A DNA stretch of 36,496 bases from Alphaproteobacteria bacterium (GTDB taxonomy: Bacteria; Pseudomonadota; Alphaproteobacteria; RF32; CAG-239): NCBI GenBank assembly GCA_017452885.1, contig JAFTLF010000025.1, positions 1-36,496 of the forward strand, written 5' to 3'. Positions within the stretch are counted from its first letter, which is position 1. Each line of letters opens with the position of its first letter. The position numbers were made by a program, and so were the translations under genes. Shown here in pieces: positions 1 through 36,496 of the stretch. A model generated the notes under the pieces. That model saw nothing but the letters and a program-made list of their open reading frames with translations. It was not told the origin of the DNA and searched no databases.

Positions 1-111
1 ATTGAGCGTATGTATGATCGATTGGCTCGCACCGGACGAGATACGGCATTGGTTAGTGATAAATTAACCAAACTTAAAAATCGCAAAACATTACATCCGT
101 CAAAGTCTTGA
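1..111 (+). CDS. 3' end of a gene entering the window (unknown product)
   Basis: Frame 1 is open from base 1 (IERMYDRLARTGRDTALVSDKLTKLKNRKTLHPSKS) to TGA at 109-111; too short to identify. Confidence 0.45.
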   Translation: MERMYDRLARTGRDTALVSDKLTKLKNRKTLHPSKS

Positions 112-181
112 TCGTGGATTATGTCATTTTTCGACTTAATCATATTTTCACCTTTGAATAATACTATATCTTCAGAGGAGA

Positions 182-1414
182 ATGGTGATGTTGAATATTT
201 TGTGGACAGCTTTTTTTGTTGTTTCGTTTATATATATTGTTTTGCAAAGTTTAATGTTCGGCAATGCTGACTTATGGGACGAAGCTGTTAATGCCATTTT
301 CAGTTCAGCCGAAAATGCTTTTAACATCGCTATCGGCTTGACCGGAATGTTGTGTTTGTGGCTTGGTTTGTTGAAAATAGCTGACAAGTCCGGATTGACG
401 GCTTTGTTGGCTAAAGCGTTGCGCCCGTTATTTGCCAAAATCATGCCCGAGGTACCGGTCGATAATCCGGCCATGGGTTCAATGATTATGAATATAGCCG
501 CCAATATGCTGGGTCTTGATAATGCGGCCACTCCTTTTGGCCTTAAGGCAATGGAACAGTTGCAAACTCTTAATCAGCACAAAGAAAAGGCTTCCAATGC
601 TCAAATATTATTTATGGTTATAAACGCTTCGGCAGTAACGCTAATTCCTGTCAGTATTTTGATGTATCGTACACGCTTTGGATCTGTTAATCCTTCAGCT
701 GTATTTATGCCTATTTTATTTGCAACATCGGTTTCAACATTGGTTGGCTTTTTAAGTGTAGCCTTGATACAACGTCTTAATATTTTTAATCGGGTGGTCG
801 CTGCTTATTTGGGTATCGGTATTTTAATAGTCGGTTGTTTAGCATGGTATTTTCTTAATTTATCACCTGAATTACGTTTGCAAGCTGCCGGAAGTCTTGG
901 CAACGCCATAATTCTGTCTGCCATAGCTTTGTTTGTCGGTTTTGGTTTCTTTAAGAAGCTTAATGTTTATGAAACTTTTATTGAAGGAGCTAAAGAAGGT
1001 TTTGAGGTTGCCGTGCGAATTATTCCATATCTTGTTGCTATGTTGGTGGCGATTGCAATGCTTCGGGCATCTGGTTTGATGAACCTGATTGTTTCCGGAT
1101 TGGAACACATTTTTGTTTTTTTAGGAATTGATATTGAATTTGTTCCGGCATTGCCGACTGCAATGATGAAGCCTTTATCCGGTAATGCAGCTCGATCAAT
1201 GATGTTGGAAACTTTTGCCACACACGGTGTGGACAGCTTTCCTTCTTTTGTTGCGTCCGTTATTCAGGGGTCAACCGAAACAACATTCTATGTGCTGGCA
1301 GTTTATTTTGGTGTGGTTAAAATCACCAAGGTAGGAGCTGCTTTACCTTGTGCTTTGTTAGCAGATTTTGCAGGTATTGTTGCCGCCGTTTATTTATCAT
1401 ATTTGTTTTATTAA
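182..1414 (+). CDS. Fused SpmA/SpmB-type nucleoside-recognition (gate) domain membrane protein
   Basis: 410 aa, multi-TM; ANMLGLDNAATPFGLKAM (SpmA-like) and GSTETTFYVLAVYFG (SpmB-like); GAGGAG RBS upstream. Confidence 0.88.
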   Translation: MVMLNILWTAFFVVSFIYIVLQSLMFGNADLWDEAVNAIFSSAENAFNIAIGLTGMLCLWLGLLKIADKSGLTALLAKALRPLFAKIMPEVPVDNPAMGSMIMNIAANMLGLDNAATPFGLKAMEQLQTLNQHKEKASNAQILFMVINASAVTLIPVSILMYRTRFGSVNPSAVFMPILFATSVSTLVGFLSVALIQRLNIFNRVVAAYLGIGILIVGCLAWYFLNLSPELRLQAAGSLGNAIILSAIALFVGFGFFKKLNVYETFIEGAKEGFEVAVRIIPYLVAMLVAIAMLRASGLMNLIVSGLEHIFVFLGIDIEFVPALPTAMMKPLSGNAARSMMLETFATHGVDSFPSFVASVIQGSTETTFYVLAVYFGVVKITKVGAALPCALLADFAGIVAAVYLSYLFY

Positions 1415-1467
1415 TCGGATATTAAATATCCTTTGTTAGATTCGAATAATAAATAGAGGTATAAAAA

Positions 1468-1932
1468 ATGCGTGCATTGGTTCAGAGAGTTTTACATTCC
1501 GACGTAGTAGTTGATGGCAAGACAGTTGCCGCTATAGGGCATGGTATGTTGGTGTTGCTCGGCGTGCAAAAGGGCGATTGTCAAGGCGATGCTGAATATC
1601 TGGCACAAAAAGTAGCCAATTTACGTATTTTTGAAGATGAAAATCAGAAAATGAATCTTTCTGTTTGTGATATAAAAGGTGAATTATTGGTTGTTTCGCA
1701 GTTTACATTGGCCGGAGATACAACGCGAGGTAATCGCCCAGGATTTGAAACCGCGGAAAAACCGGAAATTGCCAATCAATTATATGAACATTTTGTTAGC
1801 TGTTTGCGTCAAAAAAATATTCCCACGCAGACCGGAATTTTTCAGGCAGACATGAAAGTGTCTTTGTTAAATGACGGTCCGGTTACTTTTTTATTAGAAA
1901 AAAACTCTTGCGAGGTATCTCATGGAAAATGA
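1468..1932 (+). CDS. dtd: D-aminoacyl-tRNA deacylase
   Basis: MRALVQRV start, SQFTL motif, NDGPVT (Gly-cisPro) motif; GAGG RBS. Confidence 0.96.
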
Positions 1933-2695
1933 AGAAAATTTAACCCCTGAAGAAGAATTGGAAGACTTGCTTTATGAATTGTTTGAACTGGACTTTGATG
2001 AGCAAGAAGCAATTAATGAAATAGAGGCGGATATTTATCCTTTTTTGCAAAAAAATCCCAATAATATTTGTGCGCTGATTGTTTTGATGTTTGTTGAAAT
2101 CATGCACGGCAATCGCTACAAGGCTCAATCTCTGGCATACAAAATTTGGGAAGTTGGCGGAGAATTGCCCTCTTTCTTTGAGATTATTTATATTGAAAAT
2201 TTGCTAAGCTTGGGTTTGGTTGATATGGCAATGGTTTTGCTCAAGCCGCGTTTTGAACAATTATCTGTTAATATAAATGATTTTTACTCTGTTTTGCTCA
2301 AATTTTCGGTTATGACCGGTAACACTGCTTTATTGCGTCGCATAGAAGGTTTTGACGCTGTTTCCGGTGATGATGAAGAATTATTCAATTTAACGGACAA
2401 GTATGTACGTGCTAATAAAAATGATATATTCAAAAATGTGCAAAAAATTATTCTTGATAGTATTGGCGAAAATATTTGTGCTTATGAATATATGCTGTCA
2501 GATTCTGCATCGCCGCAATTGGAAATTCAATTGTATCTTAATTCCGAAGAAAATCGTTGTCTGTTTTTGCAACAGCAGATTAACCAAAAAATCAAGGCAT
2601 TTCTGCTTTCTGCTAATGCGACAGACTGTGATTTTGTTAAAGCAGTTGTCCTTAATATAAAAAAGCACGAGGCTTGGCTTCCAGAAGAAGACTAA
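1922..2695 (+). CDS. Hypothetical acidic protein
   Basis: 257 aa ORF overlapping the dtd 3' end, GAGG RBS, very acidic N-terminus; no family recognised. Confidence 0.7.
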
Positions 2696-2701
2696 ACAAA
2701 A

Positions 2702-3739
2702 CTAGTCTTTGGTATTTTGCAAGCGAGAAGGTGTAATAATAGATTCTGTTCCAATAGTACTAAAGCGGTTGTCTTTGATTTTAGGCAATAGTTGCTTACA
2801 TCCCTTAGCTAACAGTTTTTTCATTAATGAAGCGGCAACTTTTTGCTCATCATCATCACTTTGGAACAAAATAAAACGATTTTGATGTTCAATAATAGAT
2901 GTTCCTTTGGCTGTATCAATCAGTTCGAGTTGAACTACCATTTGCAAACGATTGGTTTGTTTATTTATCGGGTCAACTTTTGCCCGCAATACATTGGTAT
3001 TAATGATATAGTCTGCATCCGTCTTAGAAGTTACGGTTTTGATATTGGCATTTTCACTCAAAGCTTGGCGTATATCAGGATAAAATCCTCCGGTTTCGCT
3101 ACCGTTATAAAATTTTGTTCTTTCAACAAAAACAATTATCTTGTTATCTTCGCTTAAAGATTGGTTTTGTTTGGCAGATGTTGTTTCATAAGCAATTTCT
3201 TGATGAATTTTCGGTTGCGGCTTAGGAGGAAATTCACTAACCGGCTCTGGTAAGCTTTTCGGATCGCTTTCTAATTCCAAAGTAAGCTCATCTTCTTCAA
3301 TTATATCAGCATCGTCTTTTGCAGACACAGTCTGCTTTGAGGTTTCATGTTCATTGCTGACCTTAGCAATATTTTGTGGCGACAGGTATCCCGTTACTTC
3401 GACACAAATTTGCTCATCATTCTGCTCCAAGGTGCGTACAGCCATATCTTCCAGATGATTATCTACCAAACTGTATACCAAAACATTGAAATCATGAGGT
3501 TGCGCTTGTGCGCGAATATCACTCAATGCCGAAATATGTTCAACAGCCTTAAATGCTGCTTTATCCGTAGCGCGCACCCTTGCTCCGGATTTAGCCTCGC
3601 CGGAACGAAGCGATTCGCAAGCCGTAGCATAAACCGAGATAGTATCTTCTCCTGAACCGTCATCTTGTGCTTGCGCGGCAAAAGAAAACATCGTCAACAG
3701 CAGAAACAAGCATGTCGAACTTAAGTGTGTTTTATGCAT
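2702..3739 (-). CDS. Secreted/periplasmic protein, possibly FlgT-N/LPP20-like plus TolB-N/CsgG-like domains
   Basis: Probable start MHKTHL at 3739 (TAATG overlap with upstream stop); Sec signal ending AAQA; two globular parts joined by an acidic Pro-rich linker. Domain names are by-eye resemblance only. Confidence 0.6.
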   Translation of the reverse strand: MHKTHLSSTCLFLLLTMFSFAAQAQDDGSGEDTISVYATACESLRSGEAKSGARVRATDKAAFKAVEHISALSDIRAQAQPHDFNVLVYSLVDNHLEDMAVRTLEQNDEQICVEVTGYLSPQNIAKVSNEHETSKQTVSAKDDADIIEEDELTLELESDPKSLPEPVSEFPPKPQPKIHQEIAYETTSAKQNQSLSEDNKIIVFVERTKFYNGSETGGFYPDIRQALSENANIKTVTSKTDADYIINTNVLRAKVDPINKQTNRLQMVVQLELIDTAKGTSIIEHQNRFILFQSDDDEQKVAASLMKKLLAKGCKQLLPKIKDNRFSTIGTESIITPSRLQNTKD

Positions 3740-4386
3740 TACCACCAACTTCCGTCATCATTCTGAACACGACGAAGAGATTCCGTCCATTGCCCGATTT
3801 TATTATTATCAGTATCAAATAAAACTAACTTAAAAACCAGAATTGGCTCCTCAGGAGTGCCGGCATTATCAATTACCGGTTCCAAAATATAATCAGCTTC
3901 TTCCAAATCGTTCACAACTTTATATGTGCGAGAATTTTCAATTGTTTTCTTAACGGTTCGTTCTGCGTTATAAACTCCGTCAGGTAATTGTCTGTCTGCT
4001 TTTTTCAGGTCTGCAATATAGATAAAGCTTTCGGCATTGTCCTCATAAAAAGTTCCGGTTTCATCAAGAAAACGATTAATTGCGCGTGTGGCAGCAATGG
4101 CATAAACTTCTGGAGCCGGTTCATTAAGCATGTAACGACTACCACGAGAAGCAATTCGATATGTGACACCATCTTCAGTATATTCCACATATTCTTCATC
4201 TGTGTGGGATTTGCCTTTTTTATTGCAACTTTTGCAGTCTTTGCCAAACAGCATTTCACTCAAGGTTGTGTCTTTCGGCTTGATTTCGTGTCCGAAAATT
4301 AAGCGATCAAGAGTCATGTCTTCGGTATTGCTGCAAGCAGTCAGCAACATTGGTAAAACAATTAGTAATCCGGTCTTTTTCATCAT
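3739..4386 (-). CDS. Lipoprotein, C-terminal half resembling LpoB/TolB-N fold
   Basis: Probable start MMKKTG at 4386 with AAGGA RBS; lipobox LLTAC; ADYILEPVI...FKLVLFDTDNNKIGQW pattern. Confidence 0.65.
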   Translation of the reverse strand: MMKKTGLLIVLPMLLTACSNTEDMTLDRLIFGHEIKPKDTTLSEMLFGKDCKSCNKKGKSHTDEEYVEYTEDGVTYRIASRGSRYMLNEPAPEVYAIAATRAINRFLDETGTFYEDNAESFIYIADLKKADRQLPDGVYNAERTVKKTIENSRTYKVVNDLEEADYILEPVIDNAGTPEEPILVFKLVLFDTDNNKIGQWTESLRRVQNDDGSWW

Positions 4387-4538
4387 ATCTAGTCCTTGCA
4401 CACAATAAAACTTGTTATCAGTATAAAAGCAAAAAATAAAATTCACATTATATTTCTTTTACTTATTCACCATTTGCAATTTAAAATAAAATATACTAAA
4501 CTCCGACATCAGAGTAGAAATATCCGAGAACATGAAAT

Positions 4539-4976
4539 ATGGTTATTACTTTTACGACTATCTTACTTGGACTGGCTGCGTTTATATATCCGTTGCGCCG
4601 CAATAAGTTTTATTTGTTGAACAGCGCTGCAATTATAGGTATAGCTTTTTATCTTGAAAGCTATCATTTTCGCACTAGTGTCTTTAGCTTTAAGACAATT
4701 TTGTTATTTGTGGTTTTTCAATTAATCAGTATTAATATCACAACGTTTTTTGCTTATTGGTTTGATAAACGTGCAGCTCAAAAAGGTGCATGGCGCGTGC
4801 CTGAGCGTGATTTGCATATTTTGGAGTTTCTTGGAGGGTGGATTGGAGCATGGATAGCTCAAAGACTGTTTCGTCATAAAATATCCAAAAAAAGCTATCA
4901 GGTAATGTACAAACTCATGATTGTTATGGAGTTTGTGGCTGTCTTTTTTATTCTCAAATTTTTACACCTAATATAA
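4539..4976 (+). CDS. DUF1294 family membrane protein
   Basis: DKRAAQKGAWRVPE...GGWIGAWIAQRLFRHK signature, with extra N-terminal TM segments. Confidence 0.85.
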   Translation: MVITFTTILLGLAAFIYPLRRNKFYLLNSAAIIGIAFYLESYHFRTSVFSFKTILLFVVFQLISINITTFFAYWFDKRAAQKGAWRVPERDLHILEFLGGWIGAWIAQRLFRHKISKKSYQVMYKLMIVMEFVAVFFILKFLHLI

Positions 4977-4991
4977 ATTAGAGGACTGTAC

Positions 4992-6761
4992 ATGGCAAAA
5001 GCACATCAAATGGTTGAAGCACCCAAGCTTCCTTTTTGGGATCACTACAAAATTATGTGGCCATATGTTCGGCCTTATCTTTTCAGAGCTCTTTTAGCGG
5101 TAGCACTTTGCATACCTATAGGAGCGCTTGATGCTGTTGTTGCCTTGGCGCTCAAGCCCTATATGGATGTGGTGTTGGTGGATAAATCTGATCAATCGCC
5201 GGCATATATTCCTTTGGTTATTGTTGCTTTTACATTGGTACAAGGCATTCTAAACTACTCTGCAACGTATCTCAATGGTTGGGTCGGTGGCAAAATTACC
5301 ATGGATGTTAAACGTAGTTTGTTTCGTAAACTTTTGTTTCTTGAACCGGCTTTTTATGACAAAAATGATTCCGGTTATATTATTCAGCGCTTTTCATCCG
5401 ATGCTGATGCCGCCTGTAATGGTCTGATAGACAATATTCGCCTTTTCTTATCACGTGTATTTTCATCGTTATCGCTTGTTGGTGTTTTGATATATAACTC
5501 TTGGCAACTGTCAATTATTGCAATTTTAGTCTTGGTGTGTGCGCTAATGCCACTATCTCAAGTGCGTCGCATGATTAAAAATACTATCAAAAAACAAGTT
5601 GCGGAAAGTGCTACCGTTCTTACCAATTACAATGAAACTTATGCCGGTTGTAAAACCATTGCTTCATATAATTTGCAAGAACATTCTTTTGAAAAATACA
5701 ATAATACAGTTACCAAACTGTTCAAGCTCAGCATTAAGATGATTCAAAAAACAGCTTGGTTAACTCCGATGCTTCATGTTGTTGCTTCAATAGGTATCGG
5801 TGCTGTTATCGGTTTTGGTAGTTATCTCATTGTTAATGGTACCATAACCAGTGGTAACTTTGTTTCTTTTTTAACTGCTTTGATAATGCTTTATGGTCCG
5901 ATAAAGAATATTGGTAAGAATTTTAGCGCTGTGCAAGTATCTTTTTTGGCAATTGAGCGTATTGCCGAAATTCTTAAAATTGAACCAACCATTAAAGACA
6001 AAATAAAGGCAAAAGAACTTAAAAAAGTTGAAAAAGAAATTTGTTTCAACAATATTTCTTTTTCGTATAATCCTGATGTTCCGGTATTAAAAAATATCAA
6101 TCTGAAAGTCAAAGCCGGAACTACAACTGCCATTGTCGGTAATTCTGGCGGTGGAAAATCAACAATAGTAAGTTTGTTGCCTCGCTTTTACGATGTTTGT
6201 TCAGGAAAAATTACTATTGATGGCTCTGATATAAGAGATTTGACGTTGCAGAGCCTGCGTGAAAATATTGCGGTAGTTTTTCAAGATAATTTCTTATTCT
6301 CTGGGACTATTCGCGATAATATCCTTTTGGGCAAACCGGATGCTACTGATGAAGAAATTAATCAAGCCCTTGAAATGGCCTATCTTAAAGATTTTGTTTC
6401 TGAGCAAGAAAACGGTCTTGATACAGATATCGGAGAGCGAGGTTCTTTGTTGTCAGGCGGACAGCGTCAGCGCTTGGCAATAGCTCGTGCTTTCATAAAA
6501 AATGCACCGATAGTAATTTTGGATGAAGCAACATCCGCGCTTGATAATAAGTCTGAAGCTGTTGTGCAAAAGGCAATTGATAATTTGATGCAGGATCGCA
6601 CGGTTTTTGTTATTGCTCATCGTTTATCAACAGTACAAAATGCCGATGAAATTATTGTTATTAATGACGGTGAAGTTATGGAAAAAGGTTCGCACGAACA
6701 GTTGCTGAAAATAACCAATGGTGCATACGCTTCCTTATATAACGCCCAATTTAAGAAATAG
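4992..6761 (+). CDS. msbA: MsbA-like ABC exporter (fused TMD+NBD)
   Basis: TM domain followed by Walker A GNSGGGKS, signature LSGGQRQ, Walker B ILDEATSALD, H-loop IAHRLST; GAGGA RBS. ABC exporter is certain, lipid A specificity is inferred. Confidence 0.8.
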   Translation: MAKAHQMVEAPKLPFWDHYKIMWPYVRPYLFRALLAVALCIPIGALDAVVALALKPYMDVVLVDKSDQSPAYIPLVIVAFTLVQGILNYSATYLNGWVGGKITMDVKRSLFRKLLFLEPAFYDKNDSGYIIQRFSSDADAACNGLIDNIRLFLSRVFSSLSLVGVLIYNSWQLSIIAILVLVCALMPLSQVRRMIKNTIKKQVAESATVLTNYNETYAGCKTIASYNLQEHSFEKYNNTVTKLFKLSIKMIQKTAWLTPMLHVVASIGIGAVIGFGSYLIVNGTITSGNFVSFLTALIMLYGPIKNIGKNFSAVQVSFLAIERIAEILKIEPTIKDKIKAKELKKVEKEICFNNISFSYNPDVPVLKNINLKVKAGTTTAIVGNSGGGKSTIVSLLPRFYDVCSGKITIDGSDIRDLTLQSLRENIAVVFQDNFLFSGTIRDNILLGKPDATDEEINQALEMAYLKDFVSEQENGLDTDIGERGSLLSGGQRQRLAIARAFIKNAPIVILDEATSALDNKSEAVVQKAIDNLMQDRTVFVIAHRLSTVQNADEIIVINDGEVMEKGSHEQLLKITNGAYASLYNAQFKK

Positions 6762-7323
6762 ATTGATGCGTTGTTTGCCGTTTGCGACGTAACAAAACAT
6801 ACAAAGCTCCGGCTCCGCCGTCTTCTTGCGTGGCATGACAGACAGCTAGTATCAACGGACGCAATTCTAAGGTATTAAACCACGCCGGCACTGCCTCACG
6901 CAAAATTCCCTTTCTGGTATACCAATCGTCGGTGTCACGATTTAATCCTTTGCCTGTAATAACTAAAACACAACGCAAATTTTGCAAATACGCATTGCGG
7001 ATAAAACTACCGACAGCTTCAAAGGCTTCTTTTTCCGTAAGCCCATGCAAGTCAAGTCGTCGTTCAATCTTAAATTCTCCTTTGCGAAGTTTTTCGGCTG
7101 TGCGCCGATCAATATTATTAAATTCATCAACATTCAAATTGTCTAAAGTTGTGCCTTTGTATGCTTGAGCATAATCAATATGTTGACGAATTTCATCAAT
7201 AATCAAAGGAGCTTCCGCTCCGGACGGAACATTCGGTTGTTTAAGTTTTTTTACGCCTTTGATATTTTCTTTCCAGAAGTTTTCATCTTCGGCTTGAGGA
7301 ATATTATTCAGTTTTTTCATCAT
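6751..7323 (-). CDS. Smr-domain (small MutS-related) protein
   Basis: LDLHG, VITGKG and GGAGALYVLLRR motifs; probable start MMKK at 7323; usual position after mltA. Confidence 0.9.
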   Translation of the reverse strand: MMKKLNNIPQAEDENFWKENIKGVKKLKQPNVPSGAEAPLIIDEIRQHIDYAQAYKGTTLDNLNVDEFNNIDRRTAEKLRKGEFKIERRLDLHGLTEKEAFEAVGSFIRNAYLQNLRCVLVITGKGLNRDTDDWYTRKGILREAVPAWFNTLELRPLILAVCHATQEDGGAGALYVLLRRKRQTTHQSIS

Positions 7324-7795
7324 TTGATGATTCTTGTTTTTTTTCAATCATTAGATTAGCAAAATTATTAACCACAAATTCTTTCCAATCACCATCCGGA
7401 GCAACACAACCTTGATTTTTATTGGCTGTATCTACCAAAACCACTCCGCCGAAATCCCATATATTTTGACAATTTTCCAGAGATGACAGCATAAATTCTT
7501 TAGTTCGTTGCAAAAGTCTGGCATCCAATTTCTTCTTGATTATATGAGTTGAAATCATAATGAGTGCCACCATAAATAACAAACCAAACAGTGGTCCGAC
7601 CGTCATAATTAATAACAATCCAAGTAAGATTGGCACTAAAATCGGCAACAAAACTTCCCATGGATTATATACTGGTGAATTGGGGCGATTAATTTGACTG
7701 GTTAACAGACAAATATGAACTCTATCTTCATTAGCCGCTTTTTGCAACGCAGCAAAAATCAGTTCATCGGCACGACTTTTGATTTTTTTCCCCAT
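7304..7795 (-). CDS. Hypothetical membrane protein (2 TM)
   Basis: 163 aa with a hydrophobic hairpin; coupled to mltA by TAATG overlap; GGAGG RBS. Confidence 0.7.
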   Translation of the reverse strand: MGKKIKSRADELIFAALQKAANEDRVHICLLTSQINRPNSPVYNPWEVLLPILVPILLGLLLIMTVGPLFGLLFMVALIMISTHIIKKKLDARLLQRTKEFMLSSLENCQNIWDFGGVVLVDTANKNQGCVAPDGDWKEFVVNNFANLMIEKKQESSNDEKTE

Positions 7796-8940
7796 TATTT
7801 GTCCTCCTTGTTTTTCGGCAATAAAACAAAGTAACGTCCTTTGGAGTTCATTTTGCCTGCCAGTTCCAATACATCATCACCGCCGGAACCCCAAAAATAA
7901 TCTCCGCGTACAGCACCTTTTATTGCGCTACCAATATCCTGAGCAATAACCAATTTTTCAATTACCTCACGATTGGGGCCGCTAGTTTCCAACCACAACA
8001 ATGCTCCAAGCGGAATATATGCCTTATCTACAGCAAGTGAGCGTCCTGCCGTCAAGGGTACTCCTAACGCCCCCAAAGGTCCCTCGGCTTCACTAAGTTT
8101 ATGAAAGACATAGCGCTGGTTTTTATCAAGATATTTATTGGCAACTTGCGGATTTTTTTTAAGCCATTTTTTTATTTTTCCCATAGATGCTTCGCCTGGT
8201 TTAATGGCTTTTTGCTCTAACAAAATACTGCCAATACCTTTAAATTCGCGACCGTTAGTATCGGCAAATCCAATGCGTACTTTTGAGCCGTCATCAAGAT
8301 TAGCAATTGCAGAACCTTGAATTTGCATGACATAGACATCAACGTAGCTGTCCGCCCAAAGAATTATCGGTGCATCAACGCCATAATTGACAATTTCGGC
8401 ACGAGTAGAATAAGGCACAAGCTTGTTGTTGTTGAGTTTTCCAACCAGCCGTTTGGATGGCATGGTCTTATCAAAGTCATGCGGATCAAATTCAATCAAA
8501 TCATTCGGTTTACCATAAATAGGGACGCTATATTGTCCTTTCTTATCACGAGAAGCATTAATTTCTGCTTCGTAATAAGATGTAAATTTACCTTCACTGT
8601 TGCCGTCAAAACTAATCAAATAAGGAACAAAATTTTCTTCCAAAAATTTTCTGAAATCTTGCGCTGAAGATGGGCGTTTGGTACATATGCGTAAATAATC
8701 GGAAGTCCTAATTTTGAGAGCCGCATTGCCCAAAAATTCGGCTTTATTGTTTTGCAATTTTTCGCAACTCAAACTATACGCATGAAATGCCTCTTGCAAA
8801 TCATCGTTATTCCATCCCTTAATGTCAGCAAAAGCAACCGGCGTATATTCTAATCCGGTTTGGGGCTTAGGAACATCCGATTCTCCACAAGAAATCAATA
8901 ATAAAATCGGAATAATGAGTTTATAAACGTTTCGAGCCAT
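7795..8940 (-). CDS. mltA: Membrane-bound lytic transglycosylase A
   Basis: Lipobox LISC; FTSYYE, QIQGS, SLAVD (catalytic Asp), QDIGSAIKGAVRGDYFWG 3D-domain motifs. Confidence 0.94.
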   Translation of the reverse strand: MARNVYKLIIPILLLISCGESDVPKPQTGLEYTPVAFADIKGWNNDDLQEAFHAYSLSCEKLQNNKAEFLGNAALKIRTSDYLRICTKRPSSAQDFRKFLEENFVPYLISFDGNSEGKFTSYYEAEINASRDKKGQYSVPIYGKPNDLIEFDPHDFDKTMPSKRLVGKLNNNKLVPYSTRAEIVNYGVDAPIILWADSYVDVYVMQIQGSAIANLDDGSKVRIGFADTNGREFKGIGSILLEQKAIKPGEASMGKIKKWLKKNPQVANKYLDKNQRYVFHKLSEAEGPLGALGVPLTAGRSLAVDKAYIPLGALLWLETSGPNREVIEKLVIAQDIGSAIKGAVRGDYFWGSGGDDVLELAGKMNSKGRYFVLLPKNKEDK

Positions 8941-9608
8941 TATTTTTTAGTCGAAGTTAAAATCCAATTTGGTGAAGTAGAGTTAATTGCTCGTTCAAAT
9001 GTCCAAACATCAGTGATGTTTTGAATATAGTTTTCATCACCTTCAATAACTGTACCGTCTTTATCACGCAAGATATTGACTTGTTGCGAAACAAATTCAA
9101 CACTAATTCGTGCAATTTGTTTATCAGAAATTTCCGCTTTGGTTATTTCAGATTTATCAAAGCAAATAAAATCCGTTTCTGCGGAGATTCCGTCTTTCTG
9201 TCGTTGTTCAATTATATCTTGAAATTTTTTGTATAGCTTTGGACTCAAAAGCATTTCCAGCGTTTCTGTATCTCCGTTATTAAAAGCATCGGTAATAATT
9301 CGAAAAACGCGTTCTGCACTTTGTAGAAATTTGCTTTTGCCGAAATTAGGAATTTGGTTCAAAATTTTATCTGTTTCACTCAAAGGAGTATCATCAACCG
9401 GAGTTAATTCTTCAGGTTCTTCAACATCTTTAACCGATTTTTCATATTTTTCACTTTCTGTTTTCAAAATATTATAAAGCTTTTCAGCACTTTCTTTGCT
9501 AAGACGAATATGCTTTTCCTCCGCAGGACGAGTGCCGAGTAAGCTCCGCAAACGCTGAAAAATCAGTACCACAACAACCAACAGAACCAAAATATCAAGA
9601 TTTGTCAT
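8940..9608 (-). CDS. Tim44/TimA family protein
   Basis: N-terminal TM then RLRSLLGTR; C-terminal DVWTFER...PNWIL; divergent from secB as typical in Alphaproteobacteria. Confidence 0.9.
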   Translation of the reverse strand: MTNLDILVLLVVVVLIFQRLRSLLGTRPAEEKHIRLSKESAEKLYNILKTESEKYEKSVKDVEEPEELTPVDDTPLSETDKILNQIPNFGKSKFLQSAERVFRIITDAFNNGDTETLEMLLSPKLYKKFQDIIEQRQKDGISAETDFICFDKSEITKAEISDKQIARISVEFVSQQVNILRDKDGTVIEGDENYIQNITDVWTFERAINSTSPNWILTSTKK

Positions 9609-9756
9609 AATTTATTCTTCCCCTCTCATTTCTCCATAAATATAGCTTATTTATAACTTTTATCAACTGTTTATTATCGTTTGACCAAAACAAATTTTGA
9701 GTGTAAAAATATGGTCAGAAAAGATATTTAGCAGTATTGATTTCAAGGAGATTAAT

Positions 9757-10215
9757 ATGAACAAAGAAAATCAACTTCCTCAACCTCCGGTGATGGTTCA
9801 TCATCAATATATACGCGATTTGTCATTGGAGATTCCGCATGCTCCGGAAATTTTTAAAGATAGCCACGGCGAACCCAAAATCAACATTTCTGTCGATATT
9901 AACGCTAAGCATCTTGAAGCAAATTTGTTTAATGTAGAATTGTCCTTTCATATAGAAGGGGATGTTGAAAACAAAAAGCTTTTTATCCTTGAAATGATAT
10001 ACGGCGGCGTTGCGGCTCTGAATGTTCCGCAAGAACATGTCGAACCGGTGCTGATGATTGAAGTTCCGCACCTAATGTTCCCATACGCTCGCCAGTCTAT
10101 CAGCAATGTAATGGCTAGCGGCGGATTGCCCCCGTTGATGCTTAACCCGATAGATTTTGTCGGAATGTATCAGGCTCGCCATCCACAAGGAAATGACAAT
10201 ACCCCGAAACAATAG
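9757..10215 (+). CDS. secB: Protein export chaperone SecB
   Basis: QYIRDLSLEIPHAP, LMFPYAR, GGLPPLMLNPIDF; probable ATG at 9757 after AAGGAG. Confidence 0.95.
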   Translation: MNKENQLPQPPVMVHHQYIRDLSLEIPHAPEIFKDSHGEPKINISVDINAKHLEANLFNVELSFHIEGDVENKKLFILEMIYGGVAALNVPQEHVEPVLMIEVPHLMFPYARQSISNVMASGGLPPLMLNPIDFVGMYQARHPQGNDNTPKQ

Positions 10216-10224
10216 TTGATTTTT

Positions 10225-10830
10225 TTATTTTATCATCGGATATTTGTCATCTTCTCGACCATTAGGCAATTCGTAATGCCACCATTCATGTGGCAAAGCT
10301 TTTAAGCCAATACTTTCCATTAAGCTTTTGAGTTCGCGCCGATTGTGTAGAGCCTCCTTTGAGGCATCTTCATAATCGTGCCGAGCTTTCTTCAGATATT
10401 CAAAAAAAGCTTCACTTTTCCCTTGCTGTACTTCAGTTGCATAATCAGGATCATAAGCATCAACTAAGGTAGGGTAGGTCAACTCATTTCCGTTTTCATC
10501 AGTTAAGCATACATCAACAGCGGTTGCTCGACAATGTGGAGATGTTGCCGGATTGATTGCAAAAAATCCCGGTTGAGGAATTACTTCTCGCAATTTTTCA
10601 TGAGCCAAAGGTGGGCGATAGGCATCAAATATTTTTAGCTTTCTTTTGTGTTCTTCCAACCACGGAATAAGCTGTTCTAACTTGTTCCACAGATCTTTAT
10701 GTACCAACGCCTTGTTTCCAAACCCGATTTCTTTATAAACAGGTTTTCCGGTCATATTCTGTTTGGTGTCTGCATACATAAGCTCAATGATAAAATTGTG
10801 GTTATTTATTTCTACAAGTTTTTCAGTCAT
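10225..10830 (-). CDS. ddpX: D-Ala-D-Ala dipeptidase (peptidase M15D, DdpX/VanX family)
   Basis: DAYRP, SPHCRATAVD (SxHxxxxAxD Zn motif), EWWHY; probable start MTEKL at 10830. Confidence 0.85.
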   Translation of the reverse strand: MTEKLVEINNHNFIIELMYADTKQNMTGKPVYKEIGFGNKALVHKDLWNKLEQLIPWLEEHKRKLKIFDAYRPPLAHEKLREVIPQPGFFAINPATSPHCRATAVDVCLTDENGNELTYPTLVDAYDPDYATEVQQGKSEAFFEYLKKARHDYEDASKEALHNRRELKSLMESIGLKALPHEWWHYELPNGREDDKYPMIK

Positions 10831-11698
10831 TTTTACAGCTTTCAATAAATGATTTGAAAATATTTTTTGATGATACATCTCCTTGTTTGCACAAGCGTTC
10901 AGGGTGCCATTGTACACCAAGAATAAATTTATGCCACCCTCCAATAGGCTCAATTGCTTCAACAATTCCATCTTCTGCACGAGCAACAATACGGTTATTA
11001 CCTGCTTTTTCAGCAATAACAGCTTCATTGTGAGATGAGTTGGTCATGATTTCTGTTTTGTTAGTAATATTTGATAATAAAGAATCATCGTCAATCAAAA
11101 CTTTATGTACAATCAATTCCCCATTTTGTTTATGTGATTTTTCCGGTGGCAAGTTGATATTAATTCCTTTTTGCATTTTGGCTCCAAAATATCCGGCTAT
11201 CATTTGCATTCCCCCACAAATACCAAGTAGCGGTAATTTATGTGCTTTTGCATAGTCAAGCATTGTCAAATACGCCAATCCTCGTTTATCAACATCTTCT
11301 GCAACATCTGTATCGTACCATGCTGCCGGAGAATTGAAAACTCCGCCAATCAAAAAAATTCCATCCGGTTGTATCATATCTAATTGTTCAGCTATTTTGT
11401 CATAGACAATAAAATAAGGTGTTCCGCCGGCATCAATAATCGATTTTACATAATCTGGATGCAGAGAATAATCCTTTTCAATTCGGTCAGGATGTTTTTC
11501 CTGTCCCCATATCATGGCTATTTTAGGGGCATTTTCAAATGCGCCATCTAACATCATTAGCGGAATTTTTCCGGTCGCAAAGACTGCGTTTACTTCATCA
11601 GCAGTTAAATAATAGCTTTCAAAATCGTCATTGTTATATACAATTTGACGAGGTTTCAATGTTTCACTTATAGAGTTTTGGTAACAATTCTTCGACAT
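10823..11698 (-). CDS. Peptidase C26 / gamma-glutamyl-GABA hydrolase (PuuD-like) family
   Basis: Class I GATase elements GICGGMQ (Cys) and GVQWHPE; probable start MSKNC at 11698. Confidence 0.88.
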   Translation of the reverse strand: MSKNCYQNSISETLKPRQIVYNNDDFESYYLTADEVNAVFATGKIPLMMLDGAFENAPKIAMIWGQEKHPDRIEKDYSLHPDYVKSIIDAGGTPYFIVYDKIAEQLDMIQPDGIFLIGGVFNSPAAWYDTDVAEDVDKRGLAYLTMLDYAKAHKLPLLGICGGMQMIAGYFGAKMQKGININLPPEKSHKQNGELIVHKVLIDDDSLLSNITNKTEIMTNSSHNEAVIAEKAGNNRIVARAEDGIVEAIEPIGGWHKFILGVQWHPERLCKQGDVSSKNIFKSFIESCKND

Positions 11699-13397
11699 TT
11701 TTTTTCCTGATTTTTGCACGGTTAACTTTTTCAAAAACTTTAAGAAATTGCTCGGTATTCCAATCGGCATCTTTATTAGCATACAGCGCTTCATTAAGTT
11801 TTTCTAATTCACAACTTAAAGCTTGAGAGGCAACTATATCTTCAACATCATTAAGGCTGAAAATTTTTGCTTCCGGATAACGATTTTTCGCCCACAACAA
11901 AATGGCATCGCGTAATTTGCGCAAGTCTTTATTTTTCGCCGCAGAGCGTATTTCATGCAATGGATTTATTTTGTTATTTTGAGCAAAATTTTTATTCGTT
12001 CCTAAAACTTTCATTATTATATAACTGAGCAAAATTCCTAAAATAAACGCAGTAGCAACCAATAAATAAATTTTATTTTGCGGCAAAGATTCAACGACTT
12101 CAGTTTGTTCCACTGTTTCCTCTTGTTGGGGGGCAACAACTTCTGGAATAATCTTTTGAGCCGTCGTAGAGCCGTTGACAAAGATTTTCTGCTCGGGAAT
12201 GCGTGCAGTTTCCATTTTGTTAGTTTTAATATTAAACCATGGCACAATGATAGCCGGTAAGGTTATTTCACCACTTTTTTCAGGAATATATACATTAGCT
12301 GTTTTTTGAGTTGAAATTACTTTTCCGTCTTGTACTTTCATCATAGTTTCAGGTTTTTCCGGATATTGTTTAATGCCGCCAGCTTGAGTAAATTTTATTT
12401 CCGGCAACTGAGCATCTATAACTCCGGCTGCCTGCAAATAAATTGTCCTTGTAACCGCTTCACCAATCTTAAAATTAGGTTTGCTTGGTTCAAATTCAGC
12501 GTATAGCTTTACATCTTGTGCCGGTAGCCACCAGCCGTTATTTGAGGCAATTGCCGGTTTAACTTCAATTTCAAACGGTTTCGTGCTAAGAAATATCGGA
12601 TTCTTCGTGGCAAAAACATCTGCCATTCCAAAGCCGGCAAGAAAAACATCATCATCAAAGAAGCGTCCGAAAGGATCATGACGGGTGTCTTTGGTTAAGT
12701 AAAAACCGCGAAATTTTGCCGCCGGAACAGTCATTTTTCCACTCTTTTGCGGAAACATCGCATATTTAAATACCAATTCTCGAATTGTTTGCCCGTTAAT
12801 AACTTGCGAATTAACAATCGGTGCACCAAGACTTTTTATAATCCAGTCATTATTATCGCTCATCTCAAAATAAGGTTCTTCTCCTTGCAATCCACCTCTA
12901 TCTATTAACTTAAGCGTGTAAATAATTTGTTCTTGTACATAAGGAGTTTTGTTGTCAATTTGCCCTCTCATTGAAAATTTATTAATTTGTGTAGCTTTGC
13001 CGTTTTTCTCATCTGGAATATTAAGTTCACTGCCAGCTTTACTGACTTCAATAGTAATTGGTTGCGACTCAAAATTATCAAGTTTTATTGCCGGCAAAAG
13101 CAAATTGCCGGCTTTATTCGGCATAAGCACCAAATTCCATTGCTGTGACATGTCTGCCTTGCCGTTGACAATATTGGTGCGGTAAGAATGAGATATGGAA
13201 TATGTATGAAAATCTTTATCCAAAACACTCAAATCAGGAGTGTTATCTGTTTGAGCATTTTTCAATTCCAGAGTAAGCAAAAAAGTTTCTCCCTCCGGAA
13301 TTTTGTTGCGATTGACTGTTGCGTCAAAAGTTTGTGACCAAACTTGATTACTCCACAAAAAAACAAGTCCGGCTACTGTCAGAACCAATTTTTTCAT
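11664..13397 (-). CDS. BatD family protein
   Basis: Signal peptide, beta-rich repeats (ATVNRNKIPEGETF, PYVQEQIIY, IGEAVTRTI, WLPAQDV), C-terminal TM; follows VWA genes. Confidence 0.85.
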   Translation of the reverse strand: MKKLVLTVAGLVFLWSNQVWSQTFDATVNRNKIPEGETFLLTLELKNAQTDNTPDLSVLDKDFHTYSISHSYRTNIVNGKADMSQQWNLVLMPNKAGNLLLPAIKLDNFESQPITIEVSKAGSELNIPDEKNGKATQINKFSMRGQIDNKTPYVQEQIIYTLKLIDRGGLQGEEPYFEMSDNNDWIIKSLGAPIVNSQVINGQTIRELVFKYAMFPQKSGKMTVPAAKFRGFYLTKDTRHDPFGRFFDDDVFLAGFGMADVFATKNPIFLSTKPFEIEVKPAIASNNGWWLPAQDVKLYAEFEPSKPNFKIGEAVTRTIYLQAAGVIDAQLPEIKFTQAGGIKQYPEKPETMMKVQDGKVISTQKTANVYIPEKSGEITLPAIIVPWFNIKTNKMETARIPEQKIFVNGSTTAQKIIPEVVAPQQEETVEQTEVVESLPQNKIYLLVATAFILGILLSYIIMKVLGTNKNFAQNNKINPLHEIRSAAKNKDLRKLRDAILLWAKNRYPEAKIFSLNDVEDIVASQALSCELEKLNEALYANKDADWNTEQFLKVFEKVNRAKIRKKNVEELLPKLYK

Positions 13398-15130
13398 TGT
13401 TTTTTCTCCTGATTTTCATCATATCTGTTGCGACGATATTCTTGCGCAATAAATGCGCGTAACAATCCCCCCGGATCTTCGGGAATTTCTCGCAATTGCT
13501 GGGCGCGAGCCTGAATCTTTTCATCATACTCTTCATCTTCTTGTCCTTGCTGTTGAACAGCGCCGCCTCTTTGTTCGGATTGTTGTTCTTGTTCAGAAGC
13601 TTTATCTAATTCTTGCGGCGATTGTTGATTGGCCTCAGAAGATTGCTTATCCTGATTATCTTGTTCTTGTTGCTCGGTGATATTGCTGTCAGATTTGCCT
13701 TTTCTGTTATTGTTGTCATTTTTTTGTTGTTGCTGTTCATCGTTTTGTTGTTCGCTGGACGTTTGGCTTTTCTGATCCTGATTTTTTTGATCTTCTTGTC
13801 CCTGATTTTGTGGTTGATTTTTTTGTTGCTCTTGTTTTTGTTTCTGTTGTTGCTGTTCTTGTTGTTTTTTGAGGTAGTCAAGATTGAATTTTGCATCTTC
13901 ATGTTGCGGATTCATCTTAAGTACTTCCTCATATTTAGCAATTGCTTCTTTTATTTTTCCGCCTTTAGCCAAAGCATTTCCCTGATTATATAATGCTGTT
14001 TGATCAGAGCTCTTGGTAAATTCGGCATAAGCTTTGTCATAATCTCCCATACGGTAATAACTGGAACCTTTCCATTGAGCTTCTTCAAATGTTTTAGCTG
14101 CTGTAACATAATCTTGCTTATTAAAAGCTTTAAGCGCATCCTGATTTGCATTAAAAAAGAAGCTCGCATGTGCTGATGTTCCAAACATTCCGACCCAAAC
14201 AATCACTAAAATTCCTCGTCGGAAAAAATACAAACAACAGAGCAAAGGAATAATCAGCAAGTACCAACCATAATCTAACCAAACCGATTGCCAATTGCGT
14301 CCTTCCGTCAGTTCGTTTTGTTGAGCAATTATTTTTTGAGCCAAAGGCATAATATCGCTGTCATTGTATTGTAAAACAGAATATGTACCGCCGCCTGCCT
14401 GTGCTATCATGGCAAGTTTTTCTGATTCTTTTGCAGATGTACTTATGACATTTAATTTATAACCGAGATTATTTGCTTTTTTAGCCGCATCCATTGCTTG
14501 TTCAAAGTTTTGTCCAACATCCGGAGCCAAAACAATAATTTCTCCATTTTGATATTGCGCACCACGAAAACGTTCAACAGCCAAACCGATTGCACGATCA
14601 AGTCTGTCACCATTAAGCGGCATTATATTGTAATCTATTACCGACAATAAATTTGTTAAAACTTTCATGTCATCAGTTAGCGGAGAGATAACAAACGGCT
14701 CACCGGAATAAACCTCTAATCCGACTTGTGTTCCGCCAAGCATTTGCAACAAGTCTTTAATCTTATATTTAGCCCGCTCCAAACGGCTTGGTGTTAAGTC
14801 ATTAATCTTCATGTCGCTTGACATATTGAGCAAAATCATAGTGGGATTTTTTGTTTCTAATGTTGGTAATTCCACTTTTTGCCAACTTGGTCCTGTTGCG
14901 GCAATAATCGCCGTAATAAATCCGATAAAAGCAATCAAGCTTAAAAAACGTCGTTGAGAAGAGGATCCGCGTATTAGTAAAAAATTTAATAATCTGGCAT
15001 CAACAATTTTTTGCCACGAAGACTGTAACACTTGTCCTCTAAAGCTACGAACAAATCCGATTAGCGGCAAAAAAAGAAGTAATAACCACCAAGGGCGCAA
15101 AAAATGAAAATTTGTTATAAATTCTTCCAT
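13394..15130 (-). CDS. BatB/BatC-like fusion: VWA + TPR + Gln-rich tail
   Basis: FHFLRPWWLL start, GPSW, degenerate VWA (NMSSDM), PSRLERAK, TPR YNQGNALAK...DAKFNL, Q/E/N-rich linker, IPEDPGGLLR end. Confidence 0.88.
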   Translation of the reverse strand: MEEFITNFHFLRPWWLLLLFLPLIGFVRSFRGQVLQSSWQKIVDARLLNFLLIRGSSSQRRFLSLIAFIGFITAIIAATGPSWQKVELPTLETKNPTMILLNMSSDMKINDLTPSRLERAKYKIKDLLQMLGGTQVGLEVYSGEPFVISPLTDDMKVLTNLLSVIDYNIMPLNGDRLDRAIGLAVERFRGAQYQNGEIIVLAPDVGQNFEQAMDAAKKANNLGYKLNVISTSAKESEKLAMIAQAGGGTYSVLQYNDSDIMPLAQKIIAQQNELTEGRNWQSVWLDYGWYLLIIPLLCCLYFFRRGILVIVWVGMFGTSAHASFFFNANQDALKAFNKQDYVTAAKTFEEAQWKGSSYYRMGDYDKAYAEFTKSSDQTALYNQGNALAKGGKIKEAIAKYEEVLKMNPQHEDAKFNLDYLKKQQEQQQQKQKQEQQKNQPQNQGQEDQKNQDQKSQTSSEQQNDEQQQQKNDNNNRKGKSDSNITEQQEQDNQDKQSSEANQQSPQELDKASEQEQQSEQRGGAVQQQGQEDEEYDEKIQARAQQLREIPEDPGGLLRAFIAQEYRRNRYDENQEKKQ

Positions 15131-16125
15131 TATTCAGCCCTCCGTAAAGCAAAAGCAAGCGCTAATCCCGATAAAATGGCTGCTAACAAAGGAATATAAT
15201 ACAATTCCTTGGTTTCGCGTAAAAAACGGTCTTGATTTTGCGAAGCCTCCAATTGATTAATAATATTATAAACTTGTTGTAAATCCTGAGTATTTCCTGC
15301 TCTGAAATACTGTCCTTTGGTTGCTTGCGCAATAGCATTTAAGCCTTTTTCATCAATTCCGTGAGCATAACCCAACATGGCATTAAAAAACAAATTCTGA
15401 GAACCTACACCGATTGTATAAGTCTTAATCCCTTCATCTGCCGCCAATTTGACAGCTTGAGGCAAAGAAATGCTGCCATCGTTATTTTCGCCGTCGGTTA
15501 ACAAAATGATGATTTTATTTTTGATGTTTTTATTGTTATTCAGATTTTTAAGAGCCAATCCTAGCGCATCCCCGATACTGGTTGAGTCTCCGGCCATTCC
15601 TGCTTGCATTGACCATAATATTTCTTCAACTGCATTCTTGTCATAAGTAAGAGGTGCCTGTAAGTATGCTCTGGTACCAAATAAAATAAGCCCGATACGA
15701 TCATTGGCACGTTTTTTTATAAAATCAGAAGCGGTTTTTTTGACAGCAGTTAAGCGGTCGATTCGTTGGTTGCCAAGAGCAAAGTCGCGTCCCAGCATGG
15801 ATGTTGATATATCCAACACAAGCATAATATCGCGACTTTCATTGTTTGCGCGCACGGGTTCTCCAAGCCATTGCGGGCGAGCCAGCGCAAAAACCAATAA
15901 AAACCAAACCAGATATAACATCCAAAAGAAACGAGAGTAACCGCTACTGTTTTCAGAGCTTATGTTCCACAAAGAACCGGATTTAATTGATATTTTTTCC
16001 AAATCATTGATAAAAGGTATCTTAAGTGCATCTCCATGCAAACCTTTAAGCGCCGGCAATAAATGTCGAACAATAAAAGGCAACGGCAAAAGTAAAAACA
16101 TCAGCGGATAAGCAAATTGGCTCAT
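15130..16125 (-). CDS. BatA-like VWA-domain membrane protein
   Basis: FAYP start, ALARPQW, intact MIDAS DISTSM, DRIGLILFG, LLTDGENN; probable start MSQFAY at 16125. Confidence 0.9.
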   Translation of the reverse strand: MSQFAYPLMFLLLPLPFIVRHLLPALKGLHGDALKIPFINDLEKISIKSGSLWNISSENSSGYSRFFWMLYLVWFLLVFALARPQWLGEPVRANNESRDIMLVLDISTSMLGRDFALGNQRIDRLTAVKKTASDFIKKRANDRIGLILFGTRAYLQAPLTYDKNAVEEILWSMQAGMAGDSTSIGDALGLALKNLNNNKNIKNKIIILLTDGENNDGSISLPQAVKLAADEGIKTYTIGVGSQNLFFNAMLGYAHGIDEKGLNAIAQATKGQYFRAGNTQDLQQVYNIINQLEASQNQDRFLRETKELYYIPLLAAILSGLALAFALRRAE

Positions 16126-16574
16126 AAATTTTCTCCTATCCATTGCTGACAAAATTGCCGCAGACGAATAACATCAGCAGAAGAAAAAGGTGCATCTTTT
16201 TCGGCAATATAGGGTGCATTTATCAAAAGTTCTGCCGTTCTTTTATCGAGTTTATTTTTGCTTTTACTATTGAGAAACTCAATCCATTCTTGCCCAAACA
16301 AAATTGCCGCGGACGGATATTTGAAAACGCATATACGACGCAAAATTAAAGACATCTGTACTGCGGCATCCAATGTATTATTACAATATATGCCTTTTAA
16401 CAGATGCAAAGCATAAAGCTTTTTAGATTTTTTGCGCAAATAAGAAAACATCCATATTGCCGACAAAACACTAAGTACGATGGCAACAAGAACCCACCAA
16501 CCATAAGCCGGAGGCCAAGCAGATACGCCTTCGGGCAAATGAATGTCCCGCAATTCGGGCAGGGTGTCGTTCAT
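16122..16574 (-). CDS. DUF4381 family protein
   Basis: LRDIHLPEGVSAWPPAYGWW signature; probable start MNDTL at 16574 after AAGGAG. Confidence 0.88.
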   Translation of the reverse strand: MNDTLPELRDIHLPEGVSAWPPAYGWWVLVAIVLSVLSAIWMFSYLRKKSKKLYALHLLKGIYCNNTLDAAVQMSLILRRICVFKYPSAAILFGQEWIEFLNSKSKNKLDKRTAELLINAPYIAEKDAPFSSADVIRLRQFCQQWIGENL

Positions 16575-16709
16575 AGCTGTTTTCTCCTTAATTACAATAT
16601 CTTCAAATTTAAGGTTTTCTAATGCAAATATCAAGCTCTGTTTATGCTTTTAAAGAGTTTTTCACGATACTTAGAAGGAGAATTCCATATGTTGATTGGA
16701 TAATTAGCG

Positions 16710-16744
16710 AAAAAAAGCCCGAAATCACAAAGGGATTTCAGGCT
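16710..16744 (-). terminator. Intrinsic terminator of the 94-aa gene
   Basis: Minus-strand RNA AGCCUGAAAUC-loop-GAUUUCGGGCU followed by a U run, about 10 nt after the stop. Confidence 0.8.
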
Positions 16745-16754
16745 AAAAAGTTTT

Positions 16755-17039
16755 TTACTTTTTGGGAGTAATTTTTGTTCTGCTTAGCGGGTGAAGAGAT
16801 GGATAAAACTGCTCATTGTTTATTAACATTCGTGTTCTGCCGTCAACCTCTTGAATGATTGTTATCTTTGATCCTTTTTTGGGACGTTTCACTCCATAGA
16901 ACCATGTCTTGGGCAGTTCCATGATCGTTTCACATTTTTTATTCCCAAAATACAAAGTATACAACTCATTAGATACTAAACATTTTCTCACATAAGCTGA
17001 GCGAATAAGCGCCGCTGATTTTTTGTTTCCTCCTGCCAT
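16755..17039 (-). CDS. Small basic hypothetical protein
   Basis: 94 aa ORF filling the gap between two same-strand terminators; no family recognised. Confidence 0.6.
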   Translation of the reverse strand: MAGGNKKSAALIRSAYVRKCLVSNELYTLYFGNKKCETIMELPKTWFYGVKRPKKGSKITIIQEVDGRTRMLINNEQFYPSLHPLSRTKITPKK

Positions 17040-17119
17040 GATAATTTATCGTTTATATGTAATTTATATTATGTCTATGATATGATACCTAATTTGGACA
17101 AAAAATCAAGTTTTTTTGC

Positions 17120-17182
17120 AAAAAAAACACCCCACATATAAATTAATCTGTTTATTGACGTTAATTTTAGTGCGAGGTGTGT
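17120..17182 (-). terminator. Long hairpin terminator after tyrS
   Basis: Minus-strand ACACCUCGCA pairs with UGUGGGGUGU (two G-U pairs), with an inner AAAUUAA/UUAAUUU stem and a U run; the wobble pairs work only on the minus strand. Confidence 0.75.
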
Positions 17183-17194
17183 TTTTATAAATGC

Positions 17195-18442
17195 TTATTT
17201 TTTTAGCAAACCATGTTTCTTCTTGCCTTGAGAAAGCTTAACTTGGCCATCAATAAAATCAGCGGCACTAATGATACGATTTTCATCACAAACCGTCTGA
17301 TTGTTAATTTTTAATCCGCCTTGTTTTATTAAGCGGCGAGCTTCACCTTTGCTGGCAACAAAACCAAGTTGAAGAAAAGCATCTAAAACTCCTATATCAC
17401 CGGAAATACGAACACTTGGCAGATCACCACCTGCGGTTCCTTGTTCAAACAGGCTTACGGCAGTATCTTGAGCGGCTTTTGCTTCGGTTTCTCCTCGACA
17501 TATTTTGGTTGCTTCAAAAGCCAGAATTTTCTTAGCTTCATTAATTTCTTGATCTTTTAGGGATTCTAATCGACGAATCTCATCAATCGGCAAATCAGTG
17601 AAAATACGCAAACATTTTCCGACTTCTGCATCACCAATATTACGGAAATATTGATAATAGTCATAGGCAGGTAATTTGTCATCATTAATCCATACGGCAT
17701 TGCCTTCTGATTTTCCCATTTTTTTGCCGGCAGAGTCGGTAATAATCGGGCTGGTAAAACCAAATAATTCAACATCATGTCTGCGTCTTCCCAACTCAGT
17801 ACCAGAAGTAATATTTCCCCATTGGTCAGAACCGGCAATTTGTGCGCGACAACCATATTTAAGGTACAGCTCGCAAAAATCATAGCCCTGCAACAGCATA
17901 TAGTTAAATTCAAGAAAAGACATTGGTTGTTCGCGTTCAAGACGTGTTTTGACGCTGTCCATTGTCAACATTCTGTTAACTGTATAATAAGTGCCTACAT
18001 CGCGCAAAAAACCAAGATAATTAATATCTTTAAACCAATCCCAGTTATCAACCATAACTGCGTCGGTGGCACCATCGCCGAATTTTAGAAATTTAGAAAA
18101 AGATTTTTTCAATCCCTTAACATTATGTTCCAAAACTTCTTCGCTCAAAAACGGGCGCAACTTATCTTTGCCGGATGGGTCACCGATACGTGCAGTAGCC
18201 CCGCCGACCAAAGTCAAAGGTTTGTGACCGCATTTTTGGAACCAACGCATCATCATAAGCGGTACAATGTGCCCGACATGCAAGCTGTCACCGGTAGGAT
18301 CAGAACCCAGATAACCTACAGCGGGTTTGCCTTCTTTTTCACATTGATAGAGATAGGTGTCAAAACCATCTTCATTTGTGCATTGATTATAGAAACCCCT
18401 TTCCGTCATGATATTCATGAACTGTGACTTAAACTGGCTCAT
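17195..18442 (-). CDS. tyrS: Tyrosine-tRNA ligase
   Basis: DPTGDSLHVGH (HIGH), GSDQWGNI, KMGKS, C-terminal S4 domain. Confidence 0.97.
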   Translation of the reverse strand: MSQFKSQFMNIMTERGFYNQCTNEDGFDTYLYQCEKEGKPAVGYLGSDPTGDSLHVGHIVPLMMMRWFQKCGHKPLTLVGGATARIGDPSGKDKLRPFLSEEVLEHNVKGLKKSFSKFLKFGDGATDAVMVDNWDWFKDINYLGFLRDVGTYYTVNRMLTMDSVKTRLEREQPMSFLEFNYMLLQGYDFCELYLKYGCRAQIAGSDQWGNITSGTELGRRRHDVELFGFTSPIITDSAGKKMGKSEGNAVWINDDKLPAYDYYQYFRNIGDAEVGKCLRIFTDLPIDEIRRLESLKDQEINEAKKILAFEATKICRGETEAKAAQDTAVSLFEQGTAGGDLPSVRISGDIGVLDAFLQLGFVASKGEARRLIKQGGLKINNQTVCDENRIISAADFIDGQVKLSQGKKKHGLLKK

Positions 18443-18539
18443 TTTTTCCTTTCCTTTTATTGTTTTCTAACGAATTTTTAACTTGCCTATATTAGCATAT
18501 AAAAACAACAATGCAAGCTTAGGAGAATATTTTTTTGCA

Positions 18540-19640
18540 ATGGAAGCCTTAAAAGCGCAAAATGCCCTTGGACTAATGAGTAACTCATCTTTACAGGGAG
18601 TGCGTGCAGCACTCATTCGTACGGATGGTATTGATGTTTTTGAAACTCAAAAGTCGTTGGAGTTTCCGTTTGATGAGGATTTGGCGGATGATTTACGCCG
18701 TATTCATAGGCATCCGGAGAATATTGCTACCGAAGAATTTGTTGCTGTTGAGCGTCGTTTTACTGATTTTAATTTTGAAATTATAAACGAAATCAAAAAT
18801 TCATTAAAAATACCTTTGGATATTATCGGTTTTCATGGTCATGTATTATATCATCGTCCGACAGAGGGACTTATTACTCAATTGGGTGATTCTCAATATC
18901 TGGCAAATAAATCGGGTATTCGTGTAGTAAGTCGTTTTCGTCATGCCGATATAGCCGCCGGCGGACAAGGCGCTCCGTTGTCGCCGATATACCACATGGC
19001 GTTATCGCAAAAGCTTGCTAAGCCGGTTGTTTTTCTGAATATTGACGGTTTAGTTTCTCTGACTTGGATTGGTGCTAATGGCGAAATTAAAGGATTTGAT
19101 GTTGGTGTTGGCCTGAATGCAGTTAATGATTGGGTATTCAAGCATGCCGGACAACAAACCGATTATAATGGCTCATTGGCAGCAATGGGGCAGGTAGACG
19201 GACACGTCTTGGCAGCATTAATGCGTCATAAATTTTTAGCTAAATACCCTCCCAAGGCTGCCGATAAATACACCTTTCTCGAAAAACTCGAAAATCTTGA
19301 GGGGTTGTCATTGGCAGACGGGGCGGCCACGGCAACGTCGTTTATTGCTGAAGAAATAGCTTATTCCATGGCTTTATATCTTGCAGAGATGCCCTCTGTT
19401 GTGGTTGTTTGCGGTGAGGGAGCCTCTAATCCGACGCTATTGCGTTTTTTGCGCCAAAAATTAATCGGTTGTGATGTCCAAGTTTCCGAATATTACGATA
19501 TAGATTCTCAAGGTGTAGAAGCGCAGGCTTTTGCATATTTAGCGGTACGTCGCCTTAATTTTATGCCGACATCATATCCGTTTACTACCGGTGTTTCTGA
19601 GCCGATAATTGGTGGCGAGATTTTCAATCCTGAAATATAG
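18540..19640 (+). CDS. anmK: Anhydro-N-acetylmuramic acid kinase homologue with divergent active site
   Basis: GLMS, IGFHG, GGQGAPL, EAQAFAYLA retained; divergent from tyrS; probable ATG at 18540. Confidence 0.85.
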   Translation: MEALKAQNALGLMSNSSLQGVRAALIRTDGIDVFETQKSLEFPFDEDLADDLRRIHRHPENIATEEFVAVERRFTDFNFEIINEIKNSLKIPLDIIGFHGHVLYHRPTEGLITQLGDSQYLANKSGIRVVSRFRHADIAAGGQGAPLSPIYHMALSQKLAKPVVFLNIDGLVSLTWIGANGEIKGFDVGVGLNAVNDWVFKHAGQQTDYNGSLAAMGQVDGHVLAALMRHKFLAKYPPKAADKYTFLEKLENLEGLSLADGAATATSFIAEEIAYSMALYLAEMPSVVVVCGEGASNPTLLRFLRQKLIGCDVQVSEYYDIDSQGVEAQAFAYLAVRRLNFMPTSYPFTTGVSEPIIGGEIFNPEI

Positions 19641-19702
19641 TTGATTTTTGTCCAAAATTCATATATGCTATTCCTTGTGTTGTTACTATAAAAGGAAGGC
19701 AG

Positions 19703-20530
19703 ATGGACGAGTTGGAGCAATCATATCAGAAAATGGAAGAACATTTTTTGTCATCACGTTCATCGCGGTATGAAAATGACAAGCCTCAGTTAATTTTTGT
19801 TTTTTCTTCTCCAGGAGCCGGCAAAAGTAGTAATATTAAACCCATATTGAACTGGCAATTGCGACCGAAAACGATTGTTAATTTAGAAATTGATGAACTT
19901 AAGACATTTATTCCGTACGGTGCCAATATTGACAAAACCGCGAATGATTGGTTTTTGCGTCTTGTCGACCGAGCAATTGAACAACGTCGCAGTATTGTGA
20001 TTTTTCGCCAACGCAATATGCTTCAACTCAAACAGACTTTCAACATTTACAAAAAGGCTCAAAATGCGGGCTATTTGACACAGGCTACTTTTTTGGCATT
20101 GGACAAGGAGCGTAGTCGTTTGGGAATGATACATCGTTACGAATTTGCTTTAGACAATACTTTGGGTGGAAATGAAATTGATCGAGAAAATTATCCACGG
20201 AGGCCTAAATTTCTTAGTCATTATATTTTTTACAAAGCATTACCTGTGATGTTAAACGTCTGCTCTTTAAGTAAAACTGTTGATATTGTCAATGTTTATG
20301 ATAGAAACGTCGTGCGTTTGTCCTATGAGTATACAAAGACAGGACAAAGAAGCTCTTTATCAGCGTCACAAGCTTTGTGCCATGAGCGTAATCGCGTTTG
20401 GAGTCCAAATGAAATAAGTAGATTCAACCGTCGTCGTGATGAAGCCGAAACCAAAATGAAAGAACATGGACGCAGTTTTTTTGAAAAATTAAAATTTCAT
20501 TTTCTTACTGCTACGCCCAAAAACAAATAA
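19703..20530 (+). CDS. Zeta-toxin-like P-loop kinase
   Basis: PQLIFVFSSPGAGKSS Walker A, EIDELK, AQNAGY, RLGMIHRYE lid-like motif; AAGGAAGG RBS. Confidence 0.7.
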   Translation: MDELEQSYQKMEEHFLSSRSSRYENDKPQLIFVFSSPGAGKSSNIKPILNWQLRPKTIVNLEIDELKTFIPYGANIDKTANDWFLRLVDRAIEQRRSIVIFRQRNMLQLKQTFNIYKKAQNAGYLTQATFLALDKERSRLGMIHRYEFALDNTLGGNEIDRENYPRRPKFLSHYIFYKALPVMLNVCSLSKTVDIVNVYDRNVVRLSYEYTKTGQRSSLSASQALCHERNRVWSPNEISRFNRRRDEAETKMKEHGRSFFEKLKFHFLTATPKNK

Positions 20531-20546
20531 ATCAAAAATATTCTAA

Positions 20547-20575
20547 TTGACTCCGCTGAATCATTGTATTATCTT
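20547..20575 (+). promoter_or_regulatory. Sigma70-like promoter for the ileS leader
   Basis: TTGACT-17 nt-TATCTT, 30 nt before the leader ATG. Confidence 0.55.
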
Positions 20576-20605
20576 AAACAGCGAATTCATTATAAAGAGA
20601 AATTT

Positions 20606-20650
20606 ATGCGTAGTTTTTATATACATATCATATCACGTATTATCCCCTAG
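20606..20650 (+). CDS. Putative ileS leader peptide MRSFYIHIISRIIP
   Basis: ATG...TAG, 5 of 14 codons are Ile (ATA, ATC, ATA, ATT, ATC); weak AGAG SD; directly upstream of ileS. Confidence 0.75.
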   Translation: MRSFYIHIISRIIP

Positions 20651-20663
20651 GGGGATGTTTTTT
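20641..20663 (+). terminator. Attenuator-type intrinsic terminator in the ileS leader
   Basis: TATCCCC-TAG-GGGGATG followed by TTTTTT, lying between the promoter and ileS. Confidence 0.7.
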
Positions 20664-20727
20664 ATTGCTACACATATTCAACCAACCGTTTTTCATTTAA
20701 TTTAATCATATTTTAGGGTGTTTACGA

Positions 20728-23700
20728 ATGACTAAACATTATGCCGAAGTCAAGGCCAAACCAGACTTTGTTGAAGTCGAAAAAGAAGTCCTCAAGTTTT
20801 GGGAAGAAAACAAAACTTTTGAAAAATCTGTACATAATCGTGACGGTGCTGCCGAATTTGTTTTTTATGACGGACCTCCGTTTGCAAACGGTACTCCGCA
20901 CTATGGTCATATTATGGTGTCATACGTCAAGGATGTGGTTGCTCGCTATCAAACAATGAACGGCAAAAAAGTAGAGCGCCGTTTAGGGTGGGATTGCCAT
21001 GGCTTGCCGGCAGAAATGTCTGCTGAAAAACAACTGGGAGTATCCGGTCGTAAACAAATTGAAGAATACGGAGTCGAAAAGTTTAACGATTTTTGCCGCT
21101 CTGATGTTCTCAAATATTCCGGTATTTGGGTTGAAATGTTCAAACGTATCGGACGTTGGGTTGACTTTAACCACGATTACAAGACCATGGATTTGTCTTT
21201 TATGGAAAGCGTAATCTCCAACTTCAAACAGCTTTATGATAAAGGCTTGGTATATGAAGATTATCGTGTTTTACCATATTCTTGGGCTGCTGAAACACCG
21301 CTATCCAATTTTGAAGTCAATCAAGGTTATCAAGACAAAACAGATAACGCCATTACCGCGATGTTCAAGCTTGAAAACGGTATGAAGATTTTGGTTTGGA
21401 CAACTACTCCTTGGACCTTGCCTTCTAACCTTATGTTGGCAGTAGGTAATGATATTGATTATGTGATTATGGAAGAAGAAGGTCAGAAATATATTTTGGC
21501 TCGTGCGCTTCTTGGTCGCTATAAAAAACAGTTGGAAAAAGCTGTTGAAGTAGGTTCAATGAAAGGTTCTGACCTAGTTGGTATGAGCTATGAGCCGATG
21601 TTTCCCTACTTCAAACACCTGAAAGAGCAAGGATGCTTTAAGGTATTGTCAGGCGAGTTTGTTTCAACAGAAGACGGTACCGGTGTTGTTCATATTGCTC
21701 CTGGTTTTGGGCAAGATGACTTTGATGCTTGTCGCTCTTATAATGAGCATTTTCCGGTTGTTTGTCCGGTTGATGAAGCAGGCAAATTCACTGCCGAAGT
21801 ACCGGATTATCAAGGAAAACAAGTTTTTGAAACCAATGAACCCATTATGCAATGGCTCAAAGAAAACGGCTTACTTGTCAAAAAAGAGCAATATACCCAC
21901 TCTTATCCGTTCTGTTGGCGTACGGATACTCCGCTTATTTATAAAGCTATGTCAAGTTGGTTTGTTAAGGTTACCGATTTTCGTGATGACATGGTCAAAA
22001 ACAATCAACAAATTAATTGGGTTCCGGAACATATTAAAGACGGTCGTTTCGGCAAATGGTTGGAAGGTGCTCGTGATTGGTCAATTTCACGCAACCGTTT
22101 CTGGGGTACTCCGATTCCGGTCTGGAAGTCAGAAAATCCGGCATTTCCGCGCGTTGATGTGTTTGGTTCTGTTGCCGAAATCAAAGAGAAAACAGGTGTT
22201 GAGGTTAATAACCTGCACAAGCCTTATATTGATGATGTTGTTTATCCCAATCCGGATGATCCGTCAGGCAAGACGATGATGCGTCGTGTTGCCGATGTTT
22301 TCGATTGCTGGTTTGAATCTGGTTCAATGCCTTATGCGCAAGTTCATTATCCGTTTGACAATAAAGAATGGTTTGAAAACCACTTTCCGGCAGACTTTAT
22401 TGTTGAGGCAATGGATCAAACTCGCGGTTGGTTTTATACGTTGACAGTTTTGTCAACCGCATTGCATAATCGTCCGGCATTTAAGAATTGTATTTGTACC
22501 GGTTTGCTCATGGCCGAAGGCGGGCAAAAACTTTCCAAACGTCTTAAAAATTATCCGGATCCCAACAATGTATTGGATACCATGGGGTCGGACACTTTGC
22601 GTTGGTTTTTGGTTTCCTCACCGGTTTTGAAAGGTGGTAACTTGGCTGTCGATTTGGAAGGTAAAGAAATTGCCAAAGCCGCTCGTATCGCACAAATTCC
22701 GCTATGGAATGCTTTTTATTTCTTTACTCTTTATGCCAATGCCGAGGGGTATAAAGCCAAAGAAATAAGCAACTCAAGTGAGGCAATTGATAATTATATC
22801 TTGTCCAAACTCAAACATCTGCGTGATATTGTTAAACAGGGGCTTGATACTTATGATGTTGCTTTGTCATGTAATGAGATAGCCAAATTTATGGAAGTAT
22901 TGAATAACTGGTACATTCGTCGTACTCGTGATCGTTTCTGGGAAGGAGATGGACAAGCTTTTGATACTCTGTATACTGTTTTGGTTAATTTATGCAAGAT
23001 TATGGCTCCTTTAATGCCGTTTGTTTGTGAATACATTTTCAAAACATTAACCGATGAAGAATCTGTTCACTTGGTTGATTATCCTCAATTGGCGGAAATT
23101 AAGTCAGATGAGCGTCTGATGAATGAAATGGATTTTGTTCAAGATTTGTGTTCAGCGGCCAAGTTTATTCGCGAAGAGAAGAATTTGCGTAATCGCTTGC
23201 CTCTGAATAGTTTGACAGTTATCGGTGCTGAGTTTGAAAAATCTTATCAAGACATCGTCAAAGACGAATTAAACGTCAAAGAAGTACGTTTTGATAATAA
23301 TTTAAACAATTATGCAGAAAAGAAGATATATCTTTACACTCCGTTGTTAGGCAAGGCTCTTGGTAAGGATATGGGGCCGGTAATGGCTGCTTACAAACAA
23401 GGTGCATGGACTTTAAATACTGACGGAACATTGAATATTGGTGGTCAGACCCTCAAAAACGATTTATTTGAAGTTCGTCTAGAAATGAAAGACGGTGTGG
23501 CCGGTCGTTCGTTTGCCGATAATAAAGCGGTGGTAACTCTCGATACTGTTGTTACCGATGAACTTAAGCGAGAAGGTATGGCGCGTGATTTTGTGCGTTT
23601 AGTTCAAACACTGCGCAAAGACAAAGATTTCAATATTTCTGATCGTATAGAACTCAATTATGCAACTGCGGACAGCGAGTTGGCACAAGCTTTGGAAGAA

Positions 23701-23817
23701 AATAAAGATTACATCTCTGAGCAGGTTTTGGCTGTTAAATTTGCCAATGGCTGCACAGACGGAACCAAAGCTGATATTGAAGGCAGAGATATATGCTTTG
23801 ATGCTAAGGTAGCATAA
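20728..23817 (+). CDS. ileS: Isoleucine-tRNA ligase, type 2
   Basis: DGPPFANGTPHYGH, GWDCHGLP, WTTTPWTL, DWSISRNRFWGTPIP, KLSKR; 1029 aa with type-2 C-terminus (EGMARDFVRLVQ) and no C-terminal Zn finger. Confidence 0.96.
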   Translation: MTKHYAEVKAKPDFVEVEKEVLKFWEENKTFEKSVHNRDGAAEFVFYDGPPFANGTPHYGHIMVSYVKDVVARYQTMNGKKVERRLGWDCHGLPAEMSAEKQLGVSGRKQIEEYGVEKFNDFCRSDVLKYSGIWVEMFKRIGRWVDFNHDYKTMDLSFMESVISNFKQLYDKGLVYEDYRVLPYSWAAETPLSNFEVNQGYQDKTDNAITAMFKLENGMKILVWTTTPWTLPSNLMLAVGNDIDYVIMEEEGQKYILARALLGRYKKQLEKAVEVGSMKGSDLVGMSYEPMFPYFKHLKEQGCFKVLSGEFVSTEDGTGVVHIAPGFGQDDFDACRSYNEHFPVVCPVDEAGKFTAEVPDYQGKQVFETNEPIMQWLKENGLLVKKEQYTHSYPFCWRTDTPLIYKAMSSWFVKVTDFRDDMVKNNQQINWVPEHIKDGRFGKWLEGARDWSISRNRFWGTPIPVWKSENPAFPRVDVFGSVAEIKEKTGVEVNNLHKPYIDDVVYPNPDDPSGKTMMRRVADVFDCWFESGSMPYAQVHYPFDNKEWFENHFPADFIVEAMDQTRGWFYTLTVLSTALHNRPAFKNCICTGLLMAEGGQKLSKRLKNYPDPNNVLDTMGSDTLRWFLVSSPVLKGGNLAVDLEGKEIAKAARIAQIPLWNAFYFFTLYANAEGYKAKEISNSSEAIDNYILSKLKHLRDIVKQGLDTYDVALSCNEIAKFMEVLNNWYIRRTRDRFWEGDGQAFDTLYTVLVNLCKIMAPLMPFVCEYIFKTLTDEESVHLVDYPQLAEIKSDERLMNEMDFVQDLCSAAKFIREEKNLRNRLPLNSLTVIGAEFEKSYQDIVKDELNVKEVRFDNNLNNYAEKKIYLYTPLLGKALGKDMGPVMAAYKQGAWTLNTDGTLNIGGQTLKNDLFEVRLEMKDGVAGRSFADNKAVVTLDTVVTDELKREGMARDFVRLVQTLRKDKDFNISDRIELNYATADSELAQALEENKDYISEQVLAVKFANGCTDGTKADIEGRDICFDAKVA

Positions 23818-23841
23818 AAGCAATCATACCTCAGCAAAACG

Positions 23842-23876
23842 AATCCCCATATTTATCCGAATATGGGGATTTTTTT
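23842..23876 (+). terminator. ileS terminator
   Basis: AATCCCCATATT-TATCCG-AATATGGGGATT plus T run. Confidence 0.88.
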
Positions 23877-23970
23877 GTAGTGAAATATTAATAAGTTAGT
23901 GATAAAATCAAAACATAATTAAGAAAATTAGCCAATTTAAAGAAAAAGTACAAAAAATTGACAAAAAGTA

Positions 23971-23999
23971 TTGCGCGGTGCTAAAAATTATGCTATATT
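23971..23999 (+). promoter_or_regulatory. Sigma70-like promoter of the 932-aa gene
   Basis: TTGCGC-17 nt-TATATT with extended -10 TGn and an A-rich upstream region. Confidence 0.5.
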
Positions 24000-24050
24000 A
24001 CCGGCAATTGAGAATTTTATAACTGTTTAATTCAGTCATTAGCAGAGGGT

Positions 24051-26849
24051 ATGAATATGGAACTTCAAGACGCTGTCAAAATTGTAAAAGCTGGAAATCT
24101 GGAATCTCGAGGCCTTTTTGAGCTGTGGGAGGTTGAGCAAGTTTTGCGTGATTCTGGTGATACCGAAAACTTAGCACTTTTTCAAAAAGAATTTTCTCCT
24201 CAAGAGATGAAAGAGGCAGATGCTATTGTCAAACCGCAAGTTGAACAGCGTCAAATGGAACTCATCGCCATCAAAGAAGCTTATACCGAAGATGAAGATT
24301 TCAAAAAAGGTATGGACAATTTTTGGAATGGAATTGAAATTGTTAATGATAAAGACGGTGATGAAGTAAAAGCAGAAGAGTTGCGCCGTCAGATAGAAGA
24401 AATCTCAGCCCAAGAAGCAGAAAAAGAAATCCTTGAAGGTAAATATAAGCCGGAAGATTATAATAAACTTCTGCAAAGTATTACGCAAGCTAACTGTATT
24501 CAACTTGTTGCTGTTTCTTCTGTATCCGAGATGCTTGCTAATGGCAAGAAGTTGAGTGGTGCAGCAGCAAAAGCCAAGGCCGGCAAAATCTTTTCCTCGT
24601 TATTTTCTGCCGAAAGAAAAGAAAAAATACAGATTAGTGGTAAATCTGCAATCGGTTTTATGGCCTCCAAAATGAATTCTTTGAGCAAGTTTGCTAAACG
24701 TTTGGCTGATCATACCGGATTAACTGCGTTTGCCAAGCAAGTTAAAAAAGTCGATGATAAGTTGACAAAAGCTTATCCCAAAACCTATCCGTTTGCTAAA
24801 AATCTTGCCAAAACTGGCGCTATCTCGTTTTTGTTCGGTGGTGTAGGCATTGCCGTATACAGTACTTATCGTTTGGGGCAAACGGTTAACCAGCAGCGTG
24901 AAGCCGCCCAAAAAGAGAAAAAAAGTTATTGGGAATATCTCAAAACCAATAAAGAACAGTTAGTTGTTCTTGGAGCAGGCGTAGTATCCAGTGCTGTTTC
25001 CCTCGCTGGTATGAGTCTTGACAACATGGGGTTAACCTCTCAACTTTTGGATGCCAATGCCGCCAAAGATGTAGCAGATGCAAGTGTTGCAACAGCAACT
25101 TCATCCGGTTTTTCATGGAGCGGAGCTTGGGAAGGAATCAAAAATAACTTTACCAACAGCAAATATTTATTGCGTACCGGCGCTGCCACAGCAGCATCAA
25201 TTGCAATCGCCTCTAAAGAATATTCCAAACTTTATGGGCTGAATCCTGAAAGTCAGGAATATAAGCTTCAACGTAGTAAAGCTCGTAAAGTACTGGCAGG
25301 AAGCGCTTTAGGTACACTTATTGGTTTAACAATCTCCGGAGCTGTTGGCGGAATGCATGGTGCCGAAGCCGATGTTGCTTCAGCAAATGATACGGATACT
25401 TCAGTAAAAAATAATTCTGGCAATATTAATAATGCTCTTTCCGGTGATAAGCAGTCAGCTTGGGATTGGAATAAAGGCGCAAAACCTTGGTTTAATAATT
25501 CTTTTTTGAATCAAAATGGTGTGGAATCAGCACCTGATAACTATGTTGAATTGCAACAAAATGAAACATTGATCGACAACGGTGTTGGAGATAAGTCAAC
25601 ACCAGAAGAAATAGTTGCAAATGATACCACCACCTATCTGTTTCCTAGTGAATATAATTCGGAAATGGGTATTACTCGTGCTCAATATAATTTATTGCAA
25701 CACCTCTACAAAACTGATGATTTAGACAGAATGTATCTTAATTTGTCCCAAGAAGGTGTAATGAATAATTTTGAGGGAATGACAAAAGAAGAGGTTTTGT
25801 TTAAGTATCAACGTTTAGATGCTTATACTGATCGTGTAGATTCTAATGGTAATTCCATTCAAGGAGCGATTCGTTACCATTATGAAGAAGAGATGACGGC
25901 AATCAATAAATTGTTGAATTGTGGTGATCAGCCTACGGCTGAGCAGTACGCGGCTATCAAGAAAGCGTTGGCCGTTATTGACGATCGCGGAGGTTATCAT
26001 GGACCGGGGTATGTTCCGACATCTTCTGTTATGATTAGTGCAGATGCAGGAGATAATTGTGCCGAAGGTCATGTCAATCACTGGAAACTTGGTTCCAGAA
26101 TTGTTGAAACAGAAAAAGTTGTTGAAAATGATGAAATAGTAAGAAGAGAAGTTTCTTCAATGGAACCTGTTGTCACTTACGAAAATTTACAATACGAAGC
26201 AACTTTTACTCCGACAGAATACCAACCGGAAACTGAAACAACAACCAAACTGGTTTATCATACACACGGAAAAGATGATATTATGGTTGGTCAAAACGGT
26301 ATAACAAGTATGCATATTGAACGTGATGGAGAGGTTGTTAACGTTAATAGCGAGAGTGAATTGCAAAAAGGCGATAAGCTTGTTATTAAATATGCTGATG
26401 GCGAGGAAAAAGTTTCTGCTAAAAAATATGCTGGATTTGAATCAACCAAAACTGAAGTTGAATATTCGCCATATAATGAAGACCAAATAAATGCTGAGGC
26501 TAAAGAGTTAGGCGTTAAACCTAATGAGCTAACCAAAGTAGATGGCGATTATATTAAAGTAACAGAAAACGGGGTTGTTCGTATTGATGTTGATGCAAAT
26601 ACCGGCAAAGCCACCGTTACCTTGACAGACTTTGATGGTAAACCGATGAATGCTCCGACAGATGTTCAACAGAATGTTGTAAACGCTACAGTAGAAGAAT
26701 TAAATCAGATCAACAAAGACAAAGAAGTTGTTACATACCAGGATGTCTCTAAAGCTAATAAAACCGGTAGCACAGAAAAAAGCGCAACTTCAGAAGTGGA
26801 TACTGTAAGCATGGTAAGACAAAGACTTATCAATCAGGGCAAAATTTAA
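24051..26849 (+). CDS. Large hypothetical protein with central hydrophobic helices
   Basis: 932 aa uninterrupted ORF, GAGG RBS, own promoter and terminator; no family recognised. Confidence 0.8.
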   Translation: MNMELQDAVKIVKAGNLESRGLFELWEVEQVLRDSGDTENLALFQKEFSPQEMKEADAIVKPQVEQRQMELIAIKEAYTEDEDFKKGMDNFWNGIEIVNDKDGDEVKAEELRRQIEEISAQEAEKEILEGKYKPEDYNKLLQSITQANCIQLVAVSSVSEMLANGKKLSGAAAKAKAGKIFSSLFSAERKEKIQISGKSAIGFMASKMNSLSKFAKRLADHTGLTAFAKQVKKVDDKLTKAYPKTYPFAKNLAKTGAISFLFGGVGIAVYSTYRLGQTVNQQREAAQKEKKSYWEYLKTNKEQLVVLGAGVVSSAVSLAGMSLDNMGLTSQLLDANAAKDVADASVATATSSGFSWSGAWEGIKNNFTNSKYLLRTGAATAASIAIASKEYSKLYGLNPESQEYKLQRSKARKVLAGSALGTLIGLTISGAVGGMHGAEADVASANDTDTSVKNNSGNINNALSGDKQSAWDWNKGAKPWFNNSFLNQNGVESAPDNYVELQQNETLIDNGVGDKSTPEEIVANDTTTYLFPSEYNSEMGITRAQYNLLQHLYKTDDLDRMYLNLSQEGVMNNFEGMTKEEVLFKYQRLDAYTDRVDSNGNSIQGAIRYHYEEEMTAINKLLNCGDQPTAEQYAAIKKALAVIDDRGGYHGPGYVPTSSVMISADAGDNCAEGHVNHWKLGSRIVETEKVVENDEIVRREVSSMEPVVTYENLQYEATFTPTEYQPETETTTKLVYHTHGKDDIMVGQNGITSMHIERDGEVVNVNSESELQKGDKLVIKYADGEEKVSAKKYAGFESTKTEVEYSPYNEDQINAEAKELGVKPNELTKVDGDYIKVTENGVVRIDVDANTGKATVTLTDFDGKPMNAPTDVQQNVVNATVEELNQINKDKEVVTYQDVSKANKTGSTEKSATSEVDTVSMVRQRLINQGKI

Positions 26850-26864
26850 TCCTGTACAATTGAT

Positions 26865-26900
26865 AAATACACCTCCGTCAGTCAGCGGAGGTGTATTTTT
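26865..26900. terminator. Bidirectional terminator between the 932-aa gene and alr
   Basis: AAATACACCTCCG-8 nt-CGGAGGTGTATTT perfect 13-bp stem between convergent genes. Confidence 0.88.
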
Positions 26901-27993
26901 AGTCTTCAATATATTTACGGATATAACGAGTATTTTTGCCAACTCGCGACATAATTTCATACGATATTGTGCCGGCATCTCTTCCCATATCGTCCAATGT
27001 ATAAAAATCATCGGCAATAAAAGCCATGTCACCTGCTTCCAACCCATCAACATTTGTTACGTCACAAATCATATTATCCATAGACATTCGCCCGATAACA
27101 CGTCCTTCTTGCAATTTGCCTCTGGCCTGAAAATATACTTTTCCGATGTTTGAGAGCGAGCGTGGAATGCCATCGCCATATCCGATAGAAATAATTGCAA
27201 TCTTGCGATCGGAAGAAGCACGATACGTTGCTGAATAACCGACAAACTCACCTTTAGGCAAATCAGCTATTTCAAGTACCGGAGCTTTTATTTTGACCAC
27301 GTTTTTCATCTGATTTTTGCGATACGGTGCTGTATTAATGCCATACATTGCGGCACCGAGACGTACCATATCGCATTGAAAATGTTCACCCAGAAAAACT
27401 CCGTCGGAGGCAGATAATGACCCCGGAATATCCGGAAAATAAAGATTTTTCAACGCATCAAAATTTTCCAACTGATGATGATTCATAAAATGTTCTTTTT
27501 CGTCACCACAAGCCAAATGTGACATAACAAGTTGAAACTCTTTGAGGTCTTCATCACTAAGTTTTGCCAAATCCCTTTCGCGAAAACCCAAGCGATTAAG
27601 ACCTGTTTCAATTTGAATTGCCGGTTTGCGATTGTCCGGTCGAAAAGACTTCCAGTATTCAAACATTTCAGGTGAGCTTATAACCGGAATCATTTGTTTG
27701 CATCTTTCAAAGTGTTCCTTGCTGTCTTCGCCGAATCCTTGCAAAACAAAAATTTTTGCTTGTGGCAATCTGTCAACCAAACGTTCACCTTCAACTGCAT
27801 GTGCCACAAAAAAATTGCGACATCCTGCTTTTTCATAAAGCATCGGAGCAACAACCGCGGCTCCGAGACCATAAGAATCATCTTTAACAACGGCTGCCGG
27901 TATCGAATGTGCTGCAACCGATTTCAAAAGATTATAATTATCCAAAATGTTCTTAAGATTTATTTCCAAAATCGGTCTTGTCAAAATACTCAT
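26899..27993 (-). CDS. alr: Alanine racemase
   Basis: AVVKDDSYGLG (PLP Lys), TGLNRLG, MSHLAC, VGYSATY (catalytic Tyr), GYGDG, GRMSMD, GTISYE. Confidence 0.93.
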   Translation of the reverse strand: MSILTRPILEINLKNILDNYNLLKSVAAHSIPAAVVKDDSYGLGAAVVAPMLYEKAGCRNFFVAHAVEGERLVDRLPQAKIFVLQGFGEDSKEHFERCKQMIPVISSPEMFEYWKSFRPDNRKPAIQIETGLNRLGFRERDLAKLSDEDLKEFQLVMSHLACGDEKEHFMNHHQLENFDALKNLYFPDIPGSLSASDGVFLGEHFQCDMVRLGAAMYGINTAPYRKNQMKNVVKIKAPVLEIADLPKGEFVGYSATYRASSDRKIAIISIGYGDGIPRSLSNIGKVYFQARGKLQEGRVIGRMSMDNMICDVTNVDGLEAGDMAFIADDFYTLDDMGRDAGTISYEIMSRVGKNTRYIRKYIED

Positions 27994-28040
27994 AATTTTT
28001 TACTATCCTGATATTAAATCCTGTAAGAGGTTACTTTTTT

Positions 28041-28790
28041 ATGCAGTTTATGGATAGTCACATACATTTGCAAGATTTTAAAACAAAAAATGCAACGGAT
28101 ATTATTAAAAATGCCCTAATTATCGGCGTGAATAAGCTTGTTTGTGTTTCTGCGCTTGAAAGTGATTGGCCAAAAGTTGCATTATTGTCTGAACAGTTTC
28201 CCAATATTGTAATCCCTGCTTTTGGGATACATCCGTGGTATGCCGATAAAGTACAACCGGAATGGAATCTGCGAATGGCGGCATATTTGCAAAAATATCC
28301 ACACGCATTAGTTGGTGAAGTTGGATTAGATAGGTTTCATGATAAGAACTTTGAACCGCAAAATAGCATATTCAAAACACAAATTGACTTGGCAAAACAA
28401 TATAATCGCCCGTTAATTATACACGCTGTACGTTCACATGGTTGGTTGGATAAATATTGGTCTGTTTTGCCTCAAAAATTTGTAGTTCACTCTTTTAATG
28501 GTCGCCGAGAACTACTCAATAAAATTATTGCTGCTGGTGGATATGTTTCTTTATCTTCATCAATTCTTAAAAATCCACACAAAGAAGATATTGTGCAACT
28601 AATACCACCGGAGCGTTTATTGTTGGAAACTGACAGCCCTTCACAAAGTATATATCAAAATAAAGAGGGAAATCCGGTAGAATTGCCTGTGTTGGCGGCA
28701 GAGATTGCCGCTTTGCAAAACAAAGATGTCGGTAGCATTATTGCACAAATTTACCAAAATTCATTGGAGTTTATAAATGTCAAAAAATAG
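28041..28790 (+). CDS. TatD family nuclease
   Basis: DSHIHL, GIHPW, GEVGLD, HSF, LETDSP. Confidence 0.92.
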   Translation: MQFMDSHIHLQDFKTKNATDIIKNALIIGVNKLVCVSALESDWPKVALLSEQFPNIVIPAFGIHPWYADKVQPEWNLRMAAYLQKYPHALVGEVGLDRFHDKNFEPQNSIFKTQIDLAKQYNRPLIIHAVRSHGWLDKYWSVLPQKFVVHSFNGRRELLNKIIAAGGYVSLSSSILKNPHKEDIVQLIPPERLLLETDSPSQSIYQNKEGNPVELPVLAAEIAALQNKDVGSIIAQIYQNSLEFINVKK

Positions 28791-29529
28791 TCGTTTGCAC
28801 AGAACCGAAATGTTGCTTGGTAGTGCCGGAATGCAAAAATTAAAAAATGCTTCGGTCATGATTATTGGCTTAGGTGCGGTTGGAGGCTACGCTTTGGAAG
28901 CTGTTGCCAGAGCGGGAGTCGGACATCTTGTTTTGGTGGATTTTGATGTCTTTGAAGAAAGCAACATAAATCGTCAGATATTAGCGCTCAGTAGCACGCT
29001 TGGGCGTAAAAAAACAGAAGTTGCAGCAGAACGAGTACAACAAATTAATCCGGATTGTAGGGTTGAGATTGTTGATGCTTTTGTTAATTCTGAAACTTTG
29101 CCGGAACTATTACAACGCAAAACAGACTATGTTATTGATGCAATAGATGCGCTTAATCCCAAATGTTGTCTTATGGAAGAGTTGTACAAACGCGGTATTC
29201 CTTTTATTTCCTCCATGGGAGCAGCGCTTAAAAGCGATCCGTCATATATTCGTTGCGCCCCACTTAGTAGTAGCAAAAACTGTGGATTAGCCAAATTTAT
29301 ACGTAAGCGTTTGCGTAAAAGAGGTATAAATATATCTTCCATAATAAGTGTTTTTTCGGATGAACAGATCAATCTTCCTGATACAGCTATTCAAATGCTT
29401 GAAACGGCTGAGCAAGAAGGGCGCGCCCGTAATACCATGGGGTCATTGCCGACAATCACTGCTATTTTTGGTCTGACATTGGCAAACTACGTTATTAAAC
29501 ATCTGTCAGGATATGGTATAAAGGAATAA
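28777..29529 (+). CDS. tcdA: tRNA threonylcarbamoyladenosine dehydratase (ThiF/E1-like)
   Basis: GLGAVG, SNINRQ, DAID, SSMGAA, LAKFIRKRLRK, VFSDE. Confidence 0.88.
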   Translation: MSKNSRLHRTEMLLGSAGMQKLKNASVMIIGLGAVGGYALEAVARAGVGHLVLVDFDVFEESNINRQILALSSTLGRKKTEVAAERVQQINPDCRVEIVDAFVNSETLPELLQRKTDYVIDAIDALNPKCCLMEELYKRGIPFISSMGAALKSDPSYIRCAPLSSSKNCGLAKFIRKRLRKRGINISSIISVFSDEQINLPDTAIQMLETAEQEGRARNTMGSLPTITAIFGLTLANYVIKHLSGYGIKE

Positions 29530-29534
29530 GCAAA

Positions 29535-30764
29535 ATGCAAACAGCTCCCAAATCTATGCGTCTTCATATTGCTCTTATGGGAAGAGTTAACTCCGGCAAA
29601 TCCAGTTTTCTGAATCTTGTCAGCGGACAAGATGTTTCAATAATTTCAGCAGAAGCCGGAACCACTACCGATGTAGTAGAAAAATCTCAAGAATTACCTC
29701 CTATCGGGCCGGTTGTTTGGCTTGATACGGCCGGTTTTGGTGATACAACAGAACTTTCAGGCAAAAGATTGGAAAAGACTCGCACAACTTTTGAACGAGC
29801 AGATATTGTTGTACTTGTTTGCGAAGGAAGTTATATCGGAAAATATGAAGAAGAAATAATTGATGAAGCCGCTAAACGCAAAATTCCTCTAATTAAAATA
29901 TATAACAAAGCAGATATTTGTCCTATAACCGATAATCAGGGAATCGTCGTTAACTCCACAGACAAGTCATCACGCAATGATGTTTTGAATAAATTTAAAG
30001 CTGAGCTAATAAAAATATGTCCTGAGGAATTTATTGATACTCCGACAGTATTCGGTGATCTCATACCAGTCGGCGGTACGGTAATAATGATTGTGCCGAT
30101 AGATTTTGAGGCTCCCAAAGGTCGTCTTATTTTGCCGCAGGTTCAAGCTATACGTGACGGATTGGATAACTCACAAATTGTAACAATTGTCAAAGAGAGT
30201 GAATATATCGCAGCTTTGAATAATATGAAGCAACCGCCGTCATTGGTCATTTGTGACTCCCAAGTAGTAGATTTTATGGTTGCCAACACTCCTGATAATA
30301 TTTCTTGTACCACATTTTCAATCTTATTTGCTCGTCTGAAAGGGGATATTGTCAAGCTTGTTGAAGGAGCTGCCGCCATTTCCGGCTTGGCAGACGGAGA
30401 TAAAGTTTTGATTGCGGAATCTTGTACGCACCATGCCGTGGAAGATGATATTGGTAGGGTTAAAATACCGCGCTTATTGACACAAAAAACCGGTAAAAGT
30501 TTGATAATAGAACATGTGGCGGGTTTTGATTTTCCGGCAGATTTAGCACAATACAAATTGGTTGTTCAATGCGGCGGTTGTATGCACAATCGGCGTGCTA
30601 TGCTTTCTCGCATCAACCGTTGCGAGCAGGCCGGTGTCCCCATAACCAATTATGGCGTATGTATATCTGAACTTAAAGGTGTTCTTGAACGGGTTTTGAT
30701 GCCAATTCCTCAAGCTCAGAAAGCGTATTCGCATATTAAAAATAACTTTGGTAAAATAGCGTAA
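29535..30764 (+). CDS. hydF: [FeFe]-hydrogenase H-cluster maturation GTPase
   Basis: GRVNSGKSS, GTTTD, DTAG, NKAD, APKGRLILPQVQ, TTFSILFAR, ESCTHH...QCGGCM, PITNYG. Confidence 0.95.
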   Translation: MQTAPKSMRLHIALMGRVNSGKSSFLNLVSGQDVSIISAEAGTTTDVVEKSQELPPIGPVVWLDTAGFGDTTELSGKRLEKTRTTFERADIVVLVCEGSYIGKYEEEIIDEAAKRKIPLIKIYNKADICPITDNQGIVVNSTDKSSRNDVLNKFKAELIKICPEEFIDTPTVFGDLIPVGGTVIMIVPIDFEAPKGRLILPQVQAIRDGLDNSQIVTIVKESEYIAALNNMKQPPSLVICDSQVVDFMVANTPDNISCTTFSILFARLKGDIVKLVEGAAAISGLADGDKVLIAESCTHHAVEDDIGRVKIPRLLTQKTGKSLIIEHVAGFDFPADLAQYKLVVQCGGCMHNRRAMLSRINRCEQAGVPITNYGVCISELKGVLERVLMPIPQAQKAYSHIKNNFGKIA

Positions 30765-30846
30765 AAGTCGTTTTATTTCCTTGTCTTTTAAGGAAGATTC
30801 TTTTATTCTGACAAAAAAAGAAAAATTTATTATCGGAAACAAACAG

Positions 30847-31707
30847 ATGAAAATGATTAAACCCATAGTAAATATTGCCAAAATTGCCGACGATTATGAT
30901 ACTTTTATTCTCGGATTTGATGGTGTTTTGTCAGAGGGAAACGGCATTCTTCCCGATGCTGCGACTTGTCTTAATAATCTGTTTGAAAGGCATAAGCAGG
31001 TCATATTGCTGTCCAATACATCACAGCGTGTTATTCAGTTGGCAGAAATATTGCAACAAGGTGGAGTATCTCCTTCACGCTTTGCCTGTGTAATGACATC
31101 AGGAGAAGTCCTCCACTATATGCTGAAAAGCCATTCGGAAGCTTACGCCGCTTTGGGTAATGTTTATTATCATATTGGTGACAATAGTTCCAAGGGCGTT
31201 TTTTATGGTTTGGATTATTCTGTAACCGCGGATATTGAAAAAGCTCACTTCATCTATATGAGCGAAGTATCTGACACCGGAGATACAATTGATACATATC
31301 GTCCGTTGCTTGAGCAGGCGGCCAATCTTGGTATGCCGTTTGTTTGTGCCGGAAATGATACTTCTTGCTTCAAAAATGGCAAGATATGTTTGGCTCCCGG
31401 TGCGTTGGCGGAACAATACGCAATTATGGGAGGTCGTATCATCACCCTTGGTAAACCGGATGTTCGGATGTTTCGTTATTGTACGGATAGTCTGCCGGAT
31501 ATTGGCCGTGTTATAGTCATTGGCGATAATGTTGCCACCGACATAAAAGCAGCAACGGCATTAGAATACGATTCTGTTCTTATCAGTAAGGGGATTCACG
31601 TCAATTATCTCGGCGAGGGTTATATTCCTGATGTTGCCAAAACTCGAGAATTATCCAATAATTATGATTCTTCGCCTAATTTTGTAATTTCTAACCTTAG
31701 GTGGTAA
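30847..31707 (+). CDS. HAD subfamily IIA (TIGR01459-like) homologue lacking the motif I Asp
   Basis: YDTFILGFDGVL, LLSNT, GKP, IGDNVATDI; probable ATG at 30847 or 30853. Confidence 0.82.
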   Translation: MKMIKPIVNIAKIADDYDTFILGFDGVLSEGNGILPDAATCLNNLFERHKQVILLSNTSQRVIQLAEILQQGGVSPSRFACVMTSGEVLHYMLKSHSEAYAALGNVYYHIGDNSSKGVFYGLDYSVTADIEKAHFIYMSEVSDTGDTIDTYRPLLEQAANLGMPFVCAGNDTSCFKNGKICLAPGALAEQYAIMGGRIITLGKPDVRMFRYCTDSLPDIGRVIVIGDNVATDIKAATALEYDSVLISKGIHVNYLGEGYIPDVAKTRELSNNYDSSPNFVISNLRW

Positions 31708-32267
31708 TTGTGTCACGTAGAAGAAAATTTTTGATATTGCTTTTGTCGTTTGTTGGGTTGGCAATGATTATTACCACTCCTTTAACAGATTTAGGGAGTT
31801 TTGGTAATGCTTATGACTATATGCCGGAGCAAGGAGAACTTATTGATATAAAAGAGCTTAATTCTTTTTTAGCGGTATGGGCTGATTTTATCCGTAATGA
31901 TATTGCAAATTATAGATCGCAGCAGCTTTCTTTTAGTAATCGCGATTCAGCAGATGGTTTCCCTCCGCAATTGGTGCGTTGGCTCAAACGTCATGGGTGG
32001 GGAGTTGAGCGTTTCTTTTATAATGAACAAAAGATTCGCGAATTGGTTAATATTGCCACCTTAGAAAAAAGTATTGAAGCTAATCGTAAGTTGCTGAAAA
32101 AAATGGGGCAAGATACCGCTGCCGGAGCTAATCTCAAAAACATTATTGACGGACAAGAAGAGCAACTGAAGCTTGTTCATTTCAATAAGCAAGAAATGGA
32201 ATTAATCAAAGCCAATCTTTATCAAATAAATATGATTATGGATGGCAAAGCGATTCTAAAAAATTAA
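31701..32267 (+). CDS. Hypothetical membrane-anchored/exported protein
   Basis: GTG start overlapping the HAD stop; RRRK followed by a hydrophobic stretch; helical remainder. Confidence 0.65.
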   Translation: MVIVSRRRKFLILLLSFVGLAMIITTPLTDLGSFGNAYDYMPEQGELIDIKELNSFLAVWADFIRNDIANYRSQQLSFSNRDSADGFPPQLVRWLKRHGWGVERFFYNEQKIRELVNIATLEKSIEANRKLLKKMGQDTAAGANLKNIIDGQEEQLKLVHFNKQEMELIKANLYQINMIMDGKAILKN

Positions 32268-34069
32268 GCTTTTATTTCTTCTGCAAGTATTTGTAGTTCC
32301 AACCACTGATTTTCTTTGCCTTCTTTTAACGCAACTTTTTCGGCATGACTTGTTGTCAGCAGATTGAAATGTTCTGCATTGCGAGTATAAAGATCAGGAT
32401 CGGATAATTCTTTTTCAATTTTAGCAATATCCTGCTCAAGTTGTTCAATTTCTTGAGGCAAAACATTTAACAGACGCTGTTGATTATAGCTGAGTTTTTG
32501 AGGCTTATTATTTTTTTGCGGAAAACTTTCTGTTGTTTTGGCGGTTATTTTTTTTATGGCTGTTTTGTTTGGTTGGTTAGAGATTTTGTCAAGCAGTTCG
32601 CTATAACTTCCCGCGTGTTCATAAAGAGAACCGTCACCTTTCATATAAATAATTGACGTAACAATCCGGTCAAGAAAATCGCGATCATGGCTGACAATCA
32701 GCACAGTACCGGCATATTCATCAAGAACTTCTTGCAAAAGATCAAGAGTGTCCATATCCAAATCATTTGTCGGCTCATCAAGCACCAAAAAATTAGAAGG
32801 CTGAGCAAGAGCTACGGCAAGCATTAGTCGATTTTTTTCGCCACCGGATAATGCTGCTACCGGACAATGTGCTTGTGCCGGCTTAAACAAAAAATCCTTA
32901 AGATAAGCGACTACGTGGCGATAGTGTCCGTGTACCATAATATGGTCACCTTTATCACACAAGGTCTGCCATAAAGTTTTTTTAGGATCAAGTGATAAGC
33001 GATTTTGATCAAAATAGGCTTCATCAAGATTTTTACCGATACGTACAAATCCGGAATCGGGTTCCAACCGTTTGGTTAAAAGTTTAATCAGTGTAGTTTT
33101 GCCGGCACCATTGGGTCCGACAATGCCAATTTTATTGCCCTTGATAATACGAGTTGAAAAATCTTTAATGATTTCGCGCTCGCCAAAAGTTTTTGAAATA
33201 TGTTTTGCTTCAATCACCAATTTTGAACGGAAGTCATTTTCTTCCAGGTTAAGGTTTATGTTGCCGATTTGTTTAATTTGTTCTTTTCTTTCTGCACGCA
33301 ACTGTTGTAGACGGCGCAAACGTCCCATATTGCGACGACGTCTTGCTGTAACTCCCTTGTGTAGCCATTCTGTTTCTTCAGCAATTTTCTTATTCAAATT
33401 GGTCTGCTCAATAATTTCTTGATTAATTATTTGTTCTTGCCATTCTTCAAAAAACTTAAAACCTTTGTCATTGCGGTGCATTTTGCCGCGGTCTAGCCAG
33501 AATGTTGTTGTCGAGGTATGTTCAAGAAACATTCTGTCATGCGAAATCAAGATAACCGCACCATTAAACTCGGCAATGATTTTTTCAAGAATTTCAATGG
33601 TGCTTATGTCAAGGTGGTTTGTCGGTTCATCCAATAGCAAAATATCCGGCTCGTCAATCAGCGCTTTGGCAAGGGCAGCTTTGCGCTGCTCTCCGCCTGA
33701 GGCGCTCATGGTTTCTTGCTTATCGAGAATATTCAGTTTTTCAATCCATATATCAGCTTTATACTCATTTTTGGTAATATCGCCTTTCAATCCGGACAAA
33801 ACAACGTCACGCAATGTTTTGTACGAGCTTAAATTCGGTTCTTGAGGCATATAGGCAATTTTGATTCCCGGCTGTATAAACGTTTCGCCGTTGTCAGGCT
33901 CAATGATTCCGGCAATAATTTTAAGTAAAGTCGATTTACCGGAGCCGTTTCGTCCGACTAACGAAATCTTATCGCCACGATTAACATATAGCTCAACATT
34001 TTCAAATAATTGATTGTCGCCAAAGGCCAAAGAAACATCTTTTAAGGCATAAATCGGAGGTTCTTGCAT
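32264..34069 (-). CDS. uup: ABC-F ATPase, Uup family
   Basis: Two NBDs (GRNGSGKS, GPNGAGKT; DEPTNHLD, DEPTNDLD), linker WLHKGVTARRRRNMGR, C-terminal KLSY coiled coil, no TM. Confidence 0.9.
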   Translation of the reverse strand: MQEPPIYALKDVSLAFGDNQLFENVELYVNRGDKISLVGRNGSGKSTLLKIIAGIIEPDNGETFIQPGIKIAYMPQEPNLSSYKTLRDVVLSGLKGDITKNEYKADIWIEKLNILDKQETMSASGGEQRKAALAKALIDEPDILLLDEPTNHLDISTIEILEKIIAEFNGAVILISHDRMFLEHTSTTTFWLDRGKMHRNDKGFKFFEEWQEQIINQEIIEQTNLNKKIAEETEWLHKGVTARRRRNMGRLRRLQQLRAERKEQIKQIGNINLNLEENDFRSKLVIEAKHISKTFGEREIIKDFSTRIIKGNKIGIVGPNGAGKTTLIKLLTKRLEPDSGFVRIGKNLDEAYFDQNRLSLDPKKTLWQTLCDKGDHIMVHGHYRHVVAYLKDFLFKPAQAHCPVAALSGGEKNRLMLAVALAQPSNFLVLDEPTNDLDMDTLDLLQEVLDEYAGTVLIVSHDRDFLDRIVTSIIYMKGDGSLYEHAGSYSELLDKISNQPNKTAIKKITAKTTESFPQKNNKPQKLSYNQQRLLNVLPQEIEQLEQDIAKIEKELSDPDLYTRNAEHFNLLTTSHAEKVALKEGKENQWLELQILAEEIKA

Positions 34070-34071
34070 GG

Positions 34072-34494
34072 TTAGTCGTCTTCTACCATGTGAGAGCCTT
34101 CAATCTGCCATTCGACTCCTTTAGCCGCCCATAAGAAGAAATCATTGATTTTTTCTTGTTTTAAGCCTGCTCCGGTGCCGATTTCATAGATTGCACACAT
34201 TTCTGCATCACTCAGTTCGTGGTCAATAACTGCCATCATAATCATTTCACGGACAATAAAACGTTTGGTTTTTTTGTCTGGTATTTCTTTAAGGTGTTTA
34301 ATCAGGTCGGTTGATTTCTTAAGTTTTTTGACAAGTTTCAGCTCTTTAGGTGATAAGTTGCATTCAAAAGCTTGGCGCAATAAATGTTCTTGTTGCAAGG
34401 GTGATTTGGGATTCTCGATATTCACAACAAAAGTCAATGCTTCCATAAAAGTAATTTTTGCATTATCATCCATATTTTTTTTAAAACTTGTCAT
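34072..34494 (-). CDS. TerB-like (tellurite resistance B fold) protein
   Basis: EMIMMAVIDHELSDAE...IGTGAGL pattern; GAGGA RBS. Confidence 0.6.
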   Translation of the reverse strand: MTSFKKNMDDNAKITFMEALTFVVNIENPKSPLQQEHLLRQAFECNLSPKELKLVKKLKKSTDLIKHLKEIPDKKTKRFIVREMIMMAVIDHELSDAEMCAIYEIGTGAGLKQEKINDFFLWAAKGVEWQIEGSHMVEDD

Positions 34495-34619
34495 TTTTAA
34501 TCCTCATTTTAAATTGGCTGATTTGTTTATACATAAAAAAATAAAGATTTGCAAAAAAAATAAAATTAATTATATAATAGCCGCAGATTTTTTTATTCTG
34601 CTGAAAAAAGGAGATACAA

Positions 34620-35012
34620 ATGCCCTTAAAAATTGAACTCAAACCGCACGAGAGCATCATTATAGGCGAGTCATTGATTACCAATGACGGAGAGCGTACA
34701 CGCTTTTATATTGAGGGTAATGTTCCGATTTTGCGTGAAAAATTTATTTTGCGTGAAAAAGATGCCAACACTCCGAGTCGGAGGGTTTACTTTATTGTTC
34801 AGCAAATGTATCTTTGTAAAGAAAATAAAGAATTGCAAAAACTGTATATTGAATATGTGCGTGATTGGCAAAAGGCAGCTCCCAGCTTGATTCCTTTTAT
34901 TGCTCCGGTTAATGAAAGCATTATCAATCAGGATTACTATGGTGCAATTAAGTCTTGTGCAAAGTTGCTTGAAAAAGAGGATGAATTATTCGGCGATTCG
35001 TTATTGTCATAA
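34620..35012 (+). CDS. flbT: Flagellin translational regulator FlbT
   Basis: MPLKIELKPHESIIIG, PILREK, ANTPSRRVYF..QQMYL; AAGGAG RBS; next to flagellin. Confidence 0.93.
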   Translation: MPLKIELKPHESIIIGESLITNDGERTRFYIEGNVPILREKFILREKDANTPSRRVYFIVQQMYLCKENKELQKLYIEYVRDWQKAAPSLIPFIAPVNESIINQDYYGAIKSCAKLLEKEDELFGDSLLS

Positions 35013-35033
35013 TTTTTTTCTGTTTCCTGCATT

Positions 35034-35116
35034 TTAATTTTTTATTAATGTTCATGTAATATATTGTAAAACAGTGAAAAAAGTTTCTTGAATAAAGGGG
35101 CTTTTTGTGCTATTAT
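35034..35116 (+). promoter_or_regulatory. Candidate flagellin promoter: CtrA-like box plus sigma70-like elements
   Basis: TTAA-N7-TTAA at 35034-35048; TTGAAT-17 nt-TATTAT at 35088-35116 with TGn. The AT-rich background lowers specificity. Confidence 0.45.
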
Positions 35117-35178
35117 AACACTTGTAGCATAGAACATCGCTACAGATGTGTTTAAACCACAGTATATGGAGAAAAACA

Positions 35179-36276
35179 ATGTCAGGAATTACTCTTACCG
35201 CAAGTATGCGTTCCAACCTTTTGTCTTTGCAAAACACTCAAAGCTTGATGGATATGACACAAGAGCGTTTGTCCACAGGTAACAAAGTAAACTCAGCAAT
35301 TGACAATCCGTCATCTTACTACACAGCTCAAAGCCTTAACAACCGTGCCGGCGACTTAAGCTCTTTGCTTGATAGCATGGGACAGGCTATTCAGACCATT
35401 AAAGCTGCAGACCAAGCAATCGAATCTATCACATCTTTTGCTGAGCAGGCCAAAGCTGTTGCCAACAGTGCTTTGGATTCTGCAAATATGGAAGAAATTG
35501 AAGCATATCAAAAACAGTTTAATGATATTCGTACCCAGATTACCCAATTGGCAGGCGATTCTAGCTACAAAGGTGTAAACCTTTTGGCAGGTGATGATTT
35601 GACCGTTACTTTTAATGAAGGTCGTACATCTTCAATCACTGTTAAAGGTGAAAAGGCTAGTGCTGACGAGCTTGATATTGCTGTGGCAGGTACTTGGGAT
35701 GCCAAAGGAACATCTGCAGCAGCTGAAACAACTTTGAAAGCCAAACAAGATTTAACTAAAGCTGCTAACGATGCTGTAACAGCAGCTTTGGAAGATGTTG
35801 AAGAGGCAAAAGCCGGAACAGTCGGTAGTGGTGATGACGATATGTTTGCAACTGAAGATGCAAAGAAAGAAGCAATTACTAATGCCGAAGGAGTTTATGC
35901 AAATGCTGTAAAAGCAGCTGAAACCGCTAAAGCAAATGAAGCAGCAGCACAGGCAGAGTATGAAGCAGCAGTCAAAGTTGATATTAAAGCCAATAAAGAG
36001 GCTATCAGCACCTCAATTGAAGAAGTAGAGAAAGCAATTAACACATTGCGTTCAATGGCTTCTACTTTTGGTAACAACTACTCTATCGTTCAAAATCGTC
36101 AGGAATTCACAGAGAATTTAATTGACGTTTTGACCGAAGGTGCAGATAAATTGACCTTGGCCGATATGAACGAAGAATCAGCTAATATGCTTGCTCTGCA
36201 AACCAGACAGCAATTGGCAATTAACTCTTTGTCTTTGGCTTCACAGGCTTCTCAGTCAGTATTGAAATTGTTCTAA
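35179..36276 (+). CDS. Flagellin (Rhodospirillales/Bradyrhizobium-like)
   Basis: MSGITLTASMRSNLLSLQ, RLSTGNKVNSAIDNP, YKGVNLL, ADMNEESANMLALQTRQQL...VLKLF; probable ATG at 35179 after GGAG. Confidence 0.96.
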   Translation: MSGITLTASMRSNLLSLQNTQSLMDMTQERLSTGNKVNSAIDNPSSYYTAQSLNNRAGDLSSLLDSMGQAIQTIKAADQAIESITSFAEQAKAVANSALDSANMEEIEAYQKQFNDIRTQITQLAGDSSYKGVNLLAGDDLTVTFNEGRTSSITVKGEKASADELDIAVAGTWDAKGTSAAAETTLKAKQDLTKAANDAVTAALEDVEEAKAGTVGSGDDDMFATEDAKKEAITNAEGVYANAVKAAETAKANEAAAQAEYEAAVKVDIKANKEAISTSIEEVEKAINTLRSMASTFGNNYSIVQNRQEFTENLIDVLTEGADKLTLADMNEESANMLALQTRQQLAINSLSLASQASQSVLKLF

Positions 36277-36299
36277 TTTTAATAAGACAAAAAGTCATA

Positions 36300-36334
36300 A
36301 GGCAGTCCCGATTTATTTCGGGACTGCTTTTTTT
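36300..36334 (+). terminator. Flagellin terminator
   Basis: GCAGTCCCGA-TTTATT-TCGGGACTGC plus T run. Confidence 0.9.
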
Positions 36335-36357
36335 GTTTTCCTTTTTTTGTTCTTTTA

Positions 36358-36450
36358 GTTATTCTTGGGCAGCATGTAGTGCTAGACCCGAGAATCCACT
36401 ATAATAAATCTTCATATTTTTTGAACCCTCGTATCAAGTCCGAGTGTAAC
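36358..36450. repeat. Degenerate palindromic element (RPE/REP-like)
   Basis: Left arm GTTATTCTTGGGC...CTAGACCCGAGAATCCA and right arm CCCTCGTATCAAGTCCGAGTGTAAC are imperfect reverse complements. Confidence 0.5.
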
Positions 36451-36496
36451 TCGCCATACGTGTTATCATTATGTTTATAAAAAATGACAGAAAAGC

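Follow-up and report, generated by a model that had tools for sequence, protein, structure and literature searches.

The control of aminoacyl-tRNA synthetase genes by tRNA charging is exercised by T-boxes in Gram-positive bacteria and by a few leader peptides, such as that of pheST. T-boxes bind uncharged tRNA directly and need no translation. In the pheM/pheST leader and in the trp, his, thr, and ilv leaders, an open reading frame (ORF) rich in cognate codons is followed by a hairpin and a U-run, and the position of the ribosome is the signal. The pyrBI and pyrE leaders of Escherichia coli contain an ORF that extends into the terminator and have no antiterminator; the hairpin is kept from forming by the ribosome itself, and the signal is the pausing of the polymerase at low UTP levels. 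In tnaC, the ORF ends in Pro-stop, the ribosome stalls there or shortly before, and free tryptophan is sensed via conserved residues of the peptide.

In the published literature, pheST is named as a model (PMC1262725), pyrBI is mentioned in a study of terminators and ribosomes (PMC4824070), and ileS T-box leaders are described for Firmicutes and Actinobacteria (PMC1262725, PMC2494555). The upstream ORF of Mycobacterium tuberculosis ilvB1NC is rich in branched-chain amino acid codons and comes with a Rho-independent terminator, and its short leader transcript is abundant; mutation showed that the regulatory codons are needed, and of the two hairpins described, terminator and anti-terminator, the latter is masked by a ribosome positioned at the stop codon (PMC13236596). 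In Caulobacter crescentus, CCNA_03934 ("ileS leader CDS") is a small translated ORF on the ileS mRNA, which the study uses as a negative control only (PMC4117421). Among the literature searched, we found almost nothing on tRNA-charging control in Alphaproteobacteria, and for ileS.

The window (i.e., the whole stretch of 36,496 nucleotides that was analyzed) carries a short ORF upstream of ileS, the stop codon of which lies in the loop of a hairpin (P2), while the start-codon region of this leader is paired with the segment directly 3' of P2 (P1). Like the pheST, trp, his, thr, and ilv leaders, it presents a short ORF rich in cognate codons, followed by a hairpin and a U-run, before a synthetase or pathway gene. 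Unlike them, it has no antiterminator or separate pause hairpin that could be found and no Rfam leader match, its stop codon is in the loop of the putative terminator, and its start codon is predicted to be sequestered by a long-range helix. It differs from ilvB1NC in that no anti-terminator was found, so that it is the terminator that a ribosome would mask, and in that the target is a synthetase gene rather than a biosynthetic operon. With pyrBI and pyrE it shares the overlap of ORF and hairpin (leader codons 12 to 14 form the P2 5' arm), no alternative pairing having been found, whereas cognate-codon enrichment, a stop in the loop, and a start-sequestering helix are not known from those leaders. 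The ileS leader ORF contains U-rich tracts. The likeness to tnaC lies in the Pro-stop ending, the G-poor untranslated spacer before the structural gene, and the presence of Rho; in contrast to tnaC, the ileS leader conserves Ile codons in an otherwise variable peptide and has a hairpin and a U-run. The regulated gene and a tRNA-Ile charging signal would be common to this element and the ileS T-box leaders, although the window contains no T-box match. Both the element and CCNA_03934 are small ORFs on an alphaproteobacterial ileS mRNA.

The element at the ileS locus

The features of the locus are listed in Table 1. Direct reading confirmed the components named in the original prediction, i.e., an Ile-rich 14-codon ORF, a promoter, a hairpin with the stop codon in its loop, and a T6 tract before ileS. 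The leader codons are ATG CGT AGT TTT TAT ATA CAT ATC ATA TCA CGT ATT ATC CCC, with ATA and ATC each used twice and ATT once for the five Ile residues. The transcript is expected to start at about position 20582, and relatives have comparable purine tracts 5' of the leader ATG. The ileS ATG (20728) lies 65 nt past the T-run, and the distance from the leader stop to ileS is 77 nt (66 to 117 nt across the family). The synthetase scored 881.9 bits against TIGR00392 (cut-off, 621.4 bits) and 723 and 743 bits against the MupA and MupB models, respectively, which is under their 1900-bit cut-offs.

Table 1. Coordinates of the ileS leader element and of related features in the window
Feature	Positions	Strand	Basis and remarks
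Promoter-like site of the sigma-70 kind, TTGACT-17 nt-TATCTT	20547-20575	+	Boxes at 20547-20552 and 20570-20575; 9/12 matches in scan
Shine-Dalgarno-like purine-rich tract AAAGAGAAA, for leader ORF	20594-20602	+	Read from sequence
P1 5' strand TATGCGTAG, takes in leader start codon	20605-20613	+	Pairs with 20668-20676, one C-A mismatch; covariation
Leader ORF MRSFYIHIISRIIP*, 14 codons and TAG	20606-20650	+	Direct reading; TAG at 20648-20650
Codon 6 ATA, first Ile codon, proposed "stall station 1"	20621-20623	+	Codon conservation
Ile-Ile-Pro codons ATT ATC CCC; P2 5' arm, also proposed as "stall station 2"	20639-20647	+	Codon conservation
P2 hairpin TATCCCC-TAG-GGGGATG, loop formed by the stop codon	20641-20657	+	7 pairs, 4 of them GC; -9.1 kcal/mol
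T6ATT, a U-rich run; candidate site of termination or pausing	20658-20666	+	T6 at 20658-20663
P1 3' strand CTACACATA	20668-20676	+	Pairing with 20605-20613
Spacer, G-poor, C-containing, unstructured	20677-20715	+	Base composition
ileS, encoding a 1029-aa isoleucyl-tRNA synthetase of type 2 (eukaryote-like); the gene regulated in the proposal	20728-23817	+	Pfam tRNA-synt_1, Anticodon_1, DUF5915; TIGR00392
ileS gene-end terminator, 14-bp stem and T-run, ordinary, for contrast	23841-23872	+	Terminator scan

Taken on its own, the window element is a weak case, and the comparative evidence is decisive. Five of the 13 non-Met codons of the window leader encode Ile against a genome-wide Ile share of 0.081 (p = 0.0026); the single-sequence fold showed no gain over shuffles (z = -0.08), and promoter and terminator matches of this kind were about equally common in shuffled sequence.

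Distribution and conservation of the leader

The complete element was found at 48 of the 53 ileS loci of relatives (one other locus, L047, has the hairpin without an ATG-initiated ORF, and four have nothing) and at all 80 further loci. Wherever the position relative to the gene was determined, the element was upstream of ileS. A 15-nt core motif occurred once per genome in 169 of 201 sampled genomes of the order, representing 21 of the 22 genera, while a reversed control pattern gave a single match in the same order-level search. Close relatives of the window ileS are encoded by 320 species-level genomes. Judged by its sequence signature, most of a large, uncultured gut and rumen lineage carries the element. 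Among 28 ileS loci from other alphaproteobacterial families, it was found only at L146 (genome G260, with 6% contamination), the other matches in this set being weak 3-Ile ORFs without a hairpin. It was absent from six further class-level ileS loci, and a class-wide pattern matched none of 397 genomes outside the family; since this pattern requires GGGG behind the stop and misses all but the CCCC variant, the result is an under-count of little weight.

For family counts, we pooled 114 distinct leader sequences from relatives. All are in frame and 12 to 17 codons long, and Ile accounts for 35% of their codons (8.1% genome-wide); by frame, the Ile share is 33% in the leader frame versus 8.7% and 5.2% in the two other frames. 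The peptides end in Ile-Ile-Pro-stop in 113 leaders and in TIP in one, so that Pro-stop is universal; the last three codons are ATT ATC CCT in 66, ATT ATC CCC in 47, and ACC ATC CCT in one. The stop codon (TAG in 97, TAA in 16, and TGA in 1) is in the hairpin loop throughout. The peptide is otherwise diverse (102 distinct sequences), with no conserved residues beyond the IIP ending and the Ile positions among the 114 leaders. In support of the original prediction, the leader ORF, its Ile bias, its frame, and the stop in the loop are conserved over about 21 genera. Comparison of these sequences shows that the element is not a product of chance.

Within the Ile codons there is a further preference. 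Codon 6 encodes Ile in 87 of the 114 leaders, 79 times as ATA, and 91 leaders use ATA for their first Ile. Excluding the last three codons, ATA was counted 161 times, ATT 125 times, and ATC 64 times, an excess of ATA over its 23% genome share of Ile codons (binomial p = 6e-21). Counted back from the stop, positions -4, -6, and -7 showed synonymous variation of Ile codons. ATA is read by a lysidine tRNA that depends on TilS; since tilS is present in the genome, ATA should be read by such a dedicated tRNA. Of the 36 tRNA genes in the fragmented assembly, only two have a CAT anticodon and none is tRNA-Ile(GAT), so that tRNA gene numbers are unusable here.

The predicted promoter of the leader also recurred, with TTGAC located 56 to 73 nt 5' of the leader ATG in 113 of the 114 leaders, i.e., at a fixed spacing. 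The nearest upstream long ORF is divergent at 47 of 105 loci. Therefore, P2 is not merely the terminator of the upstream gene.

Predicted structure of the leader RNA

In an alignment of the window genus, 82.7% of the P1 cells were paired, 7 of the 10 pairs had changes on both sides, and none of 500 shuffles reached either the covariation score or the percentage paired; the structure used in this test was specified by the analyst. RNAalifold, applied to the same alignment, returned the P2 core only (4 pairs) and did not recover P1. Among 27 diverged representatives, the duplex between the start region and the post-hairpin segment had a mean energy of -10.7 kcal/mol for cognate and -7.4 kcal/mol for non-cognate combinations, and none of 10,000 permutations was as low as the cognate value. 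In 101 of the 114 leaders, P1 with 5 bp or more and P2 with 4 bp or more appeared together in the unconstrained minimum-energy fold. The P2 sequence is near-invariant and has no compensatory changes. Most likely, the whole mini-ORF constitutes the 5' half of a closed "off" fold, with two helices within the first ~95 nt of the predicted transcript. Thus, the ORF and P2 of the original prediction stand, while its picture of an ORF simply fused to a terminator hairpin overlooked the second, covarying helix.

Downstream of P2, 101 of the 114 leaders have a U-rich run, at a distance of 0 to 8 nt in most of them. It overlaps the P1 3' strand (P1b) in 68 leaders, precedes it in 29, and follows it in 4; a hairpin followed immediately by a T-run, as originally described, holds for the window genus and does not hold for the 68 leaders in which the run is within P1b. 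The motif ACATA is 17 to 21 nt downstream of the end of the stop codon in 68 of the 114 leaders and 13 to 24 nt downstream in 77. By pairing prediction, the P2 and P1 3' strands are contiguous and U-rich at their end in most genera, resembling one long terminator stem from which the ORF body is bulged out. The window genus differs, with the U-run directly after the hairpin and the P1 3' strand beyond the U-run. In many genera, the U-run may exist only as the complement of the purine-rich ribosome-binding site. With 7 pairs, P2 is short relative to the gene-end terminators of the same genome (11 to 14 pairs).

As originally predicted, no antiterminator was apparent. No alternative pairing was found, the ORF body of the 114 leaders contains 9.8% G and 18.1% C, and there is no G-rich segment upstream. 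The ORF body had no cognate advantage in pairing with the 3' region (9415 of 10,000 permutations were at least as good) or with the start region (9968 of 10,000), and it therefore seems to avoid pairing with its neighbours. Searches of the whole window against Rfam, including the T-box and amino-acid leader families, gave nothing at the gathering score; with the limit relaxed to E = 10, positions 20480 to 20780 gave a single match, a chance lncRNA (E = 5.8).

The spacer before ileS contains 4.9% G and 15.6% C in the 114 leaders, versus 19% each in the genome. The window has two G residues in the 55 nt before the ileS Shine-Dalgarno sequence, and as few were found in 13 of 754 upstream windows of the genome, a background set that includes windows overlapping coding sequence. 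Rho is encoded (686 bits; cut-off, 509). In four bovine-gut RNA runs, in which contigs covered only small parts of the stretch, one 151-nt contig identical to the window extended from the hairpin into ileS (20642 to 20792); this is weak RNA evidence. No contig lay across positions 20547 to 20641, a gap that says nothing either way.

Proposed mechanism and alternative explanations

The reading that we favour, at about even odds, is that the element is a ribosome-mediated, Ile-tRNA-sensing leader of ileS that operates without an antiterminator; translation of the ORF, termination, and the direction and timing of the response are parts of this reading that we infer. A single ribosome would load ahead of the transcription of the P1 3' strand. 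When Ile-tRNA is scarce, it would wait at ATA codon 6 with its rear over the P1 5' strand or, alternatively, at the invariant ATT-ATC with its front holding the P2 5' arm. The stalled ribosome would keep the fold open, and the polymerase would run on into ileS. When Ile-tRNA is ample, the ORF would be cleared, P2 and P1 would close, and transcription would halt at the U-run; the closed P1 would also lock the leader start site against new ribosomes. The original prediction placed the stalled ribosome over the 5' arm of the hairpin; footprint geometry suggests that only the last two Ile codons could bring it there, and that at ATA codon 6 it would lie over the P1 5' strand.

The timing presents difficulties. 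About 14 nt of nascent RNA are buried in the polymerase, and the ribosome covers about 12 to 15 nt 3' of the P site; with footprints of these sizes, the ribosome cannot reach the stop (20648) while the polymerase is at the U-run (20658 to 20666). A sequence of "finish, leave, then terminate" would require a long pause. The earlier suggestion that fast release lets the hairpin form is therefore doubtful, since the stop lies 15 to 18 nt before the termination point and would be reachable only after the polymerase has passed. A terminator that lies in the first 100 bp of an E. coli ORF works almost unhindered, the ribosome not having caught up yet (PMC4824070); unless the leader has a pause site, the ribosome might be of no consequence here at all. 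In the window genus, P1 is of no help to termination because its 3' strand is beyond the U-run, and a stall at codon 6 would not keep P2 and the U-run from acting.

A more specific form of this proposal is tentative, and we think it rather less probable than otherwise: a one-ribosome switch without an antiterminator, in which the leader ORF as a whole forms the 5' strand of a two-helix lock (P1 on the start, P2 on the stop) and two spaced stall stations guard one helix each. These stations would be a near-obligatory ATA at codon 6, for which the minor, TilS-dependent tRNA-Ile2 is the reader, and the invariant ATT-ATC, one ribosomal footprint spanning the 14-codon ORF. If true, ileS would provide the first demonstrated case of a synthetase gene coupled to the charging of the minor ATA-reading tRNA, and the leader would be the smallest self-contained charging sensor (about 95 nt). 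The design does without the competing hairpin that textbook models deem essential and adds a helix that would lock the leader's own start codon. The element thus offers a clean test of whether occlusion by the ribosome suffices for attenuation and, compact as it is at about 95 nt, might serve as a minimal part in synthetic charging sensors. The ATA preference provides a way to ask whether cells monitor minor tRNA-Ile2 specifically.

Several other explanations deserve consideration. The "off" state might be imposed by Rho, as in the tna operon, which we regard as unlikely, although to be taken seriously: P1 would lock the start, the bare ORF body and the spacer flanking P2 would form a split Rho-loading site, Rho would stop the polymerase before ileS is translated, and a stalled ribosome would cover the upstream half. 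The encoded rho gene, the G-poor, C-containing spacer and ORF body (the window spacer is among the 13 most G-poor of the 754 upstream windows), the apparent avoidance of pairing by the ORF body, and the TnaC-like Pro-stop in all 114 leaders are in keeping with this reading, which is indifferent to the position of the U-run and would thereby remove the conflict among genera and give P1 a clear job. However, G-poor upstream regions are not rare in this AT-rich genome, a stalled ribosome would mask just about 30 nt of a candidate loading site of ~100 nt, the closeness of the U-rich run to P2 is left unexplained, and a rut site is unprovable from sequence alone. The sign of the response could also be the opposite, as in a pyrBI/pyrE-like sensor of coupling in which a close-following ribosome melts P2 and a delay at the early Ile codons lets P2 and the U-run terminate transcription; ileS output would then increase with the speed of translation and drop when Ile-tRNA is scarce. 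Terminators a few base pairs after a stop codon are almost fully repressed by the ribosome (PMC4824070), and the leader stop lies inside the hairpin, 15 to 18 nt before the U-run end; in the window genus, moreover, an early stall at ATA codon 6 would leave P2 and T6 free. We nevertheless consider this sign improbable. It implies positive feedback (i.e., less charged tRNA leading to less IleRS), which is hard to square with an essential enzyme; it leaves P1 and the invariant Ile codons within reach of the hairpin unexplained; and in most genera, P1b is between P2 and the U-run, so that P2 alone should terminate poorly.

Post-transcriptional control, in which the closed fold, or an open leader held by a stalled ribosome, alters the stability of the ileS mRNA or the delivery of ribosomes without termination in the leader, would agree with the sequestration of the leader start site by P1 in all lineages, with the shortness of P2 relative to real terminators, and with the RNA contig that crosses the hairpin into ileS. 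We assign it a low probability: pairing of the P2 C-rich arm with the ileS Shine-Dalgarno sequence, tried as a translational gate, showed no covariation (398 of 3000 permutations were as good) and was rejected, the unstructured and unconserved spacer leaves no visible gate on the ileS start, and 66 to 117 nt is long for reinitiation. An arrest peptide, i.e., a pause at termination on Ile-Ile-Pro-stop, perhaps modulated by a small molecule, that would itself be the regulated step in place of tRNA charging, could account for the near-universal ending and for the ATT at -3 from the stop, which is invariant though not always paired. This appears very improbable, since the P2 arm needs ATC CCN anyway, the peptide is otherwise variable, and the early Ile enrichment and ATA preference are better explained by codon sensing. 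A chance ORF beside the terminator of an upstream gene would suit the weak single-sequence statistics and the arrangement in the window, where the zeta-toxin-like gene upstream (19703 to 20530) is co-directional with ileS and has no other terminator before 20641. This can almost be dismissed, given that the frame, the codons, and the stop in the loop are kept in 114 leaders, that a conserved promoter separates the ORF from the upstream gene, and that the element tracks ileS and not the upstream gene, a neighbour that is so often divergent.

Genome context

Neither ilvC nor ilvD was found in the 96.9%-complete genome, and the lineage appears to be unable to make isoleucine, which may leave ileS as the principal Ile-specific target of regulation. 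A genome-wide search for sister elements gave 35 intergenic ORFs of 7 to 35 codons with the stop in a hairpin loop, and only the ileS leader among them is amino-acid-biased. The ATCCCC/GGGGAT arms that the leader hairpin and the ileS 3' terminator have in common were also considered, and they are kept at just 8 of 88 loci. The ileS genes of relatives carry long-stem terminators at the gene end, comparable to that of the window.

The ileS leader in the window

Directly upstream of ileS, the window carries a 14-codon Ile-rich ORF whose stop codon lies in the loop of a hairpin (P2; arms P2a and P2b). The promoter, the ORF, the stop-in-loop hairpin, the T6 run, and the placement relative to ileS, as described in the original prediction, were all confirmed in the sequence. 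The leader peptide is MRSFYIHIISRIIP, with Ile at codons 6 and 9 (ATA), 8 and 13 (ATC), and 12 (ATT), and five Ile residues in 13 codons correspond to p = 0.0026. The hairpin has an energy of -9.1 kcal/mol. The fold z-score of this single sequence is -0.08, and promoter-like and terminator-like matches are about equally frequent in shuffled sequence. Judged alone, the window element is statistically unimpressive.

Features of the ileS leader and its neighborhood in the window
Feature	Position	Strand	Remarks
Zeta-toxin-like gene	19703-20530	+	5' of the leader promoter
Promoter-like site (TTGACT, 17 nt, TATCTT)	20547-20552, 20570-20575	+	9/12 matches in scan
P1 5' strand (P1a)	20605-20613		TATGCGTAG
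Purine tract			AAAGAGAAA, before leader ATG
Leader ORF	20606-20650	+	ATG and 13 further sense codons; TAG at 20648-20650
P2 hairpin (TATCCCC/TAG/GGGGATG)	20641-20657	+	7 pairs, 4 GC, loop 3, in scan
Region matched by RNA-library contig	20642-20792		151 nt, identical
Second mini-ORF	20651-20701		MFFIATHIQPTVFHLI, then stop (by eye)
T6 run	20658-20663	+	directly 3' of hairpin
P1 3' strand (P1b)	20668-20676		CTACACATA
ileS start ATG	20728	+	
ileS 3' terminator	23841-23872		
ORF downstream of ileS	24051-26849		932 aa
Terminator 3' of the 932-aa ORF	26865-26898		14-bp stem

Conservation and distribution

The ileS gene was present in 41 of 41 relatives. The upstream analysis omits L022, where the contig ends within ileS, and L024, where the gene lacks its N-terminal part. 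In the first set, 22 of 23 loci carry an Ile-rich ORF ending in ATT ATC CCN plus a stop located in the hairpin loop; the element was not found at L025, from another family (IleS identity, 64%). Among 30 further loci from other genera of the family, 26 have the complete element, and L047 (G184:C66) keeps the hairpin and the IIP-stop ending in a frame without ATG (TTG lies five codons before the stop), so this locus may be a decaying copy or use an unusual start. At L054 and L059 (genus g21) and L060 (g34), the element was not found. These three loci retain the same type-2 ileS (80 to 87% identity over 400 aa) behind a plain promoter-like region that replaces the leader, and the two genera form a natural comparison group for leader loss. 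A close IleS relative occurs in 320 species-level genomes. All 80 loci retained from these (MAGs labeled uncultured gut and rumen "Alphaproteobacteria") have the element, 14 of them duplicating earlier sequences.

The pooled set comprises 114 distinct leaders encoding 102 distinct peptides. Thus, the Ile codons, the frame, and the hairpin are conserved upstream of ileS in relatives, as the alignment check called for. Leaders are 12 to 17 codons long (14 or 15 in 104 of the 114), and the peptides end in IIP (113) or TIP (1), encoded by ATT ATC CCT (66), ATT ATC CCC (47), or ACC ATC CCT (1). The stop is TAG in 97 leaders, TAA in 16, and TGA in 1.

Of 201 sampled genomes of the order, 169, representing 21 of 22 genera, contain a single copy of the 15-nt pattern ATTATCCCNTRRGGG; a reversed control pattern matched once overall in the 201 genomes. 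In g21, 1 of 24 genomes has a match (ATGA type), which looks like chance, and in g34, 0 of 1. Outside the family, the element was found at 1 of 28 alphaproteobacterial ileS loci (L146; G260:C72), where a typical leader (MSDIRSISIIISIIIP, then stop) precedes a type-2 ileS. That genome (2.3 Mb, 290 contigs, 6% contamination) is assigned to a different family of the class, and its leader could come from mis-binning or gene transfer or indicate that the element is more widely distributed. At six other class-level ileS loci, the element was not found. A class-wide pattern search that recognizes just one of the two hairpin variants had 0 matches in 397 genomes outside the family, an under-count of little weight. 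Within the genome of the window itself, 35 small ORFs have a stop in a hairpin loop, and the ileS leader is the sole amino-acid-biased one.

The ORF is probably read as codons, with a preference for ATA

Ile accounts for 35% of leader codons (114 leaders) versus 8.1% in the long ORFs of the genome, and for 8.7% and 5.2% in the other two leader frames. The frame and the stop-in-loop position stay constant while the stop itself varies among TAG, TAA, and TGA. Ile codons vary synonymously, as at position -7 from the stop (15 ATA, 29 ATT, and 21 ATC) and position -4 (4 ATA, 51 ATT, and 12 ATC). The first Ile codon is at codon 6 in 65 of the 114 leaders; in 91, it is ATA. Codon 6 encodes Ile in 87 leaders, by ATA in 79 of these. 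Outside the last three codons, ATA makes up 161 of 350 Ile codons versus 23% genome-wide (p = 6e-21). ATA is read by a lysidine-modified minor tRNA-Ile2, and since tilS is present in the genome (172.6 bits; cut-off, 93.6), the same reader is expected here.

Where a G comes after the hairpin 3' arm, GGGG(G)ATG and a second mini-ORF result. This mini-ORF is present in roughly a third of the leaders (a rough estimate by eye) and is not universal; it contains Ile codons in several relatives and is poorly spaced to any Shine-Dalgarno sequence.

A second helix encloses the leader

The element is not the "minimal" attenuator originally proposed, since a second helix (P1) pairs the leader start region (P1a) with a segment following the hairpin (P1b). 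A GCACATA 3' of the T-run is common to the genus and complements TATGTGC in the leader start region; in the window, the helix contains one C-A mismatch. In a 22-sequence alignment of leaders from the genus (A1), P1 is 82.7% paired, and in 7 of its 10 pairs both sides change (e.g., columns 38/105, from GC to AU, and columns 39/104, from CG to UA), while P2 shows zero compensatory changes. None of the 500 shuffles or the slid controls reached the P1 covariation score in A1; sequence kinship inflates such shuffle tests, and the case for P1 leans mainly on diverged representatives and explicit examples. In other genera, the P1 sequence differs and complementarity is kept, as in L058 (AAAAAGATGAAT with ATTCATCTTTTT), L042 (AAAAGATG with CATCTTTT), L049 (ATAAATGaCCGCAT with ATGCGGCATTTAT), and L105 (TGCAAAAATG with CATTTTTGCA).

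In an alignment-free test of 48 leaders, cognate P1 duplexes averaged -10.95 kcal/mol versus -8.09 kcal/mol for non-cognate ones (0 of 5000 permutations as low). For 27 representatives filtered to <62% identity, the values were -10.71 and -7.37 kcal/mol (0 of 10,000 permutations as low), with the cognate partner being the single best in 6 and within the best three in 14. Of the 114 unconstrained minimum-energy folds, one per leader, 101 contain P1 together with P2 (6 lack P1 and 7 lack P2); RNAalifold on A1 predicted just four pairs of P2.

An ACATA motif lies 17 to 21 nt past the end of the leader stop in 68 of the 114 leaders and 13 to 24 nt past it in 77 (20664-20715 of the window, and L001 to L140). 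Its position holds even in genera where another segment, closer to the stop, serves as the P1 3' strand.

Promoter, spacer, and U-run

TTGAC occurs 56 to 73 nt 5' of the leader ATG in 113 of the 114 leaders. Among 105 assessable loci (i.e., leaving out seven with too little flank and two without a long ORF), the closest long upstream ORF is divergent in 47 and co-directional in 58. The divergent neighbors rule out the reading of the hairpin as merely the terminator of the upstream gene, although in this particular window it could additionally end that gene.

The spacer from leader stop to ileS is 66 to 117 nt long (median, 80), unconserved in sequence, and strongly G-depleted (4.9% G and 15.6% C; 114 leaders). 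The window spacer has 2 G in 55 nt, as few as in just 13 of 754 upstream windows of the genome, a crude background that includes coding overlap. AATCAA(T) occurs in 42 of the 114 spacers, about 25 nt before the ileS Shine-Dalgarno sequence.

The U-rich run forms the 3' end of P1b in 68 of the 114 leaders, with P2b and P1b contiguous; the two helices of such leaders resemble a single long terminator stem from which the ORF body bulges on the 5' side. In the window's genus (29 leaders), the U-run lies between P2b and P1b, and P1 can form only past the termination point; here, P2 and T6 together resemble a small terminator standing on its own. The U-richness may partly be the mere complement of the purine-rich ribosome-binding site. 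One bovine-gut metatranscriptome contig (depth, 2) joins the hairpin, U-run, P1b, spacer, and ileS start on one RNA-library fragment, a weak hint of the transcript given possible DNA carry-over.

Proposed mechanism and rival explanations

The original prediction noted that there is no G-rich upstream segment to form an antiterminator, and the cognate versus non-cognate pairing test finds no alternative pairing. No cognate advantage was detected between the ORF body and the region 3' of the stop (9415 of 10,000 permutations at least as good) or between the start region and the ORF body (9968 of 10,000). Cognate antiterminator-type pairs are, if anything, weaker than non-cognate ones, and G makes up 9.8% of the ORF body. 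A pairing between the ileS Shine-Dalgarno sequence and the C-rich arm of P2 was also considered and is unsupported.

Counted from the first P-site base, a ribosome holds mRNA single-stranded over about 12 to 15 nt upstream and about 12 to 13 nt downstream. A ribosome with its A site on ATA codon 6 would have its P site at 20618, cover the start codon and codons 2 and 3 (the P1 5' strand), and leave P2 free; one with its A site on codon 12 or 13 (ATT or ATC) would enclose the P2 5' arm; at codons 8 and 9, neither 5' strand would be fully covered. As the ORF is hardly longer than one footprint, the Ile codons would let a single ribosome guard either 5' strand of a closed fold. Such guarding would explain the conserved early Ile codons, which occlusion of the hairpin alone cannot, as well as the tightly constrained ORF length and the unchanging last two Ile codons. 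Given this codon placement, we take the closed P1+P2 fold to be the "off" state, which a ribosome awaiting Ile-tRNA would keep open.

The occlusion sensor originally proposed stands in part: the element is a real, conserved, probably Ile-tRNA-sensing leader without an antiterminator. Its simple hairpin-occlusion kinetics fail as stated, because a ribosome cannot get to a stop 15 to 18 nt before the termination point while the polymerase is still there. According to PMC4824070, ribosomes of Escherichia coli repress terminators just after a stop codon, and a terminator within the first 100 bp of an ORF evades the ribosome if no pause couples both machines. The timing problem, the U-run placement, and these data lead us to keep rival readings. 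A serious one is a version dependent on Rho, whose gene is present in the genome: P1 would shut out new ribosomes and the naked, G-poor leader would load Rho at a site whose upstream half a stalled ribosome would cover. An inverse coupling sensor is a minor rival, made unattractive by the positive feedback it implies.

Leader-peptide control by cognate codons is a known kind of regulation, and the interest here lies in the architecture, the ATA preference, and the breadth across an uncultured gut lineage. The literature searched yielded no description of an Ile-rich leader peptide before ileS, and no Rfam 15 family matches the element. In the part of PMC1262725 available, pheST is the proteobacterial model of leader-peptide control, and T-boxes, not leader peptides, are reported for actinobacterial ileS. 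The Mycobacterium tuberculosis ilvB1 uORF attenuator (PMC13236596) differs in that its description includes both terminator and anti-terminator hairpins. A Caulobacter "ileS leader CDS" (CCNA_03934) appears in the accessible text of PMC4117421 only as a control construct, and ileS goes unmentioned in that of PMC4833913 and PMC10117765.

ileS, its neighbors, and the host genome

The gene 3' of the leader encodes a type-2 isoleucyl-tRNA synthetase (TIGR00392; 881.9 bits versus a cut-off of 621.4) with DUF5915 as its C-terminal domain; on this protein, the models for MupA and MupB scored well under their cut-offs. The gene 5' of the leader promoter is zeta-toxin-like by Pfam (PF06414; E = 6.9e-12), with zero NCBIfam matches. 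Neither ilvC nor ilvD was found in the 96.9%-complete assembly, while all 14 control genomes gave matches; this suggests reliance on external isoleucine and valine and makes Ile auxotrophy probable. The 36 tRNA genes recovered, an incomplete set from an assembly in 139 contigs, do not include tRNA-Ile(GAT).

Gene-end terminators of this genome have stems of 11 to 14 pairs, and ileS in relatives is likewise followed by long-stem terminators. The ileS 3' terminator in the window has ATCCCC...GGGGAT arms in common with the leader hairpin, a likeness found in just 8 of 88 relatives and therefore probably a coincidence. Farther downstream, the 932-aa ORF, for which Pfam and NCBIfam give no match, is followed by a terminator of its own.
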